From Candidatus Omnitrophota bacterium (GTDB lineage: Bacteria; Omnitrophota; Gorgyraeia; Duberdicusellales; 4484-171): a stretch of DNA of 64,000 bases. How positions within the stretch are numbered: position 1 is the stretch's first letter; every line of letters begins with the position of its first letter. Location of the stretch: assembly GCA_043823745.1 (NCBI GenBank), contig JBDRAN010000028.1, positions 67,116 to 131,115 of the forward strand. Direction: 5' to 3'. Of this stretch, positions 1-64,000 are shown one piece after another. The notes below the pieces were generated by a model. The model did not search any database, had not been told where the DNA came from, and saw only the letters and a program-made list of their open reading frames with translations. The position numbers and the translations under genes were made by a program.

Positions 1-725
1 TCTTAAGTGACGTTACCAAGCAGCGTGAACTTGATGAGCTCAAGTCTAAATTCGTGGCCAGCGTTTCTCATGAGTTGCGTACGCCGCTGGTGTCGGTGGA
101 GAAGTCTATCTCGTTGATGCTTGCCGGAAAGGAAGAGGGCGCATCGGAAGCGGAGCGTCAGCTGCTGACGATCGCAGATCGGAATTTAAAACGCCTAAGC
201 CTCCTGGTGAACGATATCCTTGATTTTTCGAAGCTTGAAGCAGGGAGAATGGAAGTTAAAAAAGAAACGCTGCCGATCGAGCGAGTGATTGTTGATATTA
301 CCGAAACGCTTACCGCATGGGCGAATACAAAGACGATTAAGCTTGAAAAAAGTATTGATCCCGGCCTTCCCGAGGTTACGATCGATCCATTGAAGATAGG
401 CCAGGTACTGACTAATCTTATCAGCAATGCGATCAAGTTTACTCCCGCCGGAGGCACGGTCACGACCGAGGCAAAGCGTGACCGCGAAAAGAATAATCTT
501 TTGGTCAGCGTCCGAGACACCGGGATTGGAATTTCGGAGAAGGATCTGCCGAAAGTGTTCGATAAATTTTACCAGACCGGCGAACGAGTTTCTTCGGATA
601 TCGCCGGAACGGGATTAGGCTTATCGATTACAAAAGAAATTGTTGAATTGCACGGCGGGGCCATATGGGTTGAGAGTAAAAAAGATCAGGGAGCAACGTT
701 CACATTTTCAATACCATTAGGATAA
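1..725 (+). CDS. Sensor histidine kinase, C-terminal part (5'-truncated by window edge; HisKA H-box + HATPase_c)
   Basis: Frame-3 translation from nt 3 reads ...KFVASVSHELRTPL (H-box). Downstream N, G1 (DTGIGI) and G2 (GTGLGL) boxes are present. The ORF is open to the window start. Confidence 0.8.
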   Translation, partial: LSDVTKQRELDELKSKFVASVSHELRTPLVSVEKSISLMLAGKEEGASEAERQLLTIADRNLKRLSLLVNDILDFSKLEAGRMEVKKETLPIERVIVDITETLTAWANTKTIKLEKSIDPGLPEVTIDPLKIGQVLTNLISNAIKFTPAGGTVTTEAKRDREKNNLLVSVRDTGIGISEKDLPKVFDKFYQTGERVSSDIAGTGLGLSITKEIVELHGGAIWVESKKDQGATFTFSIPLG

Positions 726-806
726 GTGTATCATTCACAAGATGTATTTACCCTATAGTGTCTCGTCATACGTGGAATGGTTGCCTGCCTGCCGGCGAGG
801 CAGGCG

Positions 807-887
807 CAGCCCCCTGCGGGACGTGCTGGAGCACAGCCCCCTTTCGGGGACGCTTCGCAGCCCCCTACGGGACGTGCTGGAGCACAG
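807..887. repeat. Two inverted-orientation copies of a GC-rich palindromic intergenic repeat (same family as 11669-11818)
   Basis: cagccccctgcgggacgtgctggagcacag occurs twice, flanking ccccctttcggggacgcttcg. It is the reverse complement, with a few mismatches, of the unit at 11679-11705. Confidence 0.6.
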
Positions 888-1076
888 CTCGTTACGTCGT
901 GCGCAATGGAAAGGTTGCGTCAAAAACATCGGGAATAAAGACGATAGACGTTTAATACAACCCCGGTCTGTAGGCAGGCAGGGATACGAGCCTCGCAACC
1001 GATAGACGTAGCTCGATAGAATTAATCGCACAAACGGTACATTAGACTTTAAGGCTGTACAAAAAATGGGGGGTAT

Positions 1077-1484
1077 ATGGAAGAGCAAAAAGCGCAGGAA
1101 AACAAAATTCAGGTGTTGGTTGCGGACGATGAGGCCGATTTTCGGCAGCTTATGACATTCTGGCTTGAGTTTAAAGGTTACGCAGTGCTTACGGCTTCAA
1201 ACGGTGAAGAGGCGGCGCAGGTTGTCCGGGACCAAAAGCCCGATATCATATTTATGGATTTACGCATGCCGGTCATGGACGGAGTGGACTCCATCAAAAA
1301 GATTCGAACCTTCAATAAAGATGTCCCGATCATTATTATCAGCGCTTACGTCGATGATCCGAAAGCGAAAAAAGCCATGTCGTACGGTATTTCCGGTGTG
1401 TTTTACAAAGGAGCTGATTTTGCTGAAGGATTATCGCTGCTTGAGTCAGCCTTGCGTACTCATAAGAAATTAAAAAATAAATAA
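1077..1484 (+). CDS. Single-domain response regulator (CheY-like receiver only)
   Basis: VLVADDE...DLRMPVMDG...IIISAY receiver motifs. The protein is 135 aa with no output domain. Confidence 0.8.
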   Translation: MEEQKAQENKIQVLVADDEADFRQLMTFWLEFKGYAVLTASNGEEAAQVVRDQKPDIIFMDLRMPVMDGVDSIKKIRTFNKDVPIIIISAYVDDPKAKKAMSYGISGVFYKGADFAEGLSLLESALRTHKKLKNK

Positions 1485-1512
1485 CTCTTTTTAGTTGCCC
1501 CATTTTGACCCG

Positions 1513-4008
1513 ATGAAAAAATACATATATATTGTTATTCCGTTGCTGCTCGTTTTGGGACTCAACATCTATTTTCGTACCTTCCCGATCGCATTTCCGC
1601 AATTAACTGAGCAGGCGCGCGGAATGGTTAGTGAGCGCATCCGTCAGCAAGCTACTCAGGAAGTTTATGTGAAGTTTCCCCAGTATGACCCGCTCGCCAA
1701 AGAAAAACTCGTTAAGGCTCGGATTGATGAATACCGGGCGCAGGCAAAAGCGCAGATGGAACAGCAGGCGGCCGACATTGCGCGGCAAATGCGGGCTCGC
1801 TACCAGGATGAAAATAACCAGACATATCTGATGGAGCTTGATTGTTGGCATTGGGCACGCTATACGGAAAATGTCGTGTACCAGGGGTATCCGGGCGATG
1901 AGATCCGTGACGGAAAACAATTTGATGTGTTAATGCTTGCTCCCGAGGGGCTTTCGATGCCCTGGGGAAATTTCCTTTTTTATTTATCCGCATTTCTTTA
2001 TAAGGTTTTTTTATTTTTTAAGTTTGTTCCGCTTTTTACCTTTCTCTTTTATCTTCCGATTTTTTTTGCCAGCCTGCTTATTGTTACGCTGTACTTTTTT
2101 TCATTCCGGTTGGGAAAAGCCTTGTGCGCGGTGATAGCGTGTCTTTTTGTGGGCCTGGCTGCTAACTTTATTCCCCGTTCCTGCGCCGGTTGGTTTGACA
2201 AGGATGTTTTGAATCTTCTTTTCCCGCTTCTGATCATATGGCCGTATGCGGTCGCCTATGGCCATGAGACAGTAAAAAAACGAATGCTATGGGTATGCAT
2301 TGCCGGCTTTGCGACCGGTTTATTCGGGTTTACCTGGGAGAACTGGTGGTTTATATTCCTGATCGTTATTATGTATGAGATGCTTTCGATAATTCTTCTG
2401 TCAGTGGTCAAGCGTGACCCGGCCCCGCAGCGAAGCGTGCGCCGTCGTCAGCATTATGTTACCCTTGCCGCATATCTTGGTTTTACGCTTTTATGGCTTT
2501 TGCTCTTTTGCGGCATCGCGCCGCTTCGGTTTATTTACGATCAGGTTCGCGAGGCGATTATTTTAAGTAATCCGATGGCCTCCTCGATGTGGCCCAATGT
2601 TTTTTCTACGGTTGGTGAATTGAAAAAGGCCACCATGCGTGAGGTGGTTGAGTCCGCGGGGGGCCTGGTCATTTTTATTCCCGCCGTGGCCTCGATCATC
2701 GCGATATTTATTCGCGGTTTCTTTTTGCGCTCGTATGATGCGGCGCGCCGATGCGCGGCTATGATTCTGTGTTTGTGGTTCTTGGTAATGTTGTTTGCGT
2801 GTTTCCAGGGTGTACGTTTTGTGGTGTTTTTAGGTGTGCCGGTAGGGATTCTGTTTGGTTGGGGTGTTTCAGAATTCTACGGGTACATTAAAACAAAAAA
2901 CAAAATTATCGCGGGCCTATTCGCGTTTCTTGTTCTGGCGATTGTCGGTGGAATTTTTGTCCCTCGCGCTCAGACTGCCGCGAAGGGAAGTTATCCTCTT
3001 ATGCACGATGGCTGGTATAAGGTGCTGACGATCATACGCGACACCACGCCCCCTGATTCGGTTATTAACTCGTGGTGGGATTTTGGAGATTGGTTTAAGG
3101 TCGTTGGCCAGCGAAAAGTTATTTTTGACGGGCAGAGCCAGAACCGGCCGCAGGCATACTGGATGGCTAAGGCGATTCTTTCAAATAATGAGCAGGAGTC
3201 ATTAGGGATCTTGCGGATGCTGAATAACGGCGCCAACAAAGCGTTTACCGTTATTGACGGGTATTTAAAGGATCCGTTGCGTTCCATTCTTCTTCTTGAG
3301 ACTGCGATTCCGGTTGATCTCCAGCGTGCCCGCCAGATGCTCTCCGATTTCTTGCCGGCACGTGCGGTTGACGAGGTGATCTTGCTTCTGTTTGATAAGC
3401 CGGGCAACGCTTACTTCTTTGTGGATTACTCGATGATCTATAAAATTACCGCTATTTCATATTTGGGAAACTGGAATTTCTCTAAGGTTTATATCGCGCA
3501 GAATATCAATAAAAAAGAAAAAGCGGAGATTATTGATTACCTGGTGAAATTGGGAAAGAATAAGGATGAGATGGAGCGCTTGTATCAGGAAGCGTTTTTG
3601 ATAAGCGGTCGCGATCTTGATAAATGGGTTTCGCGGCCGGTCCAGTTTTATAGCGGAGTCCTGCGCGGCACGCCGCAAGGTAACACAATTTTTTTTAATG
3701 GCGGTATGGTATTTAATACGGAAAATAAGAGTGCGTATACGATTGACGGGAAGATACCACGTAGCGTGTTTTATCAGGATGGCGACATGTTTCGGGAGGT
3801 TGTGTTTCAGAACGCGAATATGGCGGTTTCCTTTTTGGTGTATAAGGCCAACAATGAATACCGGGGTGTTTTACTTGACCGGGAGTTAGCCAACAGCCTC
3901 TTTGTAAAATTGTATTTTTTAAAAGGTAAGGGCCTCGCGCATTTTAAAACCCACATCGATGCCGAGGAAGGGGAAAATTATTTAGGTAGCTTTAAGATTG
4001 AATGGTGA
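1513..4008 (+). CDS. STT3/AglB/PglB-family oligosaccharyltransferase catalytic subunit (GT-C)
   Basis: A polytopic N-terminal half is followed by a soluble C-terminal domain. Motifs: LMELDCWHWARY in the first external loop (compare STT3 EFDPWFNYR), FSTVGEL (TIxE/SVSE-type loop motif), and SWWDFGDWFK (WWDYG signature) followed by IFDGQS...AYWMAKAIL (compare STT3 LADGNT...IATIGKML). A TTG at 1495 is an alternative start. Confidence 0.78.
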   Translation: MKKYIYIVIPLLLVLGLNIYFRTFPIAFPQLTEQARGMVSERIRQQATQEVYVKFPQYDPLAKEKLVKARIDEYRAQAKAQMEQQAADIARQMRARYQDENNQTYLMELDCWHWARYTENVVYQGYPGDEIRDGKQFDVLMLAPEGLSMPWGNFLFYLSAFLYKVFLFFKFVPLFTFLFYLPIFFASLLIVTLYFFSFRLGKALCAVIACLFVGLAANFIPRSCAGWFDKDVLNLLFPLLIIWPYAVAYGHETVKKRMLWVCIAGFATGLFGFTWENWWFIFLIVIMYEMLSIILLSVVKRDPAPQRSVRRRQHYVTLAAYLGFTLLWLLLFCGIAPLRFIYDQVREAIILSNPMASSMWPNVFSTVGELKKATMREVVESAGGLVIFIPAVASIIAIFIRGFFLRSYDAARRCAAMILCLWFLVMLFACFQGVRFVVFLGVPVGILFGWGVSEFYGYIKTKNKIIAGLFAFLVLAIVGGIFVPRAQTAAKGSYPLMHDGWYKVLTIIRDTTPPDSVINSWWDFGDWFKVVGQRKVIFDGQSQNRPQAYWMAKAILSNNEQESLGILRMLNNGANKAFTVIDGYLKDPLRSILLLETAIPVDLQRARQMLSDFLPARAVDEVILLLFDKPGNAYFFVDYSMIYKITAISYLGNWNFSKVYIAQNINKKEKAEIIDYLVKLGKNKDEMERLYQEAFLISGRDLDKWVSRPVQFYSGVLRGTPQGNTIFFNGGMVFNTENKSAYTIDGKIPRSVFYQDGDMFREVVFQNANMAVSFLVYKANNEYRGVLLDRELANSLFVKLYFLKGKGLAHFKTHIDAEEGENYLGSFKIEW

Positions 4009-4011
4009 ACT

Positions 4012-5154
4012 ATGGATGTTGCGGTTGAAGTTTCGGTAGTGATGCCGTGTTTGAATGAGGGAGCGTCAATTGGCGCCTGCATCGAAAAGATTAAGGACGT
4101 TTTTTCCCGTGAGCATATCAACGGAGAGATAATCGTTTCCGATAATGGCTCAACTGATCGGTCGCGGGAAGTCGCTCACGCCGCCGGTGCGCGCGTGGTG
4201 AGTGAGCCGCGCAAAGGGTACGGCGCTGCCTACCTGCGGGGATTATCCGAGGTGCGGGGCAGCTACGTTGTTATCAGTGACAGTGATAATACGTATGATT
4301 TCAATGATATTCCGAAATTTGTGGCGGCGCTTAAAGGCGGCTATGATTTTGTGATGGGCTCGCGTTTTAAGGGAGCTATTCAGCAAGGCGCGATGAGCTT
4401 CTCACATCGCTATATCGGCAATCCTATTCTTTCGGGGTTGTGCCGGCTTTTTTTTCGCACAACGCTATCCGATATCCATTGCGGTATGCGCGCGTTCACC
4501 TATGGCGCCTATAAGAAAATGGGGCTTATGACACTGGGGATGGAGTTTGCGACCGAAATGGTTGTTTCGGCATTGACGAATAATCTTAAGATTTACGAGA
4601 TCCCGATCAATTATCATCCCCGCACCGGAGAGTCGAAGCTGAGTCCCTTAATTGACGCCTGGCGTCATGTGCGGTTTATGCTCCTGTATTGTCCTTTGTG
4701 GCTTTATTTTGTGCCGGGCATGGTTGGTTTGTGCGTGGGGTTTGTTTTTATGTTTTTCCTGATGCGAGGACCGTTCTTATTTCTAGGCCATCAGTGGGAT
4801 GTCCACATGATGGTATTTGCCAGTATGCTGTGTATCTTTTCGTATCAGATTATTAATCTTGGCGTATACGCGCATACCTACGGTATCCGGCAGGGATTCT
4901 TGAAATATGACCGGCTCACGTTATTCTTCCAGCGCCATTTTAATCTTGAACGGGGGATTATTCTTGGCGGTTTTATCCTGCTGGTCGGCTTTGGTATGAG
5001 TCTTTTTATCGTTATTGAGTGGTTGGCAAAGCATTTCGGAGCGCTTTCGCGCGTGCGCGAGTCTATTGTCGCGATGACATTTCTTATCATTGGCTTACAA
5101 ACAATATTTTCATCATTTTTTGTCAGTTTATTATTTATTGAGCGGAAGCAATAA
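4012..5154 (+). CDS. GT2 glycosyltransferase with C-terminal TM helices (polyprenyl-phosphate sugar synthase-like, DPM1/GtrB type)
   Basis: VVMPCLNE...IIVSDNGSTD...SDSDNTYD GT-A motifs. The C-terminus (~130 aa) is hydrophobic. Its start lies 4 nt after the OST stop. Confidence 0.75.
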   Translation: MDVAVEVSVVMPCLNEGASIGACIEKIKDVFSREHINGEIIVSDNGSTDRSREVAHAAGARVVSEPRKGYGAAYLRGLSEVRGSYVVISDSDNTYDFNDIPKFVAALKGGYDFVMGSRFKGAIQQGAMSFSHRYIGNPILSGLCRLFFRTTLSDIHCGMRAFTYGAYKKMGLMTLGMEFATEMVVSALTNNLKIYEIPINYHPRTGESKLSPLIDAWRHVRFMLLYCPLWLYFVPGMVGLCVGFVFMFFLMRGPFLFLGHQWDVHMMVFASMLCIFSYQIINLGVYAHTYGIRQGFLKYDRLTLFFQRHFNLERGIILGGFILLVGFGMSLFIVIEWLAKHFGALSRVRESIVAMTFLIIGLQTIFSSFFVSLLFIERKQ

Positions 5155-5202
5155 CAACGTACCCGGTTTCTTCGCGCCCTACGCCGCATAATCGAATTAT
5201 AC

Positions 5203-6846
5203 ATGTCTAACTGGAAACAATTAGTTATTCTGCTTCTTATACTCATTCTGGGGCTTGCCTTGCGTATATATAATCTTGATTTTCCTTCCATCGGGTACCA
5301 TAACATGAAGGAAAACGAATCATTGAGTATTGCCCAGTTGATGCGCGCAAGCGGAGATTACACCAATCAGAAGGTCTATTTTGTCGACGGTCTTTCCGAT
5401 ACGCCGCGATATAATTCGGGAGGGCAATTACCCCTTGTCCCCTATCAGATACTGTTTGCCTGGAATATATGGGGTGAGAATCTTTGGGGACCGCGCCTCG
5501 TGAATGTCATATTCGGGATACTTTCCGTGGTGCTGCTCTGGTGTCTGGGGCGCCTGTTCTATAAAGACGCGTTATGCGCGCTTTCCGCGGCATTGTTGCT
5601 TGCTCTTATGCCGATTGCGGTTTTTTTCTCGCGGAATCTGCAGGCAGAAAGCCCCGCGCTCTTTTTTATGCTTGCCGCAACGCTGCTTGGCGCGCGCTTT
5701 GCCGCGTCCGGTAAGCATTATAATCTTTTTCTGTCCGGCATCTGTATGGTTATAAGCTGGCTTTATAAATTCAATTTTCTTATCGGAGTAGTACCGCTTT
5801 TATTTATGCTCCCGTACCGGCGTCTTTTTACGAGCTGGAAAAAAGGATTGTTGTTCTGCGTGTCGTTTGTGATTCCGTATGCCGGCGCGATTGTGTATGC
5901 GTATGCGCATAACCTTTTCTCCGGCGTGCCGGCACTGGGTGAGAGCATTATTGACGCCTGTATGCTTTCCTATTGGAAGGCCCACGGCGACATGATTCTG
6001 TGGTATGTTAAAGTTGAGAATTTTACGCTTGTGTTTGCCTTTCTTGCCGTTGCCGGTGTATGTCTTGCTTGTTTTAATCGTAGGAGTCTCTTTGATCGCT
6101 ATTGTATCGGATCTTTGGCCGCAGCTATTGTATACACAGGGGTCTATAGCGCCCAGATTTATCAAAATAACTTTTCCCAGATGCCTTTTGTTGTTATGGT
6201 GTGTTGTGCGGCAGTATACGCGGTGCAGTTTGTTGCCGCGGAACTGAAGCGTTTTTTTGGAAAGAATTTATTTATAGTCGTAATGATCGCCGCTATCGGG
6301 ATATCGTCACCGGCAATCTATGGCGCGTTGCAGCGGATGCAGGTAACATTTTTTGCCGGTCTTGATGCCGCGGGCGCGACCCTACAGGAGTTTTCAAAAC
6401 CACAGGAGCGCGTTTTCCTTTTAACCTACGCGCAAGGTAATGCCATTGCCCGTTACGCGCGCCGGTATATGGGTTGGCCGGCAACGCTTGCCGAGATGCA
6501 GGAAAAAGAAAAGCAATACGGAATACGCCTGATGTGTATTTATCCTGCCGATTACTACGGCGTATTGCAGAGGAATAATCCCGATATTGCCGCGTATATT
6601 AAAAATAATTATCGGGTCAAAGAGGCGGGCTTGATTGAGAAGCCCAATAATCTCGTTTATTTTATTCTGGAGAGGGGCGTTGAGGGGAAAACGATTGAAA
6701 ACTATCTTGAATCAGCCAAGATTCAGCTTATTCCGCGCGCGATCTATAAGGTCTGGGGTAATTATTTTTTCTTTTACGCCATACGGCCTGAGAATATTAT
6801 GCCTCAAGATGCTGCTGTCGTAGACGAAACAAAGACTCAAAAATAA
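5203..6846 (+). CDS. GT-C fold membrane glycosyltransferase (ArnT/PMT-like, GT39/GT83-type)
   Basis: N-terminal LILGLALRIYNLDFPSIGYHNMKENES is typical of ArnT/PMT_2 loop-1. About 12 predicted TM segments. Confidence 0.6.
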   Translation: MSNWKQLVILLLILILGLALRIYNLDFPSIGYHNMKENESLSIAQLMRASGDYTNQKVYFVDGLSDTPRYNSGGQLPLVPYQILFAWNIWGENLWGPRLVNVIFGILSVVLLWCLGRLFYKDALCALSAALLLALMPIAVFFSRNLQAESPALFFMLAATLLGARFAASGKHYNLFLSGICMVISWLYKFNFLIGVVPLLFMLPYRRLFTSWKKGLLFCVSFVIPYAGAIVYAYAHNLFSGVPALGESIIDACMLSYWKAHGDMILWYVKVENFTLVFAFLAVAGVCLACFNRRSLFDRYCIGSLAAAIVYTGVYSAQIYQNNFSQMPFVVMVCCAAVYAVQFVAAELKRFFGKNLFIVVMIAAIGISSPAIYGALQRMQVTFFAGLDAAGATLQEFSKPQERVFLLTYAQGNAIARYARRYMGWPATLAEMQEKEKQYGIRLMCIYPADYYGVLQRNNPDIAAYIKNNYRVKEAGLIEKPNNLVYFILERGVEGKTIENYLESAKIQLIPRAIYKVWGNYFFFYAIRPENIMPQDAAVVDETKTQK

Positions 6847-8297
6847 TGAGTACCGAGATTCTGGTCATTAATGAACCGTTTGTGAAGGATTTCTGCCGGA
6901 CACAGCGCTGGGCAGCGCGAACGCGCGGCAGGGTTCTGCGCGCGCCGGATTGGCTTGCCTACGCCACGGCGGTTCTTGAGCGCGCGGGGCATAAGGTTCG
7001 GCTTCTTGATATGGTGGCACGAGGAGAGAGTAAGGAAGATCTGCGCCGCATGGTGACCCAGGAAAAACCGCGCTTTGTCGTTTTGGATTCGACAACGCCT
7101 TCAATACATTCAGATATTGGCTGTGCCGCACTTGTAAAAGAGGCTTCTAATGCCCGCGTCATTATGGTCGGGCCGCATATTTCGGTCCTGCCGATTGAAA
7201 CCCTGCGTGCTGCGCGTGGCGTAGTTGATGTTGCCTGTATTGGCGAGTACGATTGTACGGTACGCGAGGTAATAGAAAATTTTAGTAACCTTGATGTTGT
7301 TCCGGGGATTGCATATTATAAGAACGGAGAAATCAGCACAACTGGAGCACGGCCGTTGCTTGAGGATCTTGATACGCTTCCGTTTCCGGCGTGGGAGCAT
7401 CTTGATTTAATGAAATATTTTGACGGTGGAAAACTGTATCCGTATATTGATATTATTTCAGGCCGCGGATGTCCTAACCAGTGTATTTTTTGTCTGTGGC
7501 CGCAGGTGATGCATGGTACGCGATATCGTTTTCGTAGGGTCACTCGTGTTGTCGATGAGATTGAGCACGATATTAAACTCTGCCCCCAGGTTGTGCGCGG
7601 CGGTGAATTCTTTTTTGAGGACGATACGTTTACCGCTGACCGCGCTCGTGCGATGCTCTTGTGTGAAGAGATTCTGCGGCGTAACCTAAAAATAACATTT
7701 TCGGTCAACGCGCGCGTTGATACCGCCGATAGCAGGATGTTTTCTCTAATGAAACGCGCGGGTTGCCGGGAACTATTGGTAGGTTTTGAATCAGGAGCAC
7801 AAGAGGTTCTTGATACCGCGCATAAAAATATCACGATAGAACAGTCACGTCAATTTATGCGTGAGGCGAAGAAAGCAGGCCTCGAGGTTCACGGTTGCTT
7901 TGTTATTGGCCTTCCCGGTGAAACGCAGGCGAGCGCGCAGAAAACGATAGACTTTGCTTTGTCTCTTGGCTGTGATACAATTCAATTTTCGGGCGCTGTT
8001 CCGTTTCCGGGGACACGCTTTTTTACGATGGCGCAGGAGGAGGGTTGGCTTACGACTACCGAATGGCAGGATTGGCTTGATGGAGGGGAGCAGAAGGGAG
8101 TTATCAGCTACCCGCATTTGTCACAACGTAAAATTGACTCTTTTGTCGATGAGGGTTTGCGGAAGTTTTATTTGAGGCCTTCCTATATTTTGAAGTTTTT
8201 ATTTAAGACAAGGAGCACTGCGGATTTGTATCGCAAATTACGCGGCGCAAAAAATTATCTCGGGTATTTATTTAGTTCTAAACAGAAAAGCGTGTAG
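6846..8297 (+). CDS. Cobalamin-binding (class B) radical SAM enzyme
   Basis: B12-binding-like N-domain, then GRGCPNQCIFC (CxxxCxxC). TAATG overlap with the upstream gene. Confidence 0.8.
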   Translation: MSTEILVINEPFVKDFCRTQRWAARTRGRVLRAPDWLAYATAVLERAGHKVRLLDMVARGESKEDLRRMVTQEKPRFVVLDSTTPSIHSDIGCAALVKEASNARVIMVGPHISVLPIETLRAARGVVDVACIGEYDCTVREVIENFSNLDVVPGIAYYKNGEISTTGARPLLEDLDTLPFPAWEHLDLMKYFDGGKLYPYIDIISGRGCPNQCIFCLWPQVMHGTRYRFRRVTRVVDEIEHDIKLCPQVVRGGEFFFEDDTFTADRARAMLLCEEILRRNLKITFSVNARVDTADSRMFSLMKRAGCRELLVGFESGAQEVLDTAHKNITIEQSRQFMREAKKAGLEVHGCFVIGLPGETQASAQKTIDFALSLGCDTIQFSGAVPFPGTRFFTMAQEEGWLTTTEWQDWLDGGEQKGVISYPHLSQRKIDSFVDEGLRKFYLRPSYILKFLFKTRSTADLYRKLRGAKNYLGYLFSSKQKSV

Positions 8298-8334
8298 GGA
8301 TGCTGCGCTGTGCGAGTGATAAAAGCGATTGTTA

Positions 8335-8470
8335 CCGGAAGGGCTTGTTTGCCCCGTTTCTCCTGTGGGAGATTGAAACAATGAAGGCTTTAGTTACCGG
8401 AGGGGCTGGTTCACCCCGCCCCTCCTATGGGAGATTGGAATGATGAAGGCCTTGGTTACGGGAGGGGCGG
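8335..8470. repeat. About 2.5 tandem copies of a ~60-bp unit spanning hairpin + RBS + ATGAAGGC..GTTACCGGAGGGGC (duplicated 5' end of the epimerase gene)
   Basis: GTTACCGGA(A/G)GGGC...CTCCT(G/A)TGGGAGATTG(A/G)AA..ATGAAGGC recurs at 8328, 8389 and 8443. The middle copy encodes a 20-aa uORF, MKALVTGGAGSPRPSYGRLE. Confidence 0.7.
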
Positions 8471-9423
8471 GGTTCATCGGTTCTCATCTTGTAGAGCTCT
8501 TGCTCGCGCAAGGTATGCGCGTGTGCGCGATTGATAATTTAGCGACCGGAAGGCTCCATAATCTTAGCCAGGCCAGGCGTAATAAAAAATTTTCTTTTAT
8601 AAAGGTTGATGTTTCAGGTGGACGGAGCATAGGGAAATATTTTCGCGGCGTTGATTTTGTGTTCCATTTGGCGGCACTTGCGGATATTGTGCCCTCGGTA
8701 GTCGATCCGCTTACCTATCACACTGCGAACGTTAACGGAACGATCGCGGTGCTTGAGGCATCCCGGCAGGCGCGTGTTAAGAAATTTCTCTATGCTGCGT
8801 CAAGTTCTTGCTATGGCCTGGCAACCCTGCTTCCAACACCGGAAGACGCTCCCATTGCACCGCAATATCCGTATGCCTTGACGAAATGGTTGGGTGAGGA
8901 ATATGTGCGGCACTGGGCGCATGTGTATAAAATGCCGTTTGTTTCTTTGCGGCTTTTTAACGTATACGGGCCGCGCTCACGCACCAGCGGCGCCTATGGT
9001 GCGGTATTTGGTGTGTTTCTGGCGCAAAAACTGCACGGCAAACCTTTCACGGTTGTCGGTGATGGCACCCAGAAGCGTGATTTTATTTATGTGAGTGATG
9101 TGGCCGGCGCGTTTTATAGTGCCGCGGTCGCCAAAATTACCAATACGATTTTTAATGTTGGTTCAAGTGCCCCCCAGAGCATTAATACCTTGGTGCGATT
9201 GCTCCAGGGTCCTTTTGTGCATATTCCAAAACGGCCGGGTGAACCTGATTGCACCTGGGCTGATACGAGTAGAATTAAAAAAGAGTTAGGCTGGCAAGCG
9301 CAGGTAAGTTTTTCTGAGGGTGTACGCAGGATGCTTGCGCATATTGATTATTGGAAAACAGCTCCCGTTTGGACGCCGCAGCGGATTGCCAGGGCAACCG
9401 GCGATTGGTTTAAATATTTATGA
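8440..9423 (+). CDS. NAD-dependent sugar-nucleotide epimerase/dehydratase (extended SDR)
   Basis: VTGGAGFIGSHL Rossmann motif, YxxxK region and GDGTQKRDFIYVSDVA motif. Confidence 0.8.
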   Translation: MMKALVTGGAGFIGSHLVELLLAQGMRVCAIDNLATGRLHNLSQARRNKKFSFIKVDVSGGRSIGKYFRGVDFVFHLAALADIVPSVVDPLTYHTANVNGTIAVLEASRQARVKKFLYAASSSCYGLATLLPTPEDAPIAPQYPYALTKWLGEEYVRHWAHVYKMPFVSLRLFNVYGPRSRTSGAYGAVFGVFLAQKLHGKPFTVVGDGTQKRDFIYVSDVAGAFYSAAVAKITNTIFNVGSSAPQSINTLVRLLQGPFVHIPKRPGEPDCTWADTSRIKKELGWQAQVSFSEGVRRMLAHIDYWKTAPVWTPQRIARATGDWFKYL

Positions 9424-10955
9424 AACGCGACAGTTATTCAAAAATTAAGACTATTGAAACGCTTGGGGAAATCTGCGCGCAATTACGCCGGAAAGGGAAA
9501 AAAATTGTCCTTTGTCACGGAGTGTTCGATCTCCTGCATCCGGGACATATTAAGTATTTTGAGGCCGCCCGCAAAAAGGGAGATGTGCTCATTGTTACGG
9601 TTACCCGAGATGAGTATGTGAATAAAGGGCCGGGAAGGCCGATTTTTACTCATGCCTTGCGCGCCGAAAGCATTGCTGCGATCGAGTGTGTTGATTACGT
9701 CGCGGTCAATGAGTGGCCGACGGCGGTTGAGACAATTAAGAAACTTAAGCCTCATTGGTACGTGAAGGGCCGCGATTATGCCGATAAAAGCGCGGACCTT
9801 ACCGGGAAAATACATGACGAAGAACGGGCGATACGCTCGATCGGCGGCGACATACATTTTGTCGATGAGGCAACGTACAGCTCGTCGAGCCTTATCAATA
9901 CCTATCTTGCGCCATACCCTGCGGAAGCCAAAGATTTCTTCGCAAAGTTCAAAAAGAATCATGACGCCGCGTCCATCACGAATATTCTTAAAAGCGTCAA
10001 CGATATTAAGGTGCTGGTGATCGGCGACATTATTATCGATGAGTATCATTATTGCGTCGGCGTGGGCAAAGCCCAGAAGGATAACATTATCGCGACTAAA
10101 TTCTTAAACGAGGAAGTGTTTGCCGGAGGGGTGCTTGCCGCGGCAAATCACCTGGCGGGTTTTTGTAAGGATGTTACGCTGGTCAGCTGTGTTGGCGGAA
10201 AAAATAATTATCGCGATCTTATTGCCCGGCGCCTGAAGGCCAATATAAAAACAAAATTTTATAACCTTCCCGACGCTCATACGGTGGTCAAGCGCCGCTT
10301 CCTTGACCCTAATTTCCTGCATAAGCTTTTTGAGATCTGTTATCTTGAAGAACCGGGTATGATGCCCGCCGTCATCGAGAAGAAAATTTGTACGTACCTT
10401 GAGGCTCACCTGAAAGATTTCGATATGGTGTTGGTTGCCGACTTCGGCCATGGCATGATCACGCCGCGTATGGTTAAGCTTCTAACGCAAAAAGCAAAGT
10501 TTCTGTCGGTCAACGTGCAGACCAATAGCGCGAACCTCGGTTTTAATCTCATTACAAAATTCCCGCGCGCGGATTATATTTGTATCGATGAGCCGGAGTT
10601 GCGCCTTGCCTGTCATGACCGCGTCGGGAAGCTCGAGGGCCTGATAACCGGGATAAGCTCGAAGCTTTCCTGCGAGAGGATTATTATTACGCGCGGACAT
10701 CGCGGTTCGCTCGCCTACTCACGAAAAGAAGGCTTTTCACACATACCGGTATTTTCCACGCAGATCGTTGACCGGATCGGAGCCGGCGATGCTTACTTTT
10801 CCGTTACCTCCCCCTGCGTTTTTAAGAAGACGGCAATGGAAACGGTTGGTTTTATCGGCAATGCCGTCGGTGCCACAAAAGTATTGATCGTAGGTAACCG
10901 GTCCTCGGTTGAGCCGATCCCGCTGACTAAATATATTGTAACATTACTGCGATGA
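9420..10955 (+). CDS. Bifunctional heptose-1-phosphate nucleotidyltransferase / PfkB-family sugar kinase (HldE-like, domains in reversed order)
   Basis: N-terminus CHGVFDLLHPGHIKYFEAARKKGDVLIVTV (cytidylyltransferase-like HxGH). C-terminus ribokinase/PfkB with DRIGAGDAYFS. ATGA overlap with the neighbouring genes. Confidence 0.7.
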   Translation: MKRDSYSKIKTIETLGEICAQLRRKGKKIVLCHGVFDLLHPGHIKYFEAARKKGDVLIVTVTRDEYVNKGPGRPIFTHALRAESIAAIECVDYVAVNEWPTAVETIKKLKPHWYVKGRDYADKSADLTGKIHDEERAIRSIGGDIHFVDEATYSSSSLINTYLAPYPAEAKDFFAKFKKNHDAASITNILKSVNDIKVLVIGDIIIDEYHYCVGVGKAQKDNIIATKFLNEEVFAGGVLAAANHLAGFCKDVTLVSCVGGKNNYRDLIARRLKANIKTKFYNLPDAHTVVKRRFLDPNFLHKLFEICYLEEPGMMPAVIEKKICTYLEAHLKDFDMVLVADFGHGMITPRMVKLLTQKAKFLSVNVQTNSANLGFNLITKFPRADYICIDEPELRLACHDRVGKLEGLITGISSKLSCERIIITRGHRGSLAYSRKEGFSHIPVFSTQIVDRIGAGDAYFSVTSPCVFKKTAMETVGFIGNAVGATKVLIVGNRSSVEPIPLTKYIVTLLR

Positions 10956-11533
10956 AGAACGCATATTTTAAAACACTGACCGGTTTATTTTCAGCAATTG
11001 AGGCCACGGAAAAAGACGGCTTGTTCCTTGAGTTTTCCCGCGCGCACCGAGCGGCCGTCAGGCTTCTTGAAAATACCCGATCGAAGAATAAAGTTTTTTT
11101 GGTCGGCAACGGCGGCAGCGCTTCTATCGCAAGCCATATCGCGGTCGATTTTCTGAAAAACGGCCGCATCAGCGCCTACGCGCTTAACGACCCAAGCTTC
11201 CTTACCTGTATGAGTAATGATTACGGTTATGAATATGTTTTTTCAAAACCTTTGGAAACGCTTATCAGAAAAGGCGATGTTTTGCTTGCCATCAGTTCAT
11301 CCGGAGCTTCGGCGAATATTCTCGGTGCGGCCGCGAGCGCCCGCAAGAAAGGAGCGAACGTGATAACCTTTTCAGGTTTTATGCCGGACAATCCTTTGCG
11401 TACGTGCGGGGCGATTAATTTTTATGTACCTTCGTCTTCATATGGGTACGTAGAGATTGTCCATTTGGCCGTCTGTCATGAAATCGCAGACGCGTTAACC
11501 GGAAAAATGCAATTGGAAAGTAAAAAACGTTAA
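10952..11533 (+). CDS. gmhA: Phosphoheptose (sedoheptulose-7-phosphate) isomerase
   Basis: SIS domain VGNGGSASIASHIAVDF...ISSSGASANIL. The protein is 193 aa, typical for GmhA. Confidence 0.8.
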   Translation: MKNAYFKTLTGLFSAIEATEKDGLFLEFSRAHRAAVRLLENTRSKNKVFLVGNGGSASIASHIAVDFLKNGRISAYALNDPSFLTCMSNDYGYEYVFSKPLETLIRKGDVLLAISSSGASANILGAAASARKKGANVITFSGFMPDNPLRTCGAINFYVPSSSYGYVEIVHLAVCHEIADALTGKMQLESKKR

Positions 11534-11668
11534 AATTCCAAACAGCGTTTGTATTAAAAGCATATTGCACCAAAAGGTATGACATTTTTTCCGGTATACC
11601 CCGTCGTTGCGCGAAATGTCTGAGACTATAGAAATTTTGGCGGCGCCCCGTGCGCAACCTAACCGCCT

Positions 11669-11818
11669 GCGAAGCGTTCCCGAAGGGGGCTGCGCACCAG
11701 CGCGTCCCGAAGGGGGCTGCGCACCAGCGCGTCCCGAAGGGGGCTGCGCACCAGCGCGTCCCGAAGGGGGCTGCGCACCAGCGCGTCCCGAAGGGGGCTG
11801 CGAAGCGCTCCCGCAAGG
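11669..11818. repeat. Tandem array of about five 27-bp GC-rich units (cccgaagggggctgcgcaccagcgcgt)
   Basis: There are four exact 27-bp copies plus degenerate flanking copies. Three overlapping ORFs translate it as PEGGCAPAR/PFGTRWCAA repeats. No spacers separate the units. Confidence 0.85.
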
Positions 11819-11871
11819 GAGAAGGGTGTCAGGGCACAGAATGCGCGAAGCATGCATTAATGGAAACATAG

Positions 11872-12936
11872 ATGGACAGATTTCAAATTGACAGCCATAA
11901 ATTGATGTATCATGTTTCCCGCGTGAGCAGCTTCGCGTCCGGCGAATCGGTATACCCTATCTATGTAGAGATTTCACCAAGCGGTTCCTGCAACCATCGG
12001 TGCGTGTTCTGCGCATATGATTTTGTCGGCTACAAGCCGCGCTTGATCGATGCGGATATTCTCATTAAGCGTTTATCGGAAATGGCACGGCTTGGCGTAA
12101 AAAGCGTGCTTTATTCCGGAGAAGGGGAGCCATTACTTCATCCTGAAATCGGCCGCATCGCGGCTTCCGGCGCGCGCGCCGGTATTGATAGCGCGCTGGC
12201 AACGAATGCCGTACTCTTTACCATGGCCCGCGCGGTGGAGTTACTTCCGCATATGACCTGGATCAAAGTAAGTATCAATGCCGGTACATCAGCGACCTAT
12301 GAACGGATTCATCGCGCGCATCCGGGAGATTTCGCGAAAGTCATGGAAAATATGACCTACGCGGTCAGCTTACGCAAGAAGAAAAAATATCGTTGCACCC
12401 TGGGGATGCAGATCTTGCTTCTTCCGGAAAACTATCACCAGGTGCGTTCGCTGGCCGTTCGCGCCAAAGCCATCGGGATGGATTATCTGGTGGTCAAGCC
12501 TTATTCACATCACCCTTTAAGTATCACGCGCAAATACCGTAATATCAAATATGCCGATTATCTTGAGTGTATTGATGGTTTGCGGGAATTGAATGATGAG
12601 CGCTTTGAGGTTATCGCCCGGCTTAATACGATGAAAAAATGGGACGAGAAATCACGCGAGTACGATTGTTGTTACGCGCTTAATTTCTGGGCGCATATTG
12701 ACAGTGCAGGGGTTGTTTGGGGCTGCCCGATGCATTTTAATGATAAGCGCTTTAAGTACGGCAGTATCTATCAGGATACATTCAAAAATATCTGGAACGG
12801 TGCTGCAAAGCGGAAATTATTATCCGGGCGTAAGTCTTTTAGCATTTCCGGTTGCAGGATCAATTGCCGCATGGATGAGATCAATAAGTTTTTATGGAAG
12901 CTCAAGAATCCTCCGGAACATGTTAACTTCGTCTAA
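11872..12936 (+). CDS. Radical SAM enzyme (non-B12), paralog of 17226-18368
   Basis: SGSCNHRCVFCAY CxxxCxxC motif. Conserved HKLMYH..RV N-terminus and FLWKLKNPPEHVNF C-terminus are shared with the paralog. Confidence 0.75.
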   Translation: MDRFQIDSHKLMYHVSRVSSFASGESVYPIYVEISPSGSCNHRCVFCAYDFVGYKPRLIDADILIKRLSEMARLGVKSVLYSGEGEPLLHPEIGRIAASGARAGIDSALATNAVLFTMARAVELLPHMTWIKVSINAGTSATYERIHRAHPGDFAKVMENMTYAVSLRKKKKYRCTLGMQILLLPENYHQVRSLAVRAKAIGMDYLVVKPYSHHPLSITRKYRNIKYADYLECIDGLRELNDERFEVIARLNTMKKWDEKSREYDCCYALNFWAHIDSAGVVWGCPMHFNDKRFKYGSIYQDTFKNIWNGAAKRKLLSGRKSFSISGCRINCRMDEINKFLWKLKNPPEHVNFV

Positions 12937-12940
12937 CGCT

Positions 12941-13351
12941 ATGCGTATACAGGTTGCGCTCATTATTCTGTATGATTCAGGGGAGCGATTTCTCCTGCAG
13001 CATCGTACTCATGACGCGGCACTCCTGCCCAATCACTGGGCTTTTTTTGGGGGAAGGCTTGAAACAGGAGAAACTCCGCGTCAGGCGCTTGCGCGTGAAG
13101 CGTTTGAAGAATTGCACTATACCGTACAGAGTCCGGAGCTTGTGTTAACGCACGCATTTTGCGAAGATGATCTTTGTGGCGAGCTTTATGTTTTCACCGA
13201 GTATTTCGGCGGCGACAAAAACACGTTGCGTTTACAGGAGGGCCAGGATTGGGGTTGGTTTAGCGCCGAGGAGACCAGCACACTTAAGATGACCGGCCGC
13301 GATAGGGAGATTGTGGCAAAGCTTGCGCAGATTATTGCTCAACGCGTATGA
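12941..13351 (+). CDS. NUDIX hydrolase
   Basis: GGRLETGETPRQALAREAFEELHY Nudix box. The in-frame ATG lies at 12941 inside the longer listed ORF. Confidence 0.7.
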   Translation: MRIQVALIILYDSGERFLLQHRTHDAALLPNHWAFFGGRLETGETPRQALAREAFEELHYTVQSPELVLTHAFCEDDLCGELYVFTEYFGGDKNTLRLQEGQDWGWFSAEETSTLKMTGRDREIVAKLAQIIAQRV

Positions 13352-13505
13352 TAACGGATAGAAAGCGTATAGCGTTTAGCGATTAGCGTATAGCGGATAG
13401 CGTTTAGTGGAGAGAGGGACGTAGGACGTGGGACGAAATACGAAATACGGAATACGGAAGACGGAATACGAACGACGATGTGTTGATAACTAAAAAGGAG
13501 TTAGA

Positions 13506-14171
13506 ATGAAATCAAAAGAAATAAAAAAATGGAACGAAGCGAAAGCGTGCATGGGGCGTGATACGGTTACGCTCGGGCCCCATTACACCTATGTGCTTAA
13601 AAATCTTCCCCGGCGGCTGCTTTTTGTGTTAAGTCGCTATAAATTCGCGGCAAAAATAATCGGGCAGGGGAAAGATATCATTGAAGTCGGCTGCAGCGAA
13701 GGTTTTGGAACGAATATCCTTATGGAAGAGGCGCGCCGCGTTGTCGCGGTTGATTTTGACATTGACGCGATTGCTTGCGCCAAGGTGAGTTTTACTTCTA
13801 ACAAAGTACAGTTTATGATTGCGGATATTATGAAGGAACGTATCGGTTCTTTTGACGCTGCTGTTGCGCTTGATGTGATTGAGCATATTTATCCGAGTAA
13901 CGAAAAAAAATTTTTGATGAGCATCTGTGCAAATCTTAAGCCCTACGGTCTTGCAGTTATCGGTACTCCTAATAAAACCGCCGGCGTCTATGCTTCGAAA
14001 ACATCAAAATTAAGTCATGTGAATGTATATACAGCCCAGCGCCTGCGTGATTCGCTTTCCCGTTATTTTCATCAGGTGATGATCTTTTCGGCAAATGATG
14101 AAGTGGTGCATACCGGTTTTTATCCTATGGCGCACTATTTAATTGGCGTAGGAATCGCTCGCCGGTCTTAA
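13506..14171 (+). CDS. Class I SAM-dependent methyltransferase
   Basis: IIEVGCSEGFGTN motif I and VAVDFD motif II. Confidence 0.7.
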   Translation: MKSKEIKKWNEAKACMGRDTVTLGPHYTYVLKNLPRRLLFVLSRYKFAAKIIGQGKDIIEVGCSEGFGTNILMEEARRVVAVDFDIDAIACAKVSFTSNKVQFMIADIMKERIGSFDAAVALDVIEHIYPSNEKKFLMSICANLKPYGLAVIGTPNKTAGVYASKTSKLSHVNVYTAQRLRDSLSRYFHQVMIFSANDEVVHTGFYPMAHYLIGVGIARRS

Positions 14172-14176
14172 CGTGT

Positions 14177-14977
14177 ATGAGTATACAGAATAAAAATCTA
14201 ACGAGCGTAGCATGCGATATCCGCCGCAGTATTATTACTATGGCGCATGCTTCAGCCAGTCCCCATGTTGCTTCTGCGCTTTCTTGCGCTGATATCCTTA
14301 CGTATGTATATTTTAAGCAGTTGCGTCTTGTTCCCTGGAAGAGCCGTGATATTTTTATCTTAAGCAAAGGGCATTCCGCTATGGCGCTCTATGCGACCAT
14401 AGCCCGGCGGGGGATTATTGATGCTAAACTTCTTGACGGTTACTATCAAAACAATGGAAGCTTGCCCGCGCATCTTGACAGGTTTAGCGCAAAAGGTATT
14501 GAGGTTTCTGCGGGTTCGCTGGGCCATGGGTTTAATATGGGCCTTGGTATGGCTTTTGCGTTTAAGAAAAAAAAGCTCACGCAGCGCGTGTATTGCCTGA
14601 TTGGCGACGGAGAAACGCAGGAAGGCTCGATCTGGGAGGGCGCGCTCTTTGCGCCAACATTAGGCATTGATAATTTTACCGCGGTCATCGATTATAATAA
14701 TTTACAGGGTTACGGCAGGGCTCGGGAGCTTTGTCATTTTGAACCGCTTCGCGCGAAGTGGGAATCATTCGGTTGGAAAGTCGTCGAGGCTAACGGCCAT
14801 GATTTCAGGAGCCTTGATGCTGCTTTTCGCGCGCCCTCGTGCGGCCCCAAGGTTATTATTGCCCGCACGATTAAGGGCAAGGGTGTTTCATTTATGGAGG
14901 ATAAGCTTATCTGGCACTATTATGTCGTTAGCGATGAAATTAAGAATAAAGCATTAAGGGAGCTTATTTGTGCGTAA
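14177..14977 (+). CDS. Transketolase, N-terminal (TPP-binding) subunit of a split transketolase
   Basis: SKGHSAMALYA and GDGETQEGSIWE (TPP-binding) motifs. Confidence 0.8.
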   Translation: MSIQNKNLTSVACDIRRSIITMAHASASPHVASALSCADILTYVYFKQLRLVPWKSRDIFILSKGHSAMALYATIARRGIIDAKLLDGYYQNNGSLPAHLDRFSAKGIEVSAGSLGHGFNMGLGMAFAFKKKKLTQRVYCLIGDGETQEGSIWEGALFAPTLGIDNFTAVIDYNNLQGYGRARELCHFEPLRAKWESFGWKVVEANGHDFRSLDAAFRAPSCGPKVIIARTIKGKGVSFMEDKLIWHYYVVSDEIKNKALRELICA

Positions 14978-15908
14978 TACCTTTGTGAATGTTATTTTAG
15001 CCGCATCCAAAAAGAACAAAAATATTTTTATTGTCAGTGGCGATGCGGGCTTGGGTGTCTTTGATGATTACAAGGAACGTTCACCCGGTTGCTTTCTGAA
15101 TCTTGGTGTCGCGGAGCAGAATATGATTTCTTTTAGCGCGGGCATGGCGTTAGCAGGGTATCGCGTCTACGTGTATAACATTATTCCATTTTTACTCTAT
15201 CGTTGTTATGAGCAGGTGCGTAATGATATTTGTTATCAGAAATTGCCGGTGATTTTAGCGGGTATCGGAAGCGGTGTTACCTACGCGCCACAGGGTATGA
15301 CGCATTATTCGGTAGAAGATCTTGGTATCGCGCGTACGCTCCCTAATCTTCTGGTATTTTCTCCGGCTGACCCTTGTGAGGCGGCTGCGGTGGCGCGATA
15401 TTGTTTAAAGAGCACGGAACCTGTGTATGTGCGCCTGCCGAAAAGAGGAGAGCCTTGTTTTCACCGCGGTATTATCCGTAACATACGCGCGCCGCAAGTA
15501 TTAAGCCAAGGCCATGATGCCGCGATTATTTTCCATGGCTCGATAAGCCAGGAAGCGGTAGCGGCGGCAGGAATGCTTGCGCAGAGAAAGATCTCAGTTA
15601 AACTGATCTCAGTTCCCTGCGTGCAGCCGCTTGATATCGCCAAGGTTTTTGAGGTAACCGGAACTATACGCTGTGTTGTTTCTGTCGAGGAGCATTTTCT
15701 TGGAAGCGGCATAGGCTCATTGCTTGAGGCCGCCTTTTTGCGCCATAAGCCTACCTGTATGTTTACGGCACTTGGAATTCGCGATGAGTTTATTCATGCG
15801 ATAAAAAATACGGCTGGTATGCGGGAGCATTACGGGATATCAGCCGTAAAAATTGCCGCCCGCATTGAGGGTATGATAAAGAAAAAGATACACGGCCGGG
15901 CTCGGTAA
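14970..15908 (+). CDS. Transketolase, C-terminal (pyrimidine-binding) subunit
   Basis: 312 aa with a transketolase Pyr/C-terminal domain-like sequence. Overlaps the N-subunit gene by 8 nt. Confidence 0.75.
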   Translation: MRNTFVNVILAASKKNKNIFIVSGDAGLGVFDDYKERSPGCFLNLGVAEQNMISFSAGMALAGYRVYVYNIIPFLLYRCYEQVRNDICYQKLPVILAGIGSGVTYAPQGMTHYSVEDLGIARTLPNLLVFSPADPCEAAAVARYCLKSTEPVYVRLPKRGEPCFHRGIIRNIRAPQVLSQGHDAAIIFHGSISQEAVAAAGMLAQRKISVKLISVPCVQPLDIAKVFEVTGTIRCVVSVEEHFLGSGIGSLLEAAFLRHKPTCMFTALGIRDEFIHAIKNTAGMREHYGISAVKIAARIEGMIKKKIHGRAR

Positions 15909-15942
15909 TTATCCGCCTTCGTGTAGAAAATGAGGCTCCATT

Positions 15943-16791
15943 ATGGCAAAAAAAATACTCATATTAGGTAACACCGGAAAAATGGGCTGTGCGCTTAGTG
16001 ATGCTTTTAGCGCGGGTTTTGCGATTGTCGGTAAACATTCAACTGATCTTGATATGAGCGATGTATCGCGCCTGGAGCGTCTTATTGAGGAAGTCGTACC
16101 CGATATTGTTATGAATACCGTTGCTTTTTCCGGTATTGAACAGTGTGAACAAAAACCACAGGATGCGTTTTGCGTAAATGCGCTGCTCCCTAAAGCCTTA
16201 GCGCAACTCTCGCGTGAAAAAAAGTTTACGCTGGTGCATTTTAGCACGGATGCGGTTTTTAATGACGAAAAACAAGATTACTATCGGGAAAGTGACCCGT
16301 GTCGGCCGCTTAATGTGTATGGTATCGCTAAATACGCGGGTGATTGTTTTATCCGGGCCATCGCGCCAGACGCTTATATTTTCAGGATTTCGATTTTATT
16401 TGGAAGAACAACCAAGAATACTCAGTTTGTGGAAAAAATGCTTGCGCGTATAAGAGCCGGAGAGCACTCCTTGAAGATATCAAGTGATATCGTTGTTTCA
16501 CCGACCTACAATAAAGATGTGGCCTGCGCTATTCGGGATATGATCGAGCGTAATCAGGCGCCTGGTTTATACCATCTGGTAAATCAAGGGAAGGCTTCGT
16601 TGTATGATTTAATGAATGAGATTGTGAGAAACTTGAGGCTGCCGGTAGAAATAACAAAAGCTTCGCATAAAGATTTTCCTTCGGTTGCAGTCAAAAATAC
16701 CTATACGCCGCTGGCATCGGAAAGAGTAAAACCCCTGCGTCCTTGGCAGGAGGCGGTGGGGGAGTATTGTAGTGAAATTAAGAACAAATAA
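15943..16791 (+). CDS. RmlD-like NAD(P)H-dependent 4-keto-sugar-nucleotide reductase
   Basis: KILILGNTGKMG ... PDIVMNTVAF ... VHFSTDAVF parallels the RmlD GxxGxxG...STDYVF pattern. Confidence 0.65.
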   Translation: MAKKILILGNTGKMGCALSDAFSAGFAIVGKHSTDLDMSDVSRLERLIEEVVPDIVMNTVAFSGIEQCEQKPQDAFCVNALLPKALAQLSREKKFTLVHFSTDAVFNDEKQDYYRESDPCRPLNVYGIAKYAGDCFIRAIAPDAYIFRISILFGRTTKNTQFVEKMLARIRAGEHSLKISSDIVVSPTYNKDVACAIRDMIERNQAPGLYHLVNQGKASLYDLMNEIVRNLRLPVEITKASHKDFPSVAVKNTYTPLASERVKPLRPWQEAVGEYCSEIKNK

Positions 16792-16850
16792 CCAAGAACC
16801 AAGAAACAATTTCCAAGGAATAATCAATGTTTAATGGGTAACTATAAAAC

Positions 16851-17198
16851 ATGGCACGAGAATTCGATCTGGAGAAGCGTACTACAGAATTTGCAAAAGC
16901 GGTGATTAGGTTCTGTAAAACTTTATCTCGGAATCCGATACATGATAGATTGATTGCTCAAGCGGTTGCAGCCAGTGGCTCTGTTGGTGCGAATTATCGT
17001 GAAGCGAATGATCCTTTGGGGCCTAAAGATTTTATCCAGCGTATGCGGATAGCGCGTAGAGAGGCGAAAGAAAGCTATCATTGGTTAGAATTGCTTTTAG
17101 AGGCAAGCCCCGAGCGAGAAAGGGAAGTCAGACTACTTATGAAGGAAGCGGAAGAATTGAAAAAAATCCTTTCAACTATTATCAACAAAATGCATTGA
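16851..17198 (+). CDS. Four-helix-bundle protein (TIGR02436 / 23S rRNA-intervening-sequence protein family)
   Basis: 115 aa with a EAKESYHWLELLLE-type motif. This family is common in polysaccharide loci. Confidence 0.6.
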   Translation: MAREFDLEKRTTEFAKAVIRFCKTLSRNPIHDRLIAQAVAASGSVGANYREANDPLGPKDFIQRMRIARREAKESYHWLELLLEASPEREREVRLLMKEAEELKKILSTIINKMH

Positions 17199-17225
17199 TA
17201 GCTTTGTGTTTCTAGAATATATATT

Positions 17226-18368
17226 TTGTTTGGTAATTGTATCTTGGTTATTGGAAATTTAAATTTAGACTTAAAGGAGAAGATGTCCGACCAATACATT
17301 ATGGATGGGCACAAGCTGCTTTGGCACTTAGATCGTGTCGAGGATTGGTTTTCCGGTAAACATATCGCGCCGATTCATATTGATGTGGGCCTTTCAAAGG
17401 GCTGTAACATTAAGTGTGAGTATTGTTACGGAGTAACGCAGGGCAATTTCTATCGTAAGGGCGCGGATATTTATTTTCCCCGCGAAGCTCTTCTTCGCTA
17501 CATGTGCGATGCGGGCAGGGCCGGCGTGCGCTCTATGGCGCTTATCGGAGAAGGGGAGCCGCTTCTTAACCCTGCGGTGTATGAGGCGATTGTTATCGGG
17601 GCGCGCGCAGGAGTGGATATCGCGCTTGGCACTAATGGCATTTTATTTGATACCGGCTCTTCCGGAAGAAGAGCTTTGCAATATCTTATGTGGATTCGTT
17701 TTAATATCAGCGCTGCGACGCATGATGCGTATCGGCGTGTGCATCGTAGCAATGATTTTAAAGAGGCATTGAGTAAAATCAGCTTTTGTGTTAGGGAAAA
17801 ACGCAAGCGTGGGCTTGGCGTTACGATTGGCCTGCAGATGGTATTGACACCTTCAAATGTTGACCAGGTCCTGCCGCTTGCCCGGCTTGGCAAGAAACTC
17901 GGTGTTGATTATCTGGTGGTTAAGCAGTGCGGGGACACCAACACTAATACGCTCGGTGTGTATAAGCGGCTCGGTGAATATGAAGGATATTCGGATATTC
18001 TAAAAAAAGCCGAACGCGTAAGTGGTCCGGCGTACCGGGTGATCGTGAAATGGCAGAAAATAACGAATAAAGGAATAAAAGGTTTTAATCGTTGTTTGGG
18101 CGTACCATTTTTAATTTACTCAAGCGGTGACGCCAAGGTGTACCCGTGCGGTATGTTTTTTGATTATAAATCAGACGAATACTGTATGGGCGATTTAACC
18201 AAGCAGTCGTTTACCCAGATTGTCAAAAGTAAACGGTACTGGGATGTGGTAAGAAAGGTGAGTGCGATAAACGTGCACAAAGCTTGCTACGCTAATTGTC
18301 GCACCCATTATATTAACGAATTCTTGTGGAAGCTTAAAAATCCTCCGCAGCATTTAAATTTTATATGA
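17226..18368 (+). CDS. Radical SAM enzyme (non-B12), paralog of 11872-12936
   Basis: KGCNIKCEYCYG motif. Shares the HKLLWHLDRV N-terminus and FLWKLKNPPQHLNF C-terminus with the paralog. Confidence 0.75.
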   Translation: MFGNCILVIGNLNLDLKEKMSDQYIMDGHKLLWHLDRVEDWFSGKHIAPIHIDVGLSKGCNIKCEYCYGVTQGNFYRKGADIYFPREALLRYMCDAGRAGVRSMALIGEGEPLLNPAVYEAIVIGARAGVDIALGTNGILFDTGSSGRRALQYLMWIRFNISAATHDAYRRVHRSNDFKEALSKISFCVREKRKRGLGVTIGLQMVLTPSNVDQVLPLARLGKKLGVDYLVVKQCGDTNTNTLGVYKRLGEYEGYSDILKKAERVSGPAYRVIVKWQKITNKGIKGFNRCLGVPFLIYSSGDAKVYPCGMFFDYKSDEYCMGDLTKQSFTQIVKSKRYWDVVRKVSAINVHKACYANCRTHYINEFLWKLKNPPQHLNFI

Positions 18369-19099
18369 ACAAGGAAAAGGTACAGTATTCATTGACGGTG
18401 GTAAGCCCGGCACTTAACGAAGAGGAAAATGTTTCCGCAGCGCTGGAGGGTATGGTGGCCGCGCTCAATGACGCGGGCATTGATTGGGAAATCATTCTGG
18501 TTGATGATGGCTCAATAGATAAAACAGGCGCTCTTGCCGAAGATTGTGCGCTTCGAGAGCCGCGCATTAAAGTTATTCATCATGAGCGCCCCATGGGTAT
18601 TGGGTATAGTTTTCGTGATGGAGCATGTGCGGCGGCCAAAGACGCGGTGACCTATCTTCCCGGAGACGGAGAAAATGATCCTGCTGAGGTTATTAAGTAT
18701 GTGGGGTTATTGGCGCATGTTGACGTGGTTGTCCCTTTTGTGATCAATAAGGAAGTGCGTTCCCGGACGAGGCAGTTTTTGTCAAAACTTTATCTTGCGA
18801 TCACCAATACCAGCTTCGGTACCAATTTTAATTACACCAACGGGAATGTAATCTACAAGCGCTCTATTCTTGGCGCGCTCGCGGTCCGTTCAAATAGTTT
18901 TTTCTTTCAGACAGAATATTTATTACGTTCAACTGCCGCTGGATTTACCTTTGCCGAGGTGCCTATTCGCATACGGGCAAGATTACAGGGAAGATCAAAG
19001 GCGTTGTCATTCAAGTCATTTCGTACGCTCGTTGTGGAATTCACGCGCCTGTTTCTAGAATTGCGGATCGTTGTCCCATTGAAGAGTCTATTTAGCTAA
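18365..19099 (+). CDS. GT2 glycosyltransferase (soluble DPM1-like)
   Basis: VVSPALNEEENV...ILVDDGSIDKT...PGDGENDP motifs. Confidence 0.75.
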   Translation: MNKEKVQYSLTVVSPALNEEENVSAALEGMVAALNDAGIDWEIILVDDGSIDKTGALAEDCALREPRIKVIHHERPMGIGYSFRDGACAAAKDAVTYLPGDGENDPAEVIKYVGLLAHVDVVVPFVINKEVRSRTRQFLSKLYLAITNTSFGTNFNYTNGNVIYKRSILGALAVRSNSFFFQTEYLLRSTAAGFTFAEVPIRIRARLQGRSKALSFKSFRTLVVEFTRLFLELRIVVPLKSLFS

Positions 19100-19174
19100 G
19101 CAGTCGTCCCTATTTCGTCGTCCGTCTTCCGGGGGAACACGAAAATAAGGTATGGATTGGTATTGTAATTTGTT

Positions 19175-20653
19175 ATGAAAATCGCTTTTTTACAGGAAAC
19201 GGTCAATCAGAATGTCGGCCTGATGTATTTATCGGCCATAGTCAAGAGCCAGGGGCATGATTGCCAACTGTTTGTTGAGTCTTTAGAGAAAGATTTTTTG
19301 AACGCCGTGCGCGCGTTCGCGCCCGATGTTATTGGTTTTAGTATTATTACCGGAGCTCATCACTGGGTGTTGCGCGTCGCAACGAGCCTTAAACGCGAAC
19401 TCCCCGGAGTGCTAGTTATCGCCGGCGGGCCGCACCCTACCTATTGTACTGATTTTATCAAAGAGTCATGTATTGATATTATCGCTCGAGGCGAAGCGGA
19501 ATATTCGTTTCCGCGTCTCGTTGAGTGTTTAGGCCAGGGTAAAGATTATAGCGCGACGCAGGGATTGTGGGTAAAGCGTGGCGATGAAATTATGCGTAAT
19601 GACGTAGCAATGCTGGTCGAGGATTTATCAAGCTTACCTCATCCGGATCATGAATTGTATCTAAAGTATGATTTTTATCGTAACCAGAGTGAAGTTCCTT
19701 TTACCACCACGCGGGGGTGCCCTTTTAATTGTTCGTTTTGCTATAACCATGTCAAGGCAACACTCTATAAAGGTAAGGGAAAATATGTGCGTATGCGCGG
19801 GGTAAGCGATATTATCGCCGAGATGGAGCACGCGCGCCGGTTGTATCCGAAGATGCGTTCGGTGATCTTGTATGATGATATTATTGGTATCGATAGGAAA
19901 TGGCTGGCTTCCTATTGTAGCGCTTACCGGGAGTCGATTAATCTTCCGTGGTTTACCAGTATCAGGGCGGATATTGTCGATGAAGGTGTAGCGCGCGAAC
20001 TCGGCAGCGCCAATTGTTTTTGTCTGTCGCTTGGCCTTGAGACCGGGGATGATGATTTACGGGAAAAAGTTTTGTGTAAGCGCATTCCGGGCGCGCAATA
20101 CTTACGCGCGGCACAGCTTTTGCACGCGCAGAATATTAAGGTACGTACTTCAAATATGCTTTTTTTACCCGGAGAAAATATAGAGAAAGCGCTTGCCACG
20201 ATTAATATAAACCGCGCGATGGAGGTTGATTTCGCCTGGGCCTATACGATGCAGCCGTATCCGGGGACCGACATTTACGATTATGCGGTTAAGTCAGGTT
20301 TTCTTCCGCCGTCGTTTCAATTTGACGATATTGATCCTTTGGGGCTTCTTGATCCAATTGTGATGGTGCCTGATGTCCGCAAGATCCTTGTGGTGCACCG
20401 GCTTTTTCAGTTTTTGATTCATAACAATGTTGTGTACAGGATGCGTTCTTTTCTGATTGCGATAGGGCCGAATCCTGTGTATGATTTTTTCTATTATTTT
20501 TCTCTCATTAAGAGTTACGCGCGGTATCACCAGGTTAGTTTCCTGCGGGCATTGAAAGTAGCCTGGACTAATTATTGGGGGACGCGTATAACACGCAGCG
20601 TATATGTAAAAAAACAAAAAAAGGAGATACATGCGCCTGCCGCGTCTTGCTGA
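19175..20653 (+). CDS. Cobalamin-binding radical SAM enzyme
   Basis: B12-binding N-domain, then TTRGCPFNCSFCYN. Confidence 0.8.
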   Translation: MKIAFLQETVNQNVGLMYLSAIVKSQGHDCQLFVESLEKDFLNAVRAFAPDVIGFSIITGAHHWVLRVATSLKRELPGVLVIAGGPHPTYCTDFIKESCIDIIARGEAEYSFPRLVECLGQGKDYSATQGLWVKRGDEIMRNDVAMLVEDLSSLPHPDHELYLKYDFYRNQSEVPFTTTRGCPFNCSFCYNHVKATLYKGKGKYVRMRGVSDIIAEMEHARRLYPKMRSVILYDDIIGIDRKWLASYCSAYRESINLPWFTSIRADIVDEGVARELGSANCFCLSLGLETGDDDLREKVLCKRIPGAQYLRAAQLLHAQNIKVRTSNMLFLPGENIEKALATININRAMEVDFAWAYTMQPYPGTDIYDYAVKSGFLPPSFQFDDIDPLGLLDPIVMVPDVRKILVVHRLFQFLIHNNVVYRMRSFLIAIGPNPVYDFFYYFSLIKSYARYHQVSFLRALKVAWTNYWGTRITRSVYVKKQKKEIHAPAASC

Positions 20654-22205
20654 TATGAGTATTGTCGGCATTCTGGTAATGCTTTTTTTATGCGTTGCTG
20701 TCCCGCGTTTTCAGTTTCCCGATCTTGACCACGGGGATGATTATCAGGATGCCGATGTTTTAAATTCGGGGACTAACTTTGAACGTTTTGGGTTCGTCGC
20801 CTGCCGGTTCCTGCCGGTTTTGCAATTAGGACTTGAGAGCCCGCGTGACCCCTATACCCATTATCCGCCCCTGCCGCAGATCATAAACGGCGTTTTGCGT
20901 AAAGTTTTTAAAACCGGCTCGCTGAGTTTTTTTAGAGCGGTTGCGCTTCTGGTGTCGTTGGCCAATTTTCTATTTTGGTATTGGTGCGTCTTGCTTTTGA
21001 CACGTTCTCGGGGCATTGGGATCATTTCCGCCATCTTTTATCTGACGAACCCATTTTTTATCTACGGGATCGATTCTTTGAGCGAATTTCTCTACGCGGA
21101 CGCGTTGCGTTCGGTTATCCTGTTCGTCTTTTTATATCGTCAAACCGCCGCGCGGCCGGGCCGCTGGCTCGCCTGGGTTCTGTGGGGTCTTATTTTTACG
21201 ACGTCCTTAGTTTCGTTTGAGTACATTATTTTCTTTTCGCTCTTTTTTATCCTGTGCCGTTATTTTTTACCCTCCCTTCGTGCGCCATCCTGGAAATTGA
21301 TTGTTTTTTTGTGCACCGCTCCGGTCGCGGGGTTTCTGTTGCATTTTATTCAAAACGCCTGGTATTTTGCCGACGCGTCGCGCGCGTTTGACGATTTACG
21401 TTCCAGTGCCACCGAGCGCATCGTGGCCAGCAAAGACTCTTCGCTTTCGCTTAATTTTTCCAGTTGGTGGAGAGAAGTCGTGCTGCGCAATGTTACGCTC
21501 GTATTTATTTTTAACCACTTTTTACTCTTATTTTCGTTTTTTGTCGGTTATCTGGCGCGCCGGAATCTGTCCGGCCAGGACAAGGCCCGCGCGGCCAGCC
21601 TCGGCCGGTTCTTCGTTATTCTTTTTATATGCGGGCTTACGTGGTATGTATTTTTTCCATCGCATTCGCTTGCGCATACCTACGTGCTTTTTTTGGCGCG
21701 CCACCTGGTGCCGGCAGCAACGATTGGATTTTCGCTTTTGTTTTTTATTTTGTTCGCGGCCGCGCGTAACGCTCCTCAATACGCCGTGGTGATAAAAAAT
21801 ATTTGCATTACCGGAGGGGTCATTTTTGTGGCCGTCTCCGGTATTTCGCGGACGGGATTGCCGGTTACCAAAGATCTCCGGGAATACGCGCGTGATTTTT
21901 TTATGATCAAACAGTGTTTGGTCCAGTTGCGCGTTCGTTCGGATAAAAAGGATACGATCGCGATTAATTACCACCGTTCGCCGTTTGTGCGCTACTATAC
22001 CGATCGTTTTGTGCAGAATATTTTCGGCGTTCCGGAGCTCACTGCGCTTCATCGGCTTCCGCGATATTTTATCTTCATGCCGTATAACAATAAACCGACC
22101 GCGGAACTTTTGGAGTTTTTACAGGAACAGTATATGCAAGTCCTTGAATCTCGTTCGCGGCGTTTCCCGGCGCTGGTGTTCGAGCTGAAAGCAAAACAAC
22201 CATGA
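20631..22205 (+). CDS. Polytopic membrane protein (possible GT-C-like transferase or polymerase); function unknown
   Basis: 524 aa with at least 10 hydrophobic segments and no recognisable soluble catalytic motif. Coupled to its neighbours by overlapping start/stop. Confidence 0.4.
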   Translation: MRLPRLADMSIVGILVMLFLCVAVPRFQFPDLDHGDDYQDADVLNSGTNFERFGFVACRFLPVLQLGLESPRDPYTHYPPLPQIINGVLRKVFKTGSLSFFRAVALLVSLANFLFWYWCVLLLTRSRGIGIISAIFYLTNPFFIYGIDSLSEFLYADALRSVILFVFLYRQTAARPGRWLAWVLWGLIFTTSLVSFEYIIFFSLFFILCRYFLPSLRAPSWKLIVFLCTAPVAGFLLHFIQNAWYFADASRAFDDLRSSATERIVASKDSSLSLNFSSWWREVVLRNVTLVFIFNHFLLLFSFFVGYLARRNLSGQDKARAASLGRFFVILFICGLTWYVFFPSHSLAHTYVLFLARHLVPAATIGFSLLFFILFAAARNAPQYAVVIKNICITGGVIFVAVSGISRTGLPVTKDLREYARDFFMIKQCLVQLRVRSDKKDTIAINYHRSPFVRYYTDRFVQNIFGVPELTALHRLPRYFIFMPYNNKPTAELLEFLQEQYMQVLESRSRRFPALVFELKAKQP

Positions 22206-23131
22206 AGGGATCCGTCATAATTCCGGTGCGCGGAGACGCGCCGTATCTAGCCCGGTGCCTGGAGTCGGTAATAAAGGGCGCCGGTTCTTTTGAGATTATT
22301 CTCGTCGATGACGGCTTGACACTTGAGGCGCGAGAACAGTTGAAAGCATTTGAGGGGCGCGTTCGTGTGCTTGAGAGCACCGGCAAAGGCGCCTCCCGGG
22401 CGCGCAATCTTGCGGCACGCCAAAGTTCCGCCGACTTTATTGCGTTTACCGACAGCGATTGTATTGTTGACCGGCATTGGATCGAGGAATTATTGAAGGG
22501 TTTTGACGCGTTTCCCGGCGTCGTCGCCTGCGGCGGGCCGCAGCGTTTACCGGCGGACGCAACCGCGTTTGAGGCGCGTGTCTTTTTATTTATGCAGCAC
22601 GCGGGCATTATTTCTGATTACGTGCGCACCCCCTCGGGGGATCGGATCGTTTTCGTGAAGCATAATCCATCCTGCAATGTTATGTATAAGCGTGATATTT
22701 TTCTTGAGAGCGGGGGGTTCCTCGAGAATTTCTGGCCGGGAGAGGATGTTGAACTTGACTGGCGGCTGCACGGTAAGGGGTACTCTTTGGTCACCAATCC
22801 CAAAGCTGTCGTGTATCATTATAAACCGACGGACATGGCCCTGTTTGCGCGGATGATGTCACGGTATGGGTGGGCGCAGGGGTGCCTGGTGCGCATGCAC
22901 GGGGTTACGCGGTTGCTGCATTTGGCGGCGTTAGGGGCCCTGGCGGTCCTACTTATCGTGATCGCTTTGTTTATCATCAATCCGTTTGCTGCGGTATCGC
23001 TCATTGTCGGCATGGCGGCGGCATTATACGTGTATTGCTGTTTTCGCCGTCTTGATTTGCGGCTTCTTTTGACCGGTATTTTTTTCTGGCATCGCGGGTT
23101 TTTAAAAGGTATCTGCGCGCCGGGCCGTTAG
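22202..23131 (+). CDS. GT2 glycosyltransferase with C-terminal TM helices
   Basis: IIPVRGDAPYLARCLESV...ILVDDG...FTDSDC motifs. Hydrophobic C-terminus. Confidence 0.75.
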   Translation: MKGSVIIPVRGDAPYLARCLESVIKGAGSFEIILVDDGLTLEAREQLKAFEGRVRVLESTGKGASRARNLAARQSSADFIAFTDSDCIVDRHWIEELLKGFDAFPGVVACGGPQRLPADATAFEARVFLFMQHAGIISDYVRTPSGDRIVFVKHNPSCNVMYKRDIFLESGGFLENFWPGEDVELDWRLHGKGYSLVTNPKAVVYHYKPTDMALFARMMSRYGWAQGCLVRMHGVTRLLHLAALGALAVLLIVIALFIINPFAAVSLIVGMAAALYVYCCFRRLDLRLLLTGIFFWHRGFLKGICAPGR

Positions 23132-23156
23132 CATAATTCGGAGTATCTTCCGTAAG

Positions 23157-25124
23157 ATGAATTTATTTCATTCACAAAAGGATCTTTTTGCAATTTTCGC
23201 CATTACGTTCTTGGCGTGTATTGTTTTTTTCAATATTTTTGGAAATGCATTTATCTGGGATGACCAGCAGCTTATTGTTGAAAACCCTCATATTCAGTCG
23301 CTTAAAAGCCTTCCGTTTTTGTTTTCCCCGAGTTACTGGAAATATCATGCGCCTGAGGTCCGTGGCTGGTATCGGCCCGCCCGCGTCGTGACGTTAACCA
23401 TCGATTACTTTTTCTGGAAGCGTAATCCGTTTGGCTACCATTTGACAAATACACTTCTCCATGCCGCTAACAGTATTTTTGTATATTTTCTGACAGGGCT
23501 CCTTACCGCAACCATGGTATCGAGGACGAAAATAAAAGAGGGGGGCCGAGGGTGGCCGCAATTTTTTGAGCCGGCGTTTGTTGCCGCCGCGCTTTTTGCG
23601 GTCCATCCGATGCATGTAGAGTCAGTTGCCTGGATAAAGAACCGTTCCGATCTTTTGGCTTTATTCTTTTTTCTCGTGTCATTTTTATTGTTCGCACGGT
23701 TTCTGGCGCGCGGCGGTTGGTTCTTCTCTTTAGCGTCCATCGGCGCAATGTTCGCGGCATTCTGTTCTAAAGAAATGGGTTTGGTCATGCCGCTGGTATT
23801 GTTTTCGTACGTTGTTTTTTTTGTGCCGTCCGGGCGCCGCCGGAGGGCTGCGGCAGTAGTTGGGCCGATGTTTGTGCTCGCCTTTCTTTATTTTATATTC
23901 GGAAGGAGTATCGTTCCGGCGACCAGTGCGCCTCCCGCATACCCGATGAACGTGTATATTCATTGTTTAGCCGTCCTTAAGACATACGCATATTATATAA
24001 GGCTGGTGTGCGTTCCTGTCGGGCTGAATGCCGCACGTTTTTTTGGCATTCCGCGTTCATTTGTTGAGCCGGGAGTATTTTTTTCAATAGGAACGCTTCT
24101 GATAGCCGCATTTGCTTTTTTGAGCGTCGTACGGAAATCTCGCCCGGCTGCATTCGCGATATTATGGTTTTTCATAACGCTTCTACCTGTTTCTAATATA
24201 TTGTTTCTTGAAGGGCGTCCTATTGCCGAGCAACGCCTCTATATTCCATCGGTCGGATTTTGCATTTTCAGTGCGTTGGCCATCTATGCCTTGGCGTGTT
24301 CACGGATGCGGTTGACTTCTCGTGTCAAGGGGCCGCAGTTGGCATCTGTTGTGTTTATTTCGCTTCTTATCTGGTGGGGCACGACGACGGTTATGCGTAA
24401 TTTTGACTGGAAAGATTCTATTACGTTTTGGTCCAAGACGGTCCGTCAGTCTCCCTGGAGCAGCAGGGCTCTGTATAATTTGGGGACCGCCTATGTGTAT
24501 CAGGGCGATTTTGCGCGGGCAGCCGGTTTGTATGAGCAGTCGCTGGCCCGCAATCCCTCATCGCTCGATGCGCTTAATAATCTGGGCAATATTTATTATC
24601 AAAAAGGAGATTTTGAAAAAGCGATAGGATTGTATCGCGCGGCATTCGCGGTCGATCCCCGTTCTCTGGAAACATATAATAATCTTGGCGCCGCATACCA
24701 GGCTGTCAATAGGAGCTTCGAGGCCGCGAATGCTTATCAAGAAGCTATTACGATCGACCCGGACGACCCGGCGGCGTACAATAATTTGGGCACCTTGTAT
24801 GAGGCCGGCGGAAAAACACAGGAAGCCATCGCTGTGTATAAAAAAGCGGTTGTGTTAAAGCGCGCGTCGGCAGAAGTTTTTTTTAATCTAGGTGTTTCGT
24901 ATTGCTCGGCAGGGCAATACGCACAAGGGCTGGAAGCTTTCGCGCAGGCGATAGCGCGTAATCCCGCTTTCGCGCAGGCGTACAATAATATGGCGGTGGT
25001 GTACTATTACCAGCGGGATTACGACCGGGCATTGAGCACCGCTGAAAAAGCGGAAACGTTAGGCCTGCGCAACGAGGAACTTTTCCAGGCGCTTGAAGCT
25101 CTCGGAGCGAATATTCAATCGTGA
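23157..25124 (+). CDS. TMTC-like GT-C protein O-mannosyltransferase-type enzyme (DUF1736 membrane domain + C-terminal TPR repeats)
   Basis: N-terminal FGNAFIWDDQQLIVENPHIQS, about 11 TM segments, and about 6 C-terminal TPR repeats (YNLGTAY..., LNNLGNIYY..., YNNLGAAY...). Confidence 0.65.
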   Translation: MNLFHSQKDLFAIFAITFLACIVFFNIFGNAFIWDDQQLIVENPHIQSLKSLPFLFSPSYWKYHAPEVRGWYRPARVVTLTIDYFFWKRNPFGYHLTNTLLHAANSIFVYFLTGLLTATMVSRTKIKEGGRGWPQFFEPAFVAAALFAVHPMHVESVAWIKNRSDLLALFFFLVSFLLFARFLARGGWFFSLASIGAMFAAFCSKEMGLVMPLVLFSYVVFFVPSGRRRRAAAVVGPMFVLAFLYFIFGRSIVPATSAPPAYPMNVYIHCLAVLKTYAYYIRLVCVPVGLNAARFFGIPRSFVEPGVFFSIGTLLIAAFAFLSVVRKSRPAAFAILWFFITLLPVSNILFLEGRPIAEQRLYIPSVGFCIFSALAIYALACSRMRLTSRVKGPQLASVVFISLLIWWGTTTVMRNFDWKDSITFWSKTVRQSPWSSRALYNLGTAYVYQGDFARAAGLYEQSLARNPSSLDALNNLGNIYYQKGDFEKAIGLYRAAFAVDPRSLETYNNLGAAYQAVNRSFEAANAYQEAITIDPDDPAAYNNLGTLYEAGGKTQEAIAVYKKAVVLKRASAEVFFNLGVSYCSAGQYAQGLEAFAQAIARNPAFAQAYNNMAVVYYYQRDYDRALSTAEKAETLGLRNEELFQALEALGANIQS

Positions 25125-25238
25125 GCGCTTGCTTTTTCAGTACTCAACGATAGAATGCATTATGCCGTACGGCGGCTCGGCGCAGGTGTCCTTTGCTTTG
25201 CGTACGCGCCCAGCCGTTGTGGCCTGCAGCATGTATCC

Positions 25239-26738
25239 ATGAAAGAAAAAAAATATAAAATTTATCTTTTTTATGTCTCCAATAATCCCCTCTGGAGGCA
25301 TTTTCCTAATTCATTACTTGCGCTCTGCAATCCCCTGACTGATGCGGGGCTTACTCCGGTGATTATCGATACCGTGCTGCAGAAGACGGAGATTCTCGCG
25401 CTCGATGACGCGCTTTTTGCCGGTTTTAGTATTTATACCGACATTAATATTACGCGAGCCCTGGCGCTTGCGCGCGACCTACGAGCGCGCTATCCCACGC
25501 TTCCCTTGGTTTGGGGCGGCCCGCACGTGATCATGAAGCCCGAGCAGGCCGCCCGGCATCCGCTGGTTGATGTTGCCTGTTACGGCGAAGGAGAAATCTC
25601 TGTTGCCGCCCTGGCACGGAATCTTTTAAACGGAAAAGAAACCTTTGAAAATGTTCCGGGGATTATCTGGAAAAATGCCGCCGGCGAGCTCGTTAAAAAT
25701 CCTGCTCCCGATTATGTCGATGTGAACGCGCTTGCCGTATATCCGTACCAGATCCTTGACGAGAAGTTGTATAACTTAAAGCACGGGAAAATTTATTATG
25801 AGGCAAGCAGGGGGTGTCCGTATGGGTGTAAATTTTGTTCGTATGATCACACCAAGTGGCGTAATCGTGCCGCGGATAAAGTCATTGAGGATCTAGGTTT
25901 CATCGAGCGCGAGTTTATGCCTCAGGAAATCCAAATTACCGACGCCAACCATTTCATGAGTATTCCCTGGGTCAGCCGGATCTGGGCGGGGAAAATTTCC
26001 CGGGGGTTAAAATTCCGCTGGGAAACTAATTGCCGCTTTGATACGCTCGCACGCATACCCGATGAGGTGCTTGCAATAATCGCCGCCTCGGGGTGTTATC
26101 AACTGCGCCTGGGGGCTGAGTCAGGCTCGCAGGAGATCCTTGATTATCTCAATAAAGGCGTCAAGGTTGAGGAGCTTTTCGTGGGACTTGAAAAATGCCG
26201 GCGCCATAACATCGCGCCGCTTATTTCGTTTATGGTAGGATACCCGCCGGAAGGTGAACGCGAGATTGACGCGACGACACAGTTGATTGACCGTATCCGC
26301 GTGAAATTTCCGGCCGCGCAGATCAATGGACTTTTTCAGTTTCAACCCTACCCGAATACCAAAATTTACGAAGAAATCTCCCGTGACTACCACATTCCGC
26401 AGCCGGAAACGCTGGATGGCTGGGCACAGTATCAGATCATCGAGATGCACCGGGGAGATTTTCCCTGGCTCTCCAACCGCCAGTATCGCCAACTGCGGGT
26501 TTTAAACGCGATTGTCAGCTATATTTTCTTCGCGGATAAAGTGCGTAACATGCCCCGGGAGCAGAGGAATGCCATTGCTTTTTTTAAATTCGTTCCCCTA
26601 TTCTATCTTTTTTTAGCGTGCGATAGCGTCGTACGGAACATTTTTGTGCGTTTGCGCTGGGACAGAAAAATAATGTTTTTTCCGTTTGAGTGGTATGTGT
26701 GGAATTTTATCAGGAAGAACGTGCTCAAACTTTTTTAG
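25239..26738 (+). CDS. Cobalamin-binding radical SAM enzyme
   Basis: SRGCPYGCKFCSY motif. The likely ATG is at 25239 (MKEKKYKIYLF) inside the listed ORF. Confidence 0.8.
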   Translation: MKEKKYKIYLFYVSNNPLWRHFPNSLLALCNPLTDAGLTPVIIDTVLQKTEILALDDALFAGFSIYTDINITRALALARDLRARYPTLPLVWGGPHVIMKPEQAARHPLVDVACYGEGEISVAALARNLLNGKETFENVPGIIWKNAAGELVKNPAPDYVDVNALAVYPYQILDEKLYNLKHGKIYYEASRGCPYGCKFCSYDHTKWRNRAADKVIEDLGFIEREFMPQEIQITDANHFMSIPWVSRIWAGKISRGLKFRWETNCRFDTLARIPDEVLAIIAASGCYQLRLGAESGSQEILDYLNKGVKVEELFVGLEKCRRHNIAPLISFMVGYPPEGEREIDATTQLIDRIRVKFPAAQINGLFQFQPYPNTKIYEEISRDYHIPQPETLDGWAQYQIIEMHRGDFPWLSNRQYRQLRVLNAIVSYIFFADKVRNMPREQRNAIAFFKFVPLFYLFLACDSVVRNIFVRLRWDRKIMFFPFEWYVWNFIRKNVLKLF

Positions 26739-26928
26739 CGGTTAGCTCATGGGAGAGAATAAGAATGAGGGACGAGGGACGCGGATAAGCACGAATGCCC
26801 ACGAATAAAAAACGAATGATCACGAATTAAAGATTCGTGTGAATTCGTGACCCAATTTGTGGTAATTCGTGTTTGTACATTTGCGGTCATTAGCGTTTTA
26901 AATTAGCGGTCATTAGCGTAATATAAAT

Positions 26929-28074
26929 ATGAAAGTCTTAATAGTTAATCGTTATATGTCGCTGTACGGAGGAGCGGAAACCGTAGTAAAAGAGCTTGCC
27001 GCCGCATTGACCCGCTGCAACATCACAACTGCCGTACTCACCCTTAATGTATCCCCTGAAGTGGAGAGGCTTTGCAGCGGCATCGATGTGCGTTGTGCGC
27101 CCGGAGTATTTGATTATACGCTACGTAGTTCCGGATTTTTCTCAAGCGTTGGAGTTATCAGGGAAATCAAGGCGTTACGGACGTTACTTAAGAAATATGT
27201 CGCTGATTTTGACCTTATTAACGTGCATAATTTTCCGGCGAGCTGGGTTGCCGGCGGCCTCAAGAAACCCGTTGTTTGGATGTGCAATGAAGTGCCGGAT
27301 TTTTATAATAATCCTAAGCCTTCCATGGCAATACGATTGTTACGCAGTGCCGGCATCCGTCTTGACAAAAAAATCGTCAATGACACCATTGATTCTATTT
27401 GTGTTGCTGACGAATACAATGCCGCGATGGTTAAAGAGCGCTACGGCCGTACACCCGTTATCGTTAACTACGGAATCGAAACTGATTTTTTCTCATCCGG
27501 CGGCGACAGTGCGCCGCAGCAGCCGCAGACGGTTTTTACGCTTTTGCAGGTTGGAATGCTGAGCCCCGAAAAAAATCAACTAAAAAGCCTCGAGGCCCTT
27601 GCGACGCTCAAAGCAGATATTCCCAATATTATGCTTGTCCTTGCCGGAAGACCTCAGGAACCATACGCCTCGATGCTTCGCAGGCAAGCCGATGCTCTTG
27701 GTATCGCCGATAAGGTTGTGTTTACCGGACATATTACCAAAAATGATGTCCGTGATTTATATCATGCTTGCCAGGTTGCGCTCTTTCCGGTAAAATCTCA
27801 GGGCGGCTGGCTGGCGCCATTTGAGGCGTTGTCTGCGGCAAAACCGATCGTCACTTCAACGACCATGGGAGCAGCGAGTGTCATTAGCCGCCATGACCTG
27901 GGGATTGTTTCCGATGATTTCGCCGGGGCGATAAAAGATATTTATAGTCGTTACCAGGAATATCAAGAGAAAGCAGTCACCTCATGCGCCTGGGTCAAAA
28001 AGCATCTGACTTGGGAGCGGTTTACGGATACGATGGTGAAAGTGTTTGAGGAAACGATGGCACGGCGAGGATAA
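26929..28074 (+). CDS. GT4 (GT-B) glycosyltransferase
   Basis: C-terminal FPVKSQGGWLAPFEALSAAKPIV (EX7E-type motif). Confidence 0.75.
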   Translation: MKVLIVNRYMSLYGGAETVVKELAAALTRCNITTAVLTLNVSPEVERLCSGIDVRCAPGVFDYTLRSSGFFSSVGVIREIKALRTLLKKYVADFDLINVHNFPASWVAGGLKKPVVWMCNEVPDFYNNPKPSMAIRLLRSAGIRLDKKIVNDTIDSICVADEYNAAMVKERYGRTPVIVNYGIETDFFSSGGDSAPQQPQTVFTLLQVGMLSPEKNQLKSLEALATLKADIPNIMLVLAGRPQEPYASMLRRQADALGIADKVVFTGHITKNDVRDLYHACQVALFPVKSQGGWLAPFEALSAAKPIVTSTTMGAASVISRHDLGIVSDDFAGAIKDIYSRYQEYQEKAVTSCAWVKKHLTWERFTDTMVKVFEETMARRG

Positions 28075-28230
28075 GCAAGGAAGCTCATAGCTCATAAGCT
28101 CATAGGAAAGATGGCAGATAAGAAATCGAGAGATGAAGAAAAGATCTAATCGATTAGGAATCTCTGTAATCTTTCTCTAATCGCTGTAATCATAAATAAG
28201 TAATTCGCGTTCAAAAGAAGGAGCTTAATA

Positions 28231-29262
28231 ATGAAAGTTCTTGTTACCGGCGGTTGCGGGTTTCTTGGTTCATGGGTATGTGAGTATTACCGGAAAAAGG
28301 GCGATGCGGTTATTGCGTACGATAATATGACCAAGAACGAATTGATGCGTACCGGCTATAATGTCGAGCGTGCCCGTGATTATAATTGGAACTATCTTAA
28401 AAGTGCCGGCGTTGATCTTGTCAAGGCTGACGTGCGTAATAAAGAAGAATTATTTGAGTACGCCAAGAGCGTTGATTTTATCATCCACACCGCGGCGCAG
28501 CCGGCAATGACCATCAGCATTGAAAATCCAGAACTTGATGCAACTACGAATGTCATCGGCACCTTCAATGTGCTTGAGGCAGCGCGTACCTTTAAGATCC
28601 CTGCGGTTTCCTGTGCCACGGTACACGTGTACGGGAACCGGATCAATAAAGAATTAAAGCAGGCAAAAACCCGTTATGTCCGCAAGCCCTCTGCGATTGC
28701 CGAGACGTATCCTACGCTGACCGGAACCTTAACGCCGCTACATGCTTCCAAAGCCTCGGCTGATATTTATGTGCGCACGTATATCGATACTTTTAAAGTC
28801 AAAGCCGCAAGTTTTCGTTTTACCGGCTTATACGGTGAGCGGCAACTGGGTGGAGAGGATCATGGCTGGGTGGCGAATTTCTGCATTCGGGCATTGATGG
28901 GGATGTCGATCTCAATTTACGGCACCGGAAAGCAGGTACGGGATATTTTATATGCCGAAGACGCCGCGCGTGCCTTTGACGCTTTTTACCGCAAGCAGGT
29001 CCCGGGAATTTATAATATCGGCGGCAGCCGGGCTACGATGATCTCGTTGCGCGAAAGCATCAAGATCATCGCGGAGCTCACCGGAAAAAAAATAGACGCA
29101 ACCTTTGGGCCGGAGCGTTTGGGCGATCTGCGTTATTTTGTTTGCGACACCAGAAAGGCGCGTAAAGCCTTTGGCTGGTCGGCGGCGATCAAGCCGCGTG
29201 AAGGGATCAGCCGGCTTATTGCTTGGATAGAGAAGAATAGAAGCTTATTCCAGGCTTCTTGA
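28231..29262 (+). CDS. NAD-dependent sugar-nucleotide epimerase/dehydratase (SDR)
   Basis: VLVTGGCGFLGSW and GTGKQVRDILYAEDAA motifs. Confidence 0.75.
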   Translation: MKVLVTGGCGFLGSWVCEYYRKKGDAVIAYDNMTKNELMRTGYNVERARDYNWNYLKSAGVDLVKADVRNKEELFEYAKSVDFIIHTAAQPAMTISIENPELDATTNVIGTFNVLEAARTFKIPAVSCATVHVYGNRINKELKQAKTRYVRKPSAIAETYPTLTGTLTPLHASKASADIYVRTYIDTFKVKAASFRFTGLYGERQLGGEDHGWVANFCIRALMGMSISIYGTGKQVRDILYAEDAARAFDAFYRKQVPGIYNIGGSRATMISLRESIKIIAELTGKKIDATFGPERLGDLRYFVCDTRKARKAFGWSAAIKPREGISRLIAWIEKNRSLFQAS

Positions 29263-29297
29263 GGGGCTGCGCCCCAGTGCGTCCCGTGAGGGGCTGA
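29262..29297. repeat. Copy of the GC-rich palindromic repeat family
   Basis: gaggggctgcgccccagtgcgtcccgtgaggggctg resembles the units at 807-887 and 11669-11818. Confidence 0.5.
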
Positions 29298-29472
29298 GAT
29301 GCTCGTTTTGCCTTGGGGCTACGGTTTATCCTTAATTTTATATATTGAGCGGAACCCCTAAACGTAACCGATACTGGCAACGTTACCCTAACCGTTACCG
29401 AAGCACTAAAGAACTACGCTGTCGACAGGTAGGGAAGCGAGCCGCGCAACCGCAGGACGCACGACGAGATGA

Positions 29473-30213
29473 TTGGATAACTATATGAAAGTGTTATTAT
29501 TAGCTGCCGGCCGCGGAAAGAGATTAGGAAAAGTATCAGAGGGGATCAATAAGTGTTTGTTGCTGGTTCAGAACAAGCCGCTGATTGAGTATAGTCTTGA
29601 TGCGGTCGCGGCGCTCGCCGCCGTTAGCGAGATCGTGATTGTCGTGGGCTATAAGGCCCAAGATATTATCGCTCGCTACGGGAGCGCGTATCGTGGAAAG
29701 CCGATCGTGTATGTCCGCCAAGGCGAGCAGCATGGCCTGGTGCATGCCATTGAATGTGCAAAATTGGCGTTGGGTGCAAGTGACTTTATGTTGATGCTGG
29801 GTGATGAGTTTATGGTAAATGCCCGGCATGCTGAGTTCATCGAAGCATTTGGCCGGGAGCGCGCGTTTGCGCTCTGTGGCGTGGTCTCGGTAGCCGATAA
29901 AAGTCTTATTTCAAAAACCTATTCGGTTCTAGAGCTTCCCGACGGACGCATCGTGCGGCTGATTGAAAAGCCGGCGAAGCCCCTGAATAATATTATGGGA
30001 ACCGGCAATTGTATTTTTAAGAACGAAATCCTTTCGTATATCAACCGTACGCCGATCAACCAAAGCCGGCAGGAAAAAGAATTGCCGGATTTAATTCAGT
30101 GTGCGGTTGATGACGGTCATATGGTGAAGACATTTTCCATTTGTACCGAATATATTAATGTTAATTCTCAAGAAGAGCTCAATAAAACGACTAGTTATTT
30201 TGCGCATCTTTAG
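29473..30213 (+). CDS. Sugar-1-phosphate nucleotidyltransferase (HddC/RmlA-like NTP_transferase)
   Basis: KVLLLAAGRGKRLG P-loop-like motif. 246 aa. Confidence 0.7.
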   Translation: MDNYMKVLLLAAGRGKRLGKVSEGINKCLLLVQNKPLIEYSLDAVAALAAVSEIVIVVGYKAQDIIARYGSAYRGKPIVYVRQGEQHGLVHAIECAKLALGASDFMLMLGDEFMVNARHAEFIEAFGRERAFALCGVVSVADKSLISKTYSVLELPDGRIVRLIEKPAKPLNNIMGTGNCIFKNEILSYINRTPINQSRQEKELPDLIQCAVDDGHMVKTFSICTEYINVNSQEELNKTTSYFAHL

Positions 30214-30391
30214 AAAGACATCCTATAGCAATCAGGATGTCTTGATTGCAGCGATTAGGGGATGATTACAGAGATTATTTAGGGAGAGTTTCATGGGTAC
30301 CATCAAGACGCCCGTAATCTGTGTAATCAGTTTTAAATCATTGGAATCGAGTATAATATGTTATATCTGAAAATTACACTAGGAGTCTTAA

Positions 30392-31663
30392 ATGAACGAA
30401 AAAAAACATCCGTTTAAGAAATGGCTGGCATTGTTACCGGGAGGAGTTTTTACCACTTCCAACGTTTTCGGCGCGGGGTATCTGTTTGCCATGGCCTGGC
30501 GTATGGCTAAAAGCTATACCAAAACGTTTTTTTATCTGTTGTTTACCAGGCCGCCTGTCGCTGCCTACAATTTTTTCTATACGAAATTTTTTGTTCCGGT
30601 GGGCGAAGGCGCCGGCGCAGCGTTCTATGTTTTTTTTAACCCGCTTATACGTAAATTCCCGCGGCTGGCGCCTCTTCCGCAGTATGTCGAGATCGAAGTA
30701 ACCACGATTTGTCCGCGCAAATGCATTATGTGCGAGCATACCTATTGGCTTGATCAGGAGGAGCGGCATCTTTCGTTTGATGAGTTTAAGCATATCGTGG
30801 GGCAATTTCCCAAGTTGCGCTGGCTGCATCTGACCGGCGAGGGCTCAGCCTTTACTAATCCCGATTATCCGAAAATGCTTGAGTACGCCAAAAGCAAAAA
30901 CATTTGTGTGTATCTGGTTGACTCGCTTGATCACATTCCTGAATCGGCGCTTGAGAAGTTGATCGATCTTAAAATTGAAGGTATTTATATTTCGCTTGAT
31001 GCTGCGACAAAAGACGTGTACGAGAAGATACGGGTCGGCTGTGACTTTGATCGGGTCCTGGGCAATATCAGAAAATTTATCGCGCTTAAAGAAAAAAAGA
31101 AGTCACTGCTTCCCGAAATAAGTTTCCGTTATATCGTGATGAAACATAACGTGCACCAGATGCCGGCGTTTCTCGATTTGGTTAATTCTTTCGGCTCGCG
31201 TAAACTATTAGGTGAAGGAGGAAGGGTTGACTTTGTCGGTAATCTCGAGTTTCCCCAGGTAAAAGATTTAAGCGTGTATGAGCTTACCGACGATATCCTT
31301 AAGGGTGTTATCGAGAAGACCAAGCAGTATGGGCTGAATACCTTTTTAAGCCACACCGAAATAAAACGCAATCCGCCGATCGAGCAATGTATTTGCTGGC
31401 TTGAGCCCTATATCACCATGGGCGGCAATGTTATACCCTGCTGTAATATTTTGATGTCTAATGCGCGCACGGCCTTGCGGGAGCATAGCTTCGGTAATAT
31501 TTTCCAGCAGAACATCAAAGAGATCTGGAATTCTCCGCGCTTTAGGGAATTCAGGGATTCGGTCAACAAGCGCGATTGCAAAGTTCCGTTTCTCTGCACG
31601 CTTTGCCGCGGATATGATTTTAAAGAGCGTAGCGCCAAGCACGGCGTTAATCAGAATTTGTAG
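30392..31663 (+). CDS. Radical SAM enzyme with Cys-rich SPASM/twitch-like C-terminus and hydrophobic N-terminus
   Basis: TTICPRKCIMCEH motif. C-terminal CICW...CCNI...CTLCRGYD cysteine cluster. Confidence 0.7.
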   Translation: MNEKKHPFKKWLALLPGGVFTTSNVFGAGYLFAMAWRMAKSYTKTFFYLLFTRPPVAAYNFFYTKFFVPVGEGAGAAFYVFFNPLIRKFPRLAPLPQYVEIEVTTICPRKCIMCEHTYWLDQEERHLSFDEFKHIVGQFPKLRWLHLTGEGSAFTNPDYPKMLEYAKSKNICVYLVDSLDHIPESALEKLIDLKIEGIYISLDAATKDVYEKIRVGCDFDRVLGNIRKFIALKEKKKSLLPEISFRYIVMKHNVHQMPAFLDLVNSFGSRKLLGEGGRVDFVGNLEFPQVKDLSVYELTDDILKGVIEKTKQYGLNTFLSHTEIKRNPPIEQCICWLEPYITMGGNVIPCCNILMSNARTALREHSFGNIFQQNIKEIWNSPRFREFRDSVNKRDCKVPFLCTLCRGYDFKERSAKHGVNQNL

Positions 31664-33071
31664 GTTTCTTTATCCCCCGCAGTTTGGCTTTCGTAACCAG
31701 CCACGCTTCCTGCGCCATATAGCGGCCAAGCGTAAGATTCATGTTGCCCACAATCTCTTTGCAAAAATTTAACAGATAGTAAGTTTTTCCGTACACTGCG
31801 CGCCGCATGAATTCTCTGCGCTGCGCGAGGTCTGCGAAACTCCGCGTCCAGGGGAGCTTTATCCAGGGGATAAAGGAAGCAGTTGTGTTCCAGTCTCCAA
31901 TCAGGGTTTTATCTTGGCGCGCGTGCTCATAGATAGCGGTACCCGGATAAGGAACAAGGATGTTGATGTTGGCGGTTGTGGGTTTTAGCGCGGTTACTGC
32001 GGAGATAGTTTGACGTATCGATTCGTCGGTTTCCCCGGGAAACCCGATGATCCAGCCGGTGTTTAATTTAATTCCTGCATCAAGCACTATCCGGCCCGCG
32101 TCGATATTTGCTTTGACATTCGTCCCTTTCGCCATACGGTCAAGAATATTTTGTGAGCCCGACTCCATGCCTAGTGAAATAAGGTATGTTCCTGCTTGCC
32201 GGGCGCTTGCAACCAGTTCCCGGTCAATCGAGCCGGTCCGGCTTTTAAACCTGAACCTGATACGCAAGCCTTCTTTTTTTAATAACTCAAAAATACGCAT
32301 GGCTCGCTCGCGGTCGAAGGTGAAATTAGCATCAGAGACATCAAAAAGGCGTATTCCCTGTTTGTAGCGCGAATGGATCTCTGCTACGACGTTTTCCGCG
32401 CTGCGCGCGCGGTACGCGGTTGTGGTATTAGAGCAGAAGCGGCAGGTAAAGGGGCAGCCGCGGCTGGTGACAATAGTTTCTACGGGCCGCTCGCGCGTAA
32501 TGACGATATAATATTTTTTTTGCTCGTATTCACGCGCAAGGAGCTCGCGCGCCGGCAGAAGAAAGTCGTCGAGGGATGTGGTGTTTGTGCGTGCGGCGTT
32601 CTCGCGGATGAAGGCGGCCTGGCGCCAAAGCAGTCCGGGGACTCCTGAGATGTCACCACCGGGCAGTTTGTTGCAAAAGAGGCTGAAACTTTCCTCCGCT
32701 TCCGCCTTGAAAAGATAGTCGATTTCAGGACATTCAGCCAAGAGCGCTTGTCCTTTCGCGTGCGCGTGCGGGCCGCCGACAACCAGAATTATTTTGGGGA
32801 ACGCCGCTTTTATTCGTTTAATGAGCGCATAGGTAGGGATAAAAATTTCAGAGAAAAGCCCGATGCCGACGATATCGCAGCGGGCTTCGCGCAGTTTCTT
32901 GATGATGGCGGTATCGGTGAGATTGTGCGCGGCCGCATCAATGATGCGCACCGCGTGTTTATCGCGTTGTGCATACGCTGCCAGATAGAGGAGGCCTATC
33001 GGCGCAAAGCATTTTTGTGCTATTGCGCTGCCGCGTTCCTTGCCTCGGGGGTTTATCAGCGTAACATTCAT
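31647..33071 (-). CDS. Cobalamin-binding radical SAM enzyme
   Basis: SRGCPFTCRFCSN motif with an N-terminal B12-binding-like domain. Confidence 0.8.
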   Translation of the reverse strand: MNVTLINPRGKERGSAIAQKCFAPIGLLYLAAYAQRDKHAVRIIDAAAHNLTDTAIIKKLREARCDIVGIGLFSEIFIPTYALIKRIKAAFPKIILVVGGPHAHAKGQALLAECPEIDYLFKAEAEESFSLFCNKLPGGDISGVPGLLWRQAAFIRENAARTNTTSLDDFLLPARELLAREYEQKKYYIVITRERPVETIVTSRGCPFTCRFCSNTTTAYRARSAENVVAEIHSRYKQGIRLFDVSDANFTFDRERAMRIFELLKKEGLRIRFRFKSRTGSIDRELVASARQAGTYLISLGMESGSQNILDRMAKGTNVKANIDAGRIVLDAGIKLNTGWIIGFPGETDESIRQTISAVTALKPTTANINILVPYPGTAIYEHARQDKTLIGDWNTTASFIPWIKLPWTRSFADLAQRREFMRRAVYGKTYYLLNFCKEIVGNMNLTLGRYMAQEAWLVTKAKLRGIKKPTNSD

Positions 33072-34060
33072 TGTGGTTTATCCTTATGCGTGCGTGTCAC
33101 GCTGCTTAAGCCGCGGATAAAAGGAAATAAAAAAATAAGGCCAAAGATAACCGGTAAGAGATGCTCAACGAGCGAGACCAGTATTCCTGCGCTCATGAGC
33201 GTGGCAGCCGGGGCATACGCGGCGAATAAGAATATCATCAATCCTTCGCGTGTTCCCATACCGAGGATTGTCATCGGAAGAGCGCCGGCCAGCATGACGA
33301 AGGGAATAAAAACAAGAATTTGAGAAAAAGGAACGAAACATCCTACAGCGGTCATGAGGAGGTAGGTATTCAGAAATTCTGAAGATTGATAGACCAGCGA
33401 ATATCCGGCAAGTATTGCTTTTTCTTTTGCGGGTATTTCGCGCATGCCACTGGCTAACTCTTCGACGTGGCGTGTGTATCGGGGCAGCAAGCATTTGACG
33501 TAACGCACAAGGATGTCATAGGGGCGCGTAAAGAATATGAGCGCGGCCATGCCCAGGAGCGCTATGAAAGGAATGAGCTTTGGCATCGGTAAGGGCGCGA
33601 TGATCGTGCCGACAAGCATTATTCCGGCAAGCGTTAAGAGATTTAAGGCTTTATCGAGAACCAGGGAATGCGCTGCGCGGGCAACTGAGATATTCTTGCG
33701 TCGCGCCAGGTACGCGATCTTTAGGATCTCATGTGTTTTGAGGGGTAAGATAAGTTTCAACGGAAGGCAGCCGCTGCGGATCATCAGCGTTTCTTTAAAA
33801 GAGACCGTGCAGCCAAGGGCTGCAATGATCCTTTTCCACTTCGCGGTTCCCAGGAAAATATTTATTCCCAGGGAAATCAGGCAGCTTATAATCAGGGTCT
33901 CGCGCCGCGCCGCGCGAATAGTGTGTATGACGGCGCGGACATCGACTGCGCGCAGGAGCGCTGCGATAATAAGCGTTGATACGGCAACGCTCGCGGTCGT
34001 TATCAGGAAATTTTTTGTTTGAGCAGTCATGTTATAGCAAAAATGAACGCGCGTAATCAA
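33068..34060 (-). CDS. Flippase-like (lysylphosphatidylglycerol-synthase TM region / UPF0104) membrane protein
   Basis: 330 aa polytopic protein with the characteristic LLRAVDVRAV N-terminal segment. Confidence 0.5.
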   Translation of the reverse strand: MITRVHFCYNMTAQTKNFLITTASVAVSTLIIAALLRAVDVRAVIHTIRAARRETLIISCLISLGINIFLGTAKWKRIIAALGCTVSFKETLMIRSGCLPLKLILPLKTHEILKIAYLARRKNISVARAAHSLVLDKALNLLTLAGIMLVGTIIAPLPMPKLIPFIALLGMAALIFFTRPYDILVRYVKCLLPRYTRHVEELASGMREIPAKEKAILAGYSLVYQSSEFLNTYLLMTAVGCFVPFSQILVFIPFVMLAGALPMTILGMGTREGLMIFLFAAYAPAATLMSAGILVSLVEHLLPVIFGLIFLFPFIRGLSSVTRTHKDKPQ

Positions 34061-35027
34061 GCGCGGTTTGTATATCGGCGGTTAAGATCCTGTTTATCTC
34101 GATGCGCGATGCGCACCAGCAGTTCGGACAGTTTGTCTCGCTCAAATTTTCAAACGCTGCTCGTACGCCGTCGCGGATGCAATTGCCGGGTTTGGCCGGA
34201 ATTTTTTTTCGGCTGCAATTGAGCATGTCACCGTCCGGCTCAATCCGGCAGGTGAGGCGGCCGCTTGCACAGCGCAACGTTGATGCCTGGGGCCAGAGGC
34301 GCAGGTGTTTGAGCGCCGCACGCGAATTGCCGACTGAGGGATTTTTTTTCTTCTTCTGTTCAATGAGATAATCAATTGCCTGGTGTATTTGAGTGGTTGA
34401 AGGCGCTAGCATATGCGCATACGTACTTCCCAGCGCTATTTTCTCGACGGGTTGAACATAGACTTTTGCGTGGTAGCTTTGCGCAGCAGCAAGCACTGAG
34501 TCAAGATGCTTGCAGTTATGCTTGGTAAGAACGGTATAAAACGCGCACCGGATACCCCGGTTGGTTGCCGCGCTTATCGCTCCCATCACTTCATCCCATG
34601 ACCCTTGGCCGCGGATAGCATCATGGACTTCCCGAGGACCTTCGAGGCTTAGGTATAGGATATCAAGGTTTTTGAGCGCTTCTATTTTCTCTTTTACCAG
34701 CGCGCCGTTTGAGTTAAGTTTTACTTTGATGTTTTGATTGTGAGCGTGGGTTATGATTTCTTCGATATCGTCCCGCAGCAGGGGTTCTCCGCCGGTGAAA
34801 GAAATCATCATCGTCCCCATTTTTTTAAGGTCATCAATAACCGTTAGCACTTCTTTCCTGGTCAGTTCAGCGTTTTTTTTATCCCAGAGCCGGCAGTAGA
34901 GGCAGTGCCGGTTACAGTGGTAGGTAAGCGCCCAGCCGACCGCCAGCGGAAATTTCTTCATAAAGGCTTTTGCTTTAATGATGGCGGCTGCTCCCGCGGT
35001 AATCGTTTTTATTTTTTTTATGTTCAT
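34032..35027 (-). CDS. Radical SAM/SPASM-domain enzyme
   Basis: YHCNRHCLYCRLW motif. C-terminal CSRKK...CPNCWC cluster. Confidence 0.7.
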   Translation of the reverse strand: MNIKKIKTITAGAAAIIKAKAFMKKFPLAVGWALTYHCNRHCLYCRLWDKKNAELTRKEVLTVIDDLKKMGTMMISFTGGEPLLRDDIEEIITHAHNQNIKVKLNSNGALVKEKIEALKNLDILYLSLEGPREVHDAIRGQGSWDEVMGAISAATNRGIRCAFYTVLTKHNCKHLDSVLAAAQSYHAKVYVQPVEKIALGSTYAHMLAPSTTQIHQAIDYLIEQKKKKNPSVGNSRAALKHLRLWPQASTLRCASGRLTCRIEPDGDMLNCSRKKIPAKPGNCIRDGVRAAFENLSETNCPNCWCASRIEINRILTADIQTALDYARSFLL

Positions 35028-37147
35028 TAGTTTTTAACTCTTTTTGTCGCCTGGATACAAATGTGCCGTAACGGCGTACGACGAAAGGGGATGCCGATTT
35101 CGGCGTCAAAAGGCGTCATGAGCGCGCCCCCGGTGTCAAGGGAATGCGTTTCTATATCGGTAAAGCCATTCTCATGAAGCGCTGCGTTGATCGTTGCATG
35201 AGAAAAAAAGTGTACCATTGGTTTTTGAGCCACGCGCGCCAGTTGCGTCAATATTCCATGAAACATAAAGGTAAGCATTTCAAGCTCGTGGGGGCAGACT
35301 GCTTCGATAATGAATATCTTTCCGGCGTTTCGGAGCACTCGCTGCGCTTCATCGAGCGTGGCGCTCAAATTGTGCCTGGTCGATGCGGCAGTGTCGCCGG
35401 CTATATGGTGTAGCGTATGTAAGAGGAGGGCGTGATCGAACGTGTTGTTGCGTAGGCCAAGATTTTCGCTTTTTGTTGCCAGCGCCAGGGCGGCCGAGGC
35501 GTGTCTTTTAAGCGACTCAGGGGATGTATCGGCGCATACCAGCATCGAGATGGCATGGGTGCGGTAATCGGTGGTTGTTCCTGCGCCGATATCAAGAACG
35601 TTCCCAAAAAGTTTTCCCTCGAGGGCCTTGAGCGTGGCGGCTATGAGCGGCGCCTGAAGCCGGACTCTTGTTTCCTTAAGGCGGTCTGCCCGGCTATCAA
35701 AATACTCTCTCGTGCTTATGGGCCCTGCCAAGAATATTCTTTTGAGCGCGTTCGTTATAGCGCGTGGGTAGTATCGGGCGTAAATATAAAAACGCCTATC
35801 GTGCTGCTTGAGCGCTTGAAGAGCCATGGCAATAACGGTAAAAGGGCGCGGGATAAAGCGAAACAGGCCTACGAGTCTGCCCCGGATAATAAAGCGGTTT
35901 AGGGGCCGCGGTATCAGGGGAAGCATCTTGAAATAATTTTGAAATGATCTATTGACCCGGCGCATCCGGCCCTCACCCGGCACCCCGGAAAAAAAATCAT
36001 TGTCCGGGCCGTCAGGGCTTTTTGCTTCAGAAGGAGCCTTGCTATAGAGCGCGGAACCCGGATACACGGTAAGGTTATGGCACTTAATACGGTTTAAGCC
36101 GCGCAGCTGAGTGTAGTGTTGGGCTGCCTGTAGCAGGTCATCTTCGGTTTCGCCCGGGATACCAAAGAGATGATCGATGTCATAGGAAATCCCAAGGCGT
36201 TCGCAGAGCGCAAACGCTTCAAGGAGTGTCCGCGTGCCTTCCGGTCTATGGAGCACTTCTTTTTTGAGACGCTCGTTGAAGGTTTGGACTCCAAATTCGA
36301 CGCAGTAACAGTTACTCTCTTTGAGGAGGTGCGCCGTGTCTTGGGTAAAGGTGTCGGCCTTGGCAAAACACTTATAAGGAATACCTATGTTTTCCCGGTA
36401 GAGGGCAAGATAGCGCGCAAGCCAGGCGGGGTCGGCAGTAAACACCGCATCTTTATAAATAATTTCTCGTGGTTTAAAGTTGGCGCGCGCCCGGATTAAC
36501 TCAGCAATAACCGTTTCGGGGCTCCTGCGGCGGATATACGCTTGTCCGAAATTCTCTTTACGCAGGGTTTCCTGGCAATATGCGCACGCTGCCGCGCATC
36601 CTTTACCGGTATAGATGAGGTAGCTGTCGCTAAAATTAACAAAGCGGCTAAAGAGTGTTTTATCCGGTGCCGGCAGCGCGTCTAAGTCTGCCAGCTCCTC
36701 GAAACGATAGATATCTTTTTTTGAAGTGAAGATCCTGTCGTCAAAGAAACGCGTTGCAGCGTATTCAGGCTCTCCGGCAAGAATGTAATCATAGACCGTC
36801 TCGCCCGGTATCACGCGCGCATCCGTAAAAAGTATGGTGGGCATTTTCGGGCGCTCTTCTTTAAGCGAAGCCGCAAGACGTTTGTTCCATTGTCTGCGGG
36901 TTGCGCCATCAAGAAAGATCGCGGCGTCCGGGTTTTGGGAGATGATCTCGCGGAGCGTTTTCTTTTCGTCTGCGAAGATCCGGGCAAATCGCGGTAGCGA
37001 GATGATATTGTCGCTCGTGCCGAAAATATCTTGATCGTATACGAGGCCTGCGCGATGACCTCTTGCGCGCGCGATGGCAGAGAGGTATTCAAGCGAGATG
37101 CTATCGTAAACATGGTAGCGATTTTTATAGGCGAATACAAGTTTCAT
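35027..37147 (-). CDS. Cobalamin-binding radical SAM enzyme fused to a C-terminal class I SAM methyltransferase domain
   Basis: KGCAAACAYCQE motif. C-terminal ~220 aa carry VLDIGAGTTTD (motif I). Confidence 0.75.
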   Translation of the reverse strand: MKLVFAYKNRYHVYDSISLEYLSAIARARGHRAGLVYDQDIFGTSDNIISLPRFARIFADEKKTLREIISQNPDAAIFLDGATRRQWNKRLAASLKEERPKMPTILFTDARVIPGETVYDYILAGEPEYAATRFFDDRIFTSKKDIYRFEELADLDALPAPDKTLFSRFVNFSDSYLIYTGKGCAAACAYCQETLRKENFGQAYIRRRSPETVIAELIRARANFKPREIIYKDAVFTADPAWLARYLALYRENIGIPYKCFAKADTFTQDTAHLLKESNCYCVEFGVQTFNERLKKEVLHRPEGTRTLLEAFALCERLGISYDIDHLFGIPGETEDDLLQAAQHYTQLRGLNRIKCHNLTVYPGSALYSKAPSEAKSPDGPDNDFFSGVPGEGRMRRVNRSFQNYFKMLPLIPRPLNRFIIRGRLVGLFRFIPRPFTVIAMALQALKQHDRRFYIYARYYPRAITNALKRIFLAGPISTREYFDSRADRLKETRVRLQAPLIAATLKALEGKLFGNVLDIGAGTTTDYRTHAISMLVCADTSPESLKRHASAALALATKSENLGLRNNTFDHALLLHTLHHIAGDTAASTRHNLSATLDEAQRVLRNAGKIFIIEAVCPHELEMLTFMFHGILTQLARVAQKPMVHFFSHATINAALHENGFTDIETHSLDTGGALMTPFDAEIGIPFRRTPLRHICIQATKRVKN

Positions 37148-38625
37148 ATTAGTTTTTCGGCTTTCACGTGATCGTTGATCCGCCGGCGCTCCTCGTGGTA
37201 CGCAACAAACCGGTCGTCGCGCGTCGAGGTGTTTTCCTGGCCCAAGAGCATTCCAAGGTAGGCGGAGAGTTTTCGTTTAAACTCAGGGAGCGAACGCACC
37301 GCCAGAGCGGATTTTAATAGAAATGAGGGCCGGGAATGAAAACGTACATACGCCCATTTTGTGAGCCGGTCGATCTGCTCGTTGGTTAGCTGCGTCCAGG
37401 GCCGTTCCAGGACGCGGTCAACTTCATTGCCGAGCACCCATTCTTTCCAGAAATCTTGTCCGGTTTGCTCGACGAGATTTTCCCAGAGCGGCGTACGTGG
37501 TTTAGCCAGGCATTTTGAGAATTGCACATAATCAAGATCTAGTTTTTCGGCAAAGGCGACGGTTTGTCGCACGGTCTGTACGGTTTCGCCCGGCGCTCCG
37601 ACGAGAAAGAAACCGAGGGCTTTTATGCCCAGGGCCTTGGTTGCGGCGATGGTGTCTTGTATCTGCGCGAGCGTGATCCCTTTGGCCACGGTATCAAGAA
37701 TTTTCTGTGAGCCCGACTCGATGCCGTAGTAGATCCTTCCGCACCCGGCTTGACTCATTTCGCGCAGGAGCTGAGCATCTATGTCTATTCGCGAGCGGCA
37801 GGCCCAGAGGATATCGAGGTTGCGTTCCCTCATGAGACGGCAAATCGCGATTGTCCGGCTTTTGTCGGCAGTAAAGTCGTAGTCAAAAATATCGATTTCC
37901 CGGACCCCGTAACGGTGGTAGCATTCAGTCATCTCATCGACGACGGTCAGGGGTGAGCGCGGGTTGTAGGCTGTTCTGCCTGCTTCACAGAAAAAACATC
38001 CCCGGGGGCAGCCAAGGCTGGTTACCATGACCGTGAAGTTTTTACGCTCCGTGGGAAACTCGGCGTAGAGATCATTGGGTAACAAGTCCCGCGCAGGAGC
38101 GGGGAATTGCTCAAAGGAAACTTCCCGGGGAGGATTAAGCCGTATCTGCCCGGCTTCCTTGTAGACCAGTCCGACTACCTCGCTGAGTTTTCGTTTTCCC
38201 TGGAGCGCCTCCAGGAGTTGCGGCACGGTTTCCAGAGCATGTTCGATAACGCCATAGTCTATTTCAGGATGGCTGATGGATTCTTTCGGATAGACACGCA
38301 GGTTGTAGCCGCCGATCACCACCGGGACATCGCATTCTTTCTTAAGGATTCGTATCCATTCCAGCGTATCGCGGAACATGTAGGTGGTCATCATGAAGCC
38401 CATAATATCCGGCTTAAACGCGCGTAGGCGTTCCGCTACCTGCTGTGGAGAGAGGCGTAACGTGCGCGCGTCAATGAGCGTTACATCGTGACCGGCGTCC
38501 CGGGCGATTGAAGCGACCCATGCCAGGCTTAAAGGGGGGAACATCCCGAAGTATTTTTGCACTATGCGTAAATTCTCTTCATGGATTTTGTACTTAAAAG
38601 GGGTAAATATGAGCGCGAGCCTCAT
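37144..38625 (-). CDS. Cobalamin-binding radical SAM enzyme
   Basis: SLGCPRGCFFCEAGR motif. Confidence 0.8.
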   Translation of the reverse strand: MRLALIFTPFKYKIHEENLRIVQKYFGMFPPLSLAWVASIARDAGHDVTLIDARTLRLSPQQVAERLRAFKPDIMGFMMTTYMFRDTLEWIRILKKECDVPVVIGGYNLRVYPKESISHPEIDYGVIEHALETVPQLLEALQGKRKLSEVVGLVYKEAGQIRLNPPREVSFEQFPAPARDLLPNDLYAEFPTERKNFTVMVTSLGCPRGCFFCEAGRTAYNPRSPLTVVDEMTECYHRYGVREIDIFDYDFTADKSRTIAICRLMRERNLDILWACRSRIDIDAQLLREMSQAGCGRIYYGIESGSQKILDTVAKGITLAQIQDTIAATKALGIKALGFFLVGAPGETVQTVRQTVAFAEKLDLDYVQFSKCLAKPRTPLWENLVEQTGQDFWKEWVLGNEVDRVLERPWTQLTNEQIDRLTKWAYVRFHSRPSFLLKSALAVRSLPEFKRKLSAYLGMLLGQENTSTRDDRFVAYHEERRRINDHVKAEKLI

Positions 38626-39899
38626 TGGCCGCCTCGACGCTTCAGGGCGCTTGTTATATTTCGATATACTTCATTGACGCTGATAGACTCAAGGCAGCGT
38701 GCCTGCTTGCATGTAGACTGTCTTTGGTTGTAGGCGCTTAAACACGGGCTGCATTCCTGCGCGTGGTAGAGTATGGTTGTGTTTGGCGAGCGCGGTCCAT
38801 AGAGAAGCGGTGTTTCCGGGCCAAAGAGTATTACGGCGTTGATCGGGGTAAGCGCCGCAAAGTGTCCGGGGCCAGAATCGCTGGTCACCAGGACGTCGGC
38901 GATGCAGTAAAGCGTAAGGAGTTCCCGAAGAGAAGTTTTACCGGCAAGAGAACAGGCGCCCGGTATGGCCGCGGCAATTTCTCCTGTCGAGCGCTGCTCG
39001 TCGTATGTTCCGCTGACGACGATCGTGGCCGAAGGGATATCGCGCATAATTTTTTTTCCAAGTTCGATAAAATTTTCTTTCGGCCACGCGCGCACCCTCA
39101 ACGGGTCCGCAGTATTTGGATTTATAATAATTATCGGGAACGTTACCGGCGCGCGCGTGCGTTGCATGATGATGTTCGTGAGAGAGTCTTTCTCTTGCAG
39201 TCTCGGCGTAAATTGCGGCAGCGCGGCAAGCGATTGGGGGTGAGGACGCGCGCGGGCGTGTTGGTCGGCGCCATGGCTCGCTGTTTCCACTAACCGTACG
39301 AAAAAAAGTTCTGTGTGCAGCGTTGGATCGTAGGCCAACCGATGCGTTAACAGGTCTCCCCGCCATGGTCCGCAGCCCGGCGCGGCATGTAAGCCGACTC
39401 GGGCTCGGGCGCCCGACAGGTACGCGATGATCGCCGAGCCTCGTGAATAAAATTCCATGTCAAGGCATGTATCGATTTTTTCTTTGCGGATACGGCAAAG
39501 AGCGCGCAGAAAAGAAAAAAACATTCGGATAGGCCGGCACGCGTCGATCTCGATGATGTTCTCCGGAAGAATAATTCCGAGCATATCAAGAATGGGGCGG
39601 TTTTGCGTAAATACTAAAAAGTAGACATTACCTGCACCGACGAGTTTCGACGCTCTCTGGAGGGCGGGGATGCTGATGACTGTTGAGCCTTGTTCGCTTA
39701 GCTTAATGAAAATAATTTTTTGCGTTTTGTTCGCGTGCCGAGCGTATTGGGTCGCTTTCGTGAAGAGTATCCGGTGTATTGTTAAGAGAGCACAGAGAGG
39801 CACGCCGATAAATTTATCTATCCTGCGGATAAGGGCTATCTTCATATGATACAGGAAAGGTTGTGTTAGGGCGCTGTATTGATGGCCGCCGCATGTCAC
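38622..39899 (-). CDS. GT9 glycosyltransferase (ADP/NDP-heptose heptosyltransferase family)
   Basis: IADVLVTSDSGPGHFAALTPINAVILFGP C-terminal GT9 signature. Confidence 0.75.
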   Translation of the reverse strand: MTCGGHQYSALTQPFLYHMKIALIRRIDKFIGVPLCALLTIHRILFTKATQYARHANKTQKIIFIKLSEQGSTVISIPALQRASKLVGAGNVYFLVFTQNRPILDMLGIILPENIIEIDACRPIRMFFSFLRALCRIRKEKIDTCLDMEFYSRGSAIIAYLSGARARVGLHAAPGCGPWRGDLLTHRLAYDPTLHTELFFVRLVETASHGADQHARARPHPQSLAALPQFTPRLQEKDSLTNIIMQRTRAPVTFPIIIINPNTADPLRVRAWPKENFIELGKKIMRDIPSATIVVSGTYDEQRSTGEIAAAIPGACSLAGKTSLRELLTLYCIADVLVTSDSGPGHFAALTPINAVILFGPETPLLYGPRSPNTTILYHAQECSPCLSAYNQRQSTCKQARCLESISVNEVYRNITSALKRRGGQ

Positions 39900-40095
39900 A
39901 TTTAGAAATATCGAATCAAGAATGAGAGGGTAGTTTTTCGTTTATGCACCCCGTAAACAAACGGTATTATACCAGAAGGCTTTGTTTTGATAAGAGGTTT
40001 TTGTTTCTTACGAGATGCAAGAGCCTTGTTGATTGTTGTTGAGTATCATTTTGAGCGAAAACGCCTGTTAAATAAAGCACAAAACCAATTTTTTA

Positions 40096-40123
40096 TTGAC
40101 AGCTACCCCATTTATGCTACAAT
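40096..40123 (+). promoter_or_regulatory. Sigma70-like promoter (TTGACA-16 nt-TACAAT)
   Basis: Consensus -35 and -10 hexamers with a 16-nt spacer, in an AT-rich divergent intergenic region upstream of the + strand secretin module. Confidence 0.5.
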
Positions 40124-40338
40124 CGAATTACGGTACATACGATAAGTTCGGTATGTCGATCTATTAGTATAATATATATACTAAAACGCACGCGTTGCAA
40201 CGTACGTTTTATATTTATTTTTTTTCGGACGCGTTATTGTTATACTTCGCCGGTGTTTTAAGTATAACCCGTACGGGATGGAGCCAAAGGCGAGAGCCGG
40301 GGGGCCAGAGGCGAAGGGGTTACCAACGGGATACATCA

Positions 40339-40590
40339 ATGACCGAAAGCAATAAAAGCAGCGAACAAGCTCGTGTCATTTCCGCAAAGGATATTGTTGC
40401 ACAATACAATATCACCTACCAAACGGTCAATCATTACACAGATTTTGGATTATTGCCGGTTGTCACCAAGAAGGGTAACGTGCGTTTTTACGATACTGAC
40501 CTTATTGATAAGCGTTTAACGCAGATAGAGGAGTTCAAGAGGGAAGGTTATTCGTTGCGGCTTATCCGTAAGAAACTTATTGGAATATAA
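40339..40590 (+). CDS. Small MerR/excisionase-like HTH DNA-binding protein
   Basis: ISAKDIVAQYNITYQTVNHYTDFGLLP HTH motif. The ATG at 40339 lies inside the longer listed ORF. Confidence 0.5.
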   Translation: MTESNKSSEQARVISAKDIVAQYNITYQTVNHYTDFGLLPVVTKKGNVRFYDTDLIDKRLTQIEEFKREGYSLRLIRKKLIGI

Positions 40591-40736
40591 TGAAAAAATT
40601 ACCAATAACCAAGATACAAGCACCAAACAGATCGCAACACCCAATAACCAATAAGAAAATTGATTTGTTTGATGATTGGAATTTGGTCATTGAGTATTGT
40701 TTGGTTATTGGAAATTGATTATCGGTTATTTAAACC

Positions 40737-41615
40737 ATGAGTTATTATAAAGTTTTAGGATTTGACAAAGAGCCGTTTTCCACAAGTCCGGACCCTGATT
40801 TTTTTTATCTTTCCAAGGAGCATGAGACAGCGCTTACGAACATCCTGATCGAGCTGCGCTTAAAACGGGGGCTTTCAGTCATTCTGGGTGATGTGGGCAC
40901 CGGGAAAACGACCCTTTCGCGCAAGCTTATCCAGGAGTTAAAATCGCGTGACGATTTTGTGTTCCATATGGTGCTTGACCCCTCGTTTGACGATGAGCAG
41001 CTTTTTCTTACGTCACTTGCGCGTAACTTTGAGATTGCGTCCGTTCAGCAACCCGGCGCGACCGTACTTGATTTGCGTGAGGCGCTGGAACGGTTTCTTT
41101 TCCAGAAGGGAGTAAACGAGCACAAAACAATTACCCTGATCGTTGACGAGGCCCAGAAACTCAGCGACGGGTCGCTTGAGCTCTTACGGGTTCTTCTGAA
41201 CTATGAGACCAACGAGTATAAGCTCCTGCAGCTTATTCTTCTGGGGCAGCTTGAGTTGTATTCGCGCATCATGGGTATCGCTAATTTTTTTGACCGTATC
41301 AGTTTTAAGTATACCTTAAACCCTCTCGATATTAACGAGACACGCGAAATGATCGAGTTTCGCGTCCGCCAGGCGGGTTATAAAGCAAACATGTATATTT
41401 TTCTTGATGATGCGATCAGAGAGATTCATCAGCATACCCGGGGTTATCCGCGCCGCGTGACGATGCTTTGTCACAAAGCGCTTAAGAGCCTGGTGCTTAA
41501 AAATAAATTTGTAATTGACGCGGAAATTATTCGGGAGTTGATTCAAGAGGAGCATAAGCTCGGGTGGTACAATGCAAACGCCGTGCCTCAGAAGGCAGTG
41601 GTAAAAGCAGAATAA
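40737..41615 (+). CDS. ExeA/GspA/MshM-like AAA ATPase
   Basis: ILGDVGTGKTT Walker A and LIVDEAQ Walker B. 292 aa. Confidence 0.7.
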   Translation: MSYYKVLGFDKEPFSTSPDPDFFYLSKEHETALTNILIELRLKRGLSVILGDVGTGKTTLSRKLIQELKSRDDFVFHMVLDPSFDDEQLFLTSLARNFEIASVQQPGATVLDLREALERFLFQKGVNEHKTITLIVDEAQKLSDGSLELLRVLLNYETNEYKLLQLILLGQLELYSRIMGIANFFDRISFKYTLNPLDINETREMIEFRVRQAGYKANMYIFLDDAIREIHQHTRGYPRRVTMLCHKALKSLVLKNKFVIDAEIIRELIQEEHKLGWYNANAVPQKAVVKAE

Positions 41616-41619
41616 TAAT

Positions 41620-43224
41620 ATGAGTATTCAAATCAGATTTTTTCGTCCTCGTTTGGCGCGCACCAAGAGTTTTTTTATTCTCGTTATTCTTGCGATCGTG
41701 TTTACGCTCGCCGTCAGCCTTCTGCGCCGTGAGCCTGAAAAATCAGCGAACACGGTGCGGGACGTAACCGTTCCTTCGGCGTCGTATCCGCTGGCCCGCC
41801 GGCCGACGAGCTCCGCCGCCGCGGGATTTGCCCGCGCACGCGCGCTGCGAACGAAAGGGTCGGTTCAAGAAGCCTCGGCGGCCGAAGCGCCTTCATCCCG
41901 TACCCAGCCTGCCGTTGAGAAAAGCCTGTGGCGCATTAAAGGATACATGAAGAGCGCTGCCGAGGCAAACGCGTTCCTCAAGGAGAAGGCGGCGCTTCTG
42001 GGTAACCTGCTTGAGGCAAAAGCAAAAGAAACAGAGCATCTGACGCAGGAAAACGCGCGCCTTAAGAATGATGTGGAAACGATACAGAAAGAGCAAACCA
42101 GGCTGAAAGGTAAGTTTGCCGCACAACTCAGTAATCTGAACGTGCAACTTGCTCAAAAAGACCTCGTGCTGTCGGGGCTTAATACCGCCAAGCGTAACCT
42201 TGAGGGCGAGCTGAATAGCCTTGGCAACAAAATTACCGGCCTCTCAAGCGCGCATGATGCCGTGCAGTTTCAACTTGCAAATGCATTGGCCGGCAAAACA
42301 AGCCTCGAGGAGTCGGTGCGTAAGCTCACCGATGACCTTGCGCGGCAGAATACCGCCAATGAAGCGTTACATAAAAATGTTGAAGAATTAACGGCTGCCT
42401 TGCGAGACAAAGAAAGTCAGCGCCAGCTCGTCGCGGGCGAGCTGGAACAATTAGGGATATTTAAGAAAAATATCGAAGCGGAGCTCGTCAGTCTTAAGCG
42501 CAACAAGAGTGAGCTTTCTTCTGCGGCGCAGGATTTGGAAGCGCGGCTTGCTGAGGCTGTCACCGCAAAGAGCGGCCTTGAAGGGGAGTTGCGGAGCATT
42601 AAAGAAGAGCTCGCCAAGCAGCTGGCGGTGAATGAGGCTTTAAATCGCAGCGTGAATGAGCTATCGGATCGCGCCAACCAGGCAGAAAGTCGTGGACGCT
42701 CAAGCGCCGACGTCCAGGCTCAGTTTGACGCGTACCGGGCGCAGTCTGAGGCGCGCATCAGGGAACTCACCGATGCGCAGGCAGAGAGTGAAAAGAAAAT
42801 TCAGGAATTTCTCAATCGCATCGAGGAGCTTACCCGGGCATCCGATGCAACCAAAAAATCCACTTCAGAGCTTTCTGAGATTATCGCTCAAAAAGAACTT
42901 TCGATCAACGAGAAGCAGCGTGAGATTGAAAAGCTCACCGGGCTTCTGCAAAAAACGACCGCCGAGCGTAATAATCTTATTCTTACGCTTGAAGAGCGGG
43001 AAAGAAGCATCAATGGTTTACGCGCGGCCCTTAAGAATATGGAAGCCCAGAGCGCTGTCCTGCAACAGGAGCTTGGTTCAGGGCGCAGCTATGAGGCTGA
43101 TGCCGGCCGGCAGCTTGAGCAGGCCAAGGCGTTGAATAATTCTTTGAAGAAAAAGATCAGCAATCTTTACGTGGAGCTGGAATTGCTTCGCGTTGAAAGC
43201 GCGCAGCAGGCCCGATCGCAATAG
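41620..43224 (+). CDS. Membrane-anchored coiled-coil protein
   Basis: N-terminal TM segment (FFILVILAIVFTLAV), then about 400 aa of heptad-rich E/K/L/A sequence. Confidence 0.5.
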   Translation: MSIQIRFFRPRLARTKSFFILVILAIVFTLAVSLLRREPEKSANTVRDVTVPSASYPLARRPTSSAAAGFARARALRTKGSVQEASAAEAPSSRTQPAVEKSLWRIKGYMKSAAEANAFLKEKAALLGNLLEAKAKETEHLTQENARLKNDVETIQKEQTRLKGKFAAQLSNLNVQLAQKDLVLSGLNTAKRNLEGELNSLGNKITGLSSAHDAVQFQLANALAGKTSLEESVRKLTDDLARQNTANEALHKNVEELTAALRDKESQRQLVAGELEQLGIFKKNIEAELVSLKRNKSELSSAAQDLEARLAEAVTAKSGLEGELRSIKEELAKQLAVNEALNRSVNELSDRANQAESRGRSSADVQAQFDAYRAQSEARIRELTDAQAESEKKIQEFLNRIEELTRASDATKKSTSELSEIIAQKELSINEKQREIEKLTGLLQKTTAERNNLILTLEERERSINGLRAALKNMEAQSAVLQQELGSGRSYEADAGRQLEQAKALNNSLKKKISNLYVELELLRVESAQQARSQ

Positions 43225-43461
43225 TTGATGCGGGCCTCTCGATAGGTCTCTCCGTGAGTACGATGCTCCTTGCGGTGATGTGCGTATTCGCACTGCGCCG
43301 GGGTATCGGGTGATGAAAGAGCGGGTTTAACCGTGCGGCGCGCCATGAGTGCCTGTCGTGTCCGCACGCACAGCGTTCTTAAAAGAACCGCTGGCTATTT
43401 TGTGAGGCCTGCTTTTGGGGTTGTGTGAATCGGTGCTTATGGATACACCACGCACTATACG

Positions 43462-44136
43462 ATGATGGCAAAGGACGACAAAGCGCGTACGCCGGAGAAA
43501 AACCTGCTTAACCTCATTGAGACTCCTTCGTCGCGCGCGCCACTTTCAACCGCGACTATTAAACACCATGGGTTCAGCCTTTTTTCACCGGCGGCTCTTA
43601 AGGGTAGGTTTTCTTTTCTGCGCAATAGCCTTAAGAGCGGATTCAAATTACCCGATTTTTCTCAATTTGACGTTAAGCTGCTGAACGGCATTCTTCGGAT
43701 CGTTATTGTTGTTTTGACGGTTTATTTTTTGCTGAGCCTGGCGGGTTCGATGGCCGACCTGCGTAAGGGGTTTACGGTCACCTCGGAAGAAGGGGTAAAA
43801 GGCGTTGAAGAGCCCGCGGCTATTTCGTTTTTGAAAGCAGCGTCATATTATCTCGATAAAGCCCGTCAGCGTGATATCTTTACGATGGGTTTAAGAAAAG
43901 TTTCGGCTCCGGGCGGCAAAGTCAGTGTCAGCAGAATTATCGAGGAGACGAAAGATTTTCGCCTGGTGGGGATATCGTGGTCGGCTGACCCGGACGTGAT
44001 GATTGAGGACATTAAGAATAAGCGCACCTTGTTTCTTAAAAAAGGGCAACTGATCGATAACAAGATCAAGCTTAAAAGCGTTTTTAAGGATAAAGTTCTT
44101 TTAAGCTATGGAGGCGAGGAGATAGAATTACGATGA
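43462..44136 (+). CDS. Secretin-associated inner-membrane protein (GspC/PilP/MshK-like, tentative)
   Basis: Single TM segment (ILRIVIVVLTVYFLL) and a C-terminal beta-rich domain. ATGA overlap with the secretin start. Confidence 0.35.
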   Translation: MMAKDDKARTPEKNLLNLIETPSSRAPLSTATIKHHGFSLFSPAALKGRFSFLRNSLKSGFKLPDFSQFDVKLLNGILRIVIVVLTVYFLLSLAGSMADLRKGFTVTSEEGVKGVEEPAAISFLKAASYYLDKARQRDIFTMGLRKVSAPGGKVSVSRIIEETKDFRLVGISWSADPDVMIEDIKNKRTLFLKKGQLIDNKIKLKSVFKDKVLLSYGGEEIELR

Positions 44137-46115
44137 TGGTCAAGCGGCATACCACTTCATTCGTTGCCCGGCTTTTTGTTGGCGCGCTGTCGTTTTCTTT
44201 GGGGCTTGGCGCGAATGCGCCCCGCGTGGCGGGAAACCAGGCCTTTTCGTACGTTGTGGCCGAATCCGCCGCCGCGCGCGAAGACCTTGTCTCGGCCGCG
44301 CCCCAGGAACGCATATCGCTTAATTTGCGCAACATCGACATAATCGAGGCGCTTAAGTTTTTCTCTCTTCGCTCAGGCTATAATATTATCCCTACCCAGA
44401 AAGTCGCCGGCCGCGTGACGCTTAACGTTGAAAATGTAACGGTAAAAGATGTCTTTGACGTTATGTTGCGTTCCAATAATCTTGCCTACGATAAGCGGGG
44501 CGACATCTATAATGTTATGACGGAGGCGGAGTACAAGCAGCTGTACGGAAAGAATTTTTTTGACAGCCGTCAGGTTAAGGTATTCCGGCTCAAATATGCG
44601 ATACCCGAACAGGCGTTCAGCCTTCTTGATGCGATTAAAAGTGATATCGGCAGGCTCTTGGTGGATTCAGAGTCAGGTTCCGTGGTGATTATCGATACGC
44701 CGGAAAAAATTGCGGAAGCGGAAAGCGCCCTCTCAGCCATGGAGCAGAAGAATATGGTAAAGGTGTTCACGCTTAAATATGCCAAGGCAAAGGAAGTCGA
44801 GGAGCAGCTTAAAGTCCAACTCGATCTTAAAAAGGTCGGCCTTATCAAGGCCGACGAGAGGACGAACCAGGTTATCGTGCAGACGCTGCCTGAGCGCATG
44901 CAGAATATCGAAGAGCTTATTACGAGCCTTGATAAAAAAACCAAGGGCGTGCTTATTGACTGTAAGATTATTAAAATAAAGTTAAGCGACCAGCGTGACC
45001 AAGGCATTCAGTGGGAAGGCCTTTTTAATATTGCCAAAGCCTATGGCATGGCGTATCTGGGCTCCTATCCCTTTAGCGTGATGACTGCCGGAATCACCAA
45101 TCCCGCCTTTACCTCACGAGCCGATTATGCCAACACGGTCAACAGCGCCGGCCAGTACCCTTTTAGCGGCACAACCTCAAGCCTTAATGCAAGCACAAAG
45201 GTTGCGCCGGGTGAGAGGATGCATGTCGGGATCGTCGGCTCCAAGACCGATTTCGACGTTTTGATTAAATACCTGCAGACCTTGGGTAATTCTAAAATAA
45301 TGGCAAGCCCGTCGCTGGCGGTCGTCAATAACCAGGAAGCAAAGATCCATATCGGCGAGCGAAGGGCCTACATTACGACAACGACGACCACCGGGTCCAC
45401 AACGTCGACTGTTTCCGAGGAGGTAACGTTTGTTGACGTGGGAGTGCGCCTGTCGGTGATCCCTACGATCAATGACGACGGGTATATCACGATGAAGGTG
45501 AAGCCGGAAATAAGCAGTATTATCGGCAGCATTACTTCCTCCAGCAATAACGTGGTCCCCATTATCGACACTAATACCGCCGAAACAACCGTTATAGCCA
45601 AGGATGGTTCAACCGTTATCATCGGGGGCATGGGAAGGGAGGAGGTTACGGAAGGCTCCGAGGGGGTTCCGTTTCTCAGCAAAATTCCCATTATCGGTAA
45701 TCTTTTTAAGAATAGTACGAAACGCAAAGAGCGCGTTGAGCTGATTATTATGATTACCCCTATCATTTTTGAAGGGGATAAATTCATTACCACCAAAGAC
45801 GCAGACAAGTTTCCGGTTAAGCCGGTAAAAAAATTCGATGTTTTCAAGCAGGAATCGCCCCTGCCGCAATCGTCCTTAAGCAAGCCGATGACATCACCGG
45901 AAATCTATAAGGGGCTTAAGCGCCCGGAGCTAGGAGCGGCCGGCCCTATACATACCGGCTCAGGCGTTCCGCTTCCGTTTCAAAGGGATGTTTCCGCTAA
46001 AGGTTTTAAGATGTATGAAGGATTTTCTTCGAATCAGGACGTGACTGATGACGCGGTTAAGAAGTTTTCCGGCGGCGATAGCCAGGCAGTGAAAGGTTTT
46101 AAACCGTATAATTGA
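44133..46115 (+). CDS. Secretin (PilQ/MshL/GspD family)
   Basis: N0-like domain LNLRNIDIIEALKFFSLRSGYNII. Secretin core VVNNQEAKIHIGERRAY...VGVRLSVIPTINDDGYITMKVKPEISS...VIIGGM. Confidence 0.85.
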   Translation: MMVKRHTTSFVARLFVGALSFSLGLGANAPRVAGNQAFSYVVAESAAAREDLVSAAPQERISLNLRNIDIIEALKFFSLRSGYNIIPTQKVAGRVTLNVENVTVKDVFDVMLRSNNLAYDKRGDIYNVMTEAEYKQLYGKNFFDSRQVKVFRLKYAIPEQAFSLLDAIKSDIGRLLVDSESGSVVIIDTPEKIAEAESALSAMEQKNMVKVFTLKYAKAKEVEEQLKVQLDLKKVGLIKADERTNQVIVQTLPERMQNIEELITSLDKKTKGVLIDCKIIKIKLSDQRDQGIQWEGLFNIAKAYGMAYLGSYPFSVMTAGITNPAFTSRADYANTVNSAGQYPFSGTTSSLNASTKVAPGERMHVGIVGSKTDFDVLIKYLQTLGNSKIMASPSLAVVNNQEAKIHIGERRAYITTTTTTGSTTSTVSEEVTFVDVGVRLSVIPTINDDGYITMKVKPEISSIIGSITSSSNNVVPIIDTNTAETTVIAKDGSTVIIGGMGREEVTEGSEGVPFLSKIPIIGNLFKNSTKRKERVELIIMITPIIFEGDKFITTKDADKFPVKPVKKFDVFKQESPLPQSSLSKPMTSPEIYKGLKRPELGAAGPIHTGSGVPLPFQRDVSAKGFKMYEGFSSNQDVTDDAVKKFSGGDSQAVKGFKPYN

Positions 46116-46174
46116 TCATTGTATTTTTTTGTCGTCCGGGGAGTGAGGCGCAAGAGCTAAGAGGGAGAAGCGGA

Positions 46175-49100
46175 ATGAAAAAAATAATCGTTATTTTCTT
46201 TGTAGCCATGATGGTGTCGGTGTGCGGATTCGCGCGTAACGGAAACGGTTCGCCGGCGAGCGTTGATGATGAATTAAGCGGCCTCTTGGATGATTTTAAT
46301 AGTCTCAAAGAGGAGCTCGCGGCTGCGAGGGACGATTACCGGAATCTCACGAGTGAATACATGCAAGCCTCTGTGGATGCTCAGGCGCAGCTTGCCGCCG
46401 CCGCCGCAGAGCGCGCCGCGCTTAGTGCACAGCTTGCCCAGGCCCATGCCGCGCGGGAAACATTAAAGCTGCGCTATGAGCAGGCGCAAAGCTCGATTGC
46501 AGAAAAAGAGGGGTTTATCAATGAGACGGAGCGCGCCAGGCAGAAACTTGCGAATCAGCTTAAAGATATTGAAGATAAGTTTTCTCAGACACAAGCCTCC
46601 GGCGATCGCGCGCGCGCCCAATTGCAGCAAACGGCAAGCGACCTTACGAATAAAGAAAAGAATCTTGCGGAGATTGAGAATACCCGCCAGCAATTGAACA
46701 TGAATCTTAAGGAAACAGAAGCGCGGCTCGCGCAAATCGTCTCTGAGAAGGCAGCCATCGTAACCCAGCTTGCCGCCTACAAAGCCAAAGAATCCGGCTG
46801 GCAGCAGCGCGCCGGACAGCTTGCCGGCGTTATTGCCGAAAAAGAAAAAGCGATTATCAATGCAACAGGCGCAGCCAATCAGGTTAGCGTAAAACTTAAA
46901 GACTATGAAGCGAAGCTAGCCGCTCTTGAATCTCAGAAAACAGTACTCGAGAAGCGCGTTCAAGAGTCACAGGCTCGCGAGCAGGCACTCGAGGCGCAAG
47001 CGCAGCAGGCTGGCGCGAACCTTCAGGGTAACGAAAAAACTCTAAACGAATTAACACAGGCTAAGCAGCAGCTTCTTGTCCAGGCACAAGAGCTCCAATC
47101 GCGTCTTGCGGCAACACTCCAGGAAAAAGATAAGGCGCTTGCGGAACTGGCAACAACCAGGGAACAACTTCTCGCTCAGACAAAGGAATTAGAAACTAAA
47201 TCAGCGGCGGTGCAATCAGAAAAAGCCAGTCTCAACAGTCAGCTCGCCGCCTACAAAGCCAAAGAAACCGGTTGGCAGCAGCGCGCGAATCAGTTCGCGG
47301 AGACGATCGCCGAAAAAGAAAAAGCGATCGCGGATCTCGCAGCCGCAGGCAAGCAAGCCAGCGCGAAGCTCAAAGAGTACGACGAAAAGATCGCGGGGCT
47401 TGAATCCCAAAAAGCCGCGCTCGAGGCAGCGGCGAAAGGCCTGCAAACGCAGGGACAGTCGGCGCGCGTGCAGCTTGAGCAGACGGCCGCAGCGCTTCAG
47501 GAGAAAGATAAAGCACTGGTGGAGCTGACGAAAGCAAAGGAACAGTTCCTTGTTCAGATAAAAGAGCTGGAAACGAAGTCGGCAGCCCTGCAATTAGATA
47601 AAACAAACCTCGACGGACAGCTCGCCGCCTACAAAGCCAAAGAATCCGGCTGGCAGCAGCGCAGCCAGCAGCTGGCAATGGAGGCTAAGGATCTTGAGGC
47701 AAAATTTTCGCAGGTGAGTTCTGAAAAATCAGCGCTTCTGCCGCAGCTGGCCGCCTACAAAACCAAGGAAGCCGGCTGGCAGCAGCGCAGCCAGCAGTTA
47801 ACCGAACTGGTCAGCGAGAAAGAAAAAGGTATCGCCCAGCTTACGCAATCAGAAAATAATAACAACAATCTTATCAAAGAATATGAAGCGCGAATAACGA
47901 TTTTGAATCAGCAACGGATGGCTCTTGAAACACAGATAAAAAATATGAAAGCAAAAGTTGATTCGTTTGATGCGCAGCTAGGGCAGATGGTCGCCGCCGG
48001 GCAAGAGAAGGAACGTGAGTTTGCGCAGCTTGAACATACTCGTCAGCAACTGGTGGCGCAGGCTAAAGATCTTGGAAGCAGTCTTGCTCAAACGCTTTCG
48101 GAAAAAACAGCGCTTACCGGTCAGCTCAATGGCTACAAAATCAAGGAGGCGGGGTGGCAAGTGCGCAGCCAGCAGCTTGCAAGCGATATCGCTGATAAGG
48201 AGAAAACGATTGAAGCACTTACACAAACAGGTACTCAGACTGCCGCAACTTTGAGGGATTACGAAACAAAGATAGTTGCCCTTGAGTCACAGCGAGCGGC
48301 TCTTGAGTCTAAGATGCAAGACGCGCAAACGCAGCAAGAGTCGTTGCGGGTGCAGTTTGGAGAGGCAACGAGAGTGCTCCAGGGAAGAGACAAAGCTCTT
48401 ATGGAGCTGGCGAAGGCCAAAGAGCAGCTTCTCGGCCAGATAAAAGAGCTGGAAGCTAAATCAGGAACCCTGCAAATAGACAAAGAAAGCCTTGACGGGC
48501 AGCTGGCCGCCTACAAAACCAAGGAAGCCGGCTGGCAGCAGCGCGCCGGGCAGCTTGCCGGCGTTATTGCCGAAAAAGAAAAAGCGATCATTCAACTCTC
48601 GCAGGAGAAAACCCAAATACTCACTCAACTACGCGAAACCAGGGAGAAGTATGCACAGGAAGTATCGGCGCGCGAAGCGTTACGTAAACAGTTTGATGAA
48701 CTGAGCGAGAAAGAAAAAGCCTTGCGAGCGCAGACTGCGTCCGAAAAAGGGTCTCTCGAAGCGCAACTTAATGCCTACACGACCAAAGAGGCCGGCTGGC
48801 AGGTACGCTCTGGACAATTATCTACCGCTATTACCGATAGAGATAAAAATATCGCGGAACTCAAACAAACAGTGTATCAGAATGCTATTCAGCTTAAGGA
48901 TTATGAAGCACAGAGTGCCGCGCTGCAGCTTGAGAAGGCGGCTCTTGCCACGCAGTTCAAAGAGCTGCAGCTTAGAGAGCAGGCCGCCCAGATGAGCACG
49001 CAACAGGCGGTCGCGAGCCTGCAGGAGAAGGAAAAAACAATCGCCGGCTTGGCTCAAAGTCATCAGATTACCGCCATACAACTTAAAGGCTTTGAGGCAC

Positions 49101-50017
49101 AGCTTGCCCACGCAGCGAATGAAAAGTCTGAATTGCAAAAACAACTCGTTCAATGCGCGGCTACCATGGGGGATAAGGCTAAAATCATTTCTGGCCTGAC
49201 AGAAGACTTTAAGCATTCCAGTATGCAGGTTAGAGAGTCAGAAATAAAAATGGCGCAGCTTCGGAGCGAACGTGCCGGCCTGCAGAATCAATTTACACAG
49301 ATTAATGATCTCCTGCAGCAAAAAATGAAAACCATCGTGACACTTCAGGCCCAATACAATGAGCTCGCTAAAAAGCAGGAGGCAATCGTTACGCAGTTTA
49401 ACAATAGCGAGATGGCGTTAGGAGTTTTACAATCAGAAAAAGTAACGCTTGACGGCCGCGTTAGGGATTACGAGCTTAAAGAGCAAGCATGGCTCGCGAA
49501 AAATGAGCAGCTGGCGGCTGCTATTGATATGAAGGAAAGAAATGTTAAAGATTTACTGACTCTGCAACAGAACTATGAGACGCAACTGCGCGACGTTCAG
49601 CGGCAGCAGGGTCAGCTGCAGGAAAAAAACACCCTTCTTTTTAAGGATAATAAGCTTCTGAAACAAAAAGTCGATCTCTATGCCGGCAGGCTTTCAAAGA
49701 TGGCGGTGCTTAAAGACCGGCTTTTAAAAGAAAACTCAGTCTTGCACTACAACCTCGGTGTTTTTTACCTGCAGCGGCAGGATTATAATGAGGCGATCGT
49801 TGAGTTTGAGAAGGTCCTGGAGCTTAGCCCCGATGACGCGGCTACCCATTATAATCTTGGGCTTGTCTATTCTGAATATCTCGATAATAAGCCAAAGGCG
49901 ATCGCGCATTTTAAGCGGTACCTTACGCTTGACCCCAAGGACAAAGATGCCGATCGCGCGCGTAAATATATTTTAACATGGGAAACGTGGCAGGATGAAC
50001 GGCCGGAAAGTCATTAA
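46175..50017 (+). CDS. Giant (1,281 aa) secreted or lipo-anchored coiled-coil protein with about eight ~120-aa repeats and a C-terminal TPR domain
   Basis: Signal peptide MKKIIVIFFVAMMVSVCGFA. Repeated LAAYKAKESGWQQRAGQLA...EKEKAI units. C-terminal YNLGVFYLQRQDYNEAIVEFEKVLELSPDDAATHYNLGLVY TPRs and a KYILTWETWQ tail. RBS GAGGGAG upstream. Confidence 0.7.
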   Translation: MKKIIVIFFVAMMVSVCGFARNGNGSPASVDDELSGLLDDFNSLKEELAAARDDYRNLTSEYMQASVDAQAQLAAAAAERAALSAQLAQAHAARETLKLRYEQAQSSIAEKEGFINETERARQKLANQLKDIEDKFSQTQASGDRARAQLQQTASDLTNKEKNLAEIENTRQQLNMNLKETEARLAQIVSEKAAIVTQLAAYKAKESGWQQRAGQLAGVIAEKEKAIINATGAANQVSVKLKDYEAKLAALESQKTVLEKRVQESQAREQALEAQAQQAGANLQGNEKTLNELTQAKQQLLVQAQELQSRLAATLQEKDKALAELATTREQLLAQTKELETKSAAVQSEKASLNSQLAAYKAKETGWQQRANQFAETIAEKEKAIADLAAAGKQASAKLKEYDEKIAGLESQKAALEAAAKGLQTQGQSARVQLEQTAAALQEKDKALVELTKAKEQFLVQIKELETKSAALQLDKTNLDGQLAAYKAKESGWQQRSQQLAMEAKDLEAKFSQVSSEKSALLPQLAAYKTKEAGWQQRSQQLTELVSEKEKGIAQLTQSENNNNNLIKEYEARITILNQQRMALETQIKNMKAKVDSFDAQLGQMVAAGQEKEREFAQLEHTRQQLVAQAKDLGSSLAQTLSEKTALTGQLNGYKIKEAGWQVRSQQLASDIADKEKTIEALTQTGTQTAATLRDYETKIVALESQRAALESKMQDAQTQQESLRVQFGEATRVLQGRDKALMELAKAKEQLLGQIKELEAKSGTLQIDKESLDGQLAAYKTKEAGWQQRAGQLAGVIAEKEKAIIQLSQEKTQILTQLRETREKYAQEVSAREALRKQFDELSEKEKALRAQTASEKGSLEAQLNAYTTKEAGWQVRSGQLSTAITDRDKNIAELKQTVYQNAIQLKDYEAQSAALQLEKAALATQFKELQLREQAAQMSTQQAVASLQEKEKTIAGLAQSHQITAIQLKGFEAQLAHAANEKSELQKQLVQCAATMGDKAKIISGLTEDFKHSSMQVRESEIKMAQLRSERAGLQNQFTQINDLLQQKMKTIVTLQAQYNELAKKQEAIVTQFNNSEMALGVLQSEKVTLDGRVRDYELKEQAWLAKNEQLAAAIDMKERNVKDLLTLQQNYETQLRDVQRQQGQLQEKNTLLFKDNKLLKQKVDLYAGRLSKMAVLKDRLLKENSVLHYNLGVFYLQRQDYNEAIVEFEKVLELSPDDAATHYNLGLVYSEYLDNKPKAIAHFKRYLTLDPKDKDADRARKYILTWETWQDERPESH

Positions 50018-50020
50018 CCC

Positions 50021-50073
50021 AAAAAATGCACGCTTCGCAGCCCCCTTCGGGGACGCTTCGCAGGCATTTTTTG
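50021..50073. repeat. Intergenic repeat/hairpin element (aaaaaatgc...acgcttcgcag-cccccttcgggg-acgcttcgcag...gcatttttt)
   Basis: Direct 11-mers flank a CCCC/GGGG mini-hairpin and are bracketed by inverted aaaaaatgc/gcatttttt. The core matches the GC-rich repeat family. Confidence 0.5.
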
Positions 50074-50336
50074 CCCGAATACCCTGGCGGGTAGGCTGTC
50101 CTTTGCCTATACATCGCGAAAATCTCAACGATATTTTCACGATAGGCTGCAGGACGCCATTGGTGTCACCATAATGGGAGGTCGCGCACGGGCCGCCGCC
50201 GAAATTTCTAAGCCGAAGGCTACCCAGCAGGGTGTCCTGTTGGACTATGGGAATTTCGGGAAACGGCGGGGTATACCGGAAAAATGTTGAACCTTTCAAT
50301 TGCATTTTTCCGGTTAAGAGGGGAAAGTAATCGGCG

Positions 50337-52304
50337 ATGAAATTATTAAACACAATCAGGCGCGGGCGCATGTGTGTTTGCCTTGTAAACATTCTTGTCT
50401 TATCTGTGGTGTTGTTGCCGCTGGCACACGCCGCAGAAGAGGCGGTATCGATCATCGATGAGGCGGTCATAGAGGCAGTTCCTGGCGAGACCCTCGCCCA
50501 TGAGGCGGTTGCGTCACCGGCAAAACTCGAAGAAGAAGAGATAGCGGGAAAGGAGGATAAAGAAATAGCGGCGGCAGCCGAGGAAAGCGAAGAGGAAGCG
50601 CTGAAGCGCCTGCGCCAGAGCATGAGCGAGGATGAGCTTTTCAGCCAGCGCGTATCGCTTGATCTTCGTAATATCGATGTTCTTGAAGCGCTCAAATTCC
50701 TCTCGACAAAAAGCGGCCTTAATATCGTCCCCACGAAAAATGTTTCCGGCCGGGTCAGCCTTACGATCGAGGACGTCCCTTTTAAGGATGTGTTTGATCT
50801 CCTGCTGCGCTCAAACGGCCTCGCGTACACAAAAGTCGGGAAAATTTATTCGGTAATGACCGAGGCGGAATATAAAGCGTTGTACGGGAAAAATTTCTTT
50901 GACGTCCGGCAGGTTAAGGTTTTACGCTTGCAATACGCGATACCCGAGCAGGCATTTACGATGCTTGACGCGATAAAGAGCGACCTGGGGCGCGTTATCA
51001 CCGATAAAGAATCGGGCAATGTCATGATCATGGATACGCCCGAGCGTATCGTTCAGATGGAAGCGGCGCTGGCGGAATTTGAAAAGCGCAATATCGTGAG
51101 AGTTTTTTCCTTAAAATACGCGCGCGCCAAAGAGGTCGAGGAGATCCTGCGCAGCCGGCTTGACGCAAAGAGCGTCGGTTCAGTGAAGGCCGATGAGCGA
51201 AATAATCAAATTATTGTTCAGACGCTTGCCGATCGTATGGACGAAATTACGACCCTTATCGGGCGCCTTGACCGGACCACCAAGGAAGTGCTCATCGATA
51301 CGAAAATTATTAAAATAAAACTTTCGGATCAGTTGACCTCGGGCCTTGAATGGGAAGGGCTTTTTAATGTTCTGAAGAAATTCGGCGGGACCTATCTTGG
51401 CTCGTATCCCTACAGCGTCATGAATGCCGGCGTTACCACGCCCGCGTTTCAGACGCGCGTTAATCAACTGGACAGCACGGGAGGCAATGTCGGATACTAC
51501 CCGTTTAGCGGCACCACCCCAGCATTAAGTACCAGCACTAAAACTGTTGTCGGTAAAAACATGCACTTTGGCATGGTTTCCGAGGATCTTGATTTTGACC
51601 TCCTTCTTAATTATTTTAATACCATCGGTAAAACCCGGGTGCTGGCAAATCCTAAAATCATCGTGGTAAACAATCAGGAGGCAAAAATCCATATCGGCGA
51701 GCGCCAGGCCTACGTTACAACGACCACAACCACGGGGCAATCCACCAGCACTGTTTCCGAAGAGGTCCAGTTCGTGGATGTGGGCATACAGCTATCCGTA
51801 ACCCCCACGATCAATGACGATGGTTTTGTTACCATGAAGGTTAAGCCGGAAATTTCAAGCGTCAGTTCGATTTTAACGACACCGACGGGAAATAAGATCC
51901 CTATTATTGATACGTCGTTAACCGAAACCACGGTTATGGTCAAGGATGGAGTTACACTGCTCATCGGCGGCTTACGCAAAGAAGAAAAATTCCTTGATTC
52001 CACGCAAACCCCGTTTTTGGGTAGTCTTCCGTTCGTGGGGAACCTTTTTAAAAGCTCGACCGATAAGACAGACAGGACTGAGCTTCTGGTTATGATAACG
52101 CCGCATATCGTTGCCGGAAATGATTTTGAAGCCGGTGCGGCGCGTGAAATCGGCGATAAGCCGCCGAAAGATTACCGCCAATATCAGCCGATTACACCCG
52201 ATAAAACGTTGCTTCCCGCCGGAGCCACACAAGGCCCGGCGCTTGCGCCTAAGTCGTACCGTGATTATTTAAGTTTTAGCGAAAAAAAAGGCGAGGATGC
52301 GTAA
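50337..52304 (+). CDS. Secretin paralog (PilQ/MshL/GspD family)
   Basis: About 65% identical to the 44133 product across the N0 and secretin domains. Acidic E-rich N-terminal extension. Confidence 0.85.
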   Translation: MKLLNTIRRGRMCVCLVNILVLSVVLLPLAHAAEEAVSIIDEAVIEAVPGETLAHEAVASPAKLEEEEIAGKEDKEIAAAAEESEEEALKRLRQSMSEDELFSQRVSLDLRNIDVLEALKFLSTKSGLNIVPTKNVSGRVSLTIEDVPFKDVFDLLLRSNGLAYTKVGKIYSVMTEAEYKALYGKNFFDVRQVKVLRLQYAIPEQAFTMLDAIKSDLGRVITDKESGNVMIMDTPERIVQMEAALAEFEKRNIVRVFSLKYARAKEVEEILRSRLDAKSVGSVKADERNNQIIVQTLADRMDEITTLIGRLDRTTKEVLIDTKIIKIKLSDQLTSGLEWEGLFNVLKKFGGTYLGSYPYSVMNAGVTTPAFQTRVNQLDSTGGNVGYYPFSGTTPALSTSTKTVVGKNMHFGMVSEDLDFDLLLNYFNTIGKTRVLANPKIIVVNNQEAKIHIGERQAYVTTTTTTGQSTSTVSEEVQFVDVGIQLSVTPTINDDGFVTMKVKPEISSVSSILTTPTGNKIPIIDTSLTETTVMVKDGVTLLIGGLRKEEKFLDSTQTPFLGSLPFVGNLFKSSTDKTDRTELLVMITPHIVAGNDFEAGAAREIGDKPPKDYRQYQPITPDKTLLPAGATQGPALAPKSYRDYLSFSEKKGEDA

Positions 52305-53396
52305 ATGAAAATGCAGGCAGGATTTTTGAAGATCATCATTAACCGGAACGTTATCTTTTTTGTTGTTCCTCTTGCCGCGGCGCTCATGGCAGCGTCATAT
52401 TTTGCCCTGAAAGCTCATACATATTCCGCGCGGCTTCGCGCGCAAGGCGGAACGTATGAGAAATTCAACAAAGAAAACGTTGAACTGCGTGATGCGTATG
52501 TTACCATAAAAAATGATTACGAAAAGATAAAAAAAGACTACGACAACATCTCGGCTGACCGCGATAATCTTCTTATCCAGATAAAGAAAAATGTCGCTGA
52601 TGTAAACCGCCTAGCCGAGCTTGAGGCAGCAACCGGAGAATTTACTAAAGAAAAGGATGGGCTTGAAAGCGAAAAGCTGGCGCTTCTTAACCAGAATGCC
52701 GATTTAAAAGAAAAAATCGATAAACTCCAGGGTGTGTATAAGCAGGCGCTTGATGCGCGTGACGCGCTCAGCGAAGAGCTCGTGCGCGCAAAAGACGCTT
52801 CGGGAAAAATGGTCCTTGAGCAGCAGAATGCTGAGCTTACCAGGCGCCTGGCTGCCGCACAGGAGGAAAACGGGCGCCTGCAGAGCGCTCAATCGGCAAC
52901 GCTTAAGCAGGCGCTGGATACGGTCACCACGCTTAAAGCGAGCGACGCGCAGCTGCAGGATAAAGTTAAGGAATACCAGCTTCACGAGAAAGAGTTAACC
53001 AAGAAATACGCCGAGGCGGTTAAGAAAACAAAATCCTTTGAAGCCAAGGTCGCGCGAGACCCGGCAAAGTTTACGGAAATTGCGCGGCAGAATAAGGCGC
53101 TTATACGCGATACCTCCACCATGCATTACAACATGGGGGTATTTTACTTAAAACAAAAAGAATATTCGCGCGCGGTAGCGGAATTTGAAAAAGCGGTTGA
53201 GCTTACTCCGGACGACGCCTACGCGCATTTTAATTTAGGTTATATGTATGCCGAGTATCTGGTGAATCGTAAAAAAGCAGTGGAGCATTTCAGGCACTAC
53301 TTGCGCGTCGCAAAGAGTGACGATAAAGACGTCGATTGGGTCAAAAAATATATCCTTACATGGGAAACATGGCAGGCTCAACAGCCAATGAAATAA
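52305..53396 (+). CDS. Coiled-coil + C-terminal TPR protein (short paralog of 46175-50017)
   Basis: N-terminal TM/signal, about 230 aa coiled coil, and a TPR tail ending KKYILTWETWQ, identical to the giant paralog's tail. Confidence 0.65.
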   Translation: MKMQAGFLKIIINRNVIFFVVPLAAALMAASYFALKAHTYSARLRAQGGTYEKFNKENVELRDAYVTIKNDYEKIKKDYDNISADRDNLLIQIKKNVADVNRLAELEAATGEFTKEKDGLESEKLALLNQNADLKEKIDKLQGVYKQALDARDALSEELVRAKDASGKMVLEQQNAELTRRLAAAQEENGRLQSAQSATLKQALDTVTTLKASDAQLQDKVKEYQLHEKELTKKYAEAVKKTKSFEAKVARDPAKFTEIARQNKALIRDTSTMHYNMGVFYLKQKEYSRAVAEFEKAVELTPDDAYAHFNLGYMYAEYLVNRKKAVEHFRHYLRVAKSDDKDVDWVKKYILTWETWQAQQPMK

Positions 53397-54448
53397 AACA
53401 GTTCTTTGGAAAGCTGGCCGCCTGCATAAGCGCAGGGGTATTTTTTTTCTCTGTATCAGGCTGCGGAAACGGTGCGTCTGCGCCGGCATTGCCGGCGCAG
53501 GTAGCGGCAGGCGCCGGTAACGAATCGGTGCGTCAACCGGATGCCGCGGAGGCTTCGGCCGACAACAATGCTGACGGTTTTGTCGGAGAGATCTTCGGTG
53601 AAAAGGTTCCGATAAACAATTATTATTTTGTGCGCGGTGTGATCGCGGTGTTCGGCAATAAGTTTGGCGCGCCGCCAAACACAAAAGAAGACCTTGAAAG
53701 TGCGATTTGGGATCAGCTCCTGTTGTCTCTGGTGGCGTTCAGCCAGAATATCAGCGTCACGCAAGAAGAAATTGACGCCGAGATAACCAGAACGCTTGCC
53801 GCGGAGCACACGGCCTTCGACCGCGTTAGCGATCCCGAAAATTACCATGAGTGGCTGCAGAAAAAAGCTGGCCTGACTCCGGAGCTTTTTGAAAATCAGA
53901 TCAGATATCTCCTGCAGCTTCAGAAACTTAAAAATCATGTTATCGACACCGTTGTTGCTCCAAGGATTACAGTAAGCGACGAGGAAGCCTACGAGGCTTT
54001 TTTACGCGAGCATAACACACTTGCGCTTGAACTTGTGCAGTTTAAGGCGCAAGAAGAGGCTGGTGCGTTCTATAAGAAAGTTGCAGGCCGTTCACGCTCC
54101 TGGGATCGGGAAAAGACGCGGTATGAAAAGGATGTACGTAAGCCGGGGTTTGTGTCGCTCGAATTTCTAATCGATCTTTGGGGAATACCTGCCGACGCTG
54201 CGTTTGCAATGGTGACGCGGTCTATCGGGGATATCTATCCGCCCCGGCCGGTCTATAAAGGATATGCGGTGTTTAAAATTCTCCAGACGCGCCAGGCAGA
54301 TACGTCGCTTTTTCCCGGAGCAAAAGAAAACTATAGGGAAAAAGTAAAGGCAAAGAAGAAAGTTTCAGGCTTTGCGAATTGGTTTGTAGGGCTTAAAAAC
54401 GCGGCCCAGATAAAAATATATGGCGAAGTACGAGATAATGTGCGATAA
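53369..54448 (+). CDS. Lipoprotein with SurA-N-like chaperone domain (tentative)
   Basis: Lipobox VSGC after a hydrophobic h-region. Alternative ATGs at 53360 and 53369. The function call is weak. Confidence 0.35.
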   Translation: MAGSTANEIKQFFGKLAACISAGVFFFSVSGCGNGASAPALPAQVAAGAGNESVRQPDAAEASADNNADGFVGEIFGEKVPINNYYFVRGVIAVFGNKFGAPPNTKEDLESAIWDQLLLSLVAFSQNISVTQEEIDAEITRTLAAEHTAFDRVSDPENYHEWLQKKAGLTPELFENQIRYLLQLQKLKNHVIDTVVAPRITVSDEEAYEAFLREHNTLALELVQFKAQEEAGAFYKKVAGRSRSWDREKTRYEKDVRKPGFVSLEFLIDLWGIPADAAFAMVTRSIGDIYPPRPVYKGYAVFKILQTRQADTSLFPGAKENYREKVKAKKKVSGFANWFVGLKNAAQIKIYGEVRDNVR

Positions 54449-54492
54449 TAGCAACTAATATGTTTTGTATCGGGAGAAAGAAGGAGGGCATC

Positions 54493-54999
54493 ATGAAGAG
54501 AATGGTTGTTCCCTTGGCGGTTTTATTTTTTGTAGCAGCCTGCGGCGTGAGCTTTGCGGCTGACAAGAAAAGAGTAGCAGCGCGCATGGGGTTATCCGAA
54601 CAGCAGCGGGTAGCGATTGCGGAGGATGCCACCGCGGCTATGACCGCTCAGGCGTGGACTATTTATCTGACTCAGCAGAACGTCGCGAGACCCAGCGTGC
54701 AGACCGACACACTCACCTTTACTTCTATGACCGTTGCTTCAACGAATCTTGTTGCCAAAGGCTATAATGTTTCTAGCTACGCGCTTAAAATAAACGATGA
54801 TGGTGGCGCGGTATGGGAAACAGTCCAGCGCAACGCGGATGACGATCTGGCGCTCTGGCGCGGCGAGTACCGGGAAGACGGGATTAACGGCGTTGTAACG
54901 ATGCGTTCAAAATCAGGCGCAACCGTGATGTATAATTTCTCAAGCGCAATGCCGGCGCTTAAGGAAGTTGGTGAGTCCGCGCCGCCAAAGAAGAAATAG
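54493..54999 (+). CDS. Small lipoprotein, unknown function
   Basis: MKRMVVPLAVLFFVAAC lipobox. Confidence 0.4.
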   Translation: MKRMVVPLAVLFFVAACGVSFAADKKRVAARMGLSEQQRVAIAEDATAAMTAQAWTIYLTQQNVARPSVQTDTLTFTSMTVASTNLVAKGYNVSSYALKINDDGGAVWETVQRNADDDLALWRGEYREDGINGVVTMRSKSGATVMYNFSSAMPALKEVGESAPPKKK

Positions 55000-55308
55000 T
55001 ATTTTCGGGAGGTGTTCAGGCGCATCAGAAGAGTTCAGAGCGTCGGGGTTTTTTGTATTCTATATATAGGTAAGAAGATGGCTCCTTTGTTAGCATTGGT
55101 AGCTATGGGTGAGACGTGCATAAGAAGAGTCTTTATACATCCCAGGGTTGTTTATGGAACCCTGGGATATTTTATTAATGAGCGCATTCTTTTTTCAAGC
55201 GACCGAAAGGGAGCGTAGAAAAAAGAATAGTGCGAATTATCTAATGAAGCTTGTCACGATGTAATCGTGACTTAGCTAAATTATCCTCGAAGGGGACAAG
55301 AAGCCTTT

Positions 55309-55347
55309 CGGTAAACTTTCGCCGGTTCCTGCCAAGAAAGTTTACCG
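55309..55347. other. Perfect 12-bp stem / 15-nt loop hairpin in a 480-bp non-coding gap
   Basis: cggtaaactttc-gccggttcctgccaa-gaaagtttaccg. The arms are exact reverse complements. Confidence 0.6.
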
Positions 55348-55496
55348 ATACCAAGAGGCAAGGGGTAATGAGACTTAGATTTTCGCGAGAGTAATGCGTA
55401 GTGAAAATCTGTAGGTGGATTATCCTGAAACCTAATTTCAACGCGGGTTTGGAAAAGGCTGGTTATTGATTGGCAAGAATAAGGAAATTATAATTT

Positions 55497-55907
55497 ATGG
55501 AGATAAAAAAGGTTCTCAGAGAGTTTAAAGTAATGACGAGGGAGCTTTATGGCCGGAGACTAAAAGAGATAATCCTTTACGGCTCCTGGGCGAGGAATGA
55601 GGCAACGCAAGACTTGGATATAGATTTGTTGATTATTCTTAAAGGAAAGGTTACCCCAGGTAGAGAGATAGATAAAATGATAGATATAATTACAGAGTTA
55701 AATTTGAAATATGGAGTGCTTTTAGCGGTTTATCCCGTTAGAAAATACCCTGTGGCTTGCTACAGGGTTCTTCCAAATTTTACGAACACGGGGTCTAATA
55801 CCCCGTGTGAGTTTTCTAACGGGATTTATCCGGTTTCTGAGGAAGAGCACTCTTTTTTTAAAAGCCCCCTGCTGATGAATGTACGAAGAGAGGGGGTGCC
55901 GGCATGA
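55497..55907 (+). CDS. MNT-type minimal nucleotidyltransferase (antitoxin of a HEPN/MNT pair)
   Basis: LYGSWARNEATQDLDIDLLII GSx(9-13)DxD motif. Confidence 0.75.
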   Translation: MEIKKVLREFKVMTRELYGRRLKEIILYGSWARNEATQDLDIDLLIILKGKVTPGREIDKMIDIITELNLKYGVLLAVYPVRKYPVACYRVLPNFTNTGSNTPCEFSNGIYPVSEEEHSFFKSPLLMNVRREGVPA

Positions 55908-56212
55908 AAAGGAAGGGAGCCGCACCGTTCATTAAAAGGGCGGAGAGATATCTTAAGAGTGCCCGGTTGCTCCTCAAAGAGGGCGACTACGAATCTTGTG
56001 TATCGAGGGTTCGATTTGGTTTTGAATATATAGAATCATTGCTGATGGCTTCGGGCAGAAAAATAATAGTAGTCGATAACACCGAGATGAAAGATGATTT
56101 AGTTCAGGATATGATTGATGTATTAACCAGTTTCTGCGCAAGATTATATGGCCGGCGTTCAGCGAAAAACCGGGCGAAAAAAGCCATACAGGCGATAGAT
56201 AATGCTGATTAA
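55904..56212 (+). pseudogene. Chimeric ORF: HEPN toxin N-terminus (about 35 aa) fused in frame to the C-terminal ~65 aa of an IS607-type serine-recombinase TnpA
   Basis: KRAERYLKSARLLLKEGDYESCVSR is a HEPN N-terminus. It is followed by VRFGFEYIESLLMASGRKIIVVDN...LVQDMIDVLTSFCARLYGRRSAKNRAKKA, typical of an IS607 TnpA C-terminus. It overlaps the tnpB start as in IS607. Confidence 0.6.
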
Positions 56213-57438
56213 CCAAGCCTATAGATACGAATTGAAGCCCAACAATAAACAAAAGACGTTGTTGGCAAAACACGCCGGCGTCGCCCGGTTTGCTTATAAT
56301 TGGGGCCTGGTCCGGCGAAAAGAGTTATACGAAAAAACGAAGGGAAGTACAACCGCCGTAAACCAGCACCGGGAATTGAATAAGCTGAAAAAAAGTGAAT
56401 TTCCCTGGATGTACGAAGTATCAAAATGCGCGCCGCAGGAAGCTTTAAGGGATTTACATCAAGCTTACCAGAATTTTTTCCGTGAGCTTAAAAAAGGCAA
56501 GAAAACAGGATTTCCCAAATTCAAAAAGAAAGACATGCATGATTCATTCCGTCTGACCGGCGCAATTGGGGCGACAGACAATACTGTACAGCTTCCCCGG
56601 CTGGGGAAAATCCGCGCAAAAGAAAGAATTGATTTAAAAGGAAGAATACTATCGGCTGCAATCAGTAAAGAGGCTGACCGGTGGTATGTAAGTTTTGCCG
56701 TAGAGAGAGATAGGAAGATAGCGGTTAATAATAACGGGGAAGCGGTGGGCATAGACCTCGGGTTGGAAAACTTCGCGGTTTTATCAGACAGCAGTCAGAT
56801 ACCTAATCCCATGTTCTATAAAAAATCATTGCGATTATTGCGGCGGAGCTGCAAGCAGCTTACCCGTAAACAAAAAAGCTCCTATAATCGCAAGAAAGCC
56901 ATAATTAAACTGAGCCGTTTACATCGCCGCGTCCGGAATAAACGGTTTGACTTTTTACATAAAGCGAGCACAGAGTTGGCGAAAACCAAGTCAATGATTG
57001 TGGTGGAAAGCTTAAATGTAAAAGGGATGGTAAAAAACCGTTGTCTAAGCGGCGCTATCAGCGATGTTGGTTGGGGCATGTTCAAAGCCATGTTGAGATA
57101 TAAGGCTTCCTGGTATGGTTCAAAACTGATAGAAGCGCCGGACTTTTTCCCTTCATCGCGGATATGCAGTAACTGCGGCACTTATAATGCCGCTTTAGAA
57201 CTAAGTGACCGCGTATTTGAGTGTCCGGGATGCGGATTGCGAATCAACCGCGATTTAAACGCGGCGGTTAATTTAAAGAAGTATACTACCGCAAGTTCTG
57301 CGGGAAGTTACGCCTGTAGAGATACCTCTGGCGGCGGAATTCCGATAAAACGGGAGTCTACGAGTCATGTATCGCTGAAGCAGGAAGCAGACGCCAAATC
57401 TTCCTCGGGAATATTTGGGTAAGTTCTGTGGAACGGTT
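56009..57438 (+). mobile_element. IS607-like element remnant (5'-truncated tnpA + intact tnpB) inserted in a HEPN gene
   Basis: The host HEPN reading frame stops at about 56009 and resumes at about 57439 ([14 protein letters not shown]). Confidence 0.6.
56202..57422 (+). CDS. tnpB: TnpB (IS605/IS607 OrfB family RuvC-like RNA-guided endonuclease)
   Basis: N-terminal [15 protein letters not shown]. Ruv[13 protein letters not shown], Ruv[14 protein letters not shown], zinc finger CSNCG...CPGCG, Ruv[14 protein letters not shown]. Confidence 0.85.
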
Positions 57439-57719
57439 TACTACGCTATGTTTTATGCGACAGAAGCGGTATTGCTTACGAAAAATTTGTCATTCTCTTC
57501 TCACAAAGCGGTGATTTCCGCCTTTGGAGAGCACTTTGTCAAAACTGGATTTTTTCCAAAGATATGGGCAGAGAACTTAACCGGGCGTTTGAGAAAAAAC
57601 AATTAGGGGATTATAGCGCTGCTTTTGTAATCTCTCAAGAGGAAGCCAGAGAATTACTTGAAGAAGGTAATGAATTTATACGTAAGATTACCCAACATTT
57701 AAAAGAGCTCGGAGCATAG
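57439..57719 (+). pseudogene. HEPN toxin gene, C-terminal part, with a +/-1 frameshift in a T6 run near 57545
   Basis: [38 protein letters not shown], then a frame switch to ...[54 protein letters not shown]. Confidence 0.6.
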
Positions 57720-57789
57720 CTACATTCTCATTAAAGGCCTACTATGCCGTATCCCATCGTTCCGCGGCTGCGTGTTAAAACGGGAGCAG

Positions 57790-58090
57790 TTAAGAAATGA
57801 AAAACACCATGAACAAAAAAAAGAATTCCGTTAGCGCACTCGTAACTTTTATTCTAATCTGTTTCCCAGCAGCCCCCGGTTTTACCCAAGGAACCCAGGG
57901 CACCCTCGCACTAAAAGGCCCCCAGTTTAATAAGACGCGCGTTGCCAAAGAAATCCAGGGGGAAGTGACATGGATAGCCCGTGACCGCATTGCTCTTGTC
58001 TTTAGCAGCACCGCCGATAGCGAGCAAGAGATACTGCTTCCCTTTGACGCGGATGCCCAGATTGTGCACAAGAGATTGAGGAATTCATAA
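57790..58090 (+). pseudogene. Truncated copy of a small secreted protein (paralog of 59003-59476)
   Basis: Signal peptide plus the shared QFNKTRVAKEIQGEVTW...LLPFDADAQIVHK segment, about 90% nucleotide identity over about 150 bp. It ends prematurely relative to the paralog. Confidence 0.5.
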
Positions 58091-58185
58091 AAGAAATGAG
58101 TTATGAAGAGTTTGTAACCACCAAAGTGAACGCCATTGGAAAGGTGCATGGATTCAACCTGCGAGGTTGAATCGGTGAAAAGGTT

Positions 58186-58578
58186 ATGAAGGAAGAGACC
58201 AAAAATTGGTTAGAGATGGTTGAGTATGATTTAGCTACGGCTCAAGAAATGTTTAAGGCAGGCCGTTATGTCTATGTTATTTTTATGTGTCATCTGGCTA
58301 CCGAGAAGGTTCTGAAAGCGATAATCTGCGAAGAGACAAATAAGGTTCCTCCCAAAACACATGATTTAATTTATTTGGTTAATCTTGGGAAAGTTGAGCT
58401 GTCTAGTGATTTGCTGGATTTTCTTGGCATAATAAATAATGCCGGTATAGTAACAAGGTATCCTGAAGATTTATCAAAACTTGTTTTAAGTTATCCCGAA
58501 GAAGTCGCTAAGAAATATTTAGACAAAACACAAGAGGTAATAAAATGCATAAAGCAAGACCCGAGGTTAAAGAAATAA
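58186..58578 (+). CDS. HEPN-domain toxin
   Basis: WLEMVEYDLATAQEMFKAGRY...HLATEKVLKA HEPN pattern. Overlaps the downstream MNT gene. Confidence 0.7.
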   Translation: MKEETKNWLEMVEYDLATAQEMFKAGRYVYVIFMCHLATEKVLKAIICEETNKVPPKTHDLIYLVNLGKVELSSDLLDFLGIINNAGIVTRYPEDLSKLVLSYPEEVAKKYLDKTQEVIKCIKQDPRLKK

Positions 58579-58868
58579 TAGAAGAATATAAACAAGCGTT
58601 AAAAGCATTGGGAATTAATGCTGAAGGTGTGATTCTTTACGGTTCACATGTATTAGGAAATCAGAGAGAAGACAGCGATATAGATGTGATGGTTGTCTCA
58701 AAAGATTTTAGAAATTTAAACTTACGAGAGAGGCTTGAGATTTTGGGTATAGCAGCCGCAAGGATGCACAAACCCATTGAAGCAAAGGGATATACCCCAG
58801 AAGAAATAGAGGCGGCTCAAGAAGCCAGTTTTTTAAAAGAAATTTTAGAAGGGGGGGTTAGTATTTAA
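58545..58868 (+). CDS. MNT nucleotidyltransferase antitoxin
   Basis: ILYGSHVLGNQREDSDIDVMVV motif. Confidence 0.75.
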   Translation: MHKARPEVKEIIEEYKQALKALGINAEGVILYGSHVLGNQREDSDIDVMVVSKDFRNLNLRERLEILGIAAARMHKPIEAKGYTPEEIEAAQEASFLKEILEGGVSI

Positions 58869-58923
58869 GAGGTGAGGCCTCCAAACAGAGTGAGAGAAAA
58901 AGTGTGTAGCATACCAGTGCACT

Positions 58924-58961
58924 CTGTTGGGTAGCCCAACGGGACACCCTGTTGGGTAGCC
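58924..58961. repeat. Palindromic dispersed repeat (ctgttgggtagcc-caacgggacacc-ctgttgggtagcc), second copy at 50218-50243 in opposite orientation
   Basis: The reverse complement of 50218-50243 (ggctacccagcagggtgtcctgttgg) matches 58936-58961 with two mismatches. Confidence 0.65.
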
Positions 58962-59002
58962 GAAGTACCCTCGTAGAGGATGATGAACCTTAGTTAGAAA
59001 AA

Positions 59003-59476
59003 ATGCACAAACAATCAAGCGTCATGAACATGAGGAAACATTATATTGGTGCGCTCATAATTTTTATTCTAATCAGTTTTCTGGCAACTTCCGGTTTTGC
59101 CCGGGACACCCCCGAATTAAAAAAGCCCCAGTTTAATAAGACGCGCGTTGCCAAAGAAATCCAGGGGGAAGTAACCTGGCTGGCCCGTGACCGCATTGCC
59201 GTTGTCTTTAGCAGCACCGCAGATAGCGAACAAGAGATGCTGCTTCCCTTTGATGCGGATGTCCAGATTGTACATAAAAAAGGATTACGCGACATCGGCG
59301 TCGGCGACGCGGTAAGTGTTGCGTACGAAGAGGTAACCGAGGAAACGCCGGAAGGCGCAAAAACCAGGCGTAAGGCAAAATCAATAACTTTTTTACGCAA
59401 GGCTCCGGCTAAGCCGACCCCTTATGGCGTAGAGGACAAAGATACGGGAGTGTTGGTTAGCGGCGTTGGGGAGTAG
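59003..59476 (+). CDS. Small secreted protein of unknown function (full-length paralog)
   Basis: Signal peptide IGALIIFILISFLATSGFA and conserved core. 157 aa. Confidence 0.55.
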   Translation: MHKQSSVMNMRKHYIGALIIFILISFLATSGFARDTPELKKPQFNKTRVAKEIQGEVTWLARDRIAVVFSSTADSEQEMLLPFDADVQIVHKKGLRDIGVGDAVSVAYEEVTEETPEGAKTRRKAKSITFLRKAPAKPTPYGVEDKDTGVLVSGVGE

Positions 59477-59550
59477 TAAGCAAGTTTGATAAACGTTGTG
59501 CGAAACCCGGTAATGTTACCTAATATGGAAGGCTTCATTTTTAAATCTTT

Positions 59551-59844
59551 ATGATCGGGCAGAATATTCAAAAAGTAATACGTACGATACATGCTGGCGC
59601 GCGAAAGGCTGCCGGTAATTTCGGCATGCCGGATGCAACAGCGACCCGCGTTGGCCGCTCGCTGCGTTCCGCCCGCGTTCTTCTGTCGTTAGTACTAACC
59701 TTTCTACTTATTATCGCCGGCCTGCTTTTCTTTGTACCTGAGGCGCGGGCCTATCAGATTAAGCGGGTGGTGAGAGGAAATACAACGTTGGACTTAACCA
59801 TTTTTGGAATAAATAAGGTGGAAGGGGCGTTTGGAGGTAGTTAA
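59551..59844 (+). pseudogene. N-terminal 97-aa fragment paralogous to the giant sequon-rich protein (61286->)
   Basis: Shares RSLRSARVLLSLV..LL..AGLLFFV..ARAYQIKRVVRGN.T with the N-terminus of the giant protein. It terminates 3 nt before an MNT gene. Confidence 0.55.
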
Positions 59845-59846
59845 AG

Positions 59847-60152
59847 ATGGGAGTTAGATTAGATGCGATAACTAATTATGCCAAGAAGATAAAACAGAGA
59901 TTCCATCCTGAAGAAATTATTCTTTTTGGTTCATACGCGGTTCGAAGGGCAAGCAAAGATAGCGATGTTGATTTGTTAGTAATTATGGAGACTAAACGAA
60001 GGCCAGTAGAGCAGGCTGTACTTATAAGAAAAGAATTGCCCTCTCCTTTCCCCCTAGACCTCATGGTAAGAAAACCAAAAGACATAAAGGAAAGAATAAA
60101 AGAAGGGGATTTCTTTTTGAAAGCAATCCTCGAAACGGGTAAAAGATTATGA
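59847..60152 (+). CDS. MNT nucleotidyltransferase antitoxin
   Basis: LFGSYAVRRASKDSDVDLLVIM motif. Confidence 0.75.
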   Translation: MGVRLDAITNYAKKIKQRFHPEEIILFGSYAVRRASKDSDVDLLVIMETKRRPVEQAVLIRKELPSPFPLDLMVRKPKDIKERIKEGDFFLKAILETGKRL

Positions 60153-60202
60153 AGGAGTTAACTAAGGAGTGGATTAAAAAAGCAAAGGAGGAGAGAAGAT
60201 AA
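60149..60202 (+). pseudogene. 17-codon remnant of a HEPN gene
   Basis: MKELTKEWIKKAKEERR* matches HEPN N-termini (compare EWLxKAEEDL) and stops prematurely. Confidence 0.4.
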
Positions 60203-60299
60203 TTTCAACATTTCTGCCATATAAGGAAAAGGTGCGTAAGAAGTGTAGAGGTCAGATGGGGTTGCGGGAAGAAGAAACTAGGAGGAGAGGGGTTTAACG

Positions 60300-60635
60300 G
60301 TGAGCGATAATCTTCGTAAAGAAAAATTAGAAGCTGAATTTAAAAGAATCGTAGAGATATTGATACATAAATATTCTCCCGAGGAATTGATTGTTTTTGG
60401 TTCGTTTGCGCGCGGTACCATAGGTGAGAACAGCGATATAGATTTAGTAATTATAAAGAAGACACATAAGAAATTTACTGAAAGAATCGGAGAAGTAATA
60501 GAACTCTGTCATCCTACGATGGCAGTTGATTTTATTGTCTATACTCCTGAAGAATTTGCGCGCCTCGAAACAAAAGAAGACTTTATAAAAAAGGAAGTGG
60601 TGGAAAAGGGAAAAGTGATTTATGTTAAACAATAA
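60300..60635 (+). CDS. MNT nucleotidyltransferase antitoxin (GTG start)
   Basis: VFGSFARGTIGENSDIDLVII motif. RBS AGGAGGAGAGGGG upstream. Confidence 0.75.
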   Translation: MSDNLRKEKLEAEFKRIVEILIHKYSPEELIVFGSFARGTIGENSDIDLVIIKKTHKKFTERIGEVIELCHPTMAVDFIVYTPEEFARLETKEDFIKKEVVEKGKVIYVKQ

Positions 60636-61056
60636 CGAAACGAATAAATATGGTTTTTCGGTGTGGCTACAATTTGCTGAGGAGGACCTTCTTTCAGCTG
60701 AGGCTCTTTTAGAGAAGAAGATACATAATCAGGTCTGTTTTCATAGCCAGCAATCAGTAGAAAAGATACTCAAAGCCTTCCTAAAATCTCAGAAGATACT
60801 ACCACCTAAGATCCATAGCTTGTTAGAATTATTGGAGATGTGTAAAGAAAAGAATAACAAGTTTTGTACACTTCAGAAGGGATGCGCATATTTGAGCAGG
60901 TTTTATCTGTCGGTTAGATATCCAGATGCTTTAGCAGGTGTTTTACCAGAAGGGTTGCCGAGTTTCGAAGAAGCTAAGAGGTCATTGGCCTTTGCCGAAG
61001 AGATTATTGCATTTGTAAAGAAAATATTGTTAAGCCAAAGGAATTCCAGCGTGTAG
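60622..61056 (+). CDS. HEPN-domain toxin
   Basis: WLQFAEEDLLSAEALLEKKI...HSQQSVEKILKAFL HEPN pattern. Overlaps the MNT gene. Confidence 0.7.
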   Translation: MLNNNETNKYGFSVWLQFAEEDLLSAEALLEKKIHNQVCFHSQQSVEKILKAFLKSQKILPPKIHSLLELLEMCKEKNNKFCTLQKGCAYLSRFYLSVRYPDALAGVLPEGLPSFEEAKRSLAFAEEIIAFVKKILLSQRNSSV

Positions 61057-61225
61057 GTGGGAAAGGTTAATTTAGGGGGAGAGGGTTAATTCGACAAGAT
61101 GTCACAAAATGAGCATTGTTGAAAGTGTCAACCTAAGGATAGAAAGAGATGGGTAAGAAGGAAAAAAGAAGGTTAAGCGTCAGCGAAAACACTCCCTTTC
61201 CCATTCCAATGCGGGTTTGGAAGGG

Positions 61226-61266
61226 GTTAATTGCACAGATAAGGTTGAACCTTAAGTGTGCAATTA
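61226..61266. promoter_or_regulatory. Inverted repeat TTAATTGCACA-N19-TGTGCAATTAA, 20 nt upstream of the giant gene start (candidate operator)
   Basis: 11-bp perfect arms. A related ggttaatt motif also occurs at about 61066 and about 61085. Confidence 0.4.
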
Positions 61267-61285
61267 AGGGTGCAGTATAGGCTAT

Positions 61286-64000
61286 ATGCGGCAGGGAATT
61301 AAAAAAATATTTATTCAGACAATTAATGGCCTCAAGAGGACATTGGGTGCACGCGCGGCCGGCGCGCAGGTAAGCCGCCTTTCGTACTCTTTACGCTCGG
61401 CGAGAGTGTTTGCCTCTTTAGTGTTCATTCTTCTTGTCGCAGCCGCCGGCTTGTTTTTCTTTGTGCGCCAGGCGCATGCCTATCAGATTAAGCGTATTAT
61501 CAGGGGTAATTACACATTTCTAATAGGTACAGAGGCAACTACCATAGATATCAGCGGGCAGCTTGGCGGTACGGGGATTAACAATAGCAATGCCTTTATC
61601 CTTTTGAGCAGGCGTCATACAAGCGATTCGCATTCCGCCGGAGATATCCTTAATGTAATCGATGACCCCACAAACTTGCTCTTGGCGCGTATTAATTCTG
61701 CTACTAATGTTAGTACTGAGTATCAGGTGGTTGAGTTTAATTCAGGCGTGAGTGTTCAGTCAGGCATTACCACCATACCTGAGACTAAGGCAAATAAGAC
61801 CATTACCCTTCCTGATAGTGTCAATGTAAGCAGGTCTATTCCGATTTTAAGCTGGAAATCGTTTAGGACATCAACCAGAGCTGATGAGATGAATTTTTTT
61901 GCGGCGAATATCACTTCAGCTGATACCTTATTTATCGGCCGCTCGGAAACCAGAAGCGGCTTTAATAATGATATTGCCTATCAGGTTGTAGAGTTTGACC
62001 GCGACGTTAATGTTACCAAAGGCCAGACGCTTCTTACCGGAACTTCTGTTGATGCCACGGTTTCTCTTACTGATATGAATAAAACATGGTTAGTATTTAA
62101 CACCATGCCTTCGGGAACCATCAACGGTGAAGACGGTGCATACCCGGTGAGGGGTTACTTAACCAATAATTCCAACCTGCGCTTTGAACGGTTTGATACT
62201 GTGGGTAATGTGACTATTTACTGGTTTTTGGCGGAATTTCAAAATAATGCATTGACGCAGACTGCAACCTCTTGGCAGAACGCTACTAATATAAGCAACA
62301 CTAATCTGAGCGTCTCGCCCCAATGGGATTTAAACAGAACCACGTTTTTTCATTCCGTAAGTCTTCAGTCAATCAACCAAACCGACGGTGAGCTCTTCTT
62401 TACCACGGCCCAGCTTAATCAAACGAGCAATGATGTTAATTTGACTGTCAGAAGAGATCTTGCGAGAAATAGCGCGCTGGGAATTGCCGCCAGCATTATA
62501 GAGTTTCCCTCTTTAGATGTGATTACTCCTAACGGAGGAGAAGGTTTGACTGTAGGCCAAACACAGGCGATTACCTGGAAACACGCTGACTCGGCGGCAG
62601 GTCATGACCTGACTATTGCTTTATGTAAAAGCGGCTGTGACCAGATCGCTAATTACAATATTCTGGTCGCAAGTAACGTCAATGCTTCAAACGATACTTA
62701 TAACTGGACTATCGGGAATACGGTCAACAGCACCGCTAATCCTATTAACGGCACCCTGCGTGTTGCGCTTATCGATACGACCGCCCGCAGCTGGGCAACG
62801 ACCAATCAGACAAGCCGCAACTGGGATATTTCCAATAATAACTTTACCATTAACGGTTCAGTGACCATGATTCTTCCCGACGGGGGCGAGACCTGGTATA
62901 TCGGAGAGCTGCGAGATATCACTTGGGATAAGACCGGTAATTTTAACTATACTTCATTTAATATTACCTTATCCGATAACGGGGGTAGCAGTTATGCCAC
63001 GGTTATTAACGGTGATGTCACGCAAAATCAGACCATGGCAAACTGCGACGAGAATGACAATACCTGCTCCTACGCCTGGAGCGTGCCCAAGGGATTTGGA
63101 AGTAATTATAAGGTTAAGGTTTCGCTTAATTCAAATTACCCGACGCCGGTTAATACTACAACAACCGGCGTTTTTACGATTACCGGCGATATGAACTTAA
63201 CGCTGCCGGTAGGCGGTGAGGCTTGGTATGTCAATGATACCGCGCGCGCCATCAACTGGACCAAACACGGAAACTATAGTGGCATTTCGAATTTTAATAT
63301 CACCTTATCTACTGATGGCGGTGGAAGTTATACCACGGTTGTCGCGGCCGGGGTTAATCAGACCGGAAACTGCTCCGGAGATAATTGCTCCTATGCCTGG
63401 AACCCGCTGTACTATAATTCAAATAAAACCCTGCGCGTTAAAGTCAATCTTATGTCCGAACCGGTCAATATTACCGGGAGCTCAAGTAGTAATTTCAGCA
63501 TTAAAGGAAAACTCAATGTTACCGCGCCGACTACCGGAGACAGCTGGTATGCTTCGACGTATCACGATATTGCCTGGACCCGGTACGGTAACTGGACCTC
63601 GCCCGGAGCCCCGTACGGCGCCAACTCCGTAAACTTAAGTTATTATTTTCCCGCTGAAGGAATCAATTACACGATTATGGATAATATTACCGGAAGCTGT
63701 ACTAATTACGCAACGTATTCTAATTGTACCTATAATTGGACGGTTGACCCGGGCGCGGTGGGCGCTAACGTGCGCGTGGTTGCAACAAGCACTCAGGATC
63801 CGGCGCTGCAGATTTCCAATGAGTCACAATCGTTCGCTGTCTCGGCCTATGTTACCGTTACCAAGCCTACGGGCCTGCAGAATTTTACTATCGGCGAAGC
63901 AATGAACGTGAGCTGGAATCTTTCGGGTAATTTCCCATCAAGCCACGTTTGGTATTCCAAGAATAACGCCACAAACTGGGTGCGCGTCACGGACACAGCA
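61286..64000 (+). CDS. Giant secreted or anchored repeat protein saturated with N-X-S/T sequons (3'-partial; at least 905 aa in the window); putative N-glycosylated surface/S-layer-like protein
   Basis: Open frame from ATG 61286 to the window end (this is why it is absent from the ORF track). N-terminal TM/signal LVFILLVAAAGLFFFV. Repeated ~100-aa modules GGE.WY...W.K.GN(F/Y)..(F)NITLS..GG.SY.TV. At least 50 N-x-S/T tripeptides. Confidence 0.75.
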   Translation, partial: MRQGIKKIFIQTINGLKRTLGARAAGAQVSRLSYSLRSARVFASLVFILLVAAAGLFFFVRQAHAYQIKRIIRGNYTFLIGTEATTIDISGQLGGTGINNSNAFILLSRRHTSDSHSAGDILNVIDDPTNLLLARINSATNVSTEYQVVEFNSGVSVQSGITTIPETKANKTITLPDSVNVSRSIPILSWKSFRTSTRADEMNFFAANITSADTLFIGRSETRSGFNNDIAYQVVEFDRDVNVTKGQTLLTGTSVDATVSLTDMNKTWLVFNTMPSGTINGEDGAYPVRGYLTNNSNLRFERFDTVGNVTIYWFLAEFQNNALTQTATSWQNATNISNTNLSVSPQWDLNRTTFFHSVSLQSINQTDGELFFTTAQLNQTSNDVNLTVRRDLARNSALGIAASIIEFPSLDVITPNGGEGLTVGQTQAITWKHADSAAGHDLTIALCKSGCDQIANYNILVASNVNASNDTYNWTIGNTVNSTANPINGTLRVALIDTTARSWATTNQTSRNWDISNNNFTINGSVTMILPDGGETWYIGELRDITWDKTGNFNYTSFNITLSDNGGSSYATVINGDVTQNQTMANCDENDNTCSYAWSVPKGFGSNYKVKVSLNSNYPTPVNTTTTGVFTITGDMNLTLPVGGEAWYVNDTARAINWTKHGNYSGISNFNITLSTDGGGSYTTVVAAGVNQTGNCSGDNCSYAWNPLYYNSNKTLRVKVNLMSEPVNITGSSSSNFSIKGKLNVTAPTTGDSWYASTYHDIAWTRYGNWTSPGAPYGANSVNLSYYFPAEGINYTIMDNITGSCTNYATYSNCTYNWTVDPGAVGANVRVVATSTQDPALQISNESQSFAVSAYVTVTKPTGLQNFTIGEAMNVSWNLSGNFPSSHVWYSKNNATNWVRVTDTA

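Follow-up and report, generated by a model that had tools for sequence, protein, structure and literature searches.

ISDra2 is an IS200/IS605 element, with a Y1 transposase and a TTGAT TAM. Within the IS607 family, the best points of comparison for the locus described here are ISXfa1 of Xylella fastidiosa and CboIStron, both with crossover at a GG dinucleotide and a GGG/TGGG TAM, and with excision requiring ~40 bp of left end (LE) and ~60 bp of right end (RE) (PMC10711439; bioRxiv 10.1101/2023.11.20.567912). In ISXfa1-type elements tnpB comes after the serine-recombinase gene tnpA and overlaps it, there are neither inverted repeats nor a target duplication, the core at both junctions is GG, and a ~150-nt reRNA (omegaRNA) lies over the 3' end of tnpB, with a guide that begins after the flanking G (PMC10711439). 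CboIStron integrates strictly at GG, with a preferred xGGG target doubling as TAM; its omegaRNA, with three stem-loops and possibly a nexus pseudoknot, directs TnpB to cut the empty donor joint, so that the element is retained (Zedaveinyte et al., bioRxiv 10.1101/2023.11.20.567912). Less complete arrangements are represented by ISBce17 (PMC9956272) and tnpB-only loci, in which tnpB is found beside a recombinase without the N-terminal DNA-binding part.

The present locus is in a Candidatus Omnitrophota genome, within a window of 64,000 nt (the whole stretch of DNA analyzed, to which all coordinates refer). Positions 55904–57719 are a single 129-codon HEPN gene (UPF0332/PF05168) split by 1,427–1,429 bp of an IS607-family element. 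Mobile-element remnants of this kind are commonplace and well understood. The proper annotation is one HEPN pseudogene, broken by an IS607-family remnant without LE, in place of three small genes listed separately. The features are:

55497–55907, forward strand: NTase gene, an MNT-like antitoxin candidate (Pfam NTP_transf_2, E 6.4e-9; Polbeta)
55904–56011, forward strand: HEPN gene 5' fragment, codons 1–35 plus the common GGTT (Pfam HEPN positions 4–31; gap-free rejoined alignment)
56008–56011, forward strand: left-junction GGTT (BLAST identity to the full-length copies L046/L047 begins exactly at 56008)
56009–56212, forward strand: tnpA remnant, the last 67 codons for an IS607 serine recombinase (NF033518, L046 TnpA and five full-length TnpAs aligned)
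56202–57422, forward strand: tnpB, 406 codons, ORF intact (Pfam, NCBIfam, 8EXA alignment)
57277–57436, forward strand: omegaRNA (reRNA) scaffold overlapping the tnpB 3' end (covariance model match)
57289–57303: omegaRNA stem-loop 1
57313–57384: omegaRNA long central stem
57387–57429: omegaRNA 3' stem-loop
57430–57436: omegaRNA tail, GGAACGG
57435–57436, forward strand: right-end core GG, with the element ending at 57436 (L046 identity stops at 57436)
57436–57719, forward strand: HEPN gene 3' fragment, codons 36–129, frameshifted (Pfam HEPN positions 29–74; repaired alignment)
57437–57456, forward strand: predicted guide, or target-matching segment, TTTACTACGCTATGTTTTAT (directly 3' of the scaffold; placement as in ISXfa1, PMC10711439)

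A first-pass annotation, made from the letters and their open reading frames, had proposed one HEPN gene interrupted by ~1.43 kb, and rejoining the two fragments bears this out. Separately they score 22.9 and 18.8 bits on PF05168; joined, and with one 1-nt frameshift repaired, they yield a 129-aa protein matching PF05168 in one continuous stretch at 75.3 bits, and the outcome named beforehand as fatal to the proposal, fragments from different genes, did not materialize. The split separates codon 35 from codon 36. In the rejoined alignment every codon at the split is present just once, without a gap to homologues of 124–131 aa (66–73% identity); the junction-spanning string EGDYESCVSRVYYAMFYS (CVSRVYYAMFY) is identical in one of these (P0121). 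A split was correctly recognized, but it is not the only lesion: the 3' part has an additional 1-nt deletion, in CCAAAG at 57556–57561, and is covered by two ORFs, 57415–57606 and 57564–57719. As it stands, with the 1.43 kb split and the frameshift, there is no contiguous HEPN domain, and this copy is a pseudogene of the PF05168/UPF0332-type family. HEPN is called a toxin by family annotation alone, and the toxin and antitoxin roles are putative.

The NTase stop and HEPN start share an ATGA, a 4-nt overlap; the NTase partner gene is thus adjacent, and overlaps the start of a 129-codon HEPN gene as in MNT/HEPN-type modules. Unlike these, the window copy has been inactivated three times: by the IS insertion, by the frameshift, and by an in-frame 96-nt insertion in the NTase gene. 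The NTase gene includes a 90-nt hairpin element, and a near-invariant Arg in the module is replaced by Lys (R90K). The host TA module, with its HEPN frameshift, R90K and 96-nt NTase insertion, is decaying too.

The extent of the insert is defined by its closest full-length relatives, copies of ~1,875 bp in two ENA assemblies (L046/L047) that encode a 192-aa TnpA and a 406-aa TnpB, with the LE ~72 nt upstream of the tnpA start. Their right-hand 1,429 bp match exactly window positions 56008–57436 at 97.2% identity (BLAST). The whole LE and tnpA codons 1–125, ~448 bp in all, are missing from the window copy: neither LE nor tnpA 5' sequence is found anywhere in the window by blastn or tblastn, nor is there a window match to the LE consensus of relatives, GTAAAAAACAGTTAAA...TTGACA. 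A “truncated TnpA” had been described earlier; the truncation is real, but its extent was understated, the entire LE being absent and not merely the 5' part of tnpA. With the LE missing, the element should be immobile. No second RE, omegaRNA, tnpA or tnpB is found in the window, and base composition does not distinguish the insert from its surroundings.

Comparison with uninterrupted HEPN homologues and with IS607-family ends, as the first-pass annotation had suggested, gives exact junctions: GGTT at 56008–56011 and GG at 57435–57436. The GGTT is common to the HEPN target (AGG GTT TAC) and to the tnpA Leu-Val codons (CTG GTT), and the length of the insert depends on the side to which it is assigned; the left boundary of the truncated unit reads GGTTCGATTTGG. 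GG is thus present at both junctions (56008–56009 and 57435–57436), without target duplication. It also flanks all related full-length copies, whose ends read flank-GG-GTAAAAAACAGTT...GTGGAAC-GG-flank. The right end of the window copy is canonical (...GGAACGG): 12 related copies have in common ...GTTCTGTGGAACGG and then diverge at once, and ...GGGTAAGTTCTGTGGAACGG is the same in 10 of the 11 other copies of the 12-copy alignment, the exceptions being L001, which differs in the first bases, and L044, with three substitutions.

On the left, ORF 55904–56212 consists of 35 HEPN codons followed, in frame, by 67 TnpA residues, close to the ~65 first estimated. These match NCBIfam NF033518 at positions 131–187 of 187 (E 1.6e-20), so that the other outcome named as fatal, a lack of resolvase similarity, did not arise either, and correspond to residues 126–192 of L046 TnpA at 97% identity (tblastn, E 8e-40). 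Nowhere in the window is there a TnpA HTH or a YARVSSSDQ serine motif, which makes the element a remnant of an IS607 member and not a functional member. tnpA, with its stop at 56210–56212, and tnpB, which starts at 56202, share 11 nt (ATGCTGATTAA). The same arrangement is found in L001 and a similar one in L003–L005 and L046, and tnpA overlaps tnpB in relatives with 59–70% TnpB protein identity.

TnpB itself is complete, as originally proposed, with 406 aa, all RuvC motifs and a zinc finger. It has three Pfam domains, covers NCBIfam TnpB models end to end, and aligns over residues 1–375 to ISDra2 TnpB (8EXA; E 7.7e-73). Like ISDra2 TnpB (PDB 8EXA/8H1J), it has conserved the RuvC D-E-D triad, as D185 (GIDLG), E269 (VVESLN) and D351 (NRDLN), and the zinc-finger cysteines, as two CxxC pairs (C322/C325 and C341/C344). 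Unlike it, the window TnpB goes with a serine recombinase, and its C-terminal tail is encoded by the omegaRNA scaffold. The HEPN frame picks up again 14 nt past the tnpB stop (~15 in the earlier reading).

That short distance had suggested an omegaRNA overlapping the tnpB 3' end with its guide reading into HEPN, and the prediction is upheld by a covariance model and by the RE at 57436. A permissive Rfam scan of 55000–58500 gave no match; with no Rfam model detecting the RNA, one was built from relatives (18 other elements) and run against the window with cmsearch. Its sole window match, 57277–57436, covers all 160 positions (182.9 bits, E 3.5e-44) with no non-canonical pair. Compensatory changes are found in 9 of 48 and, among 18 relatives, 15 of 42 predicted pairs, and both differences to the L046 scaffold keep pairing. 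A nexus pseudoknot is possible between loop GUUC (57295–57298) and GAAC (57431–57434), but these are invariant, so that covariation is uninformative.

As the scaffold stops at the right end, 57436, the predicted guide is HEPN sequence, running from the second base of V36 through YYAMFY and so covering the invariant HEPN codons YAMFY; allowing up to 3 mismatches, the window has no second match to it. In 11 clade copies, the left GG is preceded by A (5), G (5) or T (1), never by C, whereas every RE has C, and the empty site, as reconstructed, has AGGG ahead of the guide match where the RE reads ACGG. From these alignments, the TAM of the clade is likely DGG.

The locus thus resembles ISXfa1-type elements (PMC10711439) in its gene order and overlap, its lack of inverted repeats and target duplication, its GG core at both junctions, its omegaRNA over the tnpB 3' end, and a predicted guide beginning after the flanking G, with a putative GGG-like TAM (here the AGGG of the reconstructed empty site). 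It differs in lacking the LE and tnpA codons 1–125, and in belonging to a distinct scaffold clade with no Rfam match. Unlike CboIStron, it has no group I intron and none of the ~40 bp of LE required there for excision; with the LE absent, the retention function of TnpB has nothing left to act on. It resembles ISBce17 and tnpB-only loci in the loss of the N-terminal part of the recombinase; unlike ISBce17, it has lost the catalytic serine region too, and reconstruction is possible for its exact junction, for a full-length copy resembling the progenitor and for the host gene that was disrupted.

The order of events reconstructed from this anatomy is, very probably, insertion of an IS607 element in HEPN followed by loss of its left side, leaving tnpB and the omegaRNA stranded. 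An element of ~1,875 bp, with LE, tnpA, tnpB and omegaRNA/RE, would have entered by way of its serine recombinase at the GG dinucleotide between HEPN codons 35 and 36 of the NTase-HEPN (MNT/HEPN-type) pair. A later loss of ~448 bp would have removed the LE with its promoter and tnpA codons 1–125, forming a new joint inside the GGTT of target and tnpA, with the host flank untouched and the tnpA tail in frame by chance. Without LE and transposase, the remnant could no longer be excised, while tnpB would stay open and the omegaRNA intact. The TnpB-omegaRNA complex would recognize the uninterrupted HEPN allele (...AGGG-TTTACTACGCTATG...) but not its own locus, with CGG at the end of the RE. Since an empty site can no longer form, the nuclease is stranded and drifting. 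Neither an empty HEPN site (in silico ...TCGAGGGTTTACTACGC...) nor a full-length occupant was found in the collections searched.

The deletion most likely originated in recombination at an internal GG, either catalysed by TnpA between the LE and an internal pseudo-site, or as the excision of a nested second copy. It may alternatively have been microhomology-mediated: the TT after the left GG also matches the right flank, giving a 4-nt joint. Such a joint accounts for the junction no less well than a TnpA crossover, for which GG suffices (the additional match has a 1/16 chance). The same 4 nt of GGTT common to junction and target, including the TT on the right-hand side of the empty site's GG core, could point to failed TnpB homing, in which an empty HEPN allele was cut, repair copied from the RE through tnpB into part of tnpA, and the copy was aborted and sealed at GGTT, leaving a 5'-truncated copy analogous to LINE 5' truncation. 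TnpB-driven homing has been published for IS607-family elements (bioRxiv 10.1101/2023.11.20.567912). This is an improbable origin for the remnant nonetheless: there is one junction only, the 2-nt extra match has that same 1/16 chance, an element is normally copied in full when a sister chromosome is the partner in homologous recombination, and other truncated copies have no comparable signature. Whether by LE-to-internal-GG deletion by TnpA, by nested excision or by aborted homing repair, the junction could, with considerable doubt, be a record of the birth of tnpB-only loci. If so, it would be the natural trace of a reaction that has yet to be described in IS607 elements, and its guide RNA would be permanently aimed at the toxin gene in its intact form and expressed from that gene's TA operon promoter.

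Other truncated copies in the clade do not make TnpA-made deletion at GG a general rule: in all five other right-end remnants (L051, L106, L137, L044 and L045) the breakpoint is not at GG. A breakpoint hot spot at tnpA codon ~127 was likewise rejected, its two candidates being otherwise explained. In L108 the upstream tnpA is decayed, not cleanly cut; the apparent start of L114, 3 nt off the homologous position, is simply the edge of the stored locus, and ten contigs with the same TnpB (L141–L150) have a full-length, frameshifted tnpA and an LE.

That the truncated unit is still mobile, a non-autonomous tnpB/omegaRNA element moved in trans by the TnpA of full-length copies and inserted in HEPN as is, is very unlikely. 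The clade does include non-autonomous derivatives, a tnpB-only copy (L130) and mini-elements of LE and omegaRNA (L058/L081, two copies in one sample), but all of these keep the LE. The window copy starts within tnpA coding sequence, without the LE motif (AACAGTTAAA, TTGACA promoter), and LE deletion abolishes excision in CboIStron (bioRxiv 10.1101/2023.11.20.567912). In a second MAG assembly (L048, GCA_018827245.1) the contig ends 50 nt into the element, a hint that the community has other copies; there is no second copy in the window, however, and in a metagenome scan with the RE 17-mer as query, none of the 92 hits, many of them chance matches in unrelated genes, has the left boundary.

Co-option has about as little probability. 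The TnpB-omegaRNA complex, expressed from the TA promoter, might destroy intact HEPN alleles, whether incoming or restored, or the HEPN'-'TnpA peptide, with its recombinase E-helix, might hinder TnpA from other copies. The fusion is in frame, start/stop overlaps are kept along NTase, fusion and tnpB, the tnpB ORF is intact, as are its catalytic residues and the omegaRNA, and the guide lies on the invariant YAMFY codons. Against this, a fusion is in frame with a chance of 1/3, the TA module around it is decaying as well, the window offers no other guide target, and the fusion ORF is not found in a 15-billion-protein collection. Substitution in tnpB also argues against it: dN/dS to L046 is 0.71 (about 0.7–0.85), from just 11 synonymous and 28 non-synonymous differences, compared to 0.23–0.28 for other pairs, and seven changes specific to the window copy affect TnpB residues that at least 44 of 59 relatives have conserved. 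Of the derived changes, about half fall in the L046 lineage. These figures indicate relaxed selection on tnpB, evolving almost neutrally.

An assembly chimera of a HEPN gene and an IS copy is the least probable reading of all: the source is a MAG, IS copies are classic misassembly sites and the HEPN frameshift sits in a homopolymer run, but the left junction recurs at 99.5% identity in the independent assembly L048, the right junction is the exact canonical RE boundary, and the HEPN halves fit without codon loss or duplication, a combination that no chimera would yield.

A promoter-like site is found only upstream of the NTase gene (55466–55494), with no strong one from there to tnpB. Given the overlapping NTase, fusion and tnpB ORFs, tnpB is now likely transcribed from the TA promoter, with translational coupling. 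Terminator-like hairpins in the 90-nt element within the NTase gene could lower read-through into tnpB.

The IS clade can now be defined by its ends, the GG dinucleotide at its core, a TAM that is likely DGG, and an omegaRNA of 160 nt, supported by covariation and missed by Rfam. This definition is reusable for annotating Omnitrophota and related MAGs; the locus itself has little import beyond annotation. The junction is a tidy single example of a tnpB/omegaRNA unit becoming stranded, although one case cannot establish mechanism. The NTase protein of the host module is also annotated, in identical form, in two Omnitrophota MAGs; 0.5 kb downstream of the module is a second HEPN/NTase pair (Pfam).

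Plus-strand positions 55497-57719 hold a consecutive chain of reading frames, the minus-strand ORFs of this region being short and contained within the plus-strand genes:

55497-55907, + strand: nucleotidyltransferase (NTase) gene, Pfam NTP_transf_2/Polbeta
55904-56212, + strand: 102-codon chimeric ORF, overlapping the NTase stop (ATGA)
56202-57422, + strand: 406-codon ORF (TnpB), with an 11-nt overlap with the stop of the 102-codon ORF
57415-57606 and 57564-57719, + strand: two short ORFs in different frames

By its profile matches, the 102-codon ORF is a HEPN/TnpA chimera: residues 9-36 match positions 4-31 of the Pfam HEPN model, and residues 36-102 match NF033518, the IS607 transposase model of NCBIfam, over its final 57 positions (E 1.6e-20), as the first-pass annotation had supposed in taking the left part of an insert for a TnpA C-terminus fused to HEPN. 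This TnpA tail is short and goes undetected by the Pfam Resolvase model. The 406-aa TnpB had been called complete, with RuvC motifs and a zinc finger, and this holds: it has three Pfam domains, covers the NCBIfam TnpB models end to end, aligns over residues 1-375 to ISDra2 TnpB (E 7.7e-73), and carries D185, E269, and D351 along with two CxxC pairs. A Candidatus Omnitrophota MAG carries an annotated protein identical to it.

The 90% cluster of this TnpB has two members in ENA assemblies (loci L046 and L047), each downstream of a complete 192-aa TnpA; the canonical tnpA-tnpB order is also found in all more distant relatives (TnpB 59-70% identical). By BLASTN, these two loci match the window once only, over 56008-57436 at 97.2% identity, so the window keeps the right-hand 1,429 bp of a full element of ~1,875 bp. 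The right end (RE) is placed at 57436 because twelve aligned right ends are identical through ...GTTCTGTGGAACGG and show no identity beyond. At the left end (LE), full-length copies read flank-GG-GTAAAAAACAGTTAAA…TTGACA…, about 72-75 nt upstream of the tnpA start; BLAST searches of the whole 64-kb window found neither an LE-like sequence nor tnpA codons 1-125, and the missing portion comes to ~448 bp. In base composition the insert resembles its surroundings.

That the insert splits a HEPN gene was confirmed by rejoining the two parts. With codons 1-35 joined to the frame resuming at 57436, and one frameshift repaired, the 129-residue product matches PF05168 in one stretch (75.3 bits, E 5.9e-21; the separate fragments score 22.9 and 18.8 bits). 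Its homologues number over a thousand, the best ones 124-131 aa long and 66-73% identical; the alignment is gap-free at the junction, where an uninterrupted homologue (P0121) has the identical EGDYESCVSRVYYAMFYS. On this alignment the two parts are a single gene, split without codon loss. The homologues also show CCAAAG (57556-57561) to be one base short, which shifts the frame of the 3′ fragment, and at residue 90 (about 57597-57599) Lys replaces a near-invariant Arg (FEKRQ to FEKKQ). Through insertion and frameshift HEPN is thus a pseudogene twice over; the 1-nt deletion may be a sequencing error, since the 3′ fragment is covered by one assembly only.

An omegaRNA scaffold had been expected to overlap the 3′ end of tnpB. 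Among relatives, nucleotide conservation in the last 150-160 nt is far above that in the rest of the gene. RNAalifold predicts 48 pairs from 11 sequences, 9 of the 48 with compensatory changes, and 42 pairs from 18 sequences (15/42), a set that leaves out the window copy and its near-identical siblings. A covariance model from those 18 has one match only in the 64-kb window, at 57277-57436 (+), spanning all 160 positions with zero non-canonical pairs (182.9 bits, E 3.5e-44), which places the scaffold as expected. Two differences separate it from the L046 scaffold, both keeping pairs (U-G for C-G, U-A for U-G), and tnpB codons 362-406, which overlap it, have zero non-synonymous differences to L046. 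By analogy with the published element ISXfa1, the guide would begin after GG, at 57437, as TTTACTACGCTATGTT…, HEPN codons (V)YYAMFY; since the scaffold ends at 57436 and HEPN codons directly follow, the proposal that the predicted guide reads into HEPN is supported. There is no second match to it within the window. The bases before the guide match are AGGG in the reconstructed empty site and ACGG at the present locus; in eleven insertions compared within the clade, the left GG follows A, G or T, never C, a pattern to be expected if that base were part of the target-adjacent motif, shielding the donor.

The locus is an IS607-family remnant, with no departure from known biology. ISXfa1 and CboIStron are IS607-family elements of the same kind, the window copy being a remnant within a gene of an NTase/HEPN pair. 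When tested for mobility features, it lacked both an intact TnpA and an LE; the remaining defining features (tnpA tail, overlapping tnpB, GG cores, RE, omegaRNA) are all present. Without LE and transposase it should not be excisable: in CboIStron, LE deletion abolishes excision (bioRxiv 10.1101/2023.11.20.567912). Its tnpB differs from that of L046 by 39 nt and 27 residues, with dN/dS of 0.71 (0.85 outside the scaffold) vs. 0.23-0.28 for other full-length pairs; polarised with 59 relatives, seven changes at conserved positions are window-derived and six are in L046. The ORF is open; by these small counts, constraint on it is weak. The LE promoter is lost, and a good promoter-like site occurs only ahead of the NTase gene; the start/stop overlaps suggest that tnpB has become the third cistron in the NTase-HEPN operon.

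Only one feature is mildly unusual: how exact the left joint is. Comparison of AAAGACAGGCTGGTTCGATTTGG (full-length copy), TGTGTATCGAGGGTTCGATTTGG (window) and …GAGGGTTTACTAC… (HEPN target onward) puts the joint within GGTT (56008-56011). IS607-family recombinases cross over at the dinucleotide GG (PMC10711439; bioRxiv 10.1101/2023.11.20.567912). The junction is no assembly artefact, since it is identical in an independent MAG (L048, GCA_018827245.1; 99.5% identity over window 51497-56058), whose contig ends 50 nt into the element, as expected at a repeat. The host flank is intact exactly to the original insertion point, which favours a site-specific origin of the truncation. This could be by crossover between LE and an internal GG, or by insertion of a second copy at the internal GG, with the outer LE and the inner RE then serving for excision. 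Against such an origin, the TT after GG is also the pair of bases that opens the right flank, as a 4-nt microhomology joint, for example after aborted homing repair, would produce; the single junction fits either route. No general pattern emerged: in other right-end remnants of the clade the breakpoints lie elsewhere than at GG, and two breaks that seemed to fall near this tnpA codon have other explanations. The exact joint hints at a recombinase-made or homing-related truncation, without proving one.

At L046 (also L047) the host is a HAD-hydrolase gene, of which the N-terminal 49 codons (3217-3360) and C-terminal ~38 codons (5236-5350) are left; the middle (~120 codons) is gone, which ties this insertion to a deletion of host DNA. 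Derivative forms of the clade in metagenome loci (L130; L058, L081; L038/L106, L051, L113, L065, L137, L044, L045; L091) include a tnpB-only copy retaining LE, a miniature LE+omegaRNA element found twice in one sample with differing right flanks, solo omegaRNA/right-end remnants of 70-224 nt, and a tnpA 3′ end fused to the last 41 nt of RE. Related copies are repeatedly in or beside toxin-antitoxin genes (L003 1838-3558, L108 upstream, L141-L150 ~650-1770, L039 past 125), the neighbours being a Fic fragment with two Phd/ParE pairs, a RelE-like gene, a Polbeta NTase/HepT-like pair, and a HEPN-like FRHxFRNxY gene; this is probably tolerated insertion in TA-rich genomes, not targeting.

The NTase gene has an insertion of its own, a 90-nt element (55734-55823) whose 12-nt terminal inverted repeats, CCCGTTAGAAAA / TTTTCTAACGGG, are perfect and enclose two GC-rich hairpins; the reading frame is kept, the insertion measuring 96 nt with an imperfect G/ATTTAT direct repeat. 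Its RNA fold is predicted at -49.1 kcal/mol (z -7.6), and both strands have terminator-like hairpins. The element looks MITE-like; the window has one copy, and L048 carries it too. Downstream of the split HEPN is a second, apparently intact HEPN (58186-58578)/NTase (58545-58868) pair, bracketed by a direct repeat of ~270 nt (57808-58071 and 59023-59277, 88% identity) that corresponds to the 5′ portions of two small paralogous genes for secreted proteins:

57797-58090: secreted-protein gene, truncated at 97 aa
59003-59476: secreted-protein gene, 157 aa

The arrangement resembles what insertion of the pair into such a gene, or duplication along with it, would leave. Elsewhere in the window, a 27-nt GC-rich unit, TCCCGAAGGGGGCTGCGCACCAGCGCG, is repeated five times in tandem (11651-11812), and inverted relatives lie at 804-888 and 50036-50065, some 11 and 38 kb away; by sequence this is a REP-like hairpin repeat family.
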